A stretch of DNA of 51,845 nt, taken from IMG/VR virus record IMGVR_UViG_3300035670_013246, positions 1-51,845 of that record, one strand, 5' to 3'. Numbering within the stretch: the first letter of the stretch is position 1; every line of letters begins with the position of its first letter. The stretch comes from a virus. Taxonomy: Duplodnaviria > Caudoviricetes. The position numbers and the translations under genes are program-made. A model generated the notes under the pieces. It was not told the DNA's origin, made no database searches, and saw only the letters and a program-made list of their open reading frames with translations. This document shows positions 1 through 51,845 of the stretch, piece after piece.

Positions 1-117
1 CAGCAGCGACGGGTTGGTGGTGGCATCGACCGGCTTCAGGCGGGTGATGGCGTCCAGGTCCCCGGTGTCGGCGACCACGGTGGTGAACTGCTTGAGTTGT
101 TCCAGCTTGGAGGTCAT
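1..117 (-). CDS. tal: Transaldolase, 5' part (runs off the window)
   Basis: Manual translation from ATG at 117: [39 protein letters not shown], containing the transaldolase VVADTGD and DATTNPS motifs. Confidence 0.95.
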
Positions 118-273
118 GGGCGTGCTCTGTCCTGTGCATTTACTCGACATTACCCGAGCCCCGGCAGCCGCTCAAGGGCCGCCGAAACCCTGCGGACCCG
201 CTGGCCCGCACAGGGCTGTACGAAAGGTGAAGATTCGAGTCGCAAGCAAGCCCGAGGTTCCCTCCCTCTGAGG

Positions 274-1284
274 TTACCGCCCCTGCAACAACTCCACGGC
301 CTGGTCAAACACTGCCAAGGGTTCGGCCGCCTTGTGAATGTCTGCCGACAGCAGCTGACGGAAGCGCCGCGCCCCTTTGAATCCTTGGGCCAGCCCCAGA
401 ATATGCCGGGTAACGTGGTGCATCGCGCCGCCACTTTCCATATGCGCCACGATGTAAGGCCGCAGTTGCGCCAATGCCTCGCTACGGCTGACCACCGGCG
501 CATCGCTGCCAAACAGCTGCTGGTCCACCTCGGCCAGCAGATAAGGGTTGTGATACGCCTCGCGCCCCAGCATCACGCCATCGAAGGTTTCAAGGTGTGC
601 CTGGCATTCGTCCAGGGTCTTGATCCCGCCGTTGAGCACGATCTCCAGGTCCGGGAAGTCTCTTTTCAACTGCGCTGCGATGTCATAGCGCAGCGGCGGA
701 ATCTCGCGGTTCTCTTTCGGCGACAGCCCTTCCAGAATCGCGATGCGTGCATGCACGGTAAAACTCCGGCAGCCGGCCTCACGCACCTGGCCGACGAAGT
801 CGCTCAGTTCGGCGTAGCTGTCACGGCCGTTGATACCAATGCGGTGCTTCACCGTGACAGGCGTCGATACGGCATCACGCATGGCCTTCACGCAGTCGGC
901 CACCAGCGCCGGGTGAGCCATCAGGCACGCGCCGATCATGTTGTTCTGCACCCGGTCGCTCGGGCAGCCAACGTTGAGGTTGACCTCATCGTAGCCCGCT
1001 TCTTCAGCCAGCCGCGCACAAGCGGCCAGGTCGGCCGGCACACTGCCACCCAGTTGCAGGGCCAGCGGGTGCTCAGAAGCATCGTGGCGCAGGAAACGGT
1101 GAGCGTCGTTGTGCAGCAGGGCGCCGGTGGTGACCATTTCGGTGTAGAGCAGGGTTTGCCTGGAGAGCAGGCGCAGGAAGAACCTGCAATGCCTGTCGGT
1201 CCAGTCCATCATCGGCGCAACAGAAAACCTCCTAACTACCGTATTGCCTGAGTTTCCGGGGTTTTCTGCTTGTTTCTGGGGCAT
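274..1284 (-). CDS. dusA: tRNA-dihydrouridine(20/20a) synthase DusA; N-terminus probably supplied by the prophage
   Basis: RRFSVAPMMDWTDRHCR, NLNVGCPS, VTVKHRIG, TVHARIA and GVMLGR motifs. Start placed at ATG 1284 (MPQKQAEN); the ORF-track start at 1365 is less likely. Confidence 0.93.
   Translation of the reverse strand: MPQKQAENPGNSGNTVVRRFSVAPMMDWTDRHCRFFLRLLSRQTLLYTEMVTTGALLHNDAHRFLRHDASEHPLALQLGGSVPADLAACARLAEEAGYDEVNLNVGCPSDRVQNNMIGACLMAHPALVADCVKAMRDAVSTPVTVKHRIGINGRDSYAELSDFVGQVREAGCRSFTVHARIAILEGLSPKENREIPPLRYDIAAQLKRDFPDLEIVLNGGIKTLDECQAHLETFDGVMLGREAYHNPYLLAEVDQQLFGSDAPVVSRSEALAQLRPYIVAHMESGGAMHHVTRHILGLAQGFKGARRFRQLLSADIHKAAEPLAVFDQAVELLQGR
1199..1228. other. Probable att junction region inside the dusA 5' end (FSVAPMMDW codons)
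   Basis: dusA-associated integrases are known to target this part of dusA, and base composition shifts AT-rich just beyond ~1220. The exact core cannot be fixed without the other att copy. Confidence 0.55.
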
Positions 1285-1300
1285 TTCTCTATCTCTGTTT

Positions 1301-1380
1301 TTTGCTACTTTGTTCCGGTTCTTGCTGGTTTTACTACCGCTGTTGCTACAATGTAGCAACTCCAATCAGCCGTGTAGCAA
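1301..1380. repeat. TTGCTAC/GTAGCAA repeats including the palindrome GTTGCTACAATGTAGCAAC (1342-1360); candidate integrase arm sites
   Basis: Copies at 1302-1308, 1343-1349, 1353-1359 and 1374-1380, with degenerate copies at 1322 and 1331. Confidence 0.6.
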
Positions 1381-1383
1381 ATC

Positions 1384-2511
1384 ATGGGAACCATCACGCA
1401 GCGCAAGCGCAAGGACGGGTCTTCGGGCTTTACGGCCCAGATCCGAATCATGAAGGAAGGTAAGGCAGTTTATCAGGAAAGCCAGACGTTCGACCGGAAG
1501 GCGACGGCGCAGGCCTGGATCAGGAAGCGTGAGGCCGAACTGTACGAGCCGGGCGCCATCGAGAAAGCCAAACGGAAGGGCGTGACGGTCAAGCAGATGA
1601 TTGACCAGTACCTGGCCGAGTACGAGAAGCTGCGGCCGCTGGGCAAGACCAAGCGTGCAACCCTCAAGGCTATTGGTGAAAGCTGGCTTGGCGAGGTTGC
1701 AGACCAAGACCTGACCAGCCAGAAGCTGGTTGACTACGCCATGGACCGGATCGAGAAGGACGGCATCCAGCCACAGACGGTCGGCAATGATCTGGCGCAC
1801 CTCGGTGCCGTACTGTCCGTGGCCAGGCCGGCCTGGGGCTATGAGGTTGATCCGCTGGCCATGCCTGACGCCCGGCGCGTATTAAAGAAGCTGGGCGCCG
1901 TGACCAAAAGCGTTGAGCGCAACCGCCGACCGACCAAGGATGAACTCGAAAAGCTGATCAAGTACTTCCAGAAGGTGCGCGATGCCAGGCGCCAAGAGAT
2001 CGACATGGTGCGGGTGGTGGTCTTCGCGCTGTTCTCCACCCGGCGCCAGGAAGAGATCACCCGGATTCGCTGGGCTGCGCTCGATGACCAGGAGCAATCG
2101 GCGCTGATCACCGACATGAAGAACCCGGGCCAGAAGTACGGCAACGACGTGTGGTGCCACATGCCCGACGAGGCATGGCGCATTTTGCAGTCCATGCCAA
2201 AGGTTGCCGACGAGGTGTTTCCGTACAACTCCAGGTCGATATCGGCGTCCTTCACCAGGGCCTGTCATTTCCTTCAGATTGAAGACCTTCACTTCCACGA
2301 CCTGCGCCACGATGGCGTAAGCCGTCTGTTCGAAAAAGGGTGGGATATTCCGCGCGTGGCCAGCGTGTCGGGCCACCGGGATTGGAACTCGATGCGGCGC
2401 TATACGCACCTGCGGGGGAAGGGAGACCCCTATGAGGGGTGGGAGATGCTGGAAGAGGTTGTAACGGGCCCCGTTATCGAGGCCCAAAAGAGGGTCAAGA
2501 GACACGCCTGA
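1384..2511 (+). CDS. Tyrosine integrase (dusA-associated type)
   Basis: Catalytic set STRRQEEI (R), DMKNP (K), FHDLRH (HxxR), SGHRDW (H), RRYTHL (Y); divergent from dusA. Confidence 0.93.
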   Translation: MGTITQRKRKDGSSGFTAQIRIMKEGKAVYQESQTFDRKATAQAWIRKREAELYEPGAIEKAKRKGVTVKQMIDQYLAEYEKLRPLGKTKRATLKAIGESWLGEVADQDLTSQKLVDYAMDRIEKDGIQPQTVGNDLAHLGAVLSVARPAWGYEVDPLAMPDARRVLKKLGAVTKSVERNRRPTKDELEKLIKYFQKVRDARRQEIDMVRVVVFALFSTRRQEEITRIRWAALDDQEQSALITDMKNPGQKYGNDVWCHMPDEAWRILQSMPKVADEVFPYNSRSISASFTRACHFLQIEDLHFHDLRHDGVSRLFEKGWDIPRVASVSGHRDWNSMRRYTHLRGKGDPYEGWEMLEEVVTGPVIEAQKRVKRHA

Positions 2512-2773
2512 GGCCGCGACCCATGAGCTTGTCCTGCTCGGCTTTAGCCTTCTCGCGCTGGTTGTCGATGTAGGCGGCCAGGTCCGTCAGGTGCACACCG
2601 CGTGCGCCTTTCTGGCTGGGCTCCATCCACAACAGCGGCAAGTTGATTTCGCCCCGGGCCACCTTGGCCTTGAGCTTGGTTGGGGTGATATCGAAGTAGT
2701 CCTTGCAGACCAGGTCGATTGGGATGATGGCCTGGCCGTTGTACTGGGCCATCAGCAGGAAGGCGGTATTCAT
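2495..2773 (-). CDS. PrtN (pyocin activator)-family DNA-binding protein, likely excisionase
   Basis: MNTAFLLMAQYNGQAIIP...SQKGARGVHLTDLAAYID matches the PrtN family pattern. Convergent with the integrase and overlapping it by 17 bp; GGAG RBS. Confidence 0.75.
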   Translation of the reverse strand: MNTAFLLMAQYNGQAIIPIDLVCKDYFDITPTKLKAKVARGEINLPLLWMEPSQKGARGVHLTDLAAYIDNQREKAKAEQDKLMGRGLRRVS

Positions 2774-2883
2774 GTTGTTCTCCACGCCGCCGGTGGCGGC
2801 AGGTTGGTGGTCAGGCTGCTGGCGCAGGCTCGACACGTGCCTCGCCCGCGCATGTCTGCGAGCTTGCGTTGTAGGGGGAGGGG

Positions 2884-3366
2884 TTAGGCTGCCGGGCGTT
2901 TCATGAAGGTGATCCAGTGCGTCTTTTCGCGCTTGCCGGACTTGTGGCCGAACAGGGGCTTCTCATCGGTGAGGGCCAACAGCTCGCTGACCAGCACCTG
3001 GGTTTCGTTCCACTTGAAGATCAGGATTCCCTCGGGCTTCAGTACGCGGAAGCACTCGGCGAAGCCCTGGCGGATGTCCTCCCGCCAGTCGCTGGTCAGC
3101 AGTCCGTACTTGGCGCGCATCCAGCTATCGACGCCGGCCCGGGTTAGGTGCGGCGGATCGAACACGACCAGGCGGAAGGTTGAGGCCTCGAAGGGCAGGC
3201 TACGGAAGTCCATCAGCACATCGGGCTCAACCTTCAGCACCCGGCCGTCGCAGAGCAGGTGCTCTTCGTCGCGGATGTCACCGAACAGGGCGCGCTGGTC
3301 TTCTTTGTCGAACCACATCATGCGGCTGGCGCTGCAAGGGTCGAGCACTTTAGCTGCAGCACTCAT
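2884..3366 (-). CDS. Class I SAM-dependent methyltransferase (amino-MTase-like)
   Basis: VLDPCSASRMMWFDK motif I variant, VVFDPPH motif IV-like, and ECFRVLKPEG. Confidence 0.8.
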   Translation of the reverse strand: MSAAAKVLDPCSASRMMWFDKEDQRALFGDIRDEEHLLCDGRVLKVEPDVLMDFRSLPFEASTFRLVVFDPPHLTRAGVDSWMRAKYGLLTSDWREDIRQGFAECFRVLKPEGILIFKWNETQVLVSELLALTDEKPLFGHKSGKREKTHWITFMKRPAA

Positions 3367-3416
3367 CGCGGCCCCCTGTATATCAGGTAGGCCATGTACA
3401 TCAGGGGCAGGATCAT
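3363..3416 (-). CDS. Putative 17-aa hydrophobic peptide MILPLMYMAYLIYRGPR
   Basis: Fills the gap exactly, with 4-bp ATGA overlaps to both neighbouring genes. Confidence 0.5.
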   Translation of the reverse strand: MILPLMYMAYLIYRGPR

Positions 3417-3808
3417 GGCATCAGCTCCTTCGGCACCTGGACGGTATCGCCGCGGATGAGTTCGACGATGGACCGGCCCACCGCTACTGGCGTCGTATCC
3501 CCCCAGCCTTCACCCTCACGGCACGAGCCAGGCCGCCACGTGATGGCAACACTCTCGCCGTCCGCGCTACGCTCTAGCAAGCGCACGTACTTGTCTTGCA
3601 GGGCGCCGGCCAGGGACCAGTCCTCCCATGGGTTATAGCGCTTGGTGTGCTCGATGGCCTGGCCCCGGTACCGGGCGAACACCCGCCATGGCACGCCGTT
3701 GTACCCGGGAGGTTCCAGGTACACATCCAGCCCTTCGGCCTTGCCGACAGCCCATCCCAGCGCCTCACCGACCAGCTCCGCCGTAGTCACTTCGATCAGG
3801 TCGGTCAT
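3413..3808 (-). CDS. NinX/DUF2591-like phage protein
   Basis: L.G.AL.WAV.KAEG, YNPWEDWSLAG and G.TP.VA..R.IV pattern. Confidence 0.65.
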   Translation of the reverse strand: MTDLIEVTTAELVGEALGWAVGKAEGLDVYLEPPGYNGVPWRVFARYRGQAIEHTKRYNPWEDWSLAGALQDKYVRLLERSADGESVAITWRPGSCREGEGWGDTTPVAVGRSIVELIRGDTVQVPKELMP

Positions 3809-4179
3809 GGAGTCACCTGCTTATTGCTTGCGCGAAGAGCGCTAACCGCATCAAGCATCACGGCAATTTCTTCGTCAGTCAGCCTTTCAGTTCTGTAGGT
3901 AAGAGTATTGAAATCTGAGCGGTTCTTATCAGCGCGAATTTCCGCGCTATCCTTGCCAGTGATCGGGGTGATGGTCGGTCCGTAGCTAGCTCCGATCTCT
4001 CGCCCGTATTGCTTGTTGAATCGGCGCCCACGGTCACTGACGATGATCTGGGTAGCTGTAACGCGTTCAACCGTAGTGATGCTCTTGCGTCGACCAATAC
4101 CTTTCTCAGTGATCACCACGCCGGCTCCGGCCTTCAGCCCTTGGCGCCAGGCCTTGGCTTTCTCGAAATCTTCGCTCAC
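3805..4179 (-). CDS. Hypothetical phage protein
   Basis: 124-aa ORF with 4-bp overlaps to both neighbours in the leftward operon. Confidence 0.7.
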   Translation of the reverse strand: MSEDFEKAKAWRQGLKAGAGVVITEKGIGRRKSITTVERVTATQIIVSDRGRRFNKQYGREIGASYGPTITPITGKDSAEIRADKNRSDFNTLTYRTERLTDEEIAVMLDAVSALRASNKQVTP

Positions 4180-4442
4180 AGCTGATACCTCTCATCAATC
4201 CAGCGCCCAGGCGCCAGTGCGGGTGTAGGTTCGGGTTGTGTTTCGTGCGGGGAGAGCTGGCGCTGGTTGCCGGCCTGCAGCTGGCTGTCGGGAATGCAGC
4301 TGATGCCGCCTGGCGAGCTGAAGCCGTAGAGCCAACAGGTAGCGCCGCGCTCATCGTCATGGAATACGCGCACTCCATGGGGCAACGGATCTGCGCTGGC
4401 GCCAGTGGCCAGCAGCAGGAGACAGAGGACGAGGCGGGTCAT
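4176..4442 (-). CDS. Hypothetical exported protein
   Basis: Signal-peptide-like MTRLVLCLLLLATGASA and a Cys pair; coupled to neighbours. Confidence 0.7.
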   Translation of the reverse strand: MTRLVLCLLLLATGASADPLPHGVRVFHDDERGATCWLYGFSSPGGISCIPDSQLQAGNQRQLSPHETQPEPTPALAPGRWIDERYQL

Positions 4443-4627
4443 TCCTTCACCTTGATCGTCACGTCGTCATGAATCCACTCGATGTCGAGTAGGTCGTCTT
4501 CGGTGATCTGGTCTTCCCGGGTGTCGTTCATGCTCACCAGGTCCTGCACCTCATCGTCAGGTACGTTTTTCATGACCTTGCGGAAGTTCACGACTGCCTT
4601 GCCGGTCAGGATGATTGTTTTGCCCAC
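4439..4627 (-). CDS. Hypothetical acidic phage protein
   Basis: GTG start at 4627 (MGKTIILTGKAVV) preceded by AAGGA; stop overlaps the next start. Confidence 0.6.
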   Translation of the reverse strand: MGKTIILTGKAVVNFRKVMKNVPDDEVQDLVSMNDTREDQITEDDLLDIEWIHDDVTIKVKE

Positions 4628-4659
4628 GGCAGATCCTTGGCCGCCATATCGCGGCAGTG

Positions 4660-5117
4660 AATAGAGGGGAGAGGGGTTAGGAGCATTGGTGATGGCCAAT
4701 AGTCTGATTCAGATCACGAAACAGGCAGGTGGGGTTGCGAACCGCTTCGGTTTGGCTATGGTGGGTTGATGCATACAACTGAAGTCGAAGGAGGACGGCA
4801 TGAGAATTCGCGGTGATGTTTTTTGGTCTTGGGCTGACCCGACGCTTCACCATAGGACTCATGACGAAACACTCGACGATGGAACGTTCATAGATGTCCA
4901 AGTGCGACTGTCGCGCACGGGCAACACGCAGATGTTCCTCGGCGTTTATGCGGCGGGTGGAGCTCCCCTCCACGAAGAGGCGTTCGACTCTCGTCCAGGC
5001 GAGTCGATGACCAGGGCATTAGCGTGGGGCGTGGGGCGTGCTCGCCGAATCGCCACCGAGGGCCTGGCTGCAACGGACAAGCACGCGGCCTGCTCGAAAT
5101 AGAGGGGCGAGGGGTTA
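4660..5117 (+). repeat. 20-bp direct repeats AATAGAGGGG(A/C)GAGGGGTTA at 4660-4679 and 5098-5117
   Basis: 19/20 identical by inspection; a shorter variant lies at 2872-2886. Confidence 0.8.
4800..5102 (+). CDS. Hypothetical protein in an antisense cassette
   Basis: 100-aa ORF with strong AGGAGG RBS, opposite to the operon and between direct repeats. Confidence 0.75.
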   Translation: MRIRGDVFWSWADPTLHHRTHDETLDDGTFIDVQVRLSRTGNTQMFLGVYAAGGAPLHEEAFDSRPGESMTRALAWGVGRARRIATEGLAATDKHAACSK

Positions 5118-5142
5118 CAGCTGGGTGGAGTACAAATGTGCT

Positions 5143-6039
5143 CTACGTGCTGGGCTGAGCGAAGGCGCCTTTGAATTGTTGCTCCAGGTCTCGGACCTCG
5201 CGCTCTAGATCAAGGAGGTCGACGCTATCTTCACGTTGGCCGCGGCCGAGCAATGAATCGCCGTATTGCCCAATGGCGGTGGCTGCTCGATCCAGCAAGT
5301 CTTGGATCTCAGGCGCCCGCACTGCTCCAAGTGGCGCACCTTGTTTGCCTGGCACGCTCGGCTCTGCGCTGGCGGATAGGGCGGCGTTGAGTTGGTGGCA
5401 AGCCGCCACAGCGGCAGCGTACTGAACCCCAGCCGACTTCGATTCGATGATTCGACGCAGGACTTCCAAGGCATTGCGCGAAGCGTCACCCTGTTCGGCC
5501 AGCTGGGCGCCCAAGGTTACGGCCGTTTCTTGCCACTTTGTGGTGGCTTCCTGCTCCAGCTTCAGTGCTTCGCGCAGCCGCTCAACCTCCCCAGAATCGG
5601 CGCGGGTGTAGAGGGGTATCATCTGAATGCCCTCTCTCTGCAAGTCGCTCGCATAATCGGCATGAGTGGTGAACTCCTTGCCGTCGTCGTGAGCCCAGCC
5701 ATAGGGCTGGCCCTGGTTCTGCTCGGCAGGCGCTAAGCCGGACATCGGTCCCAGGCCCACAATCGGCAGCCCAGTCGCTGCCACATCCCGCTCTGCCTCT
5801 TCATTGGTCCACCAGAAGGCAGTACCAACCATCCAGGCTATAGGCTCGGGGTGGGGCTGCGGGGCTGGCTCATTGCAGGGCTCGCAAAGATGCTGGATGG
5901 CTTGTTCCTGAAGTTCGTCGAGCGGCATCTGCAGAAGGGCGACGCTGTTAAGCCACTCGCGCGGCACGCTTACCATATCGATGATCCCCTCGATATGGTC
6001 ATGCTGCTCGATGGTGCTGGATCGGTTTTCTGTGGGCAT
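5143..6039 (-). CDS. Hypothetical mosaic/coiled-coil phage protein
   Basis: 298-aa ORF with AGGAG RBS; EVERLREALK coiled-coil-like segments. Confidence 0.7.
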   Translation of the reverse strand: MPTENRSSTIEQHDHIEGIIDMVSVPREWLNSVALLQMPLDELQEQAIQHLCEPCNEPAPQPHPEPIAWMVGTAFWWTNEEAERDVAATGLPIVGLGPMSGLAPAEQNQGQPYGWAHDDGKEFTTHADYASDLQREGIQMIPLYTRADSGEVERLREALKLEQEATTKWQETAVTLGAQLAEQGDASRNALEVLRRIIESKSAGVQYAAAVAACHQLNAALSASAEPSVPGKQGAPLGAVRAPEIQDLLDRAATAIGQYGDSLLGRGQREDSVDLLDLEREVRDLEQQFKGAFAQPST

Positions 6040-6060
6040 GGGTGTCTCCTGCTGGCAACG

Positions 6061-7953
6061 TCAGGCCGCCAGGCGCTGGTAGAGTTCGATGAGGTCGGAT
6101 GCGTTCGCCGCGACAAGGGCCCGGGCTTCGTCCTTGCAGACACTGTTGCCCAGCAGCTTCACCTGGTCAGTCTTGCTGATGGCTTTCCAGTGCAGCTGGC
6201 CGGTCACTTCATCGAGGAACAGGCCTCGGTCGATGATGTAGTCCGGTCGGAAGCCTTGGGCGCGTTTCAGCTCGTGCGGTTGCAGCATGCGCAGGGTAAT
6301 GTCGATCAGCACGTAGTCACCGACCATGACGATATCGGCGTGCTCGGTGAAGTGCTGCGGCAGGTATTTTCGGAGGAACGCCGCGCACTTGCGGGCACCG
6401 GCCAGTTGCTCATCTGTCAGCGTGTGGCTGTGCAACTGGACGACTTCGACCACAGCCATGCGATCCTTCGACGGGATCGTGTGGACCGGCTCACGAAGTG
6501 AGATCCCGTCCTTCTCGGCACCGTAGTACTTCACCATGTAGGCAGTGACCAGACGCTGATTTGAGCCTTTGCCCAGGACGGTCGAGAACGGATCGTCCGC
6601 TGCACGGCCGTCGCCCTTGTAGAAGCCGCCGTTGGCCTGCTCCAAGTGGGCGGATGCAACAGCGTGGTGACCGCTGTTTTGCGTGATGCAGCTGAGAGGG
6701 CCGTTTGCGGCAGCACCCACGCAGCCTTTGCGTAACGTTACCAGGGAGGCCGAAACCAGTGCCTGCTCGCCGCGATTGGCGCCTGTCACCGTCATGGCAG
6801 GGTCCGTGGCAGGGTAGCCTGATCGATCGCCATGGTGCGTCAGGTGTGTCAGATGCGCGCCGACCAACGCAAAGTGGCCTCCCTTGACTTGAGCAACTTG
6901 GGTTCGCAGTGGCTCAAGAGTGTCGAAAGTGCGCTGGGTCGACCCATTCGCATGCTCAGTAAGGCATCCCGCCATCGCCATCGTCGGCTGAACCAGGGCG
7001 TGATGGGTACCGCCACCGCTGATGGTCGAGGCTGGCTCACCGACGCTGTGCGTGCTGGTGTGCGACTTCGAGGTTCCGCGCAGCGGGACTATGAACGGGT
7101 CGTTGCAGGCCAGGGTGTGCCGCCACAGGCCTTTGGCGATACGGTTCATTGTGTTTTCGACCAGAGCGTCGTCCCGGAAGATCGTGCGGCCCTGCAGTTC
7201 CCAGTCGATGCATTCGGCGGCGGATCGCCAGGCTTTCTGACCCTTGCCCGGGTTCTTGTGGTGTGTCGGTGCCGGCCAGACGATGGGCTTGCCATCGCGC
7301 CGCGCGATGCCGTAAAGGCGCTTGCGGATCGTTGGCGCGCCCTGATCGGCCGCGACGCGCACCTGGTGCTCGAAGTTGTAGCGAAGGCCTCGCACCAGTG
7401 CTTCCTTGGGTACGTGGTCGCCGATTTCGGCCAAGATCTCAGGCAGGTCTGGGTGATCCTCTGGAATCCCCTTGCCCAGGACGTTCACGAACGCTTGGAA
7501 TGTCCGGCCCTTTTCGGCTTTGACCGGCTTGCCCTCATCGTCGAGCGGCCCCCAGTCGGCGAACTCTTCCACGTTTTCAAGGAAGATCAGTCGCGGACGA
7601 GTCTGGTATGCCCAGCGAATGATCACCCATGCGAGGCCGCGAATCTTGCGGTCACGGGGTTTCCCGCCCTTGGCCTTGCTGTGGTGCCGGCAGTCGGGCG
7701 AAGCCCACAAGATGCCGACCGGCTGCCCCTTCGTTGCCAGGATCGGATCGACTTCGAACACGTCTGCAACGTAGTGCTCGGTCTGCTGGTGGTTGGCGCG
7801 GTGCACAGCCAGGGCGATCGGGTTGTGGTTCACCGCCACATCCGGTTCGCGGTACGCCTCAGCGATTCCGCTGCTGGCGCCGCCTCCGCCGGCGAAGAGA
7901 TCGACGACCAGCTCCTTTTCGAAGGGCAGGGCGAGGGAGGTCATACAGGTCAT
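6061..7953 (-). CDS. DNA cytosine-5 methyltransferase (orphan, long variable region)
   Basis: Motif I DLFAGGGG, IV SPDC, VI ENVEEF, VIII TIRKRLY, X LLGNSV; AAGGA RBS before ATG 7953. Confidence 0.92.
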   Translation of the reverse strand: MTCMTSLALPFEKELVVDLFAGGGGASSGIAEAYREPDVAVNHNPIALAVHRANHQQTEHYVADVFEVDPILATKGQPVGILWASPDCRHHSKAKGGKPRDRKIRGLAWVIIRWAYQTRPRLIFLENVEEFADWGPLDDEGKPVKAEKGRTFQAFVNVLGKGIPEDHPDLPEILAEIGDHVPKEALVRGLRYNFEHQVRVAADQGAPTIRKRLYGIARRDGKPIVWPAPTHHKNPGKGQKAWRSAAECIDWELQGRTIFRDDALVENTMNRIAKGLWRHTLACNDPFIVPLRGTSKSHTSTHSVGEPASTISGGGTHHALVQPTMAMAGCLTEHANGSTQRTFDTLEPLRTQVAQVKGGHFALVGAHLTHLTHHGDRSGYPATDPAMTVTGANRGEQALVSASLVTLRKGCVGAAANGPLSCITQNSGHHAVASAHLEQANGGFYKGDGRAADDPFSTVLGKGSNQRLVTAYMVKYYGAEKDGISLREPVHTIPSKDRMAVVEVVQLHSHTLTDEQLAGARKCAAFLRKYLPQHFTEHADIVMVGDYVLIDITLRMLQPHELKRAQGFRPDYIIDRGLFLDEVTGQLHWKAISKTDQVKLLGNSVCKDEARALVAANASDLIELYQRLAA

Positions 7954-8065
7954 GTTGTGGTCCTTGCGTGCAGGCGCCGCCCTCGCCGGGGTGGCGTTTA
8001 TTAGTGGCAATTTGATGTCGTTTGGTCTATTGCTTGTGATTCCAGACCAGCGAGTTGAATCCCCG

Positions 8066-8287
8066 ATGGACCGCGAGCCAACAAACCAGGAAGTCGCAGC
8101 AGTTCTCGGAATTGATGAGGATCAGGTTGCTAAGTATCGTCGGGAGGCTGTGCTATTGGGCGACGGTTCCTGGCTGATCCACTTTTCCTACGACATGCCG
8201 CGAGAGCTGCGGCACAGCTTCACCGGTAGCTTCACGGCGATCGTCGAATGCGTTGCAACTTGTGTTGACGCCCGCTCAGTCGACTGA
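8066..8287 (+). CDS. Hypothetical protein in an antisense cassette
   Basis: 73-aa ORF MDREPTNQEVAAVLGID (HTH-like start) fills the gap between two leftward genes. Confidence 0.55.
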   Translation: MDREPTNQEVAAVLGIDEDQVAKYRREAVLLGDGSWLIHFSYDMPRELRHSFTGSFTAIVECVATCVDARSVD

Positions 8288-8310
8288 GGCGGGCGGGTAG
8301 CGCCGGAGGG

Positions 8311-8934
8311 TCACGGGCAGTTGTTCGCGCCGCAGTTCTGGCAGTCGTTGAGGAATCGGCCGTCCCAGCTGATGAAGCGTCCGCAGCCATGGCAGTTGAG
8401 CGGTCGGTCACAGGGCTTGCGCTGCTTCCGCGGCTTCGCTATCTCAATGCCGGTGCCACGGAGGGCTTCTTTGATATTCACGTCCCGCTTATGCACCAGG
8501 CGCCTGGCCTTGGCCTCAAGGTAAGACAAGGGCCAGATCACCGCTTCCTCTGGAGTGTTGCCGATCGCTTTGGCAGCCTCGAAGGTGAGGTGATGTGCCT
8601 TCTCGAATCGGAAGGTGTGGCCTATTGGCCACCTGGCCAAGGCAATGTCGTTCCCGTTCCAGTGCCCAGGGATCTGCAGGACAACAGTGCATCCCGGGGT
8701 CAGGTGGTCGCGGGCTTCATCCAGGCTGATGTACTGATGATCGACGCCAACGTGTGCGCGGGCGTCAACGTAGTCTTTTGGCCCAGGGATGTCGGTATCG
8801 CGATGGCTGCAGGCCTGCTCTTGCGTGAAAACCTCGGCCTTGTCGAGGCTGGTGGTGTACCCGCCGCCCAGGGCCCAGAACATGAGGCCGTCACCGACAT
8901 GGCTCCGACTGTCCTGAAGGTAGAATTGGCTCAT
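8311..8934 (-). CDS. Hypothetical phage protein with C-terminal Zn-ribbon
   Basis: GGAG RBS before MSQFYLQDSR; CHGC...CQNC at the C-terminus. Confidence 0.75.
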   Translation of the reverse strand: MSQFYLQDSRSHVGDGLMFWALGGGYTTSLDKAEVFTQEQACSHRDTDIPGPKDYVDARAHVGVDHQYISLDEARDHLTPGCTVVLQIPGHWNGNDIALARWPIGHTFRFEKAHHLTFEAAKAIGNTPEEAVIWPLSYLEAKARRLVHKRDVNIKEALRGTGIEIAKPRKQRKPCDRPLNCHGCGRFISWDGRFLNDCQNCGANNCP

Positions 8935-9046
8935 GGCTTTCTCCATGCATGCGCCGCCCTCCGTGGCCGGATGCGGCATGGTTGAGTTTTCTTTGATGGT
9001 GCGGTATGACGAAGAACCATCAAGACCGCATAGCGAGGGCAAGGGG

Positions 9047-9334
9047 ATGAAATTCGATAGCGTGTTCGCCGGGGTTCATTACTTCCTGTCTGCAACTTCA
9101 CTCGGCGAAGGCCCCTGGCAGGGCGAGGCTAATGTTCGTGTTAAGGCGGGCTCCGCGTACAGGTCAAAACAAATACCAACCACCCAGAATTTGCGAACCA
9201 GCGCCGACGCTATGCGTGGCGCCGAAGAACAACTCAAGGCTCTATGTCTTAGCGGCGTACTGCGGGTAGCTGTTCCTGCTGCCTATGAAGAGCTTGCCGG
9301 CCCCCAACCTGAGCTGATATCAGGCAGCAGATGA
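9047..9334 (+). CDS. Hypothetical protein in an antisense cassette
   Basis: 95-aa [12 protein letters not shown] with purine-rich RBS; converges on the yejK-like stop. Confidence 0.6.
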
Positions 9335-10330
9335 ACGCTTGAGCTGGTCAATCAGCTGAGTCGGTAGGTTCTTAATGGTGAGGCTGGCGCTGTCCTGGTC
9401 GAACTCGACGCGCTTGCCGAGCAGATGGGCCTCGAAGCTGATTGACATCCCTTCGGCGCGCCCGGTGTAGCGTCGGTACTGGTTGAGGGTGCGCTTGTCG
9501 GCTGCGAAGCACTCGGAGATCCCGTATTCCCCTGCCCGGATAAATTCGGCGAAGGTCTTGGGGCTGTCCTCGTTCATCAACTCAGATAGTTCGTCCAGGC
9601 TGATAGGCTCGTCGATCTTTCCTTGTGCCTGTGCGTAGGCCACCAGGTTGTGGCTTTTCTCGCTGGCGGTGTCGTCTGCCAGATCCTCGGCCTTCACGAA
9701 GTCGGCGAAGGCCTTGAGCAGGGTGCGGGTTTCGCCCGGGGCGTCGACTCCTTCCTGCGCTCCAATGAAGTCGCGGAAGTAGGCGGTAGACTTGCGACCG
9801 CCCTTCGGCTTGATGAAGGAAACGTACTGCCGCGACGCCGGGTTGTTCTTCCACTCGCTCAGGTTGATTCGAGCGGCGAAGTGCAATGTTCGGGTGTCGA
9901 TCTGGCGGGATGTGGCAACGGTCAGGTCATGGGCAACGGCTACCGTATCAACCTGTTGAAGGATTGCGATCATCAGGTAGTCAGTCATGCCCTGGGTGTA
10001 GAGTGCGAACAGAACGTGACCACCGACAGACAGGTTCAACTCCTCCATCAGCTTCGTTAAGTGCTCCGCTCCGGTCCTGGTGAAGTCGAGGAACGCTATT
10101 TCGTCGATCATGACCTTGCCCAGCCACCCGCTGAGTGGATAGGCGCCGGACGCGGGGTGGAAGAAGCCCCAGCCCTTTCCGGTCTTGGCGTTGTAGGTGC
10201 CATTAACGTCGCAAAGCAGGTTTTGGATAGCGGCGCTGTCCGGAAGCTCCGAACTGGCCAGGTGCAGGACCGCTGGGCTGCCGTCCGGCTTCTTGTCGAT
10301 AAAGTGCATCACTGCGTGGCGAATGGGCAT
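9320..10330 (-). CDS. Nucleoid-associated protein YejK/NdpA family (phage copy)
   Basis: [62 protein letters not shown]. Confidence 0.88.
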
Positions 10331-10407
10331 GGGTGATTCTCCGTGGCCGGCATGCGGCATGGTGGCAATGAGTCTGTTTTGTCTGGATCGCCTGTCACGG
10401 CGACATG

Positions 10408-10656
10408 TCACGTTGTGCGAATCAGCCTTTCGAGCTGCTTGTCCGTGAGGCGATCGGCGCCGTGGATGAGGCGCGAAATCAGGTCCTGCTCTTCCTCGAT
10501 CCCGGCGCGGGCCATCGAGCGTTTAAGTGCGTTGTCCGTGTTGTGATAGAGGTCCGTGACAATGCGGCGTGACAGCAAAAGGGCTTCGCGCTCTTCCTTC
10601 GTCAGCTTGTCCCGCTCGCGCTGTTCTTGCTTGCGCTGGGTTGGCGTCTTCGCCAT
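10408..10656 (-). CDS. Hypothetical basic phage protein
   Basis: 82 aa, [17 protein letters not shown]; GGAGG RBS. Confidence 0.7.
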
Positions 10657-10737
10657 TGCTGATACCTCCCAAGCCGCTGGGCGGCAGATTGATGTGCTGC
10701 TGGCGCCGGCCGTGGCGGACGCGCGCGGTGATGCGTT

Positions 10738-10899
10738 TCAAGCGGAAAGCTCCATGTCTCGGTCATGCCAGCCGGCAAGCCACCAACCGCAGTTCACCGT
10801 TAGCCAGTCGTAAGGTTGGGCATCGCGTGACTGGCTGTTGTCGCGGCAGGCGCGGCCGAGGTAGTACGCGGGTGGGTGAACACGCTGCCGGCGCTTCAT
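10738..10899 (-). CDS. Rmf/CrpP-fold-like 53-aa protein
   Basis: Manual translation MKRRQRVHPPAYYLGRACRDNSQSRDAQPYDWLTVNCGWWLAGWHDRDMELSA; starts 2 bp after the ssb stop. Confidence 0.65.
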   Translation of the reverse strand: MKRRQRVHPPAYYLGRACRDNSQSRDAQPYDWLTVNCGWWLAGWHDRDMELSA

Positions 10900-10901
10900 C
10901 T

Positions 10902-11399
10902 CTACGCGCCGGCGAGGTAGTGGAGCGGGGCGAACGGGATGTCGTCGTCAAAGCTGTCGTGATCCGGCGGCGCGGCCTGCTGGTTCTGCTGCTGAGGCGT
11001 TGGCCGGCGCTGCTGCGGCTGCCGATCTGGCACTTGCCCGGGCTGCTGACCCTGCGGCCGGCTGCCGAGCAGCTGCATCGTTCCGCGCATGTCGACGTGC
11101 ACCTCAGTGCTGTAGCGCTTGATGCCGTCCTTCTCCCACTCGCGAGTTTGCAGCTTGCCTTCGATGTAGCACTGCGAGCCCTTGCGCAGATATTCGCCGG
11201 CGATCTCCGCGACCTTGCCAAACAGCGAAACACGGTGCCACTCGGTGCGCTCGACCTTCTGCCCCGACTGTTTGTCAGTCCACTGCTCGCTGGTGGCCAG
11301 GCTCAGGTTGGTTACGGCGTTGCCGTTCGGCAAGTAGCGCACGTCCGGGTCTTGGCCGCAGGTTCCGACCAAGATGACCTTGTTGACCCCGCGACTCAT
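10902..11399 (-). CDS. ssb: Single-stranded DNA-binding protein
   Basis: [33 protein letters not shown]. Confidence 0.95.
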
Positions 11400-11749
11400 G
11401 ACTGAGCAACCGCTGCCGCAACGATGAACAGCAGGGCCATGAGTGAGCACCAGCGCGTCGCGCTCTCGCCGACCTGGCGGGCCCTCACCAGGGCAACAAC
11501 AGGCAGGGCTTTCGCCTCGATGGCGCGCTCCAGACTTTCCGCATAGCGAACTGCCTGTGGATAGCTGGTGTTGCGGCCGTAGACCCGATTGTCGCGGGAC
11601 GAGACCACCATCCAGCCGTTCCCGGCCTTGGTTACGGTGAAACGCGACTTGGCGTGGAATGCCTCGGTAGCGGTGATGACTTCCTGGCGGAGCGTTTCGA
11701 GCCCGGCCTTGCTCTGTTCAATGGCTGTTTGCATGGTGGTATTCCTCAT
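11396..11749 (-). CDS. Hypothetical protein with C-terminal hydrophobic segment
   Basis: 117-aa ORF (alternative start 11734) coupled to ssb. Confidence 0.65.
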
Positions 11750-11754
11750 TGTGA

Positions 11755-12138
11755 TCAGGCGTGGAGCTCGAAGGCCTCGGCCTTGCGAACGATTCGAACT
11801 TGGGCGGTGCGGCGCTCTGGCGCGCGGCGGTCTCGGCGCATGGGGTCGCTGTCGTTGATCACCGCATGCATGGCGATGAGGCAGGCGAGGGCGATGCAGA
11901 GCGGGCTGATGAGCTGTTGGCGCATGGCCTTAGTGACCGCCTCGATGCGCCGGCCGGCTTCCAGCTTGAACAGCGCTGCCTCGATCCGGTTGGCCACGGT
12001 GCCCGGGCTGACCGCCATCTGGCGGGCGATTTCCTTCGTAGTGAGGCCTTGAGCCACCCACAGCAGTGCTTCGAGCTCACGGGGAGCCAGCGCCTTGCCG
12101 AGCTGGCCAATCCATGAGCCGCAAGTGATCGTTTCCAT
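11755..12138 (-). CDS. LuxR-type HTH transcriptional regulator
   Basis: LAPRELEALLWVAQGLTTKEIARQMAVSPGTVANRIEAALFKL; GAGGA RBS. Confidence 0.88.
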   Translation of the reverse strand: METITCGSWIGQLGKALAPRELEALLWVAQGLTTKEIARQMAVSPGTVANRIEAALFKLEAGRRIEAVTKAMRQQLISPLCIALACLIAMHAVINDSDPMRRDRRAPERRTAQVRIVRKAEAFELHA

Positions 12139-12152
12139 GATTGTCCTCAGCA

Positions 12153-12471
12153 ACCGCATTGGTCAGGCGCCAAGCGCGGGTGACCAGACCCACCGTGAAG
12201 GTGGCCTGGCGCCTGCCAATGCGGTCGTATGTGAAGGGAAGGGGTGCAGGCGGTGAGCGCTACCTCACATGCATCTGGTCTGGCCGGGTAGGCCCCGGAT
12301 TCGCCTGCGTGTACGTCGATTAATCTTTACTGCGGTGAGCCTTAACTTGGATAAGGCTTACGGTGATGCGCTTTAAACTGGTGAAAACTGCATCGGGGTG
12401 TGATCTGCATGACGTTTGTCGCCCATTGCTCTCGCGCTGGGTGACGGTACTCAGATCACACACCGATGCAG
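12153..12471 (-). ncRNA. Strongly structured non-coding segment of the PL transcript
   Basis: Stems 12153-12172/12207-12225 and 12388-12407/12452-12471 (19/20 complementary), plus smaller hairpins. Confidence 0.45.
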
Positions 12472-12506
12472 CCTGCGATGGGTAGCAGGGCGTCGGGCAG
12501 TTAACT

Positions 12507-12731
12507 TCAGGCTGACGTGGAGCAGGCTTCAAAGGCAGCCCGTTCCAGCTCGAGACATTGCTCGTAATGAGCCATCGCGATGGGCATGTGATAGCTATCC
12601 AGCGGCCATTTGCTGACCTTGCAGCCTTGGCCTGCCGGGCAGTGGAAGACGAACAGCTCGCCCTCGCTCTTGTCCATCTCCAGGCTCACTTGGGCACCGC
12701 TATCGAAGCGGTCTTGGATAATCGTGGTCAT
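12507..12731 (-). CDS. Hypothetical protein, first clear gene of the PL operon
   Basis: 74-aa ORF MTTIIQDRFDSGAQV. Confidence 0.6.
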   Translation of the reverse strand: MTTIIQDRFDSGAQVSLEMDKSEGELFVFHCPAGQGCKVSKWPLDSYHMPIAMAHYEQCLELERAAFEACSTSA

Positions 12732-13002
12732 CTCTACATGCTCCGCTATCGGTTGATTTCCCGCCTGGCCCTGTCGCCAAGGCCAGTCAGTGAAATCTGT
12801 TGTCCGCACCATGCGCGGCGCCGCGGTATCCCCACCTGGCCGGGTCACACATTTCGTGTTCGGTGTTCTTCCCGGCTGGCTTGCATGGTTAGGCGTCCCT
12901 CAATGCCTGAGGTCCGGCAGCTATCCAGAGGCTGCGTGGTCGACGACTTAGCTTGTCCCGACCCAGGTAATGGCCTGGGTGCGTCGAGGTGGTCACGTCT
13001 GG

Positions 13003-13016
13003 TTGTGTAAAGAGCG
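13003..13016 (-). promoter_or_regulatory. boxA-like antitermination element CGCTCTTTACACAA
   Basis: Resembles lambda/rrn boxA, about 45 nt into the predicted PL transcript. Confidence 0.6.
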
Positions 13017-13068
13017 GTGGCCGGTGAGGGCCTCGGCAGTCCCTGGTGAGTGGCTGCGTGTTGAGGCA

Positions 13069-13097
13069 AATATCACGCATCGTGTTTTTTATGTCAA
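13069..13097 (-). promoter_or_regulatory. PL-like sigma70 promoter
   Basis: TTGACA (13097-13092), 17-bp spacer, GATATT (13074-13069). Confidence 0.85.
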
Positions 13098-13177
13098 CAC
13101 AATGTGTGATTTATTTTGCCTGAGGTTGTGTTGGGGATTTTCCCTACGAGGCGGGTTCACGTTTCACGAGGCGTGAT
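13072..13177. promoter_or_regulatory. OL operators (WWCAC-N5-GTGWW)
   Basis: ATCACGCATCGTGTT 13072-13086, AACACAATGTGTGAT 13096-13110, TTCACGAGGCGTGAT 13163-13177; the same motif occurs between cI and cro. Confidence 0.8.
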
Positions 13178-13195
13178 GTAAGCTCATTGCAATAG

Positions 13196-13211
13196 CTGGA
13201 TGGATATACAG
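13196..13211. promoter_or_regulatory. LexA (SOS) box
   Basis: CTGGATGGATATACAG = CTG-N10-CAG, immediately before the RBS of the 13227 gene. Confidence 0.7.
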
Positions 13212-13226
13212 TAAAGGAGATAGCTT

Positions 13227-13553
13227 ATGTCCAAGCAGAAGAAGACGGCACCACAAGGACGCCAAGAGATGAGCGGGGTAGAGCGGCTCGGGCTGCGGAT
13301 TTCGTCGATGATCAATCACCCCATTGCACAGTCTCAGCGGTGGGTGACAATCCATCGCCTGGACACGGATGGAGACATGGAGTGGGAGGAGGTGATGGGG
13401 CTGTTAACCGAAACGCCAGAGCTAGACCTGACTTTCAACGACGACGAGAGCGTGACGGTTCGGTGGGAGCCGCAGAGCGCCGAGGATCGCGACGACCTGG
13501 TCGTGGAGAAGGACTGGGAGGAGGAGGTGGTGGAGGAAGAGGCGCCTTTCTGA
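13227..13553 (+). CDS. DUF1654-family protein
   Basis: ERLGLRISSMINHPIAQ.QRWVTIHRLDTDGD.EWEEV pattern; AAGGAG RBS. Confidence 0.75.
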   Translation: MSKQKKTAPQGRQEMSGVERLGLRISSMINHPIAQSQRWVTIHRLDTDGDMEWEEVMGLLTETPELDLTFNDDESVTVRWEPQSAEDRDDLVVEKDWEEEVVEEEAPF

Positions 13554-13574
13554 TCGTCTCTAGAGATCGTAATA

Positions 13575-13590
13575 CTGGTTGGATGTACAG
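13575..13590. promoter_or_regulatory. Second LexA-like box
   Basis: CTGGTTGGATGTACAG (CTG-N10-CAG), followed by TTGACA at 13601-13606. Confidence 0.5.
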
Positions 13591-13778
13591 CCTTGCTGCC
13601 TTGACAAAAAATATTTTTGATAAAACGCAGCGAAACCACTGTCAAGACGATACGGTTGAGGATATAAGACGTGCGTGTGAGCGCGTGAGATTGCTTGCAC
13701 AGAACGAAGCATGTCCGTGAAGCCGCAGGAAACTAGGCCAAGATCGGCCTAAGCTACAGACTTAAGGAGAAGGCTCAC

Positions 13779-13961
13779 ATGCTGGAGATAGCTATGGCAC
13801 ACACTAAACCAGGGGCAATTCGTCCAAACGCGAAAAATGGAAACGTGAGCGCTGTGGTCAGTAGAAGAAGCTATTCTGCCCACACGAAGCAGGTTAACAA
13901 CGCGTTCTTGATTATATTTGCGCAATACGAACGTGCCTTTGAAGAATTGGCGAAAGTTTGA
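13779..13961 (+). CDS. Putative Doc antitoxin peptide (alternative start 13794)
   Basis: Small ORF 1 bp upstream of doc. Its C-terminus QYERAFEELAKV resembles the neutralising tail of Doc-associated antitoxins. Both ATGs have GGAG RBSs. Confidence 0.7.
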   Translation: MLEIAMAHTKPGAIRPNAKNGNVSAVVSRRSYSAHTKQVNNAFLIIFAQYERAFEELAKV

Positions 13962-13962
13962 T

Positions 13963-14448
13963 ATGGCTGGATCTGCAAATGTAATTCAATGGCTAAGTGA
14001 ATCAGACATAGCGTCGCTCAATCATAATTTGATTGATGCTCAAACTCCGATGGAGCCAGTGGGGGTCCTGAATCTTTCAGGGCTCTCATCCGCTCAATAT
14101 CGAGCTATTCAGTATCAAAATTACGCTGGCGTCAGCGATATTTTTGTACTGGGTGCAGTTTTTTCCGAAGCGTTGGTCCAAAATCATCCATTTTTTAATG
14201 CTAATAAAAGAACTGCGGCTGCGGCCGTGATGGTGTTTTTGCTAATTAATGGAGTGATGCTTAAGGCGCCATGGGAGCAAGTGGTTGAGATGTTTGAGGG
14301 GCTTGCCAAGCACACTTTTGACATTGATGATTTCTCCTGCTGGCTTAAGCACTGGAGTGTAAAGTTTGACGTTTCTCAGCTCGACGAGCTGGCTGCTGAC
14401 GCGTATTACAATAACGAAACACTCAAATCTAAATTTTCAAAGCTCTAA
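13963..14448 (+). CDS. Doc/Fic-family toxin 1
   Basis: NHPFFNANKRTA Doc-type motif followed by FLLING. Confidence 0.9.
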   Translation: MAGSANVIQWLSESDIASLNHNLIDAQTPMEPVGVLNLSGLSSAQYRAIQYQNYAGVSDIFVLGAVFSEALVQNHPFFNANKRTAAAAVMVFLLINGVMLKAPWEQVVEMFEGLAKHTFDIDDFSCWLKHWSVKFDVSQLDELAADAYYNNETLKSKFSKL

Positions 14449-14466
14449 AGCTTTTCCGAGGGGAAG

Positions 14467-15195
14467 ATGGACAGGGAGTTGGTAGAAAGTATCCACCTGT
14501 ATTTGGTTGATCACTTTGCGGATTCGGATGACCCTTTAGAACCCTCTGGAGTTAAGGACTACAATCTGCTTGAATCAGCATGCGCCAGACCTTTTCAAAC
14601 AGTTCATGGCAGAGATGCCTATGAAACGGAGTACGAAAAGGGGGCCGCGATCTTCCATGGGATCATCGCAAATCATTGCTTTCATAACGGTAATAAGCGA
14701 ACCGCTCTCCTGAGCGCGCTATATTATCTAGGTGAAAACAATATTTGGGTTGATCGCTGCAATGATGACGATATGTTTGAGTTTACTCGGCAAATTGCAG
14801 CTCATGAAATAGCAGAAAAGCGTGAAGATGAAATTTCAGTAATAGTCGACTGGCTTCTTCGGAATTCACGAAAAATCATGAAATCCGACAAGTATCTTTC
14901 TTTCAGTGATTTGCGAGAAAAACTGGGAAGGTTTGACTTTGAGCTCTCGGAGCGGAACGGATTAGTGGATGTCCTCAAGGAAGGGGAAATCGTTACAAGG
15001 ATTTTAAAGAAGGGTAAACACGGACGGGAAGAATATGATCCTGTCTATGTGGCAGATCTCCGGAAGCGTCTTCAGTTGACCGTTGACTATGGTGTTGACT
15101 CTGGCCGATTCTATGGGCAAAAGGGTGTTTCAGAAGAGCTGAATGAATTTATGCACATCCGCGGCGCAGTTTTTCGGAGACTGGCAACGGCCTGA
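14467..15195 (+). CDS. Doc/Fic-family protein 2 with ~105-aa C-terminal extension
   Basis: GVKDYNLLESACARP and NHCFHNGNKRTA; GAGGGG RBS. Confidence 0.9.
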   Translation: MDRELVESIHLYLVDHFADSDDPLEPSGVKDYNLLESACARPFQTVHGRDAYETEYEKGAAIFHGIIANHCFHNGNKRTALLSALYYLGENNIWVDRCNDDDMFEFTRQIAAHEIAEKREDEISVIVDWLLRNSRKIMKSDKYLSFSDLREKLGRFDFELSERNGLVDVLKEGEIVTRILKKGKHGREEYDPVYVADLRKRLQLTVDYGVDSGRFYGQKGVSEELNEFMHIRGAVFRRLATA

Positions 15196-15346
15196 CTCTT
15201 CTTGGATTTCCGGCGTTCCGCAGAGTGGGCGCTCCCCTTGACTCACTCTTCGCAGCCAAACTATCACATCAAGTGAGCATTCCACACCAGCAGAACCCGG
15301 ACCTAGATGTAGGCACCTTCCCGTCGAAACTTCGCATCTGCCGGAT

Positions 15347-15571
15347 CTATTCCTTTGCCCGAATGATCCGCCCCGCCTTCACCTCATCCCCATACCCTAC
15401 CAACCGATCGGCAAGCTCATGCAGCTTCCCGACACGCTTCATCGCCTCCAGGAACTGGTCTTCCTCACCGCCTTGAGCCTTGTGGAAGATCTCCAGTGCG
15501 GCGCTTTCCAAGGCAAAAGCAGCATCCTTCAGGTCTCGGCGCAGCTGTTGGTTAGGCTTGGTTAGGGGCAT
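15347..15571 (-). CDS. Hypothetical helical protein
   Basis: 74-aa ORF MPLTKPNQQLRRDLK with GAGG RBS, downstream of cI. Confidence 0.7.
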   Translation of the reverse strand: MPLTKPNQQLRRDLKDAAFALESAALEIFHKAQGGEEDQFLEAMKRVGKLHELADRLVGYGDEVKAGRIIRAKE

Positions 15572-15585
15572 GGGAAGGCCTCAGT

Positions 15586-15918
15586 CTATCGGCAAGCTTC
15601 TGCGCCGACGTAATCGGCAATCGAACCACTCACAATGGGTCCCATTCGGGGATCAGGCTGAGACGCCTTCATTTGCTCCAGGGTTTCACCGCTGCCGAGG
15701 TACTTCACTGTGCGATCTGCGCAGTTGTACAGGCGTCGAGAATAGGACGTGCCACTCGATCCGACGCGCTTCGTCGTGATCGTACGCTCATTGCCAGAGG
15801 TATCCCGGGCCAAGATCGTATAGGCAGCCTTGGGGTCGGATGGCACGTGTAGCGTTGCGGCCACAGAAACCGCAGGAATCAAAGCAAAGCCAAATACAGC
15901 CAAAATCAGTCGCGACAT
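15586..15918 (-). CDS. Exported protein downstream of cI
   Basis: Signal peptide MSRLILAVFGFALIPAVSVA, two Cys, AAGGA RBS. Confidence 0.75.
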   Translation of the reverse strand: MSRLILAVFGFALIPAVSVAATLHVPSDPKAAYTILARDTSGNERTITTKRVGSSGTSYSRRLYNCADRTVKYLGSGETLEQMKASQPDPRMGPIVSGSIADYVGAEACR

Positions 15919-15999
15919 ATAGTTTCCTTGCTAATGGAGCCAACAATTAAAGCTGCCAGCTCGCCAAATCCTTGCCGATAATCCCCGCTCGCGGATGAT

Positions 16000-16806
16000 T
16001 CACACCAGGTGCGCATTCCACACCAGCAGCACTCGGGCCTGGATGTAGGTCTCATCAACTCGGATGTCCTCAGGCGGATGATTGGTGTTGTCCGAAATCA
16101 TCTTGAAGTGGTTGCGGCCCTTCTTCTGCAGACGCTTGATGTACTGATGACCCTGATGGGAGAAGTAGTAGATCCCGTCGCCCACGAACTCACGGATGCT
16201 GATGTCAACGACCAACGGGTCGCGGCTCTTGATGGTCGGGGCCATGGACTGACCGACACCCGTAATGAGCTTCAGGTGGAAGTGCTCTTTGAACTCGACC
16301 CCCATCTCTCGCAGGTGAGTAGGGCTGACGCGGATGTCCTGCAGCATTTCAGGGAAGTCGTGAGCTACTTCGCCATCGCCCATTGCTCCGCGCACGTCGT
16401 AGTGAGCAATCCACACCTCATCGCCCACGAGGCCTGGGCGAACGAAGTTAGCCGCGACGGCACTGCTGGCGCTCGGCTCCTCAGCCGCAGCAAGGAGGCG
16501 CTGACGGGCCTCTTCCGGAATGCCTTTGCCGCTCTTTGCGAGCATCTGCCTGACAAGATCAGTCGTACTCCGGGCTGGCGCCGAAACCTCGGTCACTGCC
16601 GCAGAGTTCAGGAGTAGCTCGGATTGGTCGACTCCAAGGGCAGCTGCCATAGCGGCAATATCCGCCAGCGTTGGCTCTCGCGTACCGGCTTCATAGTTTC
16701 CGACGCGTGACTGCGATTTCCAGCCGCAAGCATCTGCCAGCTGGGCCTGGGACATTCCCGTCGCTTTTCTCAAGCGCTTAATGCGCTGGCTCAGTGATTC
16801 ATTCAT
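16000..16806 (-). CDS. CI-like repressor (XRE HTH + S24 autopeptidase)
   Basis: N-terminal HTH SQAQLADACGWKSQSRVGNYEAGTREP; catalytic GQSM and IKRL. Confidence 0.93.
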   Translation of the reverse strand: MNESLSQRIKRLRKATGMSQAQLADACGWKSQSRVGNYEAGTREPTLADIAAMAAALGVDQSELLLNSAAVTEVSAPARSTTDLVRQMLAKSGKGIPEEARQRLLAAAEEPSASSAVAANFVRPGLVGDEVWIAHYDVRGAMGDGEVAHDFPEMLQDIRVSPTHLREMGVEFKEHFHLKLITGVGQSMAPTIKSRDPLVVDISIREFVGDGIYYFSHQGHQYIKRLQKKGRNHFKMISDNTNHPPEDIRVDETYIQARVLLVWNAHLV

Positions 16807-16818
16807 GCGCGGGATTTC

Positions 16819-16884
16819 ATCACGAAATGAAATACACGGCTTTCACTTATTGTGATTGATATTAACACGATGCGTGTTTATCCT
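16819..16884 (+). promoter_or_regulatory. OR3-OR2-OR1 operators and PR promoter
   Basis: Sites at 16819-16833 (degenerate), 16842-16856 and 16864-16878; TTGATA 16856-16861, 17-bp spacer, TATCCT 16879-16884. Confidence 0.8.
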
Positions 16885-16910
16885 GAGTGCTAGTCATTGA
16901 GGAACCCCGA

Positions 16911-17135
16911 ATGAACAACGTTCGCAAGATCCGGGTAGCTGCGGGGATTAGCCAAGCCCGGCTATGCCGGGAGCTCCGCTGGAACCAGTCGCGTCTGGCC
17001 AACTACGAGGCCGGGCGACGGTGTGTCGGCCTGGATGCGGCCCGGAAGATTGTCACTGCGCTGAACGGGCTAGGCGCCGAGTGCAGCCTTGACGATGTCT
17101 TCCCGCCAACGGCTCGCGACCCAGAAGCAGCCTGA
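16911..17135 (+). CDS. Cro-like HTH regulator
   Basis: ISQARLCRELRWNQSRLANYEAGRR; divergent from cI; GAGGA RBS. Confidence 0.88.
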   Translation: MNNVRKIRVAAGISQARLCRELRWNQSRLANYEAGRRCVGLDAARKIVTALNGLGAECSLDDVFPPTARDPEAA

Positions 17136-17218
17136 TATTTGAATCATTACTGATCTGGCACTGAGCCAGTAGATGATCGAAACACCTGCTGATTCATCCA
17201 GTACCTGAATCGCAGACG

Positions 17219-17249
17219 AAAAAAAACCGCCTGGCAGGGCGGCTTTCTC
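17219..17249. terminator. Possible bidirectional terminator after cro
   Basis: A-run, CCGCC-tggcag-GGCGG stem, then CTTTCT. Confidence 0.5.
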
Positions 17250-17273
17250 TACAGCTTCATAACGGGTTTAAGC

Positions 17274-18131
17274 ATGACAAACATCGTCCCACTTGACAAG
17301 TCCAGGGGGTTCACCCGGATGGACAACCAGCTCATGGATGGCCTGCTGGCTATCGATCTTTCCGCTCGGGAGATGAAGATTGTGCTGTACGTGGCCAAGG
17401 CCACCATCAACTTTGGGGCTGGTGCCCAGCGCATCCCGGCCACCGACATTGCGAAAGCTATCCACGCTCACCCTGACACCGTGTCAAAGGCCGTTTCCAG
17501 CCTGTTGCGCCGTCGCGTGCTGTTCCGTGAAGGTGGTGCCCGGGGCGACATCGGCGTGAATGACCCGAAAGACTGGGTATACGTGAATGATCCGAAACAG
17601 ACCAAAACAGCCAATTCGGCTGAAGTGGTCCGAATCGGCGAAGAGTCGAAACAGACCAAAACCGCCGGCTCCCTTCTTTATTCTAAGAAAGAAACCCCCT
17701 ATGTAAATCTTCCTTCGGAAGATGTTACATGCCCCCCCAGTGAATCTGGGCAGTCCCCGGTGAAGGCTGAGCGCAAGGCTCCCTTCGGCAAGGTAGCGAT
17801 GCTGGCCGACAACCCGCACGACCTGAGCGAGGCGCTGATCGCTGATTACCTTGCCGTCCGCAAAGCCAAGCGCGCTCCGTTGACCGCCCGAGTCTGGTCG
17901 ACCCTGAATTCCAAGCTCGAGCAGTGCAAGGCCTTCGGCGTGCAGCCGGACCAGGCCCTGGCGATCGCTGTCGAGAACGGCTGGCAGGGTTTCGAGGTGG
18001 ATTGGATCACCAAGCGGATCGGCGCCCAGCCGGCGCCCCAAGCCAAACACCATAGCCGCCACCACGGCTTCAACGACCGCGATTACACCGCTGGCCTGGC
18101 CTCGCGGGAGGACGGTACCTATGCGATCTGA
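17274..18131 (+). CDS. Replication initiator (lambda O-like)
   Basis: GFTRMDNQLMDGLLAIDLSAREMKIV N-terminus; position after cro; internal iterons. Confidence 0.85.
   Translation: MTNIVPLDKSRGFTRMDNQLMDGLLAIDLSAREMKIVLYVAKATINFGAGAQRIPATDIAKAIHAHPDTVSKAVSSLLRRRVLFREGGARGDIGVNDPKDWVYVNDPKQTKTANSAEVVRIGEESKQTKTAGSLLYSKKETPYVNLPSEDVTCPPSESGQSPVKAERKAPFGKVAMLADNPHDLSEALIADYLAVRKAKRAPLTARVWSTLNSKLEQCKAFGVQPDQALAIAVENGWQGFEVDWITKRIGAQPAPQAKHHSRHHGFNDRDYTAGLASREDGTYAI
17592..17694. repeat. Replication origin iterons plus AT-rich tract
   Basis: CGAAACAGACCAAAAC at 17593-17608 and 17647-17662, a degenerate inverted copy between them, then CTTCTTTATTCTAAGAAAGAAA. Confidence 0.7.
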
Positions 18132-18933
18132 ATCGGTGATCACCATGTCCGACGTGCGAAACGCCGCCGGCTTCCGCGTCCAACCTGCGCACTGCGAGCA
18201 TCACGGCGACTTCGAGCAGCGCGTGACCATGCTCATGGGGCGCGAGATCGTCGGGCGCTGCCCAGAGTGCGAGAAGGCCGCCATTGCCGAGCGCCAGGCC
18301 AAGCAGCAGACCGAGGAAGCCCGCCTGAAGCGCGAGGCCATGACCCGCAAGTTGGGTTCAGCGCTGATCCCGAAGCGATTCGCCGAGCGGACCCTGGCCA
18401 ACTACCGCGTAGAGCACGAAGGCCAGCGCAAGGCCCTAGCCTACTGCACGCGCTACGTGGCCGCGTTCGAGGAGATCGAGCGTACCGGGCGTTGCCTGAT
18501 GCTGCTGGGCAAGGTCGGCACCGGCAAGACCCACCTGGGTGCCGGCATGGCCAACGAGCTGATGCGCAACACCTCTGCCACCGCCGTGTACCGCACGGTG
18601 GGCGCGATTCTGCAGTCCATCCGCGCCACTTACGTCCGCCAAAGCGAACAGTCCGAGGCCGACATCCTGTCCAGCCTGATCGAGCCGTCGCTGCTGGTGC
18701 TCGACGAGGTAGGCGTCAGCAAAGAGCAGCCGAGTGAGTTTGAGCTGACAACCCTGTTTTCGATCATCAACGGGCGCTATGAGCAGATGCGCCCCACTGT
18801 GGTGATCTCCAATCTGGAGGCCAGCCAGCTGCGCCACGCCATGGGCGAGCGGTGTTACGACCGCTTGCGCGAGGGTGGCGGAGTGGTGGTGCCCTTCGAG
18901 TGGGAATCTCACCGTGGCAAGGAGGAGTTCTGA
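18121..18933 (+). CDS. DnaC/IstB-like AAA+ helicase loader
   Basis: Walker A GKVGTGKT, Walker B LLVLDEVG, DRLREG; N-terminal Zn ligands. Confidence 0.9.
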   Translation: MRSESVITMSDVRNAAGFRVQPAHCEHHGDFEQRVTMLMGREIVGRCPECEKAAIAERQAKQQTEEARLKREAMTRKLGSALIPKRFAERTLANYRVEHEGQRKALAYCTRYVAAFEEIERTGRCLMLLGKVGTGKTHLGAGMANELMRNTSATAVYRTVGAILQSIRATYVRQSEQSEADILSSLIEPSLLVLDEVGVSKEQPSEFELTTLFSIINGRYEQMRPTVVISNLEASQLRHAMGERCYDRLREGGGVVVPFEWESHRGKEEF

Positions 18934-18935
18934 CC

Positions 18936-19235
18936 ATGCGGCAGACCAAATTGACTAAGGCCGCGCGCGGCCGGGAGTGCCAGGTACGCATTCCTGGCGT
19001 GTGCAACGGAAACCCGGAAACCACCGTTCTGGCGCACTACCGCCTGGCCGGCACCTGCGGCGCGGGTATCAAGCCGAACGACCTGCAGGGCGCCTGGTCT
19101 TGCAGCGCGTGCCATGACGCTGTCGATTCGCGCAGGAAGACCACGTTCAGCCACGAAGAGCTGCGGTTGATGCACCTGGAAGGCGTAGTGCGAACGCTCG
19201 CCATCCTCGTGAGCGAAGGGAAGGTGGCCGCATGA
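18936..19235 (+). CDS. DUF1364-family (His-Me/Zn) protein
   Basis: ARGRECQVRIPGVCNGNPETTVLAHYR...CSACHD. Confidence 0.85.
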   Translation: MRQTKLTKAARGRECQVRIPGVCNGNPETTVLAHYRLAGTCGAGIKPNDLQGAWSCSACHDAVDSRRKTTFSHEELRLMHLEGVVRTLAILVSEGKVAA

Positions 19236-19480
19236 TCAGTCCAGCCATGATGTTCAGCGGCATCCCGATCTATGTCAGCGAGCACCTGCCAAGGACGAAA
19301 ACCGTTCGCTGGCAGACAGAGCGGAAGTGGTGCCACTGGAAGAACGCTCCGGCCCTTCGTTACCGGAAGCGTGCGAAGGAAGTCCCTTGCGACACGATGA
19401 TCATGTTGGGCGGCCGGGCGTTCGTCTCACCTGAAGCCCTGGCGAAGATCCAAGCCCAGCTGGGGAGGGCTGAACAGTGA
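19232..19480 (+). CDS. Hypothetical phage protein
   Basis: 82-aa ORF coupled on both sides. Confidence 0.65.
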   Translation: MISPAMMFSGIPIYVSEHLPRTKTVRWQTERKWCHWKNAPALRYRKRAKEVPCDTMIMLGGRAFVSPEALAKIQAQLGRAEQ

Positions 19481-19905
19481 AGCCGGCGATCATGAAGCCT
19501 GTACGGGCCAAGAAGCCTCGGGCGAAGCCTGTAGACCGGGAAGGCCCAGAGCAGGCCGCGTTGATGGAAGAAATCGCGCTTCGCTACCCGGACGTATTCG
19601 AGCTGATCTACCACGTACCGAATGGCGGCCACAGGCACAAGAAGGTTGCTGAAAAGCTGAAGGACCAGGGCGTGAAGGCCGGCATCCCTGATCTGGTGCT
19701 GCCGATGGCCCGGGGCGGCTATTTCGGCATGTACATCGAATTCAAGGCGACGGTTGACCCCGCGCCCGTCTCGCCCAGTCAGCAGGCGTGTATCCGGCGC
19801 CTAAATGATCAGGGCTATCTCGCCATCGTGTGCCGAGGGCACTTCGACGCTATGGAGCAGCTGCGGGCCTACTTGCTGCTGCCGAAAACGGAGGTTGCAG
19901 CATGA
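19477..19905 (+). CDS. VRR-NUC domain nuclease
   Basis: HVPNGG, GVKAGIPDL, YIEFK, SPSQ. Confidence 0.88.
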   Translation: MKPAIMKPVRAKKPRAKPVDREGPEQAALMEEIALRYPDVFELIYHVPNGGHRHKKVAEKLKDQGVKAGIPDLVLPMARGGYFGMYIEFKATVDPAPVSPSQQACIRRLNDQGYLAIVCRGHFDAMEQLRAYLLLPKTEVAA

Positions 19906-21191
19906 CCAACACCGCCGCTGTGAAAATCAGCGATGCAGAGATTCGCCGGCAGGCCGCCGGCCAGGTGCGTGACCTGCGCGCTCTGGGCAACCACGGCCTG
20001 TATTTTCGCTTTCACCGTTCCCGGGAGCGCGGGTCTTGGTACCTGATCCACAAGGGCAAGTGGAACCTGATCGGCTCATACCCTGAGCTGAGCGCTGCCA
20101 AGGTGGCCGCTGCGCTGCCTGATATCCGCCTGCGGCTGGAAGCGGGTGAGGGTTCCAACCTATCGAGCTGGGTGCTGACCGGCGAGTTGCTGGCTTGGTT
20201 CGCTGAGCGCATGTCCCGCGACCGCAACCTGTCGACCAAGCGCAAGAGCACGGCGGCGTCGGCTATCAAGCAGCACCTGGTGCCGCGGCTCGGCCAGATC
20301 CCGCTGGCCCAGATCGACAAGGCGCTGCTCGACCGCGAGCTGATGTGGCCGCTGCAAGAGTCGTTGTCGATCGACTACGTGCGCCTCGTGGTCCAATTGC
20401 TGGCCTTGGCGTTCCGGCAGGCTCGCAAGCTCGGCAAGATCAGCTCGAACCCCATGGCCGGCATCCGCTTTGGTGATTTCTCCAAGGCCAAGGTCAAGGT
20501 CAAGCCGTCGCGCCTGCGTGGTGTGCACCTCGACGACCTGATGGCCCGCATGAAGAGCACGCTGGCCAACCGGCCGCAGCATGGCGTGCTGGCCCTGATG
20601 ATGTTGTGCCACGGCACCCGACTGGGCGAAACCCGCCTGGCCCGCTGGAGCCACATCAGCCTGGCCGAGCGAGAGTGGTTTATTCCCGCCGAGCACACCA
20701 AGACCAGCGTGCAGCACCGTCTGCCACTGACCGACCAGGTGCGTTTCCTGCTGATGGCCTACCGCGAGATCCAGCGCAACGAAGGCTACGACGGCGAGTT
20801 TCTGTTCCCGGGGCGCCAGGGCAAGCCCATGAGCGAGGCCAAGGCATCCGCCGTGTTCACCGTTATGGGGCAGGGCGAGTGGACCAGCCACGACCTGCGC
20901 AAGCTGGCCCGCACCGGTTGGGCTGACCTGGGCGTCGACCACCTGGTGGGTGAGCTGCTGATCAACCATGCCATGGGCCACAACGTGAAGGTGTACATCC
21001 AGTCCGACGTCATGGCGCGCAAGCGTGAGGCGCTGGAGAAGTGGCACGCCCACCTTGATCAGAAGGGTTTCGCCTCGGTTCACGGCTTGACCGGTGATAG
21101 ATCAACGGATTCATGGATTCTCTGCAAGGCCGCAGAGCGAGCGGGGTTCGGCGGACTTCCGGTATCCACCATAAGCGAGGATTCAAAATGA
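19902..21191 (+). CDS. Second tyrosine recombinase
   Basis: GTRLGE (R), HTKT (K), SHDLRK (HxxR), INHA (H), KVYIQ (Y). Confidence 0.88.
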   Translation: MTNTAAVKISDAEIRRQAAGQVRDLRALGNHGLYFRFHRSRERGSWYLIHKGKWNLIGSYPELSAAKVAAALPDIRLRLEAGEGSNLSSWVLTGELLAWFAERMSRDRNLSTKRKSTAASAIKQHLVPRLGQIPLAQIDKALLDRELMWPLQESLSIDYVRLVVQLLALAFRQARKLGKISSNPMAGIRFGDFSKAKVKVKPSRLRGVHLDDLMARMKSTLANRPQHGVLALMMLCHGTRLGETRLARWSHISLAEREWFIPAEHTKTSVQHRLPLTDQVRFLLMAYREIQRNEGYDGEFLFPGRQGKPMSEAKASAVFTVMGQGEWTSHDLRKLARTGWADLGVDHLVGELLINHAMGHNVKVYIQSDVMARKREALEKWHAHLDQKGFASVHGLTGDRSTDSWILCKAAERAGFGGLPVSTISEDSK

Positions 21192-21442
21192 GCAGCGGCA
21201 ACAGGATGCGCAATGACCTCCCGGCGCTGGTAGAGCAGGCAATCACTGGGCACCCAGGGTATGCAGAGTTTGCTGCCTGGTGCCAAAGCCAGCTGATTCA
21301 CCCTTACCAGATCTATTTCTTGGTTTGGCAGGCCTCCCGGGAGGCAGTGGTGGTGGAGCTGCCACTGGCCATGGATGGGCAGATGTGGGTATCCCAGGTA
21401 GTTGAGTCCATTACCGCCCAAGGACTGAAGGTAGCTAAGTGA
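21188..21442 (+). CDS. Hypothetical phage protein
   Basis: ATG overlaps the previous stop; GAGGA RBS; WQASREAVVVELP pattern. Confidence 0.65.
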   Translation: MSSGNRMRNDLPALVEQAITGHPGYAEFAAWCQSQLIHPYQIYFLVWQASREAVVVELPLAMDGQMWVSQVVESITAQGLKVAK

Positions 21443-21756
21443 TGAAGAACCACGGCCCAGCCTTCAAAAAGGCCGTGATCGAGCTGGACAAGTGCCCTTT
21501 GTGCCGTGGGAGAGCGGTCACCAAGGGTGTGTTCTACGAACTGCCATGCGACCACTGCAACGCCTCGGGCTTTGTGGCGGCTGCAACAGGCGAGGGTCTG
21601 GCGCTGGATGAGCTGGTGACCCAGCTGAGCATGGCCCTGCGGGCCGCGCATCGGCAGATCGAGCAATTGAAGAACCCTCAGGCATCCGGGCCTGAGGCTA
21701 CATATCAGGGAAGCAACCGGCGCGGCGCCGGCGGCACCAACTACACCGGCGATTGA
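21439..21756 (+). CDS. Zn-finger phage protein
   Basis: CPLCRG...CDHCNASG. Confidence 0.7.
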   Translation: MMKNHGPAFKKAVIELDKCPLCRGRAVTKGVFYELPCDHCNASGFVAAATGEGLALDELVTQLSMALRAAHRQIEQLKNPQASGPEATYQGSNRRGAGGTNYTGD

Positions 21757-21767
21757 GGGGGAAGGAC

Positions 21768-22109
21768 ATGAGCAACGTAGAAAAGTCGGCTGAATACCTG
21801 CTGGAGCACTGGGGTCGCTGGGTTGTACTGGGCTCCGGCGTTTCGTGCTGCGCATCGCGGGAGAACACCATCCTCGATCCAATGATCACGGATGACGATG
21901 CCTTGTTCATTGACCGTCTGGTAGGCCGGCTCAGTAAGCGTTACCCAGAGTGCGGCCAGGTCATCATCAAGTACTACACCTCCCGCGACACCTCGCTCAG
22001 GGATGTTGGCAAGAAGCTTGGCTTTGGTGAGGAGAAGACCCGCCAGCTGTGGAAGGCAGGTGTGGCCTGGATCGATGGTGCGATCGATATTCGTCGTGAA
22101 GCCGCTTGA
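21768..22109 (+). CDS. Late antiterminator Q-family protein
   Basis: LLEHWGRWV, ITDDDALFID, C-terminal HTH and GVAWIDG; lies just before PR' and the holin. Confidence 0.85.
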   Translation: MSNVEKSAEYLLEHWGRWVVLGSGVSCCASRENTILDPMITDDDALFIDRLVGRLSKRYPECGQVIIKYYTSRDTSLRDVGKKLGFGEEKTRQLWKAGVAWIDGAIDIRREAA

Positions 22110-22146
22110 CAGCCCCGGTCCTCACCCGTATCTTTCGTGGTACTTT
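22106..22146 (+). promoter_or_regulatory. Late promoter PR' with -10-like pause element
   Basis: TTGACA 22106-22111, 17-bp spacer, TATCTT 22129-22134; second -10-like hexamer TACTTT at 22141-22146. Confidence 0.8.
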
Positions 22147-22193
22147 GCGGTAGGTGCGCGAGAGCAAACTCGTCATCCCCAGCAGCCTCCTTA

Positions 22194-22227
22194 GAGCCTC
22201 GGCATTCGCCGGGGCTTTTTCGTTTTC
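22194..22227 (+). terminator. tR'-like intrinsic terminator
   Basis: AGCCTCGGC-attc-GCCGGGGCT followed by TTTTCGTTTT. Confidence 0.8.
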
Positions 22228-22307
22228 GGCTCCACCACACCCATCGCCCCGAGCTGGGAGTGCTGTTGGGGCCAAATCTATTCGCTCCCCAAAAGGGAGG
22301 AACCGAG

Positions 22308-22631
22308 ATGCCAAACATGCCCGAGAAGGATCCTGGCCTGTGGGCCGCTGTGCTCACCTGGGTGCTGGCCCATCAGCCCCAGCTGTATGCCGCTGGCTTG
22401 TCGGTCGCGATCGCCGTCCTTCGGGTGGTGTATGGCGGCGGCACCCGCCGGCAGATGTTCTTGGAGGGCGCCTTGTGCGGCCTAATCACCTTGGCCCTGG
22501 TGCCGCTGCTCGAATGGATGGGCCTGCCACAGGGCATGGCCACCTTCGCCGGTGGCATGGTTGGTTTCATGGGAGTGGAAAAGCTTCGCGGCTACTCCGA
22601 TCTGTTCCTGTCTCGCAAGGCGCAGGGGTAA
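22308..22631 (+). CDS. Holin, lambda family
   Basis: Three hydrophobic segments, LEGALCG and GFMGVEKLR; GGAGG RBS. Confidence 0.88.
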   Translation: MPNMPEKDPGLWAAVLTWVLAHQPQLYAAGLSVAIAVLRVVYGGGTRRQMFLEGALCGLITLALVPLLEWMGLPQGMATFAGGMVGFMGVEKLRGYSDLFLSRKAQG

Positions 22632-22634
22632 ACG

Positions 22635-22865
22635 ATGAACCGAGACCAGATTGCGACAGCGAACAGCCTGTTCTTCAAGCGCGACCAGGTGCAGCGACGG
22701 TTGGATACGTTGCTGAGCGGTTCCGGTGTTGCACTTGCGATTACTGGTGACTACCAGACGCCAGAGGTTCTGGCGACGATTATAACGCCGCTGGCAGATC
22801 ACTTCAGGAGCGAGCTGACCGCCATAGACGATCAGCTCAAGCTGATGGGGTGGAGCGGCGAGTAA
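22635..22865 (+). CDS. Hypothetical protein
   Basis: 76-aa ORF directly after the holin. Confidence 0.65.
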   Translation: MNRDQIATANSLFFKRDQVQRRLDTLLSGSGVALAITGDYQTPEVLATIITPLADHFRSELTAIDDQLKLMGWSGE

Positions 22866-22920
22866 GCGGCCGGCCTTCTGAGTCGCGCCACGACTTGGTG
22901 AAGCGCCATTTCGTGGCGGT

Positions 22921-23157
22921 TCAGTCTGTGCGCAGCAAAGGGAATAACTCCTCTGGGTTTCGTGATTCGGCATTCATCTTGTTGCACGTCTCTGCGGCTT
23001 CAGATCTGGTTTTAAAGCTGAACTTCCGTCTTTCCTTCTCCTGATTGTCATAGATATCAAAGCCGCCCGAAATGGTGGCGGCATAGAACCGGTTACCAAT
23101 TTGGAAGGACTCGCCTTCGATTGGCACAGCCGGAACGATAACGAATCTTGGTTGCAT
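22921..23157 (-). CDS. Hypothetical protein, antisense moron
   Basis: 78 aa, GGGAGG RBS, AT-richer than its flanks. Confidence 0.7.
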   Translation of the reverse strand: MQPRFVIVPAVPIEGESFQIGNRFYAATISGGFDIYDNQEKERRKFSFKTRSEAAETCNKMNAESRNPEELFPLLRTD

Positions 23158-23237
23158 GTTCGAGCCTCCCCAGGCAGATACCTAAGTATTAGATGCAATC
23201 ATGAATGATCGCAGTCTGACTCATATAAGGTCGACGA

Positions 23238-23579
23238 ATGGCAGGACGGCTCAAGACCCTCGATTCTCGAATCAAAGAGAGTATCGGTACACGAATCAAA
23301 GTTGTATCGCCGGGGAGTTGGCGAAGTGGCATGACCAGCTCCCAGCGTGGCTACGACTACAAGTGGCAGAAGGCCAGAGAGCAATACTTGCGCGACAACC
23401 CGCTATGCGTCTACTGCGAGCGGAGTGGCCGCACAACAGCGGCAAGTGTTGTCGACCACATCGTTGCTCACCGTGGAGACATGATTCTCTTCTGGGATCA
23501 GGCCAATTGGCAGAGCCTCTGCAAGCCCTGCCACGACTCGGTCAAGCAGGCCGAGGAGGCTGCCGGCCTAGGTGGCTGA
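23238..23579 (+). CDS. HNH endonuclease (terminase-associated)
   Basis: PLCVYC, VVDHIVAHRG, NWQSLCKPCH; upstream of terS. Confidence 0.9.
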   Translation: MAGRLKTLDSRIKESIGTRIKVVSPGSWRSGMTSSQRGYDYKWQKAREQYLRDNPLCVYCERSGRTTAASVVDHIVAHRGDMILFWDQANWQSLCKPCHDSVKQAEEAAGLGG

Positions 23580-23739
23580 GGCGTCAGCAGATCGTCGCGA
23601 GGCGGCCGGGCGAACTCATGAAGCACGTCAGTGACATGCTTCGAAAGGGGAAGGGGGGGAAAAAGCTAGGGGTTCTCATCTAGCTAGACCGCCTCCGACC
23701 CCACGTACACATTTTTTCCCGTTTCAGGAAAAGTTAACC

Positions 23740-24216
23740 ATGGCTTTAACCGACAAGAAGCGGCGGTTTGTTGACGCTTTGCTGTCGGGTGCCACAAATC
23801 GCGAGGCGGCGATCGCTGCCGGATATTCGGAGAAAACCGCGTCGCAAGCGGGCTCCAAGCTTGCGAAGGACCCCGATGTCCTTGCTGAAGTCGGACGCCG
23901 GTTGAAGCAAAAGCAGGCTTCCAGCACCGAGGTTAAACCGTCTCGAAAAGTTAAAGCCGAACAACCTCAGGAGCAGCACGCCGATGAGCTGTCGTTAACC
24001 GAGACCGACGACCCGCGAGCCTTCCTCACTGAACTGATGAACGCAGAAGGCGCCGACATGCGCATGCGGCTGGAAGCGGCCAAGACGTTAATGCCTTATG
24101 TGCACGGCAAGGTCGCCGACCAGGGCAAGAAAGAGCAGAAGGCCGAGGCCGCCAAGCAGGTCGGTAAAGGCAAGTACTCCCAGGGCAAGCCGCCTCTCTC
24201 CGTAGTGAAGAACTGA
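23740..24216 (+). CDS. Terminase small subunit
   Basis: LTDKKRRFV...AAIAAGYSEKTASQAGSKL. Confidence 0.9.
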   Translation: MALTDKKRRFVDALLSGATNREAAIAAGYSEKTASQAGSKLAKDPDVLAEVGRRLKQKQASSTEVKPSRKVKAEQPQEQHADELSLTETDDPRAFLTELMNAEGADMRMRLEAAKTLMPYVHGKVADQGKKEQKAEAAKQVGKGKYSQGKPPLSVVKN

Positions 24217-24219
24217 CCT

Positions 24220-25899
24220 ATGCAATGGACAACCGCCTGCCCGGATTGGTGGAGGTGCCTGGCTGCGAGCGAATCAATCATCCCCGAGCCGCTGTTTCCA
24301 GACGAAGCTGAAGCCGGCCTCGACGTGTTCAAGGGGCTGAAGATCGTCGATGCCCCGGGCAGCCCCACCATTGAGGCTGCCTGCGCACCCTGGGTCTTGG
24401 CATTCGCCGGGGCCATCTTCGGCAGCTACAACAGCGAGACTGGCGAGCGTCTGATCCGCGAAGTGATGCTCTGCATCCCGAAGAAAAACAGTAAATCTAC
24501 GATCGCTGCAGGGATCATGCTGACCGCACTGATCCGCAACTGGCGTCTTTCGGCTGAGTTCATCATCCTGGCGCCGACCAAGGAGATTGCCGACAACTCG
24601 TTCATCCCGGCCAAAGACATGGTCAACAATGACGACGAGCTGAAAGCGTTGCTGCATGTTCAGCCGCACCTGCGGTTGATCACCCATCGCGAGACCGGTG
24701 CCACCTTGAAGGTGGTGGCTGCGGATAGCGATGTGGTGGGCGGCAAGAAAGCCGTCGGTGTCCTCATCGACGAAGCTTGGCTATTCGGCAAAAACCCGAA
24801 AGCCGCTGACATGATCCGTGAGGCGACTGGCGGTCTGCTGTCGCGACCCGAAGGCTTCATCATCTGGCTCACGACCCAGTCGAATGAGCCGCCGGCGGGT
24901 GTGTTCCGCTCCAAGCTCAACTATGCACGCGGCGTGCGTGATGGCCGGATCGACGACAACCGCTTCCTGCCGATCATCTATGAGTTCTCTCAAGAGATGA
25001 TCAAGAGCGGCGAGGCGCGGAAGCCTGAGAACTTCCACCTGGTCAATCCGAACATCGACTACTCCGTCGACCGCCCCACCCTAGAACGCCTGTTCATGCA
25101 GGCTGAACTGGATGGCGAGGCTGAGCTTCGCGGATTTTTAGCCAAGCATCTCAATATTGAGATCGGCCTCGCGCTGATGTCAGACGCATGGGTCGGCGCG
25201 GAGTTTTGGGAGGCTCAAGCTGCTACGTGGCTGAACCTTGATGAAATCCTCACCCGGTGCGAAGTGGTCGATGTTGGTGGTGATGGAGGCGGCCTTGATG
25301 ACCTGCTCGGGCTGGCAGTGATCGGGCGGGAGGCGGGTACCCGCAGGTGGTTCCACTGGGCTCACGCTTGGGCACATCCTTCTGTTCTTGAACGGCGCAA
25401 ATCTGAGGCTCCGCGACTCAGAGACCTGGAGAAAGCAGGCGACCTCACCATCGTCGAGCGTATTGGTGAAGACGTAGCGCAATTCGCGGCTATCGTCGCC
25501 CGGGTCAATGCCACCGGTCTTCTGGATAAGGTGGGGCTCGACCCTGCAGGGATTGGCTCTGTTCTTGATGCCTTGGCGGATGCTGAGGTCGAGGAAGACA
25601 AGATCGTCGGCATCTCCCAGGGCTGGAAGCTCACCGGCGCAATCAAGACGACAGAGCGCAAGCTTGCCGAAGGCACGCTGCTGCACTGCGGCCAACCGCT
25701 AATGGCCTGGTCCTGCGGTAACGCCAAAGGGGTGCCATCGGCCAACGCGTTCTTGATCACTAAGCAGGCTTCGGGCACAGCAAAGATCGACCCGCTGATG
25801 GCTACTTTCAACGCCGTTTCTCTGATCAGCCTCAACCCTGAAGGCCGTGGAGGAATGGACAACTTCATGGCTGGCATTCGGGACCCACTGATCGCATGA
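24220..25899 (+). CDS. Terminase large subunit
   Basis: IPKKNSKST Walker A variant, VLIDEAW Walker B, KIDPLMA. Confidence 0.92.
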   Translation: MQWTTACPDWWRCLAASESIIPEPLFPDEAEAGLDVFKGLKIVDAPGSPTIEAACAPWVLAFAGAIFGSYNSETGERLIREVMLCIPKKNSKSTIAAGIMLTALIRNWRLSAEFIILAPTKEIADNSFIPAKDMVNNDDELKALLHVQPHLRLITHRETGATLKVVAADSDVVGGKKAVGVLIDEAWLFGKNPKAADMIREATGGLLSRPEGFIIWLTTQSNEPPAGVFRSKLNYARGVRDGRIDDNRFLPIIYEFSQEMIKSGEARKPENFHLVNPNIDYSVDRPTLERLFMQAELDGEAELRGFLAKHLNIEIGLALMSDAWVGAEFWEAQAATWLNLDEILTRCEVVDVGGDGGGLDDLLGLAVIGREAGTRRWFHWAHAWAHPSVLERRKSEAPRLRDLEKAGDLTIVERIGEDVAQFAAIVARVNATGLLDKVGLDPAGIGSVLDALADAEVEEDKIVGISQGWKLTGAIKTTERKLAEGTLLHCGQPLMAWSCGNAKGVPSANAFLITKQASGTAKIDPLMATFNAVSLISLNPEGRGGMDNFMAGIRDPLIA

Positions 25900-26057
25900 A
25901 CGCATTTCATATTTTCATCGCCTGCGCAGTGGTCGCTTTCTGCTTGGCGTGCAGCGGGGTCTGGATGCTGGCTGGTACCGGCTGGGCTTTGCTGGCCGGA
26001 TCGCTGAGCTTCTTCTGCATCGCTGGCTTCATCCGCAGAGGGCTTGTCAGTGATTAA
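25896..26057 (+). CDS. Small 53-aa membrane protein between terL and portal
   Basis: Manual translation MNAFHIFIACAVVAFCLACSGVWMLAGTGWALLAGSLSFFCIAGFIRRGLVSD; overlaps both neighbours. Confidence 0.65.
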   Translation: MNAFHIFIACAVVAFCLACSGVWMLAGTGWALLAGSLSFFCIAGFIRRGLVSD

Positions 26058-27348
26058 AACCCTATCCCAGGCATTGGGGGCTGCTGTTACCAAGCCTTCA
26101 GCCAGTATGAGTGAATGGCTGGGCAAGACCATCAAGCTGTCGGATGGAGGTTTCTGGAGTGCCTTCAACGGCGCCCAGTCCAGTAGTGGTAAGTCAGTCA
26201 GCGTCGATAAGGCCATGCGATTGTCCACAGTGTGGGCATGCGTTCGGATTATCTCGACTTCGGTAGCTGGCTTGCCGTTGAGCATCTACCGGCGGATGCC
26301 CGATGGTAGTCGAGAGAGCGCCCGTGATTTCCCGCTGTACGATGTTGTGCACAACAGCCCCAACGAAGACATGGCTGCCTTTCATTTCTGGCAGGCAGTC
26401 GTCGCCTCGATGCTGTTGTGGGGCAACGCCTACTGCGAGATCCATCGCTCTGCTGGGCGCGTCATCGCCTTGGACTTCCTGATGCCGTCGAGAGTCGATC
26501 TGGAGTTCGACGACGATGGACGGCTCAGGTATTTCTTCAAGCCCCGAAAGGGAGCCCGTCGAGAGATCCAGCGGCAGGACATGCTGCACATCCCAGCCTT
26601 TACCCTGGATGGCCGAGTCGGCCTTTCTGCTATTCGGTACGGTGCAGACGTGTTCGGTTCAGCGATGTCAGCAGACGATGCCGCCAACAGCACGTTCCGA
26701 AACGGCATGATGCCCACGGTCGCGTTTTCGGTCGACAAGACGCTCAACCCAGCCCAGCGCGTTGAGTTTCGTGAGTACGTGAAGACCATTTCCGGAGCGC
26801 TGAATGCCGGCAAGAGCCCTGTGCTCGAGCAAGGCGTGAAGCCGGAGATGATCGGCATCAACCCTGCCGATGCTCAGCTGCTCGAGTCGAGAGGCCACAG
26901 CATCGAAGAGATCTGCCGATGGTTCGGTGTTCCGCCCTGGATGGTGATGAAGACCGACAAGGGCAGCAACTGGGGCACAGGCTTGGAACAGCAGCAGATC
27001 GCGTTTCTCACCTACTGCATCATGTCCTTCACGGCGCCTATCGAGCAGTGCGTAAACAAGTGGTGCATGACGGCTGTCGACCGGATCAAGTTCTACGCAG
27101 AGTACTCACTTGAAGCGTTCCTGCGTGCGGACAGCGCTGGTCGCGCGGCCTATCTCAGCACGATGGGGCAGAACGGCTACATGACCCGAAACGAGGGCCG
27201 GCGGAAAGAAAACCTTCCGAGCATGCCGGGTGGCGATGTACTGACCGTGCAATCCAACCTGGTGCCACTTGACCAGCTGGGCAAGCAAAACGATAGCCAG
27301 GCCGCAAGGGCCGCATTGATGAACTGGCTCCAACAGCCGGAAAAGTAA
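26050..27348 (+). CDS. Portal protein, HK97 family
   Basis: STVWACVRIIS, LLWGNAY, EICRWFGVPP, MTRNEGRRKENLP. Confidence 0.93.
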   Translation: MIKTLSQALGAAVTKPSASMSEWLGKTIKLSDGGFWSAFNGAQSSSGKSVSVDKAMRLSTVWACVRIISTSVAGLPLSIYRRMPDGSRESARDFPLYDVVHNSPNEDMAAFHFWQAVVASMLLWGNAYCEIHRSAGRVIALDFLMPSRVDLEFDDDGRLRYFFKPRKGARREIQRQDMLHIPAFTLDGRVGLSAIRYGADVFGSAMSADDAANSTFRNGMMPTVAFSVDKTLNPAQRVEFREYVKTISGALNAGKSPVLEQGVKPEMIGINPADAQLLESRGHSIEEICRWFGVPPWMVMKTDKGSNWGTGLEQQQIAFLTYCIMSFTAPIEQCVNKWCMTAVDRIKFYAEYSLEAFLRADSAGRAAYLSTMGQNGYMTRNEGRRKENLPSMPGGDVLTVQSNLVPLDQLGKQNDSQAARAALMNWLQQPEK

Positions 27349-27364
27349 ATCACGGGAGCAATCC

Positions 27365-28222
27365 ATGAAGCACAAGATCCAGTCTCGCGGCCTGCGCAGC
27401 GAGATGAGCCCGCGCGCGCTCGAAAAATGGAATCCCGCGATCCAGGCGGCCGTCGAGAACACCTCGGACACCATCACTGTTTACGGAGTGATCGGCGAAG
27501 ACTGGTATGGCGAAGGCGTCACACTGAAACGAATCGATGCCGCTCTGCGGGCCATCGGCGAGCGAGATGTCACCGTCTACATCAACTCGCCAGGCGGCGA
27601 CATGTTTGAAGGCATTGCTATCTACAACCGTCTGCAGGAGCACAGCCATCAGGTCACCACCAAGGTGCTCGGCATGGCGGCTAGCGCTGCTTCGATTGTC
27701 TTCCTGGCTGGCAAAAAGCGTGAGGTGGCCAGCAGCGCCTTCCTCATGATCCACAACTGCTGGACCTGGCTCGCCGGCAATCGCAACTACCTGCGCGATA
27801 TCGCTGACGACATGGAGGAGTTCGACGCCGCGATGGCAGACCTCTATGCCGAGACCAGTGGCCAGTCGACAGAAGACATGGCCGAGCTGATGGACGACGA
27901 AACCTACATCCGCGGCAAGCGTGCCGTGGAGCTTGGCCTGGCCACCGGGCTGTTGTCGGCCACTGAAGTAACCGAGCGCGAAACCGAAGACGCCGCGCAG
28001 GCCAATGCGCTCAAGGCCATGGATGTAGCGCTGGCCAAGGGTGGAATGCCTCGCTCCGAGCGCCGCGAACTATTCGCCAGTTTCAAGTCCGGTATGCCTC
28101 GCGCTACCGGCGGGGGTACGCACAACGCTGCCCCGCCCGATAAGCCCCGCGCTGTCGCGCCAGACCTCTCCGCCTCTCTGAGCGCGGCAACCAATCTCCT
28201 CAATTCTCTGAAAGGAAAGTGA
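27365..28222 (+). CDS. ClpP-like prohead protease
   Basis: INSPGGDMFEG, AASAAS, LMIHN. Confidence 0.92.
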   Translation: MKHKIQSRGLRSEMSPRALEKWNPAIQAAVENTSDTITVYGVIGEDWYGEGVTLKRIDAALRAIGERDVTVYINSPGGDMFEGIAIYNRLQEHSHQVTTKVLGMAASAASIVFLAGKKREVASSAFLMIHNCWTWLAGNRNYLRDIADDMEEFDAAMADLYAETSGQSTEDMAELMDDETYIRGKRAVELGLATGLLSATEVTERETEDAAQANALKAMDVALAKGGMPRSERRELFASFKSGMPRATGGGTHNAAPPDKPRAVAPDLSASLSAATNLLNSLKGK

Positions 28223-28224
28223 CC

Positions 28225-29406
28225 ATGGACTTTGAAGCCCAAGTCAAAGAACTCAACGCCAGCCTCAAGGGCATTGGTGATCAGATCAAAGCGCAGGCTG
28301 AGGCTACCGACAAACAGATCAAGGCGTCAGGCGAGATGACTGCCGAAACCCGTACCAAGGTCGACGAACTGCTGACCAAGCAGGGTGAGCTCAATGCCCG
28401 CCTGGGCGAAGCTGAGCAGAAGCTGGTGAACGCCAGCCGTGACCGCGGCAATCAGGAGGAGCCGCAGAAGTCGGTTGGCGCTCTGGTGATCGGCAGCGAA
28501 GAAATGCAGGACATGAACTCGTCCTTCCGCGGGTCTCGCCGCGTGTCCGTACCGCGCGCGGCCATTACCACCGCAACCGGCGGGGACCTGGTGCCTGCTG
28601 AGCGTTTGGCTGGCGTCGTTGCTCCGCCTCAGCGTCGGCTGACCATTCGCGACCTGGTGGCGCCGGGCCAGACCGAGTCGAACTCCATCGAGTACATTCG
28701 CGAGACCGGATTCACCAACAACGCGCGAACCGTGGCGGAGAACACCGCCAAGCCGTACTCCGACATCACCTTCGCGCTGACCACCGCGAACGTCCGCACC
28801 ATTGCCCACCTGTTCAAGGCGAGTCGGCAGATGCTCGACGATGCCAAGGCACTCCAGAGCTACATCGACGGTCGCGCTCGCTACGGCCTGAACATGGCGG
28901 AAGAGGCTCAGCTGCTCTACGGCAACGGTACCGGTGCCAACCTGCAGGGTCTTGTGACTGTTGCTCAGCTGTATGCCCCGCAGGCCGGGCTGACGGTAGT
29001 GGGCGAGCAACGGATCGACCGTCTGCGCCTCGCGCTGCTGCAAGCAGAGCTGGCCGACTTCCCCTCGGACGGCATCGTGCTGAACCCCATCGACTGGGCA
29101 GCGATCGAGCTCACCAAGGATGGAGAGGGCCGGTACATCATCGGCCAGCCGCAGGAAGGCACCAACGCGAAGCTCTGGAATCGCCCGGTGGTTTCGACTC
29201 AGGCCATGACCCAGAACGACTTCCTGGTCGGCGCGTTCAAGCTCGGCGCACAAATCTTCGACCGCATGGAGATCGAAGTGCTGATCTCGACCGAGAACGA
29301 CAAGGACTTCGAGAACAACATGGCAACGATCCGTGCCGAGGAGCGCCTGGCATTCGCGATCTACCGCGACGAGGCGTTCGTCACTGGCCCGTTGGTCACT
29401 CCTTAA
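28225..29406 (+). CDS. Major capsid protein, HK97 family
   Basis: N-terminal coiled-coil delta domain; RLTIRDLV, LLYGNGTG, IRAEERLA. Confidence 0.93.
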   Translation: MDFEAQVKELNASLKGIGDQIKAQAEATDKQIKASGEMTAETRTKVDELLTKQGELNARLGEAEQKLVNASRDRGNQEEPQKSVGALVIGSEEMQDMNSSFRGSRRVSVPRAAITTATGGDLVPAERLAGVVAPPQRRLTIRDLVAPGQTESNSIEYIRETGFTNNARTVAENTAKPYSDITFALTTANVRTIAHLFKASRQMLDDAKALQSYIDGRARYGLNMAEEAQLLYGNGTGANLQGLVTVAQLYAPQAGLTVVGEQRIDRLRLALLQAELADFPSDGIVLNPIDWAAIELTKDGEGRYIIGQPQEGTNAKLWNRPVVSTQAMTQNDFLVGAFKLGAQIFDRMEIEVLISTENDKDFENNMATIRAEERLAFAIYRDEAFVTGPLVTP

Positions 29407-29454
29407 CTCTTCCGCAACGCGGCGCCAGAAATGGCGCCCCAACGGAGTAATCAA

Positions 29455-29991
29455 ATGGCACGTAAACAGGAAACACCAGCATCCACGGCTGATGCGAAGG
29501 ATCCGGTCACCACCGTTGACTCCAGCAGCAGCTCTTCTGAAACTGCCGGTCCGCCTCCTTCGGCTGGCACTGCGCTTGTCCCAGATAGCAGCGACTCAAC
29601 CAACTCGGGTGTCCCGGCAGTTGCTCCAGGCCAAGCGGAAGGCTCGGGGCTGGTGCCGCCAGAAGGACAAGCAGTCGCCGGCAATGGGCCGGATGTCGCC
29701 ACGGGCGATCAGGGTACCAGCCCCGGCATCGCCACAACTGACGCTGCGGGATCCGAAGACGCCGGTCCGGCTGCATCAACCTTGGCCAGAAGCAGCGCCG
29801 GCACTGATCAGGTGGCACCAGAAGAGCAGGCGAAGCCCAACCCTGCGACTCTTCAGATTTATCCGCTGCGGTCTTACATGGATGAAGGCGAGCTTCGTCG
29901 TCGTGGCGGGCCTGCTTATACGGTCCCGCGCCGGCATGCGGAGGAACTGGTGCAGCGGAATCTGGCATCGCTCGAACCGCTGAAGGAGTAA
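29455..29991 (+). CDS. Low-complexity protein with small C-terminal domain (head accessory?)
   Basis: GGAG RBS; A/G/S/P/T-rich; lies between capsid and connector. Confidence 0.65.
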   Translation: MARKQETPASTADAKDPVTTVDSSSSSSETAGPPPSAGTALVPDSSDSTNSGVPAVAPGQAEGSGLVPPEGQAVAGNGPDVATGDQGTSPGIATTDAAGSEDAGPAASTLARSSAGTDQVAPEEQAKPNPATLQIYPLRSYMDEGELRRRGGPAYTVPRRHAEELVQRNLASLEPLKE

Positions 29992-29995
29992 GGGT

Positions 29996-30337
29996 ATGTC
30001 GGTCATCAGCTTGACCATTGCCCGGCATCATCTCCGAGATCCCGACGATGATGACGAATACCTGGAGCTCCTGATCGAGGCGGCAGAAGGGCAGGCTATG
30101 GACTATTTGAACCGTCGCTTCTACGCAGATCAGCAAGCGCTGGACGAAGCTGTCGCTGCCGACGATGCCGGCGAGTCCCCCATGGTCTGCAATAAGCAGA
30201 TCAAGGCTGCCTGCTTGCTGATCCTCGGCCACCTTTACGCCAACCGCGAGGACGTTGTGATCGGAACCATCGCCATCGAACTCCCGCAAGGTTCGAAGGC
30301 GCTCCTGACGCCGCATCGTATCGGGTGGGGCATATGA
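29996..30337 (+). CDS. Head-tail connector (HK97 gp6-like)
   Basis: ARHHLR, IKAACLLILGHLYANRE. Confidence 0.9.
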   Translation: MSVISLTIARHHLRDPDDDDEYLELLIEAAEGQAMDYLNRRFYADQQALDEAVAADDAGESPMVCNKQIKAACLLILGHLYANREDVVIGTIAIELPQGSKALLTPHRIGWGI

Positions 30338-30660
30338 GGGCTGGGCCGCTGCGTCATCGGCTGCAGGTGGCTCATCGACACGAGGAGAGGAATAAATCCG
30401 GGGGCGCCACAGTGACGTGGCTGCCAGCTGCTCGCCCTGAAATGTGGGGTGAGGTTCGTACCCCAAGCGGTCGGGTCATTGCGGTTGCGGAAAAGCTGAG
30501 TGCTGTTGTAACCGCCGAAATCATCGGCAGGCCGCGCCCAGATATCATCGCAGGATCGCGCCTGACGCGCCGGGGGATCACCTACCAGGTTGAGGCCGTT
30601 TTGCCGGACAACGAAAACTCCTTGATGAGGCTTCTCTGCTCATCGGTACCTAACCCATGA
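30334..30660 (+). CDS. Head closure / head-tail adaptor
   Basis: MRAGPLRHRL start; synteny. Confidence 0.85.
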   Translation: MRAGPLRHRLQVAHRHEERNKSGGATVTWLPAARPEMWGEVRTPSGRVIAVAEKLSAVVTAEIIGRPRPDIIAGSRLTRRGITYQVEAVLPDNENSLMRLLCSSVPNP

Positions 30661-30665
30661 GGTGA

Positions 30666-30839
30666 ATGATGAAAATTAGAGCACTAGGCCCTTTGACGGG
30701 CGCATCTGGTGAGCGTGAGAAGGGCGAAGAATTCGAGGTCGACAATGCCTATGGCGAAGGCCTGATTGCCCGAGGCTACGCCGAGGCGGTCACCGACAAG
30801 GCCGCGAAGCCAGCGAAGGCCGATGCGGCCAAGGAGTAG
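30666..30839 (+). CDS. Small 57-aa virion-region protein
   Basis: Manual translation MMKIRALGPLTGASGEREKGEEFEVDNAYGEGLIARGYAEAV...; GAGG RBS. Confidence 0.65.
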   Translation: MMKIRALGPLTGASGEREKGEEFEVDNAYGEGLIARGYAEAVTDKAAKPAKADAAKE

Positions 30840-30842
30840 GGA

Positions 30843-31343
30843 ATGGCGCGCCGGTCGAGCATTCGTGGCGACATCCGTTTACGCCGGACGCTGCGCAACA
30901 TCCACAAGACGATGGACAACGAGTTGCAGCCCGCGATGCTAGAGGCGGCGAACCGCATCCTGGAGACTCAGCGAGAGTTGATGCCCAAGGACACCGGAGC
31001 GGCTGCTGCCGCGCTCAGGGTTTACGTTTCGCCCAGCGGTTTAGATGCCCAGATCGGCATTCGTGGCAAGCGCGACAACCGGCGGTTTTTCTACCTGCGC
31101 TTCATCGAGTACGGCACCAAGGGCTATACCGGCGGTAAGCGGGCCGGTGATCGCAACCGGCGTGTCACCAACAAAAGCGATGGCACCCACTTCTTCGGCA
31201 AATACCCGGATATCCCGGCCAGGCCGGCCCACCCGTGGCTGCGCCCATCTATCCAGGTAAACCGCGAGTATGTCATGGCTGACATCAAAGCCGCCGTGAA
31301 CCGTACGCTGCTCAAAGCGAGCCAGGGGGTTGGCAATGGGTGA
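30843..31343 (+). CDS. HK97 gp10-family neck protein
   Basis: PKDTG, RFIEYGT, PAHPWLRPS. Confidence 0.88.
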   Translation: MARRSSIRGDIRLRRTLRNIHKTMDNELQPAMLEAANRILETQRELMPKDTGAAAAALRVYVSPSGLDAQIGIRGKRDNRRFFYLRFIEYGTKGYTGGKRAGDRNRRVTNKSDGTHFFGKYPDIPARPAHPWLRPSIQVNREYVMADIKAAVNRTLLKASQGVGNG

Positions 31344-31722
31344 TCCATCTCTGGCACTACAGGAGGCCATCTTCGCCAGGCTTCAGACCGAGGTCAGCTG
31401 CCCGATATACGACGGCGCGCCCTTGAATGCTGAAATGCCCTACGTATCCATCGACCGGGAGGTATCGGTCAACAGCAGCCCAATCGCTGGCCGCAAGCGC
31501 GAAACGCGCCTGTTGTACCTGTCCGTCTGGTCCGATGCCGTGGGTCAGGCCGAGGTTAAGCGCATCAACGGCGAAGTCATCGCCGCTTTGGACGAGCGTC
31601 GCCTCCCATTGGAGGTTGGTCGCGCGGTATCCATCCGGGTCGAGCAGGTCGACGCTCAGCGCGACGCCGACGGCATTACTTACCAGGGCTCGATCACCGT
31701 CCGCGTGATCACTACCCACTGA
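31336..31722 (+). CDS. Tail terminator (DUF3168-like)
   Basis: ALQEAIFARL, IYDGAP...PYVSI; synteny. Confidence 0.8.
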   Translation: MGDPSLALQEAIFARLQTEVSCPIYDGAPLNAEMPYVSIDREVSVNSSPIAGRKRETRLLYLSVWSDAVGQAEVKRINGEVIAALDERRLPLEVGRAVSIRVEQVDAQRDADGITYQGSITVRVITTH

Positions 31723-31777
31723 ACCACCCATCTGCCGCGCCGCGGCTTTTATCCAATGTGCCTTTGGAGGAACCCTC

Positions 31778-32278
31778 ATGGCCGACGACAACCTCAACAC
31801 AGCCGCGGGCTGCCGCCTTGCCATCGGCGGAAAGACCGGTGCCGATAGCGAAACCAAGTACAAGGCCGACACGTACGTACAGGTGGGCGAGATCGAAGAT
31901 CTGGGCGAATTTGGCGACACCTTCAGTGCCGTAAACTTCACCTCCCTGAGCGATGGCCGCGTACGCAAGTACAAGGGCACCGCCGACGCGGGGAACATGA
32001 CCATGACCGTGGGCCTGGACAGTGGCGATGCTGGTCAAAAAGCCGTGTCGGTGGCGCACAAGGACCGCTCCAAGGGCAACTACAACGTCAAGGTCACGCT
32101 CAACGATGGTGACCCAGATGCAAGCCCTGTCATCCTGCCCACCACCTTCTACTTCGGGGTGAAGGTGATGAACAACACCGTGGCTCCAGGTGCGGCCGAT
32201 AACGTGGTGCGTCGCAATATGACGTTCGCGATCAACACCGACATCATTGAAATCCCTGCCGGCCCGGCAGGCCCTTGA
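31778..32278 (+). CDS. Major tail tube protein
   Basis: VGEIEDLGEFG, RKYKGTADAG; GGAGG RBS; synteny. Confidence 0.85.
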   Translation: MADDNLNTAAGCRLAIGGKTGADSETKYKADTYVQVGEIEDLGEFGDTFSAVNFTSLSDGRVRKYKGTADAGNMTMTVGLDSGDAGQKAVSVAHKDRSKGNYNVKVTLNDGDPDASPVILPTTFYFGVKVMNNTVAPGAADNVVRRNMTFAINTDIIEIPAGPAGP

Positions 32279-32318
32279 CCGAAGGGGCTGAGCCCCTTCC
32301 TTCGTTGCGAGAACCCCA

Positions 32319-32663
32319 ATGAGCGAAGCCTTGCATGGCACCGTCACGCTGGTAATCGGTGCGCGCAGCTACACCCTCAAGCCTACGTTGGATGCGGCAC
32401 TGCGCATTGAGGCCCGTTTTGGCGGGTTGCGCGCAGCCCTGGAGTCCATGCGCCTGATGAGCATTGCTGCTTGCGCAGACATCGTCATCGCTGGCGCCGA
32501 CCTGAAGCCCGATCAGCACCCGGCCATCGCCGGTGAAGTATTCCACTCCGGTGTAGCCAAAGTGTCCGGTCAGCTGACCGAGTTTATCACTGTCCTACTC
32601 AACCCGGTGCCGCCGAGCGTTGCCGCCCGGGGAAAGGACGAGGCGGCCAGCACAGCGCAGTGA
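32319..32663 (+). CDS. Tail assembly chaperone (gpG-like)
   Basis: Between tail tube and tape measure; slippery GGGAAAG near the 3' end. Confidence 0.8.
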   Translation: MSEALHGTVTLVIGARSYTLKPTLDAALRIEARFGGLRAALESMRLMSIAACADIVIAGADLKPDQHPAIAGEVFHSGVAKVSGQLTEFITVLLNPVPPSVAARGKDEAASTAQ

Positions 32664-32896
32664 AGAACGGCAGCTACGTCGATTACCTATTCGGCGTGGC
32701 CACCGGCTGGCTTGGCTGGCCGCCTGACACCGCGTGGCAGACCCCCATCCCCCAGATCATGCTTGCGCTCGATGCTCACCTCGACTGGACAGGGCGCGGG
32801 CAGGCTGACCAAGGAAAAGCCCAAGCTGCGCCCCAGAAACGGGAGAGCGTCGCCGAAAAGCTCAAAAACTTCCTGCGGGGGAGGCCTAAACAGTAG
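32630..32896 (+). CDS. gpT-like frame reached by -1 frameshift
   Basis: G GGA AAG at 32630-32636; the -1 frame is open into the 32660-32896 ORF (WLGWPPDTAWQTP). Confidence 0.8.
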   Translation, partial: GKGRGGQHSAVKNGSYVDYLFGVATGWLGWPPDTAWQTPIPQIMLALDAHLDWTGRGQADQGKAQAAPQKRESVAEKLKNFLRGRPKQ

Positions 32897-32941
32897 ATAG
32901 CGTGCCGCCTCCGGGCGGATTTTTTGTGCTTGGAGATTTGC

Positions 32942-35900
32942 ATGGCCGACCAACAAGTCCAAGGGATGCTGGTCCAGATCGAGGCCACAACGGCTCAGCT
33001 GCGCCGGGAGCTGGCCAGTGCTGACCAGGTGGTGGCCCGCACCACAGATTCGATCGACCGCAATCTGGCCCAAGTCGACTCCGCGTTTGATAGCGCAGGT
33101 GGTGCGGCCCAGCAGGCTGGCGTGCTCATCCGCGGCGCCTTTGCCGCCGTGGCCGGTGCGGGCATCATCGGCAGCATCATCAAGCAGGTCGACGCCTACG
33201 GGCAGATGTCGGATCGGATGATGGCTGCCGCCAGCAGTGCTGGCGAATACCAGATGGTGCAGGAACACCTGCTGCGCACGGCCCAGGAAACCTACCGTCC
33301 CCTGGCCGAGGCCCAAGAGCTGTACATTCGCACTGCCGATGTCATGCGCAGCCTGGGCTTCAACACCCAGCAGACGCTCGACATCACCGACAGCTTCAGC
33401 TTCCTGCTGGTGACCAACGCCGCCGCCGCCGACAAGGCAGGCTCAGCGTTGGATGCCTACTCTAAAGCGCTGCAAACCGGCAAAGTCGAGGCCGATGGCT
33501 GGGTGTCCATTCAGGAGGCCATGCCGACGATCGTCACGGCTATCGCCAACGCCACCGGCAAGAGCGCTGAAGAGATCCGCAAGCTGGGGGTACAGGGCAA
33601 GCTATCGCTTGACGACATCAATACCGGGCTGCTGCGCACCGTTGAGGCCAACCGTAAGGCTGCGGCTGATATGTCCACCAGCGTACAGGACGCCTTGGTG
33701 AACATCGGCAACGCCGTGCAGACCTTCCTCGGAGGGATGGAAGAGCAGACCGGCGCCGTAGCAGGCCTGTCGAATGTGCTGATTGCGCTGGCCGACAACG
33801 TCGACCTGGTGGCCGTGGCCATGGGGGGAGCTGGCGTCGCCGCGTTGACCAACTACGTCGCTAAGTCTGGGTTGGCCGTAAAAGCGTCGCTGGCCGACCG
33901 CGCCGCGCGTATCGCTCAGGCCGAAGCGGTGTTGCAGGCGGCCTTAGCCGATCAGCGCAAAGCCGAAACCGCTACCATCCTGGCAGCTCGCGAAGCAGTG
34001 GCGGCGCGTGGCACTGCTGTACAGACCCAAATGTCCATCCAACTGGCGCAGGCGCGGGAGCGCGAAGCAGCTGCTACCACCGCGGTTGCAACTGCACAGG
34101 CCGGCCTTCGGACAGTCAGTGCAGGCCTGCTCAGCGTTCTGGGCGGTCCGATGGGGCTTGCCCTGTTGGCCGGCACGGCGGCTGCCAGCTTCCTGCTACT
34201 GAGCAACAACGCCGATCAGGCAGGCGTTAGCCTGGAGGATCTGCGCAAGCCGGTCGCCCAGCTTCGGGAGGAATTCGCAAAGCTCAACAAGGACCAGCGC
34301 GAAGCATCGCTGGTCAAGTGGCAGCAGGAACAGATCACCTCGGCGGGCAAGGTCAAGGATGCGTATGGCGACCTGGCCCAGTCCATCCGCTCTGCCGTGG
34401 TCACTGCGCCGGCGCGTGACTCCGGTGGCCAGTACAACCGGCAGTTGGCTGAGTACCAAGGCCTGGTTGATCGGCTCAACGAAGCGCGCACGGCGGGCCA
34501 AGGGCTTTCGCCGATCCTGCAAGAGGTCGGCAACCGTCTTCAGCTGCCGTCCAGCACGGTGCAGCAGTGGATTACCCAGGCCGGTGCGGTCAGCGACGCC
34601 GACCAACGCTCGAACCTGATCGCCGAAACGCTGCGGGTGCTCACCGGCGTCACCCAAGAAAATACCTCGGCCACCCAGGCGAACAACGCCGCGAAGGTTG
34701 GCATGAGCTCGGCGGGTCAGACCTACCTGGAGACACTGCAGAAGCAGCTGGCCGGCCTCCAAGACAACGGCGATGCCACCAAGATCGCCAACCGCTATAT
34801 CGAGGAAAATGCCGACCTCACCGACACGGATCGCCAGGCGATTCTTTCGGCGGCCAGCGCGATCGAGTCGCAGAAGAAGGCCAACAAGGATGCTACTGAG
34901 GGCAGCAAGGACCGCACGAAGGCGCTGAAGGATGAGATCAAGGCCCTCGACGCGATCATCGACCGCGCGTTGCCGGAGAAAAAGCGGCTGGAGGATCTGG
35001 CGGAGGGTGTGCAGGGGCTGCGTAAGGCGCAAGCCGCGGGCAAGATCACCGCCGCCGAGATGGAACTTGGCATCAAGAACCTGAACACGGCCTACGCCGA
35101 CCCGGTTTTGCAGAAGCGTGCCGAGGAGGAGAAGAAGCTTGCAGAGATCCGCCGCAACAGCGCGGAGGCCTATCGCAAAGCCATGGAAGTGGTGCTGCAG
35201 ACCCGGCAAGACGCCATCGACGCAGACGTGTCCGGCGTCGGCATGGGCGACGACCAGCGCGAGGAGGCCGATCGGCTGAACGCGGTGCGGCAAAAGTATG
35301 CCGAGTCGCGTCGGCAGTTGGAGGAACAGCAGGAGGATGTCTCGCGCCGGCTCAGCCAGGACGCCTATCAGCAGCGGCTAGCTGATCTCGCCGACTACCA
35401 GGCACGGGAGCTGCAAATGGAGGTCGACGGCTTCGAGGCCCGCCTTGAAGCCCAGCGCGACTATCGCAACGGCGCCAAACGAGCCTGGGCGAACATCCAA
35501 TCGGACGCCGCGAACGTGGCGGGGGCAACCGACGACATGCTCACCACCGGCTTCAACTCGGCTCGCGATGCTGTGGCCGAGTTCGCCATGACTGGTAAGG
35601 CCAACTTCAAGAGCTTCGCCGTAAGTGTGATCTCTGACATGGCCAGGATTGCGAGCCAGCAGGCAGCTAGCTCGCTGCTAAGTGGGTTGGTCGGGCTGGG
35701 CGTATCTGCGGTGGGGAGCTACTTCGGCGGTGGTGGGGGTAACGGCATGGCTCCGGGGTCTGCAGGCGCCGTCTCATCGAATCTTGGGGCGTCACAAGCT
35801 GGCTATGGCAGTGCGTATTTTCCGCAGGCATTGGGCGGTGCTTGGTCTGGCGGTGTGCAGCTTTTCGCCAAGGGCGCAGGGTTCGCTACCAATTCCGTCC

Positions 35901-36232
35901 TCGACACCCCGACGATGTTCGGCATGGGCGGCGGTGGACTTGGCGTCGCTGGCGAAGACGGGCCCGAGGCAATCATGCCATTGGCGCGGGGTCCCGATGG
36001 GTCTCTTGGTGTGCAGATGGTCGGCGGCGCCGGCGGTGGTTCGACAGTGCTTCAACTCAGTATTCCGGTTGCCGTGACTTTGGAAGATCGGAGCGGGGAT
36101 GGCATGGAGTTGGACAGCGCCGCGCTGCAGCAGAACATGGAAAGGCAAATGAGAGGAGTAGCGGAACGGGCTATTTCCGATTCCTGGCGAGCCGGGGGTT
36201 TGAGCCATCGAAACAGTAATGGGAGGCACTGA
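32942..36232 (+). CDS. Tape measure protein
   Basis: ~1096 aa, Ala-rich and helical; lambda-type C-terminus with AGEDGPEAIMPL. Confidence 0.93.
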   Translation: MADQQVQGMLVQIEATTAQLRRELASADQVVARTTDSIDRNLAQVDSAFDSAGGAAQQAGVLIRGAFAAVAGAGIIGSIIKQVDAYGQMSDRMMAAASSAGEYQMVQEHLLRTAQETYRPLAEAQELYIRTADVMRSLGFNTQQTLDITDSFSFLLVTNAAAADKAGSALDAYSKALQTGKVEADGWVSIQEAMPTIVTAIANATGKSAEEIRKLGVQGKLSLDDINTGLLRTVEANRKAAADMSTSVQDALVNIGNAVQTFLGGMEEQTGAVAGLSNVLIALADNVDLVAVAMGGAGVAALTNYVAKSGLAVKASLADRAARIAQAEAVLQAALADQRKAETATILAAREAVAARGTAVQTQMSIQLAQAREREAAATTAVATAQAGLRTVSAGLLSVLGGPMGLALLAGTAAASFLLLSNNADQAGVSLEDLRKPVAQLREEFAKLNKDQREASLVKWQQEQITSAGKVKDAYGDLAQSIRSAVVTAPARDSGGQYNRQLAEYQGLVDRLNEARTAGQGLSPILQEVGNRLQLPSSTVQQWITQAGAVSDADQRSNLIAETLRVLTGVTQENTSATQANNAAKVGMSSAGQTYLETLQKQLAGLQDNGDATKIANRYIEENADLTDTDRQAILSAASAIESQKKANKDATEGSKDRTKALKDEIKALDAIIDRALPEKKRLEDLAEGVQGLRKAQAAGKITAAEMELGIKNLNTAYADPVLQKRAEEEKKLAEIRRNSAEAYRKAMEVVLQTRQDAIDADVSGVGMGDDQREEADRLNAVRQKYAESRRQLEEQQEDVSRRLSQDAYQQRLADLADYQARELQMEVDGFEARLEAQRDYRNGAKRAWANIQSDAANVAGATDDMLTTGFNSARDAVAEFAMTGKANFKSFAVSVISDMARIASQQAASSLLSGLVGLGVSAVGSYFGGGGGNGMAPGSAGAVSSNLGASQAGYGSAYFPQALGGAWSGGVQLFAKGAGFATNSVLDTPTMFGMGGGGLGVAGEDGPEAIMPLARGPDGSLGVQMVGGAGGGSTVLQLSIPVAVTLEDRSGDGMELDSAALQQNMERQMRGVAERAISDSWRAGGLSHRNSNGRH

Positions 36233-36570
36233 TGGCGATCGAAACTTTCACTTGGACACCTGACGATGAAGCCGGTGGCGACAGCACCCTCCGGACCCGG
36301 AAGTCGCAGTTTGGCGATAACTATGTGCAGGTCTCCACCAATGGTTTGAACGCTGAGTCGGACAGCTGGGCGCTGTCGTTCGGCGGCTTGGCTGACGAGA
36401 TCGCGCCCATCTTGGCTTTCATCCGTCGCCATCGCGGTGCCAAGTCATTCTTATGGACCAATCCCGAAGGAGTGCTCGGTTTGTACCGGTGCGAATCCTT
36501 CCGTCAGCAGCGTAAGCCGGGTGCGGTGATCCTGCTCACCGCAACCTTTGAAAGGGCGTATCACCCATGA
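36232..36570 (+). CDS. Minor tail protein M-like
   Basis: ETFTWTP, QFGDNYVQ, GAKSFLWT. Confidence 0.88.
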   Translation: MAIETFTWTPDDEAGGDSTLRTRKSQFGDNYVQVSTNGLNAESDSWALSFGGLADEIAPILAFIRRHRGAKSFLWTNPEGVLGLYRCESFRQQRKPGAVILLTATFERAYHP

Positions 36571-37316
36571 GCTTGATCACACAGCTGCAGAAGCTTGAAC
36601 CGGGCGCTGAGATCCTGCTGTTCGAGCTGGATGGCTCGGATTTTGGCGCCGATATGTTGCGCTTCCATGGACATGCAATACCGCACACGGCACAGGAACT
36701 GGCCGCCGCTGGCGCGAACGCCGACCAGCTGCCTGCCAAGTCGATCTGGTGGCAGGGCAATGAATACGGTGCCTGGCCCATGCAGATCGACGGCATTGAG
36801 GCGAACTCGGACGGCACTGCCGTTCGGCCCACGCTGACCGTGGGCAACGTCAACGGCCGGATCACAGCCTTGTGCCTGGCCTTCGACAACCTGCTTGAGT
36901 TCAAGCTGACCATGCGTCACACCATGGCTCGCTATTTGGATGCTGTGAATTTTCCGGCAGGCAACCCGGAGGCCGACCCGGCCGAGGAAGCTATCGAGGT
37001 CTGGTACATCGACCAGAAGGTGTCCGAGAACGGCACGACTGTGTCTTGGGAGCTGGCCAGCCCTGGCGACGTGGGCGGGGAGACGATCGGCCGGCAGATG
37101 ACGCAACTGTGCCACTGGGCAATGACCGCCGGCTACCGTGGCCCGAACTGCGGCTACACCGGCCCGTACTTCGATCTCGACGGCAATCCCACCAACGATC
37201 CGGCCAAGGACCAGTGCAATGGCTGCCTGGATTCGGGCTGCGTTGTGCGGTTCGGTGAAGGTAATCCGAATAGTTTTGGTGGTTTCCCTGCTGTTTCACT
37301 CATCGCACGGAGCTGA
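36567..37316 (+). CDS. Minor tail protein L-like
   Basis: IWWQGNEY, ARYLDAVNF, Cys cluster, FGGFP. Confidence 0.9.
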   Translation: MSLITQLQKLEPGAEILLFELDGSDFGADMLRFHGHAIPHTAQELAAAGANADQLPAKSIWWQGNEYGAWPMQIDGIEANSDGTAVRPTLTVGNVNGRITALCLAFDNLLEFKLTMRHTMARYLDAVNFPAGNPEADPAEEAIEVWYIDQKVSENGTTVSWELASPGDVGGETIGRQMTQLCHWAMTAGYRGPNCGYTGPYFDLDGNPTNDPAKDQCNGCLDSGCVVRFGEGNPNSFGGFPAVSLIARS

Positions 37317-37318
37317 CC

Positions 37319-38074
37319 ATGCGCAAACACATCCTCGCCGCAGTGCAAGCGCACGCTGCGGACTGCTATCCCACTGAATCGTGCGGGCTGATCCTGGCCG
37401 TGGGCCGCAGACAGGTCTACTTCCCGTGTGCCAACGTGGCCACCGAGCCAACCGAGGAATTCCGGATCGCGCCGGAGCAGTACGCGGCGGCCGAAGACCT
37501 TGGTGAGGTGATCGGCATCGTGCACTCGCACCCAGACGCCACCAGCAGGCCGTCACCGCGCGACCTGGCGATGTGTGAGGCCACCGGCCTGCCTTGGCAC
37601 ATTCTGTCATGGCCGGAGGGCGACCTGCGCACCATCACGCCCACCGGTCATACGCCGCTGCTTGGGCGTCCGTTCGTGCACGGCGCCTGGGACTGCTGGC
37701 AGGTCTGTGCGGACTGGTTCAGGCGCGAGTGGGGTCTGGAGTTTCCAGCGTACGCCAGGGAGGAGGGGTGGTGGGAGCAGGCAGACGGCCCGAGCCTGTA
37801 CGAGCGGGCCTATGAGTCTGCTGGCTTCTACCAGGTCAGCCAGCCGCAGCGCGGCGACATGATCGTCATGGCCGTTGGGCGTACCGCGCACCCGAACCAC
37901 GCGGGCATCTACTTGGGCGGCGACGCACAGCTGCCCAGCGAGCAGGCACAGGTGTTCGGCCCCGGCCCATTCCTGATGCACCACCTGTACGGCAGGCCAT
38001 CAGAAATCATCGTGTTTGGTGGCCCCTGGCTCGACCGGACTCGCCTAGTTCTACGCCATCTAGACGGCAGGTGA
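37319..38074 (+). CDS. Tail assembly protein K-like (JAB + NlpC/P60)
   Basis: ESCGL, IVHSHPD, WDCW, NHAGIYLG. Confidence 0.9.
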   Translation: MRKHILAAVQAHAADCYPTESCGLILAVGRRQVYFPCANVATEPTEEFRIAPEQYAAAEDLGEVIGIVHSHPDATSRPSPRDLAMCEATGLPWHILSWPEGDLRTITPTGHTPLLGRPFVHGAWDCWQVCADWFRREWGLEFPAYAREEGWWEQADGPSLYERAYESAGFYQVSQPQRGDMIVMAVGRTAHPNHAGIYLGGDAQLPSEQAQVFGPGPFLMHHLYGRPSEIIVFGGPWLDRTRLVLRHLDGR

Positions 38075-38103
38075 TACATTCCGCCTTTTCAAGGAGGGAT
38101 GTC

Positions 38104-38580
38104 ATGCGAGTTTTGATCGGGGCGGCAGGTTTGATGCTGCTGGCCGGCTGCGGGAGCTCTGTAGAGGATAAGATGATGTCGGTTTGTACTGACATAGTTA
38201 AAATGTCAGTTGCCGATCCAGGCGCAATGATTGTTAACTCCAGCTCTGTGGTTTCTGCTCAAGCTACAGAGGGAAATGTTACAAGGTTCGCTGGACTTAA
38301 TTCAAAAGGAAAACTTAATGACGACCAGAAGGCTGCACTAGAGATTCGAGTTAAAAATATCTCGAAAATCAAGGAAAGCTATGCAAATGTCGATTATACA
38401 GATAGATCGAGCGGCGCTCGTCGGGAGAAGGCTACCTGTTGGTTCATGGACATAGGCAGTGGATTCGAGCTTGGTTCGGTAACTGCAGCTGGGAAAGGAT
38501 ATTCTGGTATCTCATTGATTTCATTGCTTGTAGCTCATGGTCGCCCTGCTGGTCTGAGTCCGTCGAATATAATTGAGTAA
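38104..38580 (+). CDS. Lipoprotein moron
   Basis: Lipobox LLAGC, AAGGAGG RBS, AT-richer than flanks; extended -10 TGaTACATT at 38072-38080. Confidence 0.8.
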   Translation: MRVLIGAAGLMLLAGCGSSVEDKMMSVCTDIVKMSVADPGAMIVNSSSVVSAQATEGNVTRFAGLNSKGKLNDDQKAALEIRVKNISKIKESYANVDYTDRSSGARREKATCWFMDIGSGFELGSVTAAGKGYSGISLISLLVAHGRPAGLSPSNIIE

Positions 38581-38617
38581 TTCCCGCCAGCCGTGTCGCC
38601 GGTCTACGTTGTGATTA

Positions 38618-38643
38618 TACAGCCCGCATTTTGCGGGCTGTTC
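38618..38643. terminator. Hairpin after the lipoprotein gene
   Basis: ACAGCCCGCA-tt-TTGCGGGCTGT-TC. Confidence 0.6.
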
Positions 38644-38661
38644 TGTATCTGGAGAAGGGAA

Positions 38662-39249
38662 ATGCTGGAAGCGTCACCAATAACAGTTATTAAGCTCTCT
38701 GGGTCGCTGGCTCAGAAATTCGGTCGCACACACCATCGTCAAATCGACAGCGGTGAGACATGGGAGATATTTAAGGCCCTCAAGGTCACGCTGCAGGGAT
38801 TTGAGGAGGAAATCAAACGTTTGGACGGCCTTGGCATGTGCTTCGCCATCTTTCGCAACCGTAAGAACGTTGGACTTAATGACTTGGGAAGGCGCGGAAC
38901 CCAAGAGGTTCGAATTGTTCCAGTCATTGAGGGAAGCAAGCGGGGTGGCATCCTTCAGGTTGTCATCGGCGCAGCCTTGATCATAGCGTCGACATTCGCA
39001 TCTGGTGGCCTCGCTGCAGGCTTGATGGGGGCTGGCGTGGCCAACGTCGCGGGGGGAGCTATCCAACTGCTCAGCCCTCAAGCAAATGGCCTATCGCAGA
39101 GCGCTGCGCCCGAAAACATACCAAGTTACTCTTTCGGCTCTGCTAAGAACACCACAGCAAGCGGCAACCCTGTACCGATCTGCATCGGCGAGCGCCGTTG
39201 GGGCGGGGCAATTATTTCGGCCTCGATCGAGGCGCAAGACAAGGCCTAG
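38662..39249 (+). CDS. Tail assembly protein I-like
   Basis: IKLSGSLAQKFGR, IVPVIEGSKRGG, GNPVPICIGERRWGGAIISA. Confidence 0.9.
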   Translation: MLEASPITVIKLSGSLAQKFGRTHHRQIDSGETWEIFKALKVTLQGFEEEIKRLDGLGMCFAIFRNRKNVGLNDLGRRGTQEVRIVPVIEGSKRGGILQVVIGAALIIASTFASGGLAAGLMGAGVANVAGGAIQLLSPQANGLSQSAAPENIPSYSFGSAKNTTASGNPVPICIGERRWGGAIISASIEAQDKA

Positions 39250-39266
39250 CGCCAACTCAGTGAACA

Positions 39267-39291
39267 GACCGCCTCCGGGCGGTTTTTTATT
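39267..39291 (+). terminator. Intrinsic terminator-like hairpin (near-identical to the one at 32905-32926)
   Basis: ACCGCC-tccg-GGCGGT-TTTTTATT. Confidence 0.65.
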
Positions 39292-39305
39292 GCCCGGAGG
39301 AAAGC

Positions 39306-42300
39306 ATGGGCCCAGCAGATCACGTTGCTATCACTGGCGCCAAGGGCGGCAGCAGCAAGCCGAAAACGCCTGTAGAGGCACCCGATAGCCTGCAGTCCAC
39401 CAACATCGGCAAGATTCTGATTGCCGTGGGGGAGGGGGAGTTCGATGAGGAGCCGACGGATCGCGATATCTACCTCGATAACACCCCGATCATGGATGCC
39501 AGCGGAAGCGTGAATTTCCCTGGGGTGCGGTGGGAGTGGCGCTCGGGCTCGATCGAGCAGGACTACATCCAGGGTATCCCTGCGATCGAGAACGAGACCA
39601 CCGTTAATGTGGAACTGCGCAGCGACAACCCATTTGCCCGAGCCCTGAGCAACATCCAGCTCTCGGCCGTGCGCGTGCGAATGGCCTGGCCGCGCCTGGC
39701 GCAGCAGGACAGCAGTGGCAATACCAACGGCTACCGCATTGAGTACGCCATCGATATCGCTACCGATGGCGGCGCCTATGTCGAGGCGCACCTGGGGGCA
39801 GTGGACGGCAAGACCACCAACGGCTACCAGCGCTCGGTACGCGTCAACCTGCCCAAGGCAACCTCCGGCTGGATGCTGCGCGTGCGCCGTATCACTCCGA
39901 ATGCCAACAGCGGCACCGTGGCCGACACGATGACCATCGCTGGCTACACCGAGATCATCGACCAGAAGCTGCGTTACCCGAACACTGCGCTGCTGTATAT
40001 CGAGTTCGACGCCCAGCAGTTCCAGAACATCCCTGCGGTAACCGTGAAGTGCAAGGCCAAGCGCTGGCCGGTGCCGACCAACTACGATCCCGTTGCGCGC
40101 ACCTATGCCGGCGTATGGGACGGCACCTTCAAGCAGGCCTGGACCAACAACCCGGCGTTTGTGACCTATGGTCTGTGCGTCGAGGACCGTTTTGGCTTGG
40201 GCAAGCGCATCAAGTCGTGGATGGTCGATAAGTGGGAGATGTACCGCATCGCCCAGTATTGCGACCAGCAGGTGCCGAATGGGCAGGGCGGTCAGGAGCC
40301 GCGTTTTCTGTGCGACATGAACCTTCAGGGCCGCGCCGAAGCCTGGACCTTGCTGCGCGACCTCTCGGCGATTTACCGGGGCATGGTGTACTGGGCTCAC
40401 GGCTCTCTGTTCATGCAGGCAGACATGCCGCGCGCCCAGGATATCGACTACGTGTTCACCCGGGCCAACGTCATCGACGGTGAGTTCGTTTACGGCGGTG
40501 CCGAGCGTAACACGCACTACAGCCGGGCTCTGGTCAGCTACGACAACCCGGCCAACAACTATGACACCGATGTAATCCCGGTCACGGACAACACTCTCCA
40601 GCGCCGGTACCGGGACCGGCCGGTGGAGATTTCAGCCATCGGCTGCACCCGTGCGTCCGAGGCCCAGCGCCGCGGCAAGTGGGCGCTGTTGAGCAACAAC
40701 CAGGACCGCACCGTCACATTCAAGACCGGCATGGAAGGGCGCATTCCGCTGCCTGGCTACGTCATTCCCGTCGCAGACGAGCTGGTTGCGGGCCGTCCAA
40801 ACGGCGGTCGGATTTCGGCGGCTGCCGGCCGCGTCGTGACTTTGGACCGTGACACGCCGATCAAGGCTGGCGACCGGCTGATCTTGAATCTGCCGAACGG
40901 CACCGCCCAGGCACGCACGGTGCAGTCGGTCGCCGGCCGCGCGGTGACGGTAACCACCGCGTATGGCGTGCAGCCCGAGCCGGAACTGCAGTGGGCAATC
41001 GATTACCACGACCTGGCGGTGCAGCTGTTCCGGGTGCTGAAGACAACGCGCACCCAAGAGGGCGAGTACGAGATCACCGCGCTCGAGTTCAACCCGAGCA
41101 AATTCGCGGCGATCGATACCGGCGCCAAGCTGGACGAGCGACCGATCAGCGTTATCCCGGTGACCACCGTGCAGCCCCCGGCTAGCGTTACTCTGTCGTC
41201 CGCCCACATGATCGACCAGGGGCTCGCGGTCAGCACCATGACCATCGCCTGGCCGGCAGTGGAGGGCGCTGTCGCCTATGACGTGGAGTGGCGCAAGGAC
41301 AACGGCAACTGGGTTCGCGTACAGCGCACCGGTGCGGCGTCTGTCGACGTGGTTGGTATTTACGCTGGCGCCTACTTGGCGCGTGTGCGTGCGGTAAGTG
41401 CGTTCGACAGTACATCGATCTGGAAGAGCTCGGCTCTGACCCAGCTGAACGGCAAAGAGGGCTTGCCAGCGGCCGTTACCTTCCTGACCACCGAGAGCCT
41501 GCTGTTCGGCATCGGTATCAAGTGGGGCTTTCCGGCCGGAGCCGAGGACACCCAGCGTACTGAGCTGTGGTACAGCGAAGGCGCTGAACTGGACAAGGCC
41601 ACCAAGCTGGCCGACCTGGCCTACCCGCAAAACGAACACGTCATGCAGGGGCTGCGCGCCGGGCAGACGTTCTACTTCTGGGTCCGTCTGGTAGACCGCA
41701 CTGGTAACGTCGGTCCTTGGTATCCGGTCGGCGGCGCAGTGGTCAGTGGCCAGGCCAGTGCAGACGCAGGCCCTATCCTCGAACAGATTGCAAAACAGAT
41801 CACCGAGACCGAGCTGGGTAAGGAACTGACCGAACGCATCGACCTGATCGACAAGAATGGACCCGGCTCGGTTAATGAACGCGTTGGTGAGGTCCGCAAC
41901 GAGCTCAACGAGCAGATTGCCGAGGTCAATTCATCAATCCAGTCGGTCAATGACTCGTTGACGGCCGCGCGGGATGATTTGCAGCTGCAGATCAATGCGG
42001 TAGACCAGGATGTCGAAGCCGCCAAAGTCGCGCTCCAGCAACAGATCGCCGCGGTTGATCAGGAGGTTGATGCTGCCAAGGCAGACCTGCAGCAGCAGAT
42101 CAACAGCGTGTCCGTGCTGGCCGGCTCGCTGCCGTACAACAAGGACAAGGCCTACAGCATTAACCAGGGCACACTGGGCGCCGACGGCAAGCTGTATCAG
42201 GCGTTGAAGGCGGTACCGAAGAACAACCCGCCGCCAAACGCGACGTACTGGACGGATGTTGGCCAGGCCATCGTCACGGCGGCCGGTACCGCCGCGCGTG

Positions 42301-45300
42301 TGTCCAAGGTCGAAACTGACGTGACCACGCTGGACGGCAAGACGACTGCCCAGGCCACGCAGCTCAATGGCCTGCAGACCAGCCTGACCACCATCAACCA
42401 GAACGTGACCACCGCGCAGCAGGCAGCTGAAGCGGCAAACACGCTGGCAGGTGGCAAGGGCAAGGTCATCATCCAGGCGGCGGCCCCGGCGGTTGCCGAT
42501 CGGCTGGCCCAGAATCTCTGGATCGATACCACGGGCAACGCCAACACGCCGAAACGCTGGAGTGGCAGCGCCTGGGTGGCGGTCACGGACAAGGCTGCTA
42601 CGGATGCGGCGGCGGCGGCCGCGAGCGCTTTGGCGCTGGCCCAGACCAAGGCTGACGCCACGGTGGTAAACAACCTGACCCTGCGCGTCTCGGATGCCGA
42701 GGGCAAGCTGGTGGCCGAAGGTCAGCGGCTGGATGGCATGCAGACCAGCCTGGACGGCAAGGCGACCTCGGCCGCCCTGCAGCAGGTCACCAGCCGTGTC
42801 ACCGCGACCGAAGGTAAGAACGCCACTCAAGACCAGCAGATCAGCTCGCAGAGTTCTGCCATCGTCTCGCTCACCGACAGCGTGGCCAAGAAGGCCGAAG
42901 TCTCGACCGTGCAGGCCCTTAGCAACGTGGTGAACCAGCAAGGTCAAGACCTCGCTGCGCAGGGGCAGTCGCTGGTCAGCATCAATGCTGCTCTGCCGAC
43001 GATGGGCGGAGAGAACCTGGTCTACAACCCCTCGTTCGAGCGACAAACCGATAACAATGGCGTTGCCCAGGCATGGTGGCACGACCGGTCGAGCAACGTC
43101 GGCAGCAGCGTGCCGTCGCTGGTCCCCTCGAAGCTTGCCGCAGGTGTCGCGCAGCGTCTTGATGTCACCGACATTCCCACCAATGGCTGGGCCCGGGTTT
43201 ATCTGCGGGCGTCGCTCAAAGCGATCAAAGTCCGGCCGGGCGCCGTTTACACCGCCTCGGTGTACATGCGGGGCACTGCAGGGCTGCGGATTTTGGCCCA
43301 GGTGTATAGCCGAGACGCGGCCGGGGTCAACAGCGTTTCATGGCCAGGCAACCGAGTCGACGCAGCCGAGACATGGCAGCGGGTATCGGTGACCTTCACC
43401 GCCACCGACCAGACCGTCGACGTCTGGCCAGCGGCGGTTGTCTATGGTGGGGCCGGTGTCACTGCAGGGTTTATCGAAGTCGATCAGTACCAGCTGGAGG
43501 AGGGTTCCCAAGCAAGTGGTTGGCGTGACAATGGACAGGTCGAGGCCGGGAACCAGGCGGCCACAGCGGCCGCTGTCGATGCCATGTCCGCCAAGGTGAC
43601 CCAACAGGGCGCCGACCTGGCCAGCGTGTCGAGCAAGACCACCTCCCTGGAAAACAGCCTGACCACTACCAATGGCAACGTCACGACGGCGCAGCAGGCG
43701 GCACAAGCGGCGTCCGACGCGGCCGGTGCCAAGGGCAAGGTGCTGTACCAGTCGACCGCGCCGGCCGTGGCAGATCGCCTGGCCCAGAACCTGTGGATCG
43801 ACACCACGGGCAATGCCAACACGCCGAAACGCTGGAACGGCAGCACCTGGGTGGCGGTGAGCGACAAGGTGGCCACGGACGCGGCCGCCGCCGCAGCCAG
43901 TGCGCTGAGTCAGGTGGCCACCAAGGCAGAAGCGTCGGCCGTGAACTCGCTGACCAACCGGGTGATCAGCGCCGAAGGCACTCTCACCAGCAACAGCAGC
44001 GATATCACCCAGCTGAAGAACAGCCTGAGTGCCGCGCAGTCGTTCGTTGCCGGTAAGGCGTGGGAGTTCACCGGCTCGGCCCGGGGATGGTTCGGCACCA
44101 TCAGTGGCTCGACATTTGTCGCGGGTCCGTTGTTCGCGACTGCCAGCAACTGCCCTAACCTGCAGTGTAACTTTACCCCGACGTTCCCAGGCGCCGAAAA
44201 CCCGTACTTGCGCATCCGGCTGCGTCGGCGCAACACGGCCCGCGCAGGCGCGCAGATGTATTGGGCGAACGAAGATGGCGGCCTGGCAGAAGCCCGGCGC
44301 ATGGCCTGGACGATCAACACCGCCACGACCGATTGGCAGGATATCGAGATTGACCTGTCTGGCCACACTGGCTGGACCGGCAAGAATATCTTGGCGATTC
44401 GCCTGGACATGATGAGCGCGGCGGACACCACGGGCGAAATGGACATTGCCTACATCGCCGTCGGCCGGCGCTCGGTTGCGGCGTCTGCGGAAGCGGTATC
44501 CAGCCTGAGCAGTGCTGTCAGCGACGCAGATGGCAAGCTGACCAGTCAGGGCGGGTCTATCGTCAGCTTGCAAAACGGTCTGACTACGACCAATCAGGGC
44601 GTTACCGCTGCCCAGCAAGCGGCGCAGGCGGCCGCGACGGCGGCGGGGGCGAAAGGCGAGGTCATCTATGGATCGACCGCGCCTGCAGCTGACAAGCGCC
44701 TGGCGCAAAACCTGTGGATCGACACCACCGGCAACGCCAATACGCCGAAACGCTGGAGCGGTAGCGGCTGGGTCGCGGTGAGCGACAAGGTGGCCACCGA
44801 TGCAGCTGCAGCAGCTCAATCGGCACTGACGGAAGTGGCCAAGAAAGCTGACGCCTCGACCGTGCAGGCGCTGAGCAACGTGGTCAATCAGCACGGGCAG
44901 GATCTGACAGCGCAGGGGCAATCGCTGACAGAGATCAAAGTCTCGATCGGCCAGGCAGGCGGTGAAAACTGGATCTACAACCCGTCGTTTGAAAAACAGG
45001 GCTCCAATGGCTTTGCCGAGGGCTGGGCCGCTGCCGGCGCAAGCGGGGTCAACACGACCGCGAGCCTGGTGGCGTCGGCTATGGCCGCTGGCGAGATAGC
45101 GCAGCGTATCGATGTGACGGGGATATCAGCGTCTGCCTGGTCCAGAATCGGCAACCCGTCAGCTCGACGGATCGAGGTAACCCGCGGCACGCCGGTCACG
45201 ATGTCTGCGTTTGTTCGTGGCACGCCCGGGGTCAATGTGCGGTGCGAGATCCAATTCTTGAACAGCGCAGGGGTTGGCATCAGTGGGGTGCCGGTCGCCG

Positions 45301-48300
45301 CCAATACGCCATTGACCTCAGAGTTTGCCCGGATCTCGCACAGTGTTGTCCCGCCTCAGGGTGCAGTCAGGTGCAATTACTTCGTCACGATTTACGGCAC
45401 TGCGTCGATCAACGCCGGCTTCATGGAGGTGGACAGAACCCAGATTGAATTCAGCCCCGTCATGACGGGATGGCGCGATAACGGTGCCGTCAACTCGGCC
45501 GCTGCTGCTGCCACTTCGACCGCTGTTCAGAACCTCAGTGGCCGAGTGGATCAGACGGAGTCTTCACTGACAGCCCAGTCCGGAGCGGTCGTTTCACTCC
45601 AAAATGGGCTGACCACCACCAATGGTAACGTCACGGCGGCGCAGCAGGCCGCTCAAGCCGCCGCAACGGCAGCAGGTGCAAAGGGCGAGGTGATCTACGG
45701 AGCTGCTGCGCCGGCGGCTGACAAACGTCTTGCGCAGAATCTGTGGATCGACACCACTGGGAATGCCAACATGCCCAAGCGCTGGAGCGGTTCGGCCTGG
45801 GTGCCTGTGACGGATAAAGTGGCCACGGATGCCGCCGCCGCCGCTGCCAGTGCGTTGAGTCAGGTGGCCAACAAGGCAGATGCCTCAGCGGTGCAGGCCC
45901 TGACCAACACCGTTTCACAACAAGGCCAGCAGATAACCGCCGATGGCCAGGCGCTTGTCAGTATCAATGCCAACCTTTCACAGCGGCTGGACAACAGCCC
46001 CACCAAGGTTTATCAGAGCGTGTTTTCGGACATGGCGCTTGATAAATGGGTTTCCACCAATAGCGGCGCAGGCTCCACCGCGTCGTTCTCGAACGTTGCC
46101 GGGAATGCCAGCGGCGCTACCTTGACGTTGAGCGGCGGTGGCAGCAACGCAACCTGGTGGGGGGCTTCGACCCGGAAAATCCGGTTTGACCCAGAGAGGC
46201 TTTACAAGCTCACAGTGCGCGTTCAACAGCTCACCCTCGGCAAGGGCGCTCCCGTGACCTATGCGGGGCTTGATGGTTTTGCCGAAGATGGTGTGACGCG
46301 CATTACCACCACTGGTACTTCCGGGGTCGGCTCTTCGCATTACGTGGTCATCAATGGCAGGCCTCAGCCACAAGGGGAGTGGGTGACCCACACTTCGTAC
46401 GTCAAAGGTCACACTGTCGGGAGCGAGACCGGCGGGGCGGGTGCCGGTACCGTTGCAGATCCCAAGCGGATGAAGGCAGGGGTCGCCTGGATATCGCCGA
46501 TGGTTATCGCGGGTTACAGCATGGTAGGCGGTGACCTGGCGGTGGACTTCTTCACCATTGACGATGTCACCGAGCAGGCGCAAATCGACAGCAATGCGAC
46601 AGCTACAAGTGCTTTGACCGGGCGGGTAACGTTGACGGAACAGGGGCTGACCAGCGCGTCTGGACAGTTGACCGAGCTGACCAACAGCATCGGTGATGCT
46701 GGATCAGAAAACCTGGTGTTCAATCCGTCGTTCGAAAAGGTGGACCCAGGCACCCCAGGCATGGCGGATGGCTGGTGGTATGACGGTACGGCGAGCGGTG
46801 GTCGCACGCCTACGCTGGTGCAATCAAGCCTGGCCTCGGGCTTTGCCCAGCGCCTGGATGTGACAGGCCTGACCCCAACGACCTGGGCTCGGGTCTATGT
46901 GAAATCGGTGGCCAGGTTTAAACCGGTACCGGGGAAGACTTACACCGCGTCCGTGTACCTGCGCGGCACGCCAGGCCTGCGGATTCTTCCGCAGGTGTAC
47001 GGGACCAGCGAAGCGGGATCAGGCCTTGAAACTTGGCCAGGGGCCCGGGTGGATGCCACTGAATCCTGGGTCCGGTTGTCTGTGACCTTTACCCCTGGTT
47101 CCGCCACCGCCAGGATCTATGCGGCATTCGTCGTGTATGGCGGCGCTTCGGTCAGTGGTGGTTACATTGAGGCCGATCGCTACCAGATCGAGGAGGGCAG
47201 CCGTGTCACGGGCTGGAGGGACAACGGACAGGCCATGAGCGCCCAGCAGTCCGCGACGTCTGCGGCTGTCGAATCGCTTACCTCTACCGTCTCGCAGCAA
47301 GGCAGCACGCTGTCCAGTGTGGGGAGCCGCACCACCAGTCTGGAAAACAGCCTGACTACTACCAATGGCAACGTCACGGCGGCGCAGCAGGCGGCACAAG
47401 CGGCGTCCGACGCGGCCGGTGCCAAGGGCAAGGTGCTGTACCAGTCGACCGCGCCGGCCGTGGCAGATCGCCTGGCCCAGAACCTGTGGATCGACACCAC
47501 CGGTAACGCCAACACGCCGAAACGGTGGAATGGCAGCACCTGGGTGGCGGTGAGCGACAAGGTGGCCACTGATGCTGCCGCCGCAGCGGCCGCAGCCAAT
47601 GCCCTGGCTGCGACCAAAGCGGATGCGTCGGCGGTGAACCTGCTGACCAACCGTGTCAGCAATGCCGAAGGCGTGCTCAGCAGCCAGAGCAGCGATATCA
47701 CCCAGCTCAAGAACAGCTTTGGCACTGCCCAGCCATTCGTGGCGGGCAAGGCCTGGGAGTTCATCGGCTCTACTCAAGGATGGGTAGGCACCATCGCCGG
47801 TTCGACCTTCACCGCTGGCCCGCTGTTCGCCACGGCGAGCAAATGCCCGAACCTGCAGTGCAACTTCACCCCGGCGATTGCCGGCGCCGAGAATCCTTAC
47901 CTGCGCATCCGGCTGCGTCGACGCAATACCACCCGCGCGGGAGCCCAGATGTATTGGGCGAACGAGGATGGCGGCCTGGCCGAAGCTCGCCGCATGGCGT
48001 GGACCATCAATCTGACCACCAACGATTGGCAAGACATTGAGTTTGACCTGTCTGGCCACGCCGGCTGGAACGGGAAAAACATCATCGCCATTCGCCTGGA
48101 CATGATGAACGCGGTGGACTCGTCAGGTGAAATCGACGTTGCCTACATCGCGGTTGGCCGCCGCTCGGCGGCTGCCTCGGCGCAGGCGGTGGCTAGCCTG
48201 GAGAGCAACGTTACCCAGCAGGGCGGCAAGCTCACCGCCGAGGGGCTGCGAATCGATGGGCTTTATACGTCGGTGGGCGATGCCAACGCGGCGATTCAGA

Positions 48301-49106
48301 ACGAAGCCAAAGCCCGGGTTGATGGGGATGGGGCGCTGAGCAAGCAAATCCAGACCACCCAGGCGTCGCTGGGCACGACCAATGCGGCTGTGCAGCAGGT
48401 TGCGACGGCTCAGGCGAACATGAAGGGAATGCTCAACGCCCAGTACACCCTGCGGGTGCAGGTTAATAACCAGTACGGTGTTCATCATTTCGCAGGATTT
48501 GGCATCGGAATCAACGAACAAAACGGCGTTGTTCAGTCCGCTTTTGCTGTCTATTCCGACCAGTTCATTTTGCTGAATGCGAATGGCGGTGGGCTCTCGT
48601 CACCGTTCTCTGTCGTGGGTGGTCAGACATTTATTGCTGACGCGTACATTCGGAGCGCCAGTATTGGCAACGCGAAGATCGCAGACGGTGCCATCACGGC
48701 CGCCAAGATCGGGGTGGCCGAAATTGACACGCTGCGCATCCGTGGCAACGCCGTCACGGTGCCGGTATCGGCTAATAACCCCGGGAATGTGCTCGGCGTC
48801 GGTGTAGGTCAGTGGCAAAACCTGATCGCCATCGGCGTGCAAATGGACGAGGGTGGATTCATCACTGCCCAGTACAGCTGTTATCAAGGGTTTGGCAGCG
48901 GTATCCGTAAATACATGTTCCAGATGGATATCAACGGCTTGGTGATCGCTCAAGGTGGCGGCGACTGGGCGGATGGTTTCCCCAACCTGATGGGATCGAT
49001 CGGTGTGGGTCCGGGTTACTTCGTCATCACGGTGAAGTGGTGGGGGGAGAACTCGGGGGTAGGCGTTCAGAACCACACCCTTTACGCAATGGGAACCAAA
49101 CGATGA
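39306..49106 (+). CDS. Central tail fibre / host-specificity protein J, 3266 aa with repeated modules
   Basis: Lambda J-like N-terminal ~830 aa (GAKGG...EAPDSL, LRYPNTA, FN3-like), repeated modules, and a DUF1983-like region near the C-terminus. Confidence 0.92.
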   Translation: MGPADHVAITGAKGGSSKPKTPVEAPDSLQSTNIGKILIAVGEGEFDEEPTDRDIYLDNTPIMDASGSVNFPGVRWEWRSGSIEQDYIQGIPAIENETTVNVELRSDNPFARALSNIQLSAVRVRMAWPRLAQQDSSGNTNGYRIEYAIDIATDGGAYVEAHLGAVDGKTTNGYQRSVRVNLPKATSGWMLRVRRITPNANSGTVADTMTIAGYTEIIDQKLRYPNTALLYIEFDAQQFQNIPAVTVKCKAKRWPVPTNYDPVARTYAGVWDGTFKQAWTNNPAFVTYGLCVEDRFGLGKRIKSWMVDKWEMYRIAQYCDQQVPNGQGGQEPRFLCDMNLQGRAEAWTLLRDLSAIYRGMVYWAHGSLFMQADMPRAQDIDYVFTRANVIDGEFVYGGAERNTHYSRALVSYDNPANNYDTDVIPVTDNTLQRRYRDRPVEISAIGCTRASEAQRRGKWALLSNNQDRTVTFKTGMEGRIPLPGYVIPVADELVAGRPNGGRISAAAGRVVTLDRDTPIKAGDRLILNLPNGTAQARTVQSVAGRAVTVTTAYGVQPEPELQWAIDYHDLAVQLFRVLKTTRTQEGEYEITALEFNPSKFAAIDTGAKLDERPISVIPVTTVQPPASVTLSSAHMIDQGLAVSTMTIAWPAVEGAVAYDVEWRKDNGNWVRVQRTGAASVDVVGIYAGAYLARVRAVSAFDSTSIWKSSALTQLNGKEGLPAAVTFLTTESLLFGIGIKWGFPAGAEDTQRTELWYSEGAELDKATKLADLAYPQNEHVMQGLRAGQTFYFWVRLVDRTGNVGPWYPVGGAVVSGQASADAGPILEQIAKQITETELGKELTERIDLIDKNGPGSVNERVGEVRNELNEQIAEVNSSIQSVNDSLTAARDDLQLQINAVDQDVEAAKVALQQQIAAVDQEVDAAKADLQQQINSVSVLAGSLPYNKDKAYSINQGTLGADGKLYQALKAVPKNNPPPNATYWTDVGQAIVTAAGTAARVSKVETDVTTLDGKTTAQATQLNGLQTSLTTINQNVTTAQQAAEAANTLAGGKGKVIIQAAAPAVADRLAQNLWIDTTGNANTPKRWSGSAWVAVTDKAATDAAAAAASALALAQTKADATVVNNLTLRVSDAEGKLVAEGQRLDGMQTSLDGKATSAALQQVTSRVTATEGKNATQDQQISSQSSAIVSLTDSVAKKAEVSTVQALSNVVNQQGQDLAAQGQSLVSINAALPTMGGENLVYNPSFERQTDNNGVAQAWWHDRSSNVGSSVPSLVPSKLAAGVAQRLDVTDIPTNGWARVYLRASLKAIKVRPGAVYTASVYMRGTAGLRILAQVYSRDAAGVNSVSWPGNRVDAAETWQRVSVTFTATDQTVDVWPAAVVYGGAGVTAGFIEVDQYQLEEGSQASGWRDNGQVEAGNQAATAAAVDAMSAKVTQQGADLASVSSKTTSLENSLTTTNGNVTTAQQAAQAASDAAGAKGKVLYQSTAPAVADRLAQNLWIDTTGNANTPKRWNGSTWVAVSDKVATDAAAAAASALSQVATKAEASAVNSLTNRVISAEGTLTSNSSDITQLKNSLSAAQSFVAGKAWEFTGSARGWFGTISGSTFVAGPLFATASNCPNLQCNFTPTFPGAENPYLRIRLRRRNTARAGAQMYWANEDGGLAEARRMAWTINTATTDWQDIEIDLSGHTGWTGKNILAIRLDMMSAADTTGEMDIAYIAVGRRSVAASAEAVSSLSSAVSDADGKLTSQGGSIVSLQNGLTTTNQGVTAAQQAAQAAATAAGAKGEVIYGSTAPAADKRLAQNLWIDTTGNANTPKRWSGSGWVAVSDKVATDAAAAAQSALTEVAKKADASTVQALSNVVNQHGQDLTAQGQSLTEIKVSIGQAGGENWIYNPSFEKQGSNGFAEGWAAAGASGVNTTASLVASAMAAGEIAQRIDVTGISASAWSRIGNPSARRIEVTRGTPVTMSAFVRGTPGVNVRCEIQFLNSAGVGISGVPVAANTPLTSEFARISHSVVPPQGAVRCNYFVTIYGTASINAGFMEVDRTQIEFSPVMTGWRDNGAVNSAAAAATSTAVQNLSGRVDQTESSLTAQSGAVVSLQNGLTTTNGNVTAAQQAAQAAATAAGAKGEVIYGAAAPAADKRLAQNLWIDTTGNANMPKRWSGSAWVPVTDKVATDAAAAAASALSQVANKADASAVQALTNTVSQQGQQITADGQALVSINANLSQRLDNSPTKVYQSVFSDMALDKWVSTNSGAGSTASFSNVAGNASGATLTLSGGGSNATWWGASTRKIRFDPERLYKLTVRVQQLTLGKGAPVTYAGLDGFAEDGVTRITTTGTSGVGSSHYVVINGRPQPQGEWVTHTSYVKGHTVGSETGGAGAGTVADPKRMKAGVAWISPMVIAGYSMVGGDLAVDFFTIDDVTEQAQIDSNATATSALTGRVTLTEQGLTSASGQLTELTNSIGDAGSENLVFNPSFEKVDPGTPGMADGWWYDGTASGGRTPTLVQSSLASGFAQRLDVTGLTPTTWARVYVKSVARFKPVPGKTYTASVYLRGTPGLRILPQVYGTSEAGSGLETWPGARVDATESWVRLSVTFTPGSATARIYAAFVVYGGASVSGGYIEADRYQIEEGSRVTGWRDNGQAMSAQQSATSAAVESLTSTVSQQGSTLSSVGSRTTSLENSLTTTNGNVTAAQQAAQAASDAAGAKGKVLYQSTAPAVADRLAQNLWIDTTGNANTPKRWNGSTWVAVSDKVATDAAAAAAAANALAATKADASAVNLLTNRVSNAEGVLSSQSSDITQLKNSFGTAQPFVAGKAWEFIGSTQGWVGTIAGSTFTAGPLFATASKCPNLQCNFTPAIAGAENPYLRIRLRRRNTTRAGAQMYWANEDGGLAEARRMAWTINLTTNDWQDIEFDLSGHAGWNGKNIIAIRLDMMNAVDSSGEIDVAYIAVGRRSAAASAQAVASLESNVTQQGGKLTAEGLRIDGLYTSVGDANAAIQNEAKARVDGDGALSKQIQTTQASLGTTNAAVQQVATAQANMKGMLNAQYTLRVQVNNQYGVHHFAGFGIGINEQNGVVQSAFAVYSDQFILLNANGGGLSSPFSVVGGQTFIADAYIRSASIGNAKIADGAITAAKIGVAEIDTLRIRGNAVTVPVSANNPGNVLGVGVGQWQNLIAIGVQMDEGGFITAQYSCYQGFGSGIRKYMFQMDINGLVIAQGGGDWADGFPNLMGSIGVGPGYFVITVKWWGENSGVGVQNHTLYAMGTKR
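42378..47630 (+). repeat. Five ~280-bp in-frame repeats within J
   Basis: AQQAAQAA..AAGAKG.V....AP..D.RLAQNLWIDTTGNANTPKRW.GS.WVAV.DKVATDAAAAA at ~42378, 43650, 44570, 45600 and 47341. Confidence 0.95.
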
Positions 49107-49483
49107 GCAGCATTGAGCACTATGTAGCCTATGAGACTGACGGCCGGATTGTGTTTGCCGTCAGCTGCCCGCCCGAGCACGGCAAGAAGATCATCAGGCT
49201 AAACACCGATCGCCCCTACATCCAGGTGGCCACCCCGGCACGTCCGGCCGAGCACTTTGTGTTGGGCCAGATGCTCAAGGAGCGCCCCCAGATGGGGGCG
49301 GTTATCCAGGGGCACTGGTTAAAGGGCGTGCATGAAGGTGCCGCCGTCAACATCGAGAGTGAAACCTACACCGCTGACGGCAGTGACATCGAGCTGGAAT
49401 TCTCGGCGCCGGGTACCTATCAAGTCACGGTCAGCCTTTGGCCCTACCGCGACCAGGAGTTCACCTTTGAAAATTCAGCATAA
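49103..49483 (+). CDS. Hypothetical tail-associated protein
   Basis: ATG overlaps the J stop; beta-rich C-terminus PGTYQVTV. Confidence 0.7.
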   Translation: MSSIEHYVAYETDGRIVFAVSCPPEHGKKIIRLNTDRPYIQVATPARPAEHFVLGQMLKERPQMGAVIQGHWLKGVHEGAAVNIESETYTADGSDIELEFSAPGTYQVTVSLWPYRDQEFTFENSA

Positions 49484-49637
49484 GAGCGACCACACCAAGC
49501 GCCGTGCGGCCGAGTATCCGCCGGTGGAGGAACAACTGGACATGCTGTGGCATGCCATGAATCAAGGGCATATGCCCAAAGCAGAACCGTTTTTCTCGAC
49601 CCTGCAGCAGATCAAGCAGCAATACCCCAAGGCTTGA
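49467..49637 (+). CDS. Small tail-fibre-chaperone-like protein
   Basis: TTG start after AGGAG; RAAEYPPVEEQLDMLWH...IKQQYPK pattern. Confidence 0.65.
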   Translation: MKIQHKSDHTKRRAAEYPPVEEQLDMLWHAMNQGHMPKAEPFFSTLQQIKQQYPKA

Positions 49638-49656
49638 ACCCAAGCCAACTACCCAA

Positions 49657-49684
49657 TGCCCGCCATCGAGCGGGCTTCTTTTTG
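49657..49684 (+). terminator. Intrinsic terminator
   Basis: GCCCGC-catcga-GCGGGC followed by TTCTTTTT. Confidence 0.65.
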
Positions 49685-49699
49685 TCTGGAGATTGACCC

Positions 49700-49918
49700 A
49701 TGCCTTTCGTAGCCATCAACGCAACCAACCTGTACGACGCCGCCAACCTGATTCCGTACGCCACCCAGGAGCAGGCCGACACCCGCGCCCGGGAAATCCT
49801 GCAGCAGTTCCCTGCCGCCCAGGTGCTGGTGGCCAAGGTGCTCAGCGAGTACCGGGCCACCGTGACCGTAACTGTTCAGGATCCGGCTGAGCCGGAGGCT
49901 GAAGCTCCTGCCGCCTGA
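49700..49918 (+). CDS. Hypothetical protein
   Basis: 72 aa, GGAG RBS, phage-like codon usage. Confidence 0.7.
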   Translation: MPFVAINATNLYDAANLIPYATQEQADTRAREILQQFPAAQVLVAKVLSEYRATVTVTVQDPAEPEAEAPAA

Positions 49919-49936
49919 CATAGCTGACCCCTACCA

Positions 49937-49962
49937 AGCCCGCCAAGTGCGGGTTTTTTTTT
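49937..49962 (+). terminator. Intrinsic terminator
   Basis: CCCGC-caagt-GCGGG followed by a run of T. Confidence 0.7.
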
Positions 49963-49979
49963 GCCTGGAGAAAACCCAA

Positions 49980-50411
49980 ATGCGAACATCGCAACGCGGC
50001 TTGAGCCTCATCAAGTCGTTCGAGGGCCTGCGCCTGCAGGCCTATCAGGATTCAGTAGGTGTCTGGACCATTGGCTACGGTGCTACCCGCGGCGTGAAGG
50101 CCGGCATGAAGATCAGCAAGGAGCAGGCCGAGCGCATGCTGCTGAACGACGTACAGCGCTTCGAGCCAGAAGTGCAGCGCTTGATCACTGTTCCGCTGAG
50201 CCAAAACCAGTGGGACGCCCTGATGAGCTTCACCTACAACTTGGGTGCGGCGAATCTCGAATCGTCCACGCTCCGCCAGTTGCTGAATGCTGGCAACTAC
50301 GCATCTGCTGCAGAGCAGTTCCCGCGCTGGAACAAGGCTGGCGGGCAGGTGCTGGCCGGCCTGGTCCACCGGCGGGCCGCTGAGCGAGATCTGTTCCTGG
50401 GGGCAGCGTGA
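49980..50411 (+). CDS. Endolysin, GH24 lysozyme
   Basis: FEGLRLQAYQDSVGVWTIGYGAT (E/D/T triad). Confidence 0.95.
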   Translation: MRTSQRGLSLIKSFEGLRLQAYQDSVGVWTIGYGATRGVKAGMKISKEQAERMLLNDVQRFEPEVQRLITVPLSQNQWDALMSFTYNLGAANLESSTLRQLLNAGNYASAAEQFPRWNKAGGQVLAGLVHRRAAERDLFLGAA

Positions 50412-50917
50412 ACGGCTGGGTGCTCTCTGGAGTGTTAGCGCTGTTGCTGGTGACCCACTGGGCGGCGTACGAACACGGTCGATCGGTTGAACTTGCCCAG
50501 GCTGACCAGAAATCAGCGAAACGGGACAGCGGCGACCGACTCGCCGAAGTGATTGGCGAGCGCGCGGCGCGTCTGGAAGAACACCGCAGCACAGATGCGC
50601 AACAAGAGGCGAGGGTAAAAGGCTATGAAGAAAGAAAGGTTGCTGATGCTGGCGCTGCTGACGCCGATGCTGCTGGCCAGCGGTTGCGCCACGAAGCCGG
50701 AAAGCTCGCTTCCACCGTCAGTTGCTCCGGCACGGATACCGCCGCTATCGCCCGAGGCCAGGCAGCCACCCGCGCCGCCATGGTGCTCTCCGAGCTGCTC
50801 TCACGGGCTGATGAACGAGCGGGAGAGTTGGCGCGGGCTTTTGACCGGGCACGAATAGCAGGCCAGCAGTGCGAGCGAGAGTACGACTCGTTGGTAAGGC
50901 GGGCACCGCGATCATAG
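50408..50917 (+). CDS. i-spanin (Rz-like, DUF2514)
   Basis: N-terminal TM segment, helical body, C-terminal CEREYD; follows the endolysin. Confidence 0.85.
   Translation: MNGWVLSGVLALLLVTHWAAYEHGRSVELAQADQKSAKRDSGDRLAEVIGERAARLEEHRSTDAQQEARVKGYEERKVADAGAADADAAGQRLRHEAGKLASTVSCSGTDTAAIARGQAATRAAMVLSELLSRADERAGELARAFDRARIAGQQCEREYDSLVRRAPRS
50625..50858 (+). CDS. o-spanin (Rz1-like lipoprotein) nested in Rz
   Basis: Lipobox LASGC, Pro-rich body and WCSPSC; fully embedded in the +1 frame. Confidence 0.8.
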   Translation: MKKERLLMLALLTPMLLASGCATKPESSLPPSVAPARIPPLSPEARQPPAPPWCSPSCSHGLMNERESWRGLLTGHE

Positions 50918-51013
50918 CTCTGCTTGGAGGGGCGTGACCATGCGGTAAAAAAGAAGTGAATTTTTCGCCCGCTTTGTAGCTCCATTGACGGTGATTCTAT
51001 GGAGGAGAGTCCA

Positions 51014-51298
51014 ATGGCAGAGCACAAACTTTACATAATTGAGTATGAGCTTCACGGTGATTACCGGACGTTCATCATCCGGCAGGAGCGAATGGACAAC
51101 GTTGAGGCTTGGCATTGGGCGAGTTGCGATGCCGGAGTTGGCGTAATTCCCAGGTTCGGTCAGCACAACATCAAGAAGGTCAGTCGCCCAATGGCTGAGC
51201 GCTATGGGATATCCAAGGTGCGGTGGCGCCCTAGTGGGCAAGGCCCTGAGTTTGTGGCGCCTGCGATTGATATGAAGAGGTTTTCCGCCGCTCCTTGA
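51014..51298 (+). CDS. DUF6555-like small protein
   Basis: YIIEYELHG...EAWHWASCDAGVG.IPRFG...AERYGI pattern; GGAGGAG RBS. Confidence 0.6.
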   Translation: MAEHKLYIIEYELHGDYRTFIIRQERMDNVEAWHWASCDAGVGVIPRFGQHNIKKVSRPMAERYGISKVRWRPSGQGPEFVAPAIDMKRFSAAP

Positions 51299-51431
51299 AG
51301 TCCGCAGCCCTGAGAGGGTTTGCCAGGGCGGCATCCGCCCTGGTGCTCCCAATTGATGCGGCCAAATGCCGCCATCGACCGATGATTCTGAACCTGAAAC
51401 ACTCAGAGCTTCGTCGTAGCTGGAGAACCAG

Positions 51432-51845
51432 ATGAAAGTCGACACTGATGGGCTGTCATTGTCAGGACTGACTGTATTAGTTGTCGAAGATGATGAGATT
51501 CTTCGAACATTGCTGGTAGCAATCTTGGCTGAGATGGAGGCCACGTGTGTGGGGTTCGGCAATGCCGACGACGCCCTTATTCATCTCCTTGCATCTCAGG
51601 GTTCCTGCTCTCTGATGATCGTCGACCACCATATTCCTGGTTGCATCAAGGGAATGGAGTTTATCTCCATGGCTCATGAAAAATGGCCAAGGGTCCCAGC
51701 GATTTTGACCTCCGGTTCTCCTTTGGACGTGTCGACTATCACACCACCCATCAGCTATCTTTTTAAGCCTTGGTCCATCGAGGAGCTTGTTATGACTATT
51801 AACCGGGCGCTAGCGTACGAGACGCGTGCCGGCTCTGCCGACTAA
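51432..51845 (+). CDS. Single-domain response regulator (receiver only)
   Basis: VLVVEDD, IVDHHIPG (phospho-Asp), ILTSG, FKPW. Confidence 0.88.
   Translation: MKVDTDGLSLSGLTVLVVEDDEILRTLLVAILAEMEATCVGFGNADDALIHLLASQGSCSLMIVDHHIPGCIKGMEFISMAHEKWPRVPAILTSGSPLDVSTITPPISYLFKPWSIEELVMTINRALAYETRAGSAD

Follow-up and report, generated by a model that had tools for sequence, protein, structure and literature searches.

We propose that the three-gene block lying next to the repressor gene of this prophage consists, on balance, of two Doc-kinase modules that are restrained differently, the first kinase (Doc1) by a small peptide acting in trans and the second and longer one (Doc2) by its own C-terminal tail. 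Doc kinases are textbook toxins and, to our knowledge, they have been studied only in the two-gene phd-doc form. The window, i.e., the whole stretch of viral DNA that was analysed (51,845 nucleotides), is best explained in this region as a lambdoid Pseudomonas prophage whose immunity region carries the trio as AT-rich foreign cargo, transcribed towards the repressor gene cI (Table 1). The trio may act in defence against phages or in maintaining the prophage, and is a candidate for either role.

Table 1. Features of the trio and its surroundings in the window.
Feature	Position	Strand	Basis or remark
LexA-like box 1, CTGG-N8-ACAG	13196-13211		16 nt before DUF1654 start codon; 14/16 identical to box 2
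DUF1654 gene, 108 aa	13227-13553	+	Pfam DUF1654, E 1.1e-24; phrog_2707
LexA-like box 2	13575-13590		~200 nt before peptide gene, just upstream of TTGACA hexamer
Small antitoxin-like peptide	13779-13961	+	60 aa; 55 aa from second ATG at 13794
Doc1, Doc-family Fic-fold kinase toxin, 161 aa	13963-14448	+	TIGR01550, phrog_577, predicted fold
Doc1 catalytic motif HPFFNANKR	14185-14211	+	
Doc2, whole gene, 242 aa	14467-15195	+	
Doc2 residues 1-136, Doc kinase domain	14467-14874	+	TIGR01550, predicted fold
Doc2 catalytic motif HCFHNGNKR	14674-14700	+	
Doc2 residues 140-217, alpha-beta-beta-beta-alpha, HicA-like (dsRBD-like) fold	14884-15117	+	Structure comparison of model
Doc2 residues 222-242 and stop codon, C-terminal helices ending FRRLATA	15130-15195	+	Predicted cis-inhibitory tail
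Two other small ORFs	15347-15918		Downstream of cI and co-oriented with cI
S24 repressor gene (cI)	16000-16806	minus	Profile search
cro-like gene	16887-17135	+	Profile search

Layout of the three-gene locus

In the ORF reading of the window, the trio comprises three ORFs, all on the plus strand (13779-15195), with a gap of 1 bp (13962) between the peptide gene and Doc1 and of 18 bp (14449-14466) between Doc1 and Doc2. The GC content of the region is 44% (0.443 at 14001-15000), that of its surroundings is about 60%, and that of nearly all other 1-kb segments of the window is 0.55-0.66. The tight, AT-rich and co-oriented trio of the original prediction is therefore borne out, as is its place in the interval from the leftward early genes to cI, though the trio is convergent with cI and lies outside the cI transcript. 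Nucleotide searches of phage and plasmid collections with positions 13600-15300 gave no match.

The genes rexAB of lambda, to which the trio had been likened, are co-transcribed with the repressor. The likeness holds for map position, as the slot, flanked by the repressor gene and the leftward early operon, is comparable, but not for orientation: cI is encoded on the other strand, so the trio is not co-transcribed with the repressor, and the place downstream of cI and in its orientation is taken by two other small ORFs. Gene neighbourhoods were compared by a related-locus search and our own ORF clustering (the loci carry L numbers below). The DUF1654 gene, which precedes the trio in five Pseudomonas-type loci (L003, L083-L086) and was not seen in L040, L101 and L136, is probably part of the phage backbone and outside the toxin module.

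The peptide gene and Doc1

The second ATG of the peptide gene fits the MGHAL/MSAL start of its family, and the C-terminus of the product, YERAFEELAKV, is conserved. Because the ORF is conserved in 13 diverged sequences (with A, E, A and EEL invariant) and matches phrog_2208 (PHROG 2208, function unassigned; E 1.8e-8), we take it on sequence grounds to be a genuine gene. No Pfam, NCBIfam or PADLOC family matched the peptide at E<=0.1, Pfam gave no match even when the threshold was relaxed to E<=10, and the profile searches did not identify it as a Phd/YefM antitoxin with an N-terminal DNA-binding domain. As the peptide is without such a domain, the pair must be controlled by some other factor.

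A Doc1-type gene was directly downstream of the peptide gene in 19/19 peptide-seeded loci, and hence the arrangement expected of a phd-doc pair, a small antitoxin gene immediately upstream of and co-inherited with the toxin gene, was found for the peptide and Doc1. The two genes keep together in L040, L101 and L136, and the pair occurs beside the integrase gene and without a long Doc (a Doc2-type protein) in Sirocco and LPPA56, two phages of P. aeruginosa. No long Doc was present in the examined flanks of 13 of the 19 peptide-seeded loci. A locus search with the Doc1 protein returned near-identical phages only.

In phage P1, Doc, a kinase of EF-Tu with the Fic fold, is the toxin of a type II toxin-antitoxin system. 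Doc1 scored 86.0 bits against TIGR01550 (cut-off 38.65) and 35.3 against Pfam Fic (cut-off 24), and matched phrog_577 ('Doc-like toxin') at E 7.3e-33; the corresponding scores of Doc2 were 48.2 bits and 50.8. The AF2 model of Doc1 (pLDDT 78.7) aligned with P1 Doc 3kh2_C at Z 17.4 (rmsd 2.0, 122/123 aligned), and the Doc domain of the Doc2 model (pLDDT 85) with P1 Doc 3dd7_A at Z 15.0 (rmsd 1.9, 119 aligned). Both proteins carry the motif HxFx(D/N)(A/G)NKR, in which Lys replaces the Gly of Fic, a mark of the Doc type according to the review PMC7180214. The claim that both doc genes are intact is upheld by these motifs and HMM matches. Thus, the trio resembles P1 Phd-Doc in the motif, family and fold of its two kinases, in having a small gene directly upstream of Doc1, and in being phage-borne; it differs in that the peptide is not of the Phd/YefM kind, is only 55-60 aa long and is without a DNA-binding domain, in the presence of a second Doc, and in the additional 106 residues of Doc2.

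We infer that the C-terminus of the peptide is a trans-inhibitor of Doc1. In the account of PanA_Phd-C : DocD6 given by Ernits et al. (2023, PMC10440598), two short and modular C-terminal Phd-C helices suffice to neutralise Doc at its active site; the putative neutraliser of the trio differs in standing alone, as the peptide does, or in being part of the toxin chain, as in Doc2, and in having no Panacea domain. No cis tail was read into Doc1 itself, because residues 137-161 are modelled with low confidence and are unconserved, and alignments with class III Fic proteins that include them score below core-only ones.

Architecture and family of Doc2

Behind its Doc domain, Doc2 has a region whose predicted fold matches whole HicA chains. 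Residues 140-217 aligned with the HicA chain 1whz_A at Z 7.1 (68/70 aligned) and with 6hpb_A at Z 7.1 (57/57 aligned), followed by 5yrz_D (Z 6.0), 6g26_E (Z 6.0) and 4p78_D (Z 5.8), all of which are middling values. HicA toxins have a conserved catalytic His. No invariant His was found in the HicA-like region of Doc2 in alignments of 18 or 29 sequences, and neither the HicA_toxin HMM nor any Pfam family matched residues 137-242, even at E 10. A protein atlas search with the C-terminal half of Doc2 gave no usable match and no structural model. The region is thus like HicA in fold, and unlike it in lacking an HMM match and an invariant His and in being fused behind a Doc domain; it may act as a sensor or adaptor.

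The homologues of Doc2 (148 in number) are nearly all 241-249 aa long. The Doc2-type C-terminal module was found in 712 representative clusters (50% identity) at E<=1e-3 and always at the end of the protein, and in proteins of at least 351 aa a Fic/Doc domain was just N-terminal to it in 7/7 of those sampled. The long Doc is mostly solitary: in 66/77 loci, the 1.2 kb around it contain neither a second Doc nor the peptide, and filamentous phages in Vibrio and E. coli carry it on its own. It is also rare: there are 35 relatives in 2.9 million viral contigs, 95 among 185,579 species genomes, and it occurs in 5/5426 E. coli genomes. Distant long Docs occur as tandem pairs in L042, L062, L063 and L066. 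In the literature as far as it was consulted, we found no description of a protein with a Doc domain, HicA-like fold and tail or of the trio, though the hotspot tables of PMC9122126 and the domain tables of PMC10865869 may list such genes; PMC10865869, which surveys the contexts of HicA, mentions neither Doc nor Fic in its main text.

Predicted inhibitory tail of Doc2

Doc2 is predicted from models to carry its own inhibitory tail over the catalytic NKR loop. When residues 1-136 and 206-242 were modelled as a complex, the ipSAE values were 0.72/0.72/0.68 against 0.06 for the best of three controls, with at least 96% of contacts agreeing between runs and a partner pLDDT of at least 62. The predicted contacts place residues 235-239 against K77 and R78 of the catalytic motif, L81, L82 and residues 100-108. 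The docking mark is reached by 58/80 solved complexes and 2/110 mismatched pairs, a calibration that holds only roughly for one polypeptide that was split and modelled with an 18-row alignment of our own. Solved class III Fic structures exist, and part of the docking pass may reflect likeness to them.

Structure comparison points to the same placement of the tail. Full-length class III Fic chains aligned over residues 1..238 of the Doc2 model (chain ..188) at Z 8.4-9.5, and NmFic without the inhibitory helix or mutated in it aligned over 1..136-139 at Z 7.9-8.0. In the superposition, the tail takes the place of the C-terminal helix found in NmFic, EfFic and the Mycoplasma Fic. In silico, Doc2 thus shows the packing of a C-terminal helix over the active site that is expected of class III. 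The inhibitory helix of class III Fic proteins carries the motif (S/T)xxxE(G/N). Doc2 departs from NmFic and its kind here, as the motif is absent from its tail (which reads ...GVSEELNEFMHIRGAVFRRLATA) and from the family consensus, and also in its kinase-type motif instead of GNGR and in the HicA-like domain between core and tail. The long-Doc family has a near-universal terminal motif (R/K)LA(K/R)x. The tails of the trio clade end in RLATA or RLAST, and those of the family in RLAK(I/T), a departure that could reflect altered cis control in that clade.

The peptide and the tails of the Doc2 family end in a common pattern, Y-x3-L-x2-L-A-x2-COOH. We do not claim common descent of the two, because the profile similarity is insignificant: the comparison of the peptide with the whole Doc2 family protein gave a probability of 0.4%, and hhalign of the peptide with the C-terminal half of Doc2 gave 1.2% (P 0.045), in the expected end-to-end register. 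The shared pattern and this best placement in register are nevertheless what would be expected if the trio were a true three-part system, in which one peptide neutralises both Docs and its loss fires two effectors. The operon is tight and co-oriented with no terminator-like site between its genes, the order is kept even where Doc1 has diverged to 68% and Doc2 to 75% identity, and the groove of Doc2 might accept the peptide because tails in the trio clade differ from the family consensus. We consider such a system quite improbable, as the similarity of peptide and tail is insignificant, the peptide is linked to Doc1-type genes throughout its loci and mostly without a long Doc nearby, and the long Doc is mostly solitary, with its own tail predicted in the groove. 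The claim of the original prediction that one antitoxin serves two effectors is likewise not supported by these observations: the peptide follows Doc1 when the long Doc is elsewhere, and Doc2 has a predicted inhibitor of its own.

Co-carriage of the two modules

The order of the trio is repeated in L003, L083-L086 and L133, and the peptide-Doc1 pair and the long Doc occur together in other gene orders in L040, L101/L128 and L136. The recurrence anticipated by the original prediction is thus borne out, with some loci reordered. In four of 11 peptide-seeded lineages, a search of the surrounding 3 kb showed a long Doc; it lies 0-390 bp from the pair, and the gene order takes three forms. On the long-Doc tree, association with the peptide appears at 3 or more separate places, and 0/500 shuffles gave a number as low. 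This count of changes is a lower bound, because L040 was left unlabelled for the peptide (it is missed by tblastn with the peptide of the window), though the peptide is present there.

That the two doc genes merely stacked up by chance, two unrelated accessory genes in one variable slot and with no selection for both, had been named as a possible reading at the outset. Each module does occur alone many times, order and orientation vary between lineages, and variable prophage slots gather toxin genes. We nevertheless regard chance as very unlikely, because co-occurrence was found in 4/11 lineages and in three gene orders, for a gene as rare as the long Doc and at so short a distance; the repeated association on the tree and the tandem pairs of distant long Docs also stand against it. 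We read co-carriage above chance as selection for two triggers with one kind of effector, for phage exclusion and/or prophage retention.

Fully independent modules fail to explain the co-occurrence in 4/11 lineages, which leaves room for a real coupling. The peptide-Doc1 pair could be coupled with the self-inhibited long Doc in one circuit, a two-input or amplifying switch, although we hold this to be rather unlikely. In such a circuit, if the peptide ran short or a phage trigger displaced the Doc2 tail, the inhibitors would be redistributed between the kinases; alternatively, one kinase would phosphorylate the restraint of the other. The inhibitors could be exchangeable, because both end in L-A-(K/R)-x and would bind the same kind of groove, and the coupling would explain the four lineages, the three gene orders and the tandem distant long Docs.

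Regulation and possible role of the trio

Two LexA-like boxes lie upstream of the trio [Table 1]. At the position of box 2, L083 has CTGG-N8-ACAG and L003 has two perfect CTGT-N8-ACAG boxes; no LexA-like box was found there in L086. Across the window, the pattern class shows no enrichment (7 occurrences vs 4.5 expected). Judged by sequence, the boxes hint at SOS control of the trio instead of simple lysogen expression, and would speak against a trio that is simply constitutively expressed in the lysogen. A promoter and terminator scan of 12900-16100 yielded no more sites than shuffled sequence did (3 vs 2.5 and 6 vs 3.0), with no usable promoter for the trio and no terminator-like site between its genes. 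A 1050-nt contig from an RNA library spans the peptide gene, Doc1 and the start of Doc2, with DNA carry-over possible. The RNA evidence consists of contigs, among which the set X15 covers everything and may be DNA; the parts of the window uncovered in X16-X18 say nothing of silence. These contigs weakly suggest that the trio is expressed in the lysogen, as had been proposed.

The same architecture could serve prophage retention or an SOS-linked growth arrest, i.e., an addiction or induction checkpoint, and not defence. P1 Doc stabilises lysogeny (review PMC7180214). The LexA-like boxes in the window, L083 and L003, an antitoxin without a DNA-binding domain that leaves control to come from outside the pair, and the carriage of long Docs by chronic filamentous phages are in line with such a role. 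We regard it as unlikely, however, since a prophage, once integrated, is not lost in the manner of plasmids, typical accessory-gene sites near integrases and immunity regions are where peptide-Doc1 pairs and long Docs occur, and there are weak partial matches to PADLOC defence candidates.

These matches to PADLOC-DB v2 are confined to the Fic domain: PDC-S23 (best E 2.3e-11, Doc2 residues 33-129), PDC-S05 and PDC-M59B. No full-length match to the system models of this database was obtained and the peptide had no match, so the suggestion that the trio corresponds to no named PADLOC system is supported. SoFic, a single-gene Fic defence system, is a Fic-fold phage-defence effector with a small antitoxin partner, AS1, according to PMC12249575; the trio differs from it in its Doc-type chemistry, and no SoFic model matched in PADLOC at E<=0.1. 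In working principle only, Doc2 resembles CapRel(SJ46), one of the fused toxin-antitoxin immunity proteins whose concept is cited in PMC10865869: both are single phage-borne chains with an N-terminal translation-targeting toxin and C-terminal autoinhibition (predicted in the case of Doc2), although the toxin fold of Doc2 is Fic/Doc and not toxSAS.

Proposed mechanism and significance

In our preferred reading of two differently restrained modules, the peptide and Doc1 would be a bicistronic pair of the phd-doc kind whose antitoxin has been cut down to a neutralising peptide, the C-terminal helix of which (YERAFEELAKV) would plug the active-site groove of Doc1 in trans. Doc2 would be the fused and self-contained form, with a Doc domain, a HicA-like fold that looks catalytically dead, and a C-terminal helix bent back over the catalytic NKR loop, at the site of the cis inhibitory helix of class III Fic proteins. 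The kinase of Doc2 would be freed once the tail is released, either by a trigger that binds the HicA-like domain or through proteolysis. Either freed kinase would then phosphorylate EF-Tu or another GTPase-like target and translation would stop. The LexA-like boxes possibly control the block. The modules would be mechanistically independent, yet they are found together far above chance. Genes, motifs, families and synteny statistics are the observed part of this picture, the folds and the docking of the tail are predictions in silico, and from these we infer the binding of the peptide to Doc1, the target, the trigger and the biological role.

The peptide belongs to a minimal putative antitoxin family with little beyond a neutralising helix. 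The large long-Doc family, with 712 clusters and borne by phages and inoviruses, appears to be a single-chain toxin-antitoxin into which a HicA-like domain is inserted, an architecture that recalls immune sensors of the CapRel type. The joint travel of the peptide-Doc1 pair and the long Doc is non-random; if the two Docs are coupled, they would bring a new circuit logic to toxin-antitoxin modules. If the tail is a cis inhibitor that is released by a phage cue, a Fic-fold kinase would join the few one-protein immune switches, and Doc2 would offer a simple system for questions of infection sensing.

The trio and its setting

The three co-oriented ORFs of the trio, the peptide gene, Doc1 and Doc2 (the long Doc), are separated by 1 bp and then 18 bp in a 51.8 kb IMG/VR provirus, and an AAGGAG box lies 8 nt upstream of the peptide ORF. 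The nearest Doc2 relatives in our homologue search carry Pseudomonas names. The GC content is 0.443 at 14001-15000 versus about 0.55-0.66 elsewhere in the window, and therefore the block looks like acquired cargo; the tight, AT-rich organization noted in the original prediction is borne out. Doc1 and Doc2 score above the curated TIGR01550 cut-off (86.0 and 48.2 bits, respectively, cut-off 38.65) and above that of Pfam Fic, and both keep their NKR motifs, in agreement with the proposed Doc-branch assignment. The Lys of this motif is reported to convert a Fic AMP-transferase into an EF-Tu kinase (PMC7180214).

Features of the trio and its surroundings (coordinates of the window)
Feature	Position	Strand	Remarks
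GerE/LuxR-type HTH regulator	11755-12159	-	E 1.1e-12
Leftward early genes (SSB, GerE/LuxR-type regulator, others)	left of 12850	-	
LexA-like box	13196-13211		CTGG-N8-ACAG, before DUF1654 gene
DUF1654 gene	13227-13553	+	precedes trio
LexA-like box	13575-13590		CTGG-N8-ACAG, before peptide gene
Peptide	13779-13961	+	ORF 60 aa, C-terminus YERAFEELAKV
Doc1	13963-14448	+	161 aa, motif HPFFNANKR
Doc2	14467-15195	+	242 aa, motif HCFHNGNKR
Small ORF behind cI	15347-15571	-	phrog_6388, 74 aa
Small ORF behind cI	15586-15918	-	phrog_13843, 110 aa, signal-peptide-like N-terminus
S24/HTH repressor gene (cI)	16000-16806	-	
cro-like gene	16887-17135	+	O-like replication gene next

From the coordinates of these genes, the trio has the leftward early genes on one side and cI on the other, which upholds the claimed position in the immunity region; however, it runs towards cI and lies outside the cI transcript. 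By strand and position, it is the phrog_13843 and phrog_6388 genes, and not the trio, that correspond to genes co-transcribed with a repressor. Within the leftward early operon, the GerE/LuxR-type regulator is found at a place where one might look for an antiterminator.

The peptide and Doc1 form a pair

Searches seeded with the peptide only yielded 19 loci, and a Doc1-type gene is directly downstream of the peptide in all 19. The peptide family is of about 55 aa with an invariant C-terminal ...A..E.A.EEL..., and the second ATG of the window ORF (13794) agrees with the family start. The peptide is too short to accommodate a DNA-binding domain; no match was found in Pfam, NCBIfam or PADLOC families, the sole match being phrog_2208 (function not assigned). 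Two P. aeruginosa phages, Sirocco and LPPA56, have the pair on its own next to the integrase, with a hypothetical-protein annotation for the small gene. The predicted model of Doc1 superposes on P1 Doc with a Z of 17.4 and an rmsd of 2.0 (122/123 aligned). Ernits et al. describe two C-terminal helices (Phd-C) as enough to neutralize a Doc at its active site, and report single-domain antitoxins consisting only of the neutralizing element (PMC10440598). From this precedent, we infer by analogy that the peptide would be a minimal neutralizing antitoxin of Doc1.

Doc2 is mostly a solitary gene

We found 148 homologues of Doc2, nearly all of 241-249 aa, in Proteobacteria and beyond, and the only source name among them is 'death-on-curing family toxin'; the full length matches phrog_18015 (E 1.4e-67; function unassigned). 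All ORFs within 1.2 kb of a full-length Doc2 relative were clustered (77 loci, 1,389 ORFs). Outside close Pseudomonas relatives, the recurrent neighbours were another Doc gene, in 11 loci, and the peptide, in 7, and no others; neither occurs within 1.2 kb in 66 of the 77 loci. Vibrio filamentous phages carry the long Doc as solitary cargo (53.6% identity), as does an integrated inovirus in 5 of 5,426 E. coli genomes. This inovirus adjoins hipBA. The filamentous-phage cargo loci, in Vibrio cyclitrophicus inoviruses and in the E. coli inovirus, are L139 6616-7348 and L142 5001-5735; the Vibrio record splits the gene into two annotated parts.

A long Doc of Achromobacter aegrifaciens (L006), solitary in other respects, is preceded at a distance of 160 bp by a VbhA-family Fic antitoxin gene (3637-3837; PF18495, E 3.5e-10). 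The product of that gene may be an alternative trans-inhibitor; the arrangement was seen in one of the 77 loci. The long Doc gene of Brachymonas sp. (L022 4001-6042) is similar to residues 1-189, with residues 170-240 matched some 1.26 kb farther along; an insertion may have split it. Tandem paralogue pairs were seen among distant long Docs (28-31% identity to Doc2), each copy with its own ...RLA.. tail (L042 4007-5610, L062 2272-3933, L063 3896-5545 and L066 3998-5709).

A predicted cis-acting tail in Doc2

The AF2 model of Doc2 (pLDDT 85, pTM 0.66) has three parts. Residues 1-136 are predicted to be a Doc domain (3dd7_A, Z 15.0, rmsd 1.9, 119 aligned), residues 140-217 an alpha-beta-beta-beta-alpha domain, and residues 223-239 two short helices behind a floppy linker (218-221). 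The middle domain matches whole HicA chains with middling Z values (1whz_A 7.1, 68/70; 6hpb_A 7.1, 57/57; 5yrz_D 6.0; 6g26_E 6.0; 4p78_D 5.8). It has no HicA HMM match even at E 10 and no invariant His in the Doc2 family alignments; we read this modelled part as a putative non-catalytic adaptor or sensor.

Two independent lines, superposition and docking, predict that the C-terminal helix would sit on the active site. Full-length class III Fic proteins, which have a cis C-terminal inhibitory helix, superpose on model residues 1..238, up to their own residue 188 (NmFic 5cgl_A, Z 9.5; H. pylori 2f6s_A, 8.9; E. faecalis 6ep5_B, 8.7; Mycoplasma 8idv_C, 8.4), whereas the alignment of NmFic lacking, or mutated in, this helix (3se5_A, 3sn9_A) is limited to 1..136-139 (Z 7.9-8.0). 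The modelled Doc2 tail thus takes the position of the class III inhibitory helix. Complex prediction of residues 1-136 against 206-242, a single polypeptide cut in two and run with our own 18-row alignment, gave ipSAE values of 0.72, 0.72 and 0.68 versus 0.06, 0.02 and 0.00 for three controls; at least 96% of contacts are common to the runs, and partner pLDDT is at least 62. Among solved complexes 58 of 80 attain the mark applied, versus 2 of 110 mismatched pairs; solved class III Fic structures exist, and the pass may partly be mere likeness. Tail residues 235-239 are predicted to contact K77, R78, L81, L82 and 100-108, i.e., the last part of the catalytic motif and the helix that follows it.

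A terminal (R/K)-L-A-(K/R)-x-COOH is near-universal in the Doc2 family; tails of the trio clade depart from it, ending in RLATA or RLAST. A profile of the C-terminal half retrieved 712 representative clusters at E ≤ 1e-3 (524 at ≤ 1e-10), the module always being at the protein end among the matches listed. In a sample of 10 proteins from 150 listed clusters, all seven of at least 351 aa have a Fic/Doc domain directly before the module and, at the N-terminus, an extension of no assigned family; the others are a truncated Fic of 201 aa and two short proteins without a family. This makes the module specific to Doc proteins, which is what one would expect of a cis regulator. P0147, P0150, P0156, P0168, P0174, P0184 and P0206 belong to a large class (~350-440 aa) in which an extra N-terminal region of ~85-170 aa, of no family, precedes the Doc domain and the same module.

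The supposed single antitoxin with two effectors is not supported: the peptide directly precedes a Doc1-type gene in all 19 peptide-seeded loci, and Doc2 is mostly alone, with its own tail predicted at the active site. The peptide and Doc2-family tails share a C-terminal pattern, Y-x3-L-x2-L-A-x2-COOH, and we claim the same working principle for both. Common descent is not claimed, as the hhalign statistics are weak: the sole placement against the C-terminal half is in end-to-end register (probability 1.2%, P 0.045), and the whole protein gave no significant similarity (0.4%).

The two modules are recurrently co-carried

The long Doc is present in 6 of the 19 peptide-seeded loci (L120, L121, L122, L128, L136 and L133, which is cut at the contig end); the other 13 have none within flanks of ~2-3 kb, some shorter. 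With Doc1 collapsed at 90% identity into lineages, the fraction is 4 of 11, or 6 of 13 once Doc2-seeded loci and two GenBank phages are included. Four arrangements were seen: peptide-Doc1-Doc2 in the Pseudomonas clade, the order being kept with Doc1 down to 68% and Doc2 to 75% identity; Doc2 followed by the pair (L040); convergent and abutting (L101/L128); and convergent, 390 bp apart (L136). On a FastTree of 82 long Docs, in which L040 was unlabelled for association, the association requires at least 3 changes versus a shuffled mean of 7.8 (0 of 500 shuffles as low). Chance stacking of the two modules is unlikely because the long Doc is scarce (35 relatives among 2.9 million viral contigs and 95 in a species-genome scan), yet is recurrently found beside peptide-Doc1. 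The recurrence of the trio is supported. In mechanism neither module should require the other, yet they are linked; our preferred reading is a pair of triggers acting on a single type of effector, with a coupled circuit as a less likely alternative.

Expression and control

With a putative antitoxin that is unable to bind DNA, outside control, e.g., by LexA, would be plausible. The two LexA-like boxes of the window are 14/16 identical to each other. The one before the peptide gene recurs in L083. At that position L003 carries a pair of perfect CTGT-N8-ACAG boxes, and no such box was found at the corresponding site in L086. In RNA libraries, where contigs indicate presence rather than a transcript and DNA carry-over is possible, a 1,050-nt contig (X16, 94% identical, 13704-14752) bridges the peptide and Doc1 and runs into the beginning of Doc2, with further pieces over 13599-14789 (X17) and 13505-13755 (X18). 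One X17 contig links 14789 to 14471 within Doc2, a step back of 319, and could reflect misassembly or a relative with a rearrangement.

Novelty and possible roles

PADLOC returned only partial Fic-domain matches to candidates (PDC-S23, PDC-S05 and PDC-M59B), nothing for the peptide and no SoFic match; no named PADLOC system fits the locus. No description of the Doc2-type architecture or of the trio was found in the main texts of the literature searched, and the main text of a HicA-context survey has no mention of Doc or Fic (PMC10865869). The observation behind the original prediction of an anti-phage system is confirmed and its interpretation partly supported. In essence, we see the locus as a Doc paired with a putative minimal antitoxin, plus a long Doc with predicted self-inhibition, the two recurring together in temperate phages, with defence, retention or SOS-linked arrest as candidate roles.

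Follow-up and report, generated by a model that had tools for sequence, protein, structure and literature searches.

The second of two Doc genes carried side by side in a temperate, Pseudomonas-type phage encodes a protein, Doc#2, that joins a Doc kinase domain, a HicA-like domain and a short tail related to the segment with which free-standing antitoxins neutralize Doc. Computation gave us this anatomy of three parts, homologies for the two C-terminal ones, a predicted contact of the tail with the Doc domain and a gene neighborhood with no conserved partner gene, and we lean towards reading Doc#2 as a Doc toxin-antitoxin in one chain, held in check by a Phd-C-type tail of its own. Doc toxins have been thought to depend on a labile antitoxin of the Phd type that is made as a separate protein, and the Doc#2 family would depart from that rule.

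The Doc#2 cassette in the phage genome

The window, by which we mean the whole 51,845-base virus record that was analyzed, contains a cI-like repressor gene (HTH plus peptidase S24; 16000-16806, - strand), a Cro-like HTH gene (16887-17135, + strand) and further regulatory and replication genes (replication O protein, DnaC/IstB-like ATPase and SSB). On the + strand, with leftward early genes on one side and the cI region on the other, lies a cassette of three closely packed ORFs whose GC content is 44.9%, against 60.4% for the window: a 60-aa ORF (13779..13961), Doc#1 (13963..14448; 161 aa from the ATG at 13963) and Doc#2 (14467..15195, stop codon included; 242 aa). A single nucleotide separates the stop of the 60-aa ORF from the Doc#1 ATG and 18 nt separate the Doc#1 stop from Doc#2, with a purine-rich GAGGGGAAG immediately 5' of Doc#2. 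An earlier reading of this DNA, made from the sequence only, had described the Doc#2 ORF on this strand, and its coordinates and quoted sequences were correct, including a middle stretch (LSFSDLREK...LRKRLQL, residues 144-204) that follows the Doc domain. A promoter and terminator scan gave no signal over shuffled expectation, and the cassette DNA had no match in the phage collection. We found the three-gene cassette again in Pseudomonas putida (loci L001/L088), and it is probably also on two further contigs; beyond these, the Doc#2-type gene stands alone.

Doc#1 is an ordinary Doc toxin gene, with the motif HPFFNANKR and matches to TIGR01550 (E = 2.1e-24), Pfam Fic (E = 2.2e-8) and the Doc-like toxin family phrog_577 (E = 7.3e-33). 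The 60-aa ORF, whose C-terminal end reads IFAQYERAFEELAKV, is a candidate minimal Phd-C-like antitoxin for Doc#1. It matched nothing in Pfam or the PDB, phrog_2208 matched its residues 33-60, and its eight homologs (55-61 aa) are nearly invariant in their C-terminal halves, the conserved half ending in ...FAQYERAFEELAKV.

An intact Doc kinase domain

Residues 1-135 of Doc#2 (14467..14871, + strand) were assigned to the Doc (Fic-fold) kinase domain from HMM and fold matches. Pfam Fic/DOC PF02661 matched residues 2-88 (E = 3.2e-13; 50.8 bits vs. a cut-off of 24), TIGR01550 DOC_P1 matched residues 13-117 (E = 1.1e-12; 48.2 bits vs. a cut-off of 38.65), and the closest solved sequence was E. faecalis Doc (9vzc_A, E = 2.3e-11). 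When an AlphaFold2 model of Doc#2 built on a 30-sequence alignment (mean pLDDT 84.8, pTM 0.66) was searched against the PDB with Foldseek, P1 Doc came first (3k33_A, TMt 0.79, prob 1.00; 3dd7_A, TMt 0.79). The catalytic motif, H70-C-F-H-N-G-N-K-R78 (14674..14700, + strand), is an intact instance of the Doc subfamily motif HxFx(D/N)(A/G)NKR, as that motif is worded in the accessible portion of PMC13034048. Every one of 30 close relatives (alignment A1) has N74, G75, N76, K77 and R78, and at least 90% of them have H70; the motif is kept also in distant long forms (alignment A6, 40 sequences). Searches with the PADLOC models gave partial matches only, between the Fic domain (residues 33-129) and the C-terminal part of candidate PDC-S23 models, and no defense-system protein model in PADLOC was matched over its full length by Doc#2.

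A HicA-like domain without its catalytic histidine

Residues ~138-206 (14878..15084, + strand) make up a predicted dsRBD-like alpha-beta-beta-beta-alpha domain. The sequence-only reading had proposed a helix/three-strand/helix pattern here, and AlphaFold2 shows the same order (helix 146-154; strands 158-163, 166-171 and 174-180; helix 192-201); mean-field DCA recovered strand and helix pairs of the domain as well (168-178, 158-169 and 149-198). Its further proposal, that the region of residues 140-205 has a HicA-like fold, is borne out by structure and profile comparisons. For a model of the middle domain alone (pLDDT 72.8) the top Foldseek match was 5yrz_B (prob 0.99, TMt 0.71, rmsd 2.4), other matches being 6hpb_A (TMt 0.69), 6g26_E (0.67), 1whz (0.59) and 4p78_C (0.57). 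The listing names 5yrz a toxin-antitoxin complex and 1whz a hypothetical protein; we take the former to be a HicBA complex and the latter to be a HicA-type protein. Foldseek E-values were weak (0.098 to 1.2), and HicA chains, with TMt of 0.57-0.71, were the sole small full-length fold matches. An hhalign comparison of 62 middle domains from family loci (alignment A4) with six HicA proteins out of three genomes (alignment A5) gave Prob 93.5 and E = 2.2e-7, covering HicA from end to end in 62 columns. Scanned singly, 16 of the 62 middle domains matched Pfam HicA_toxin PF07927 (best E = 2.4e-5), and any other family was matched by at most two of the 62; the middle domain of Doc#2 itself had no Pfam match, HicA_toxin included.

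The G-S-H motif of HicA aligns to G165-L166-V167 in Doc#2 and to a consensus G-N-x in the family, so that the catalytic histidine is absent, as had been noticed earlier from the sequence. By homology the domain is HicA-derived, but with this histidine absent, and as an inner part of a longer chain, it should not act as an RNase here. Among the Pfam-scanned neighbors in the window and at related loci we saw no HicB-like gene.

A tail homologous to the C-termini of Doc antitoxins

The HicA-like domain is followed by a linker (residues 207-220; 15085..15126, + strand) whose motif G209-x-D211-S212-x-x-F215-Y216 is invariant or at least 90% conserved (alignments A1 and A2); it was modeled with low confidence and lies outside the confident part of the predicted interface described below. 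Doc#2 then ends in a Phd-C-like tail (residues 221-242; 15127..15192, + strand), with the C-terminus FMHIRGAVFRRLATA. In the full-length AlphaFold2 model the tail forms two helices, 221-231 and 233-241, broken at G233 (tail pLDDT 58-78), and it closes with RRLATA. The protein ends in the consensus RLA[KR][ILVT]-COOH, exactly or with one letter changed, at 78 of 80 loci; the two exceptions are a frameshifted copy and a neighboring gene at a locus where the true member has the motif. Doc#2 itself ends LATA, a T replacing the K/R of the family. A C-terminal motif of this kind might conceivably also serve as a protease tag, in the manner of ClpXP tags.

We ran TIGR01550 over 151 genomes of one related genome's order and took the ORF immediately upstream of Doc at 20 loci, four of which had no ORF under our filters, leaving 16 ordinary Doc genes. 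The upstream ORF ended in ...Y(K/R)xxL(R/K)ELAK at nine of the 16, the rest comprising one Pseudomonas 60-aa peptide, four ORFs ending DYL(K/R)DK and two genes with none. Eight of the nine ELAK-ending ORFs were scanned with Pfam (E <= 0.01), which assigned four to MazE/AbrB, one to RHH and one to Phd/YefM, two of these six matches being above cut-off and the remaining two ORFs uninformative. That the ELAK end is common to proteins with different antitoxin-type heads points to the kind of modularity described for 'Phd-C' in the accessible part of PMC10440598. When the last 30 residues of the nine ELAK-ending antitoxins (alignment A7) were compared by hhalign with 60 tails of the Doc#2 family (alignment A2), the two aligned end to end with Prob 91.5 and E = 8.4e-7. 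For background we collected 5892 stop-to-stop frames of at least 60 aa from all loci and the window, 88 of which ended in LA[KR] or LA[KR][ILVMTA]; only seven of these 88 were neither a family member nor an ORF adjoining a Doc gene on its 5' side. The C-terminal likeness between the tail and the neighboring 60-aa peptide, to which the earlier reading had drawn attention, is on this count beyond chance.

A peptide of Phd residues 52-73 is sufficient for neutralization according to the portion of PMC9207808 available, which also gives the hot spots of the 73-residue Salmonella Phd as F56, I59, M60, H63, L67 and L70, with a kink at G64; a SUMO-Phd-C fusion likewise neutralizes Doc in the accessible text of PMC10440598. 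With an offset of +169, these hot spots fall on L225, F228, M229, R232, F236 and L239 of Doc#2 and the kink falls on G233, and the two proteins end in the same register (73 vs. 242). The same spacing occurs in the 60-aa ORF (F43, I46, F47, Y50, F54 and L57, end at 60), and hhalign of the 60-aa peptide family against the tails gave a weak match (E = 0.013, Prob 3.4). When a profile of 60 tails was run on the sequences of the PDB, no Phd chain came up at E <= 10. The matches this profile did return, including one to a helix of the Yersinia V antigen, we regarded as chance.

Predicted contact between the tail and the Doc domain

The earlier expectation that the tail would dock on Doc agrees with a complex model of two separate chains, residues 1-135 and residues 203-242, which put the tail on the Doc domain at the catalytic loop (ipSAE 0.83, 0.83 and 0.80; best control 0.02). 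At this ipSAE mark our calibration counted 58 of 80 solved complexes vs. 2 of 110 mismatched pairs; alignment A1, one of our own making, served for both chains, so the calibration holds only approximately. Contact agreement between runs was at least 94%, with a partner pLDDT of 63-65. On the Doc side the predicted interface comprises residues 5-22 (helix 1), G75, K77, R78, 81-90 (the helix that follows the catalytic loop) and 96-108, and on the tail side residues 221-242, all six hot-spot equivalents included. Since Phd-Doc structures have already been solved, the score may reflect memory of, or likeness to, those structures, a likeness that is itself what we propose, and since the complex was built from two separate chains it fits binding in cis and in trans equally.

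As a test that does not draw on structure prediction, we also looked for covariation by mean-field DCA on 325 family sequences (Meff 250). The signal was modest (top inter-segment score 1.4 vs. 3.4 within domains), with nine of the 25 highest-scoring pairs between Doc and tail inside the predicted interface sets vs. 3.8 expected (binomial p = 0.0085, kinship ignored) and with the 25 contact pairs listed from the model outscoring the remaining pairs (Mann-Whitney p = 8e-4, kinship again ignored); four control segments showed no enrichment. Profile homology, the docking model, hot-spot spacing and covariation together suggest that the tail is like the neutralizing C-terminus of Phd-type antitoxins, as had been proposed earlier. 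We consider it very probable that the tail is in contact with the Doc groove. In the E. faecalis Phd-Doc complex, as the accessible portion of PMC13034048 describes it, the catalytic motif stays exposed and neutralization is ascribed to dimerization, so that occupancy of the groove need not equal occlusion of the active site.

A widespread family with no recurring partner gene

The whole of Doc#2 belongs to a family, phrog_18015 (function unknown) matching residues 6-240 with E = 1.4e-67. A word-based search identified 148 homologs, almost all of 241-249 aa, from Pseudomonas, Klebsiella, E. coli, Aeromonas, Neisseria, Actinobacillus, Desulfovibrio and a Firmicute; the genes carry the database labels 'death-on-curing family toxin' or 'Doc family toxin', or else 'unknown function'. 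The same kind of search found no split forms, that is, no short free-standing proteins like residues 138-242, and the ESM Atlas gave no usable match. Among genome contigs, with one genome per species, there were 259 relatives, and we kept 80 loci, including some from Actinobacteria, Chloroflexi, Planctomycetes and Acidobacteria with 30-38% identity over residues 6-240. Vibrio filamentous phages also carry a copy, 53% identical to Doc#2. An exhaustive search of representatives gave 3183 matches at E <= 0.001, plain Docs included, and 638 at E <= 1e-10; by a hand count ~120 of 150 among the matches listed reach past residue 214. One representative (P0268, 95 aa) begins within the first helix and looks truncated.

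The three-part architecture is ancient and widespread, and variants of it occur. Many relatives are ~400 aa long with an extra N-terminal region, in which a ~50-aa motif is conserved across 40 aligned long forms; this motif resembles IF2_N, with a Pfam match below cut-off in one of ten scanned (E = 0.008). One relative (P0246) carries an S1 RNA-binding domain. Three others (P0172, P0173 and P0130) have the Doc domain and the tail with no HicA-like domain, and in P0172 a short acidic linker alone stands between the two. Such variants indicate that the tail is tied to the Doc domain and not to the HicA-like domain. In the full-text literature searched, in which few subscription journals are represented, we found neither a Doc-HicA fusion nor a self-neutralized Doc described, and the accessible portions of PMC2701414, PMC4454073 and PMC9122126 describe neither a Doc-HicA fusion nor a self-inhibited Doc.

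Clustering of the neighbors within 1.2 kb of the gene at 81 loci revealed no recurring partner gene, the largest cluster covering four loci and consisting of another Doc. In the window too, the place directly upstream of Doc#2, where a two-gene Phd-Doc system would have its antitoxin gene, is taken by Doc#1. The flanks of 22 short-form loci were heterogeneous: the gene stands alone between guaB and guaA in one Actinobacillus genome (L020), upstream of a glutamine amidotransferase (GATase) gene at two loci (L011 and L012) and alone near a transposase-like ORF at another (L008). An intact and conserved kinase motif with no conserved antidote gene argues for control within the protein.

Proposed mechanism and alternatives

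Under our preferred reading, a single-chain toxin-antitoxin, residues 1-135 would be an intact Doc kinase, and the last 22 residues, folded as two helices with a bend, would share both type and ancestry with the Phd-C segment by which separate antitoxins neutralize Doc. Seated in the Doc groove beside the catalytic loop, this tail would hold the kinase off with no partner gene needed, and a degenerate HicA domain, its catalytic histidine lost, would bridge Doc and tail. The bridging domain would most likely be a regulatory or targeting module that binds to a foreign factor, to RNA or to the ribosome; accessory domains linked to RNA or translation recur among the relatives, which would point to RNA or the ribosome. 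Displacement or degradation of the tail would then free the kinase. Doc phosphorylates EF-Tu, upon which translation stops, and we infer that Doc#2 is toxic with EF-Tu as its target and that its tail inhibits it until released. For a prophage, such a protein, encoded in a low-GC cassette beside the cI region, would work as an abortive-infection or addiction module. If single-chain restraint is correct, the rule of intramolecular inhibition known from AMPylating Fic proteins would extend to Doc kinases, a second toxin class would join the fused toxin-antitoxin immune sensors typified by CapRel, and a catalytically dead HicA domain would have its first role.

A larger picture we hold only tentatively. 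In it a large class of one-chain Doc toxin-antitoxins, found from Proteobacteria to Actinobacteria and Chloroflexi and borne by phages, would have Doc#2 as its founding example, and a dead HicA (or S1- or IF2_N-like) domain would sense RNA, the ribosome or a phage factor and pull the Phd-C tail from the groove, leading to EF-Tu phosphorylation and abortive infection. CapRel-like behavior of the HicA-like domain, with detection of a phage protein or RNA followed by release of the tail, is speculation by analogy. Two of the three inferences of the sequence-only reading held up computationally, and its interpretation is partly supported.

The tail could instead be a permanent structural complement that rounds off the Doc fold and stabilizes it, with the enzyme always active on a narrow, non-lethal substrate that the HicA-like domain (or the S1 or IF2_N-like domain of relatives) selects, which would make Doc#2 a regulatory kinase and not a toxin. 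Several observations would suit this: the active site is open in E. faecalis Phd-Doc with the antitoxin helix bound (in the part of PMC13034048 accessible), some copies sit inside runs of housekeeping genes (L020 with guaB/guaA; L011 and L012 with GATase), and RNA- or translation-linked accessory domains recur (HicA-like, the S1 of P0246, the weak IF2_N and the ~50-aa N-terminal motif). However, the tail is homologous to segments known to neutralize Doc, and the family occurs on mobile elements (a prophage moron with a GC content of 44.9%, Vibrio filamentous phages, a transposase-like neighbor); a purely structural tail is compatible with both observations, and we consider it unlikely.

We give little credence to a tail that acts in trans, occupying either the groove of a second copy, the off state then being a dimer or oligomer arranged head to tail, or the groove of Doc#1, for which Doc#2 would then be a second regulator. 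The two-chain complex model would suit it equally well, the accessible portion of PMC13034048 reports regulation by oligomeric state for E. faecalis Doc, and tandem Doc genes occur at 4 of 81 loci; but at the other 77 there is no other Doc gene adjacent, the short acidic linker between Doc and tail in P0172 suggests reach in cis, and Doc#1 has an upstream peptide of its own. That this 60-aa peptide is the real antitoxin of both Doc genes, with the tail of Doc#2 a vestige, appears highly improbable: three genes of one orientation lying 1 and 18 nt apart and a C-terminal motif shared by peptide and tail would fit such an arrangement, whereas the tail motif is found at 78 of 80 loci across many phyla with evident constraint, and the peptide family is narrow (eight homologs) and missing beside most family members. 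Chance as the source of both the HicA-like pattern and the shared C-terminal letters is scarcely credible, for although the motifs are short, the copy in the window has no Pfam HicA match and Foldseek E-values run from 0.098 to 1.2, the profile-profile E-values are 2.2e-7 (HicA) and 8.4e-7 (tail), HicA_toxin was matched by 16 of 62 members vs. at most two for any other family, and the background of the C-terminal motif is 7 of 5892 frames.

Comparison with known systems

The known kinds that stand behind Doc#2 are Doc toxins, Phd-C neutralizers, intramolecularly inhibited Fic enzymes and fused toxin-antitoxins. With Phd-Doc (phage P1, Salmonella, and E. faecalis 9VZC) it has in common the HxFx(D/N)(A/G)NKR kinase domain, the spacing of hydrophobic hot spots and, by prediction, a bent two-helix C-terminal element in the Doc groove beside helix 4. 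Whereas Phd is a separate, labile protein, the neutralizing element of Doc#2 would be in the toxin chain, with a HicA-like domain between toxin and neutralizer; Doc#2 also has no DNA-binding antitoxin domain, so that the usual autoregulation by an antitoxin-repressor is absent. The Phd-C of the NetFlax study, in which PanA-Phd-C is paired with Doc (accessible portion of PMC10440598), is the same linear neutralizer on a different globular accessory domain, and the same text proposes a sensory function for the accessory domain of PanA-type antitoxins. There the element is on the separate antitoxin PanA and the accessory domain is Panacea, whereas Doc#2 has the element on the toxin, together with a HicA-like accessory domain.

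HicA of HicAB resembles the middle domain in fold and, at the profile level, in sequence over the whole HicA length; in contrast to HicA, the Doc#2 domain is internal, has no catalytic histidine and has no HicB-like neighbor that we saw. Class II/III Fic proteins such as NmFic hold their Fic-fold enzyme in check with an intramolecular helix (a concept cited in PMC3667792), which is the arrangement we propose for Doc#2, and NmFic and E. faecalis Fic were among the fold matches of Doc#2. They differ in that Doc#2 is of the Doc (kinase) type with a tail of the antitoxin Phd-C type, and a regular-expression search found their inhibitory motif [S/T]xxxE[G/N] nowhere in the 242 residues of Doc#2. 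In CapRel, as far as the text available to us goes, the toxSAS toxin domain is unrelated to Doc and both trigger and release have been demonstrated, whereas their counterparts in Doc#2 are speculative; the proposed likeness is that of a toxin domain and its own neutralizing C-terminal part in one prophage-borne chain. Should the reading of Doc#2 as a sensing switch be true, CapRel and the class III Fic proteins would have in it their equivalent among Docs.

Domain composition of the Doc#2 family

We saw several domain arrangements among the relatives of Doc#2, the 242-residue protein in which a Doc domain is followed by a HicA-like domain, a linker and a tail resembling the Doc-neutralising C-terminal segment of Doc antitoxins (Phd-C). 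Actinobacteria, Chloroflexi, Planctomycetes and other groups have family forms of ~400 residues (proteins P0127-P0220, alignment A6; loci L023-L073), in which an additional N-terminal region precedes the Doc domain, HicA-like domain and tail. This region starts with a conserved motif, TVxxLAxEAxxDxDExLxxLWDxG, and by its sequence a similar second stretch within it may be a repeat; a Pfam scan of ten long forms gave a weak IF2_N match to one (E-value 0.008, below the cut-off). In another relative, P0246, an S1 domain is present instead. Three others (P0172, P0173 and P0130) are only 164-193 residues long and have no HicA-like domain, the Doc domain being joined by a short acidic linker to a tail that terminates in ...ELAKT or ...LAQT.

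Within the C-terminal half of the Doc#2 family, conservation was highest, across phyla, in the linker (residues 207-220 of Doc#2; window 15085-15126, + strand), which has the motif G209-x-D211-S212-x-x-F215-Y216. The structure model has low confidence here, and the linker lies outside the confident predicted interface between the Doc domain (residues 1-135) and residues 203-242; covariation analysis of 325 family sequences placed the residue pair 135-211 within its top 30 pairs. One idea is that the linker motif is a putative autophosphorylation site.

Family members in other genomes and phages

In an Actinobacillus genome (L020:2486-6290) guaB (IMP dehydrogenase) and guaA (GMP synthase) flank an inserted family member at distances of 15-16 nt, and a Microbacteriaceae genome (L077:3521-5613) has a tandem pair, a 417-residue long form and then a second copy in which the HicA-like region and a tail (...LDRLAEV) are also present. 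A copy with 53% identity was found in three records of Vibrio cyclitrophicus filamentous phages (Tubulavirales; L081, PQ189380.1, 6616-7348), where it is annotated as two coding sequences (6616-6723 and 6746-7348); its first ~32 residues may be in a different frame or truly divergent. The Doc frame of the Brachymonas copy (L021, ~4001-4900) continues to a different end and the tail (...MKRLAKT) is in another frame, a pattern that points to a frameshift or to an error in sequencing.

Antitoxins adjacent to Doc genes

The low-GC cassette that contains Doc#2 lies immediately downstream of a gene for a DUF1654 protein (13227-13553, + strand; PF07867, E-value 1.1e-24; phrog_2707). Upstream of Doc#1, the ordinary Doc toxin gene of the cassette, is a 60-residue ORF (13779-13961, + strand) that looks like a minimal antitoxin, barely more than one Phd-C-type helix. 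Pfam found no DNA-binding domain in it, and its only eight homologues, every one 55-61 residues long, have a near-invariant C-terminal half and a variable N-terminal half. At four other loci (L089, L093, L098 and L100) we noted a second class of Doc-adjacent antitoxins, ending in ...LDYL(K/R)DK instead of ...ELAK. Two of this class were scanned, the L100 antitoxin giving a weak Phd/YefM match (E-value 0.0026, below the cut-off) and that of L089 none. Judged from these termini, the Doc-neutralising end may thus be of at least two sequence types.
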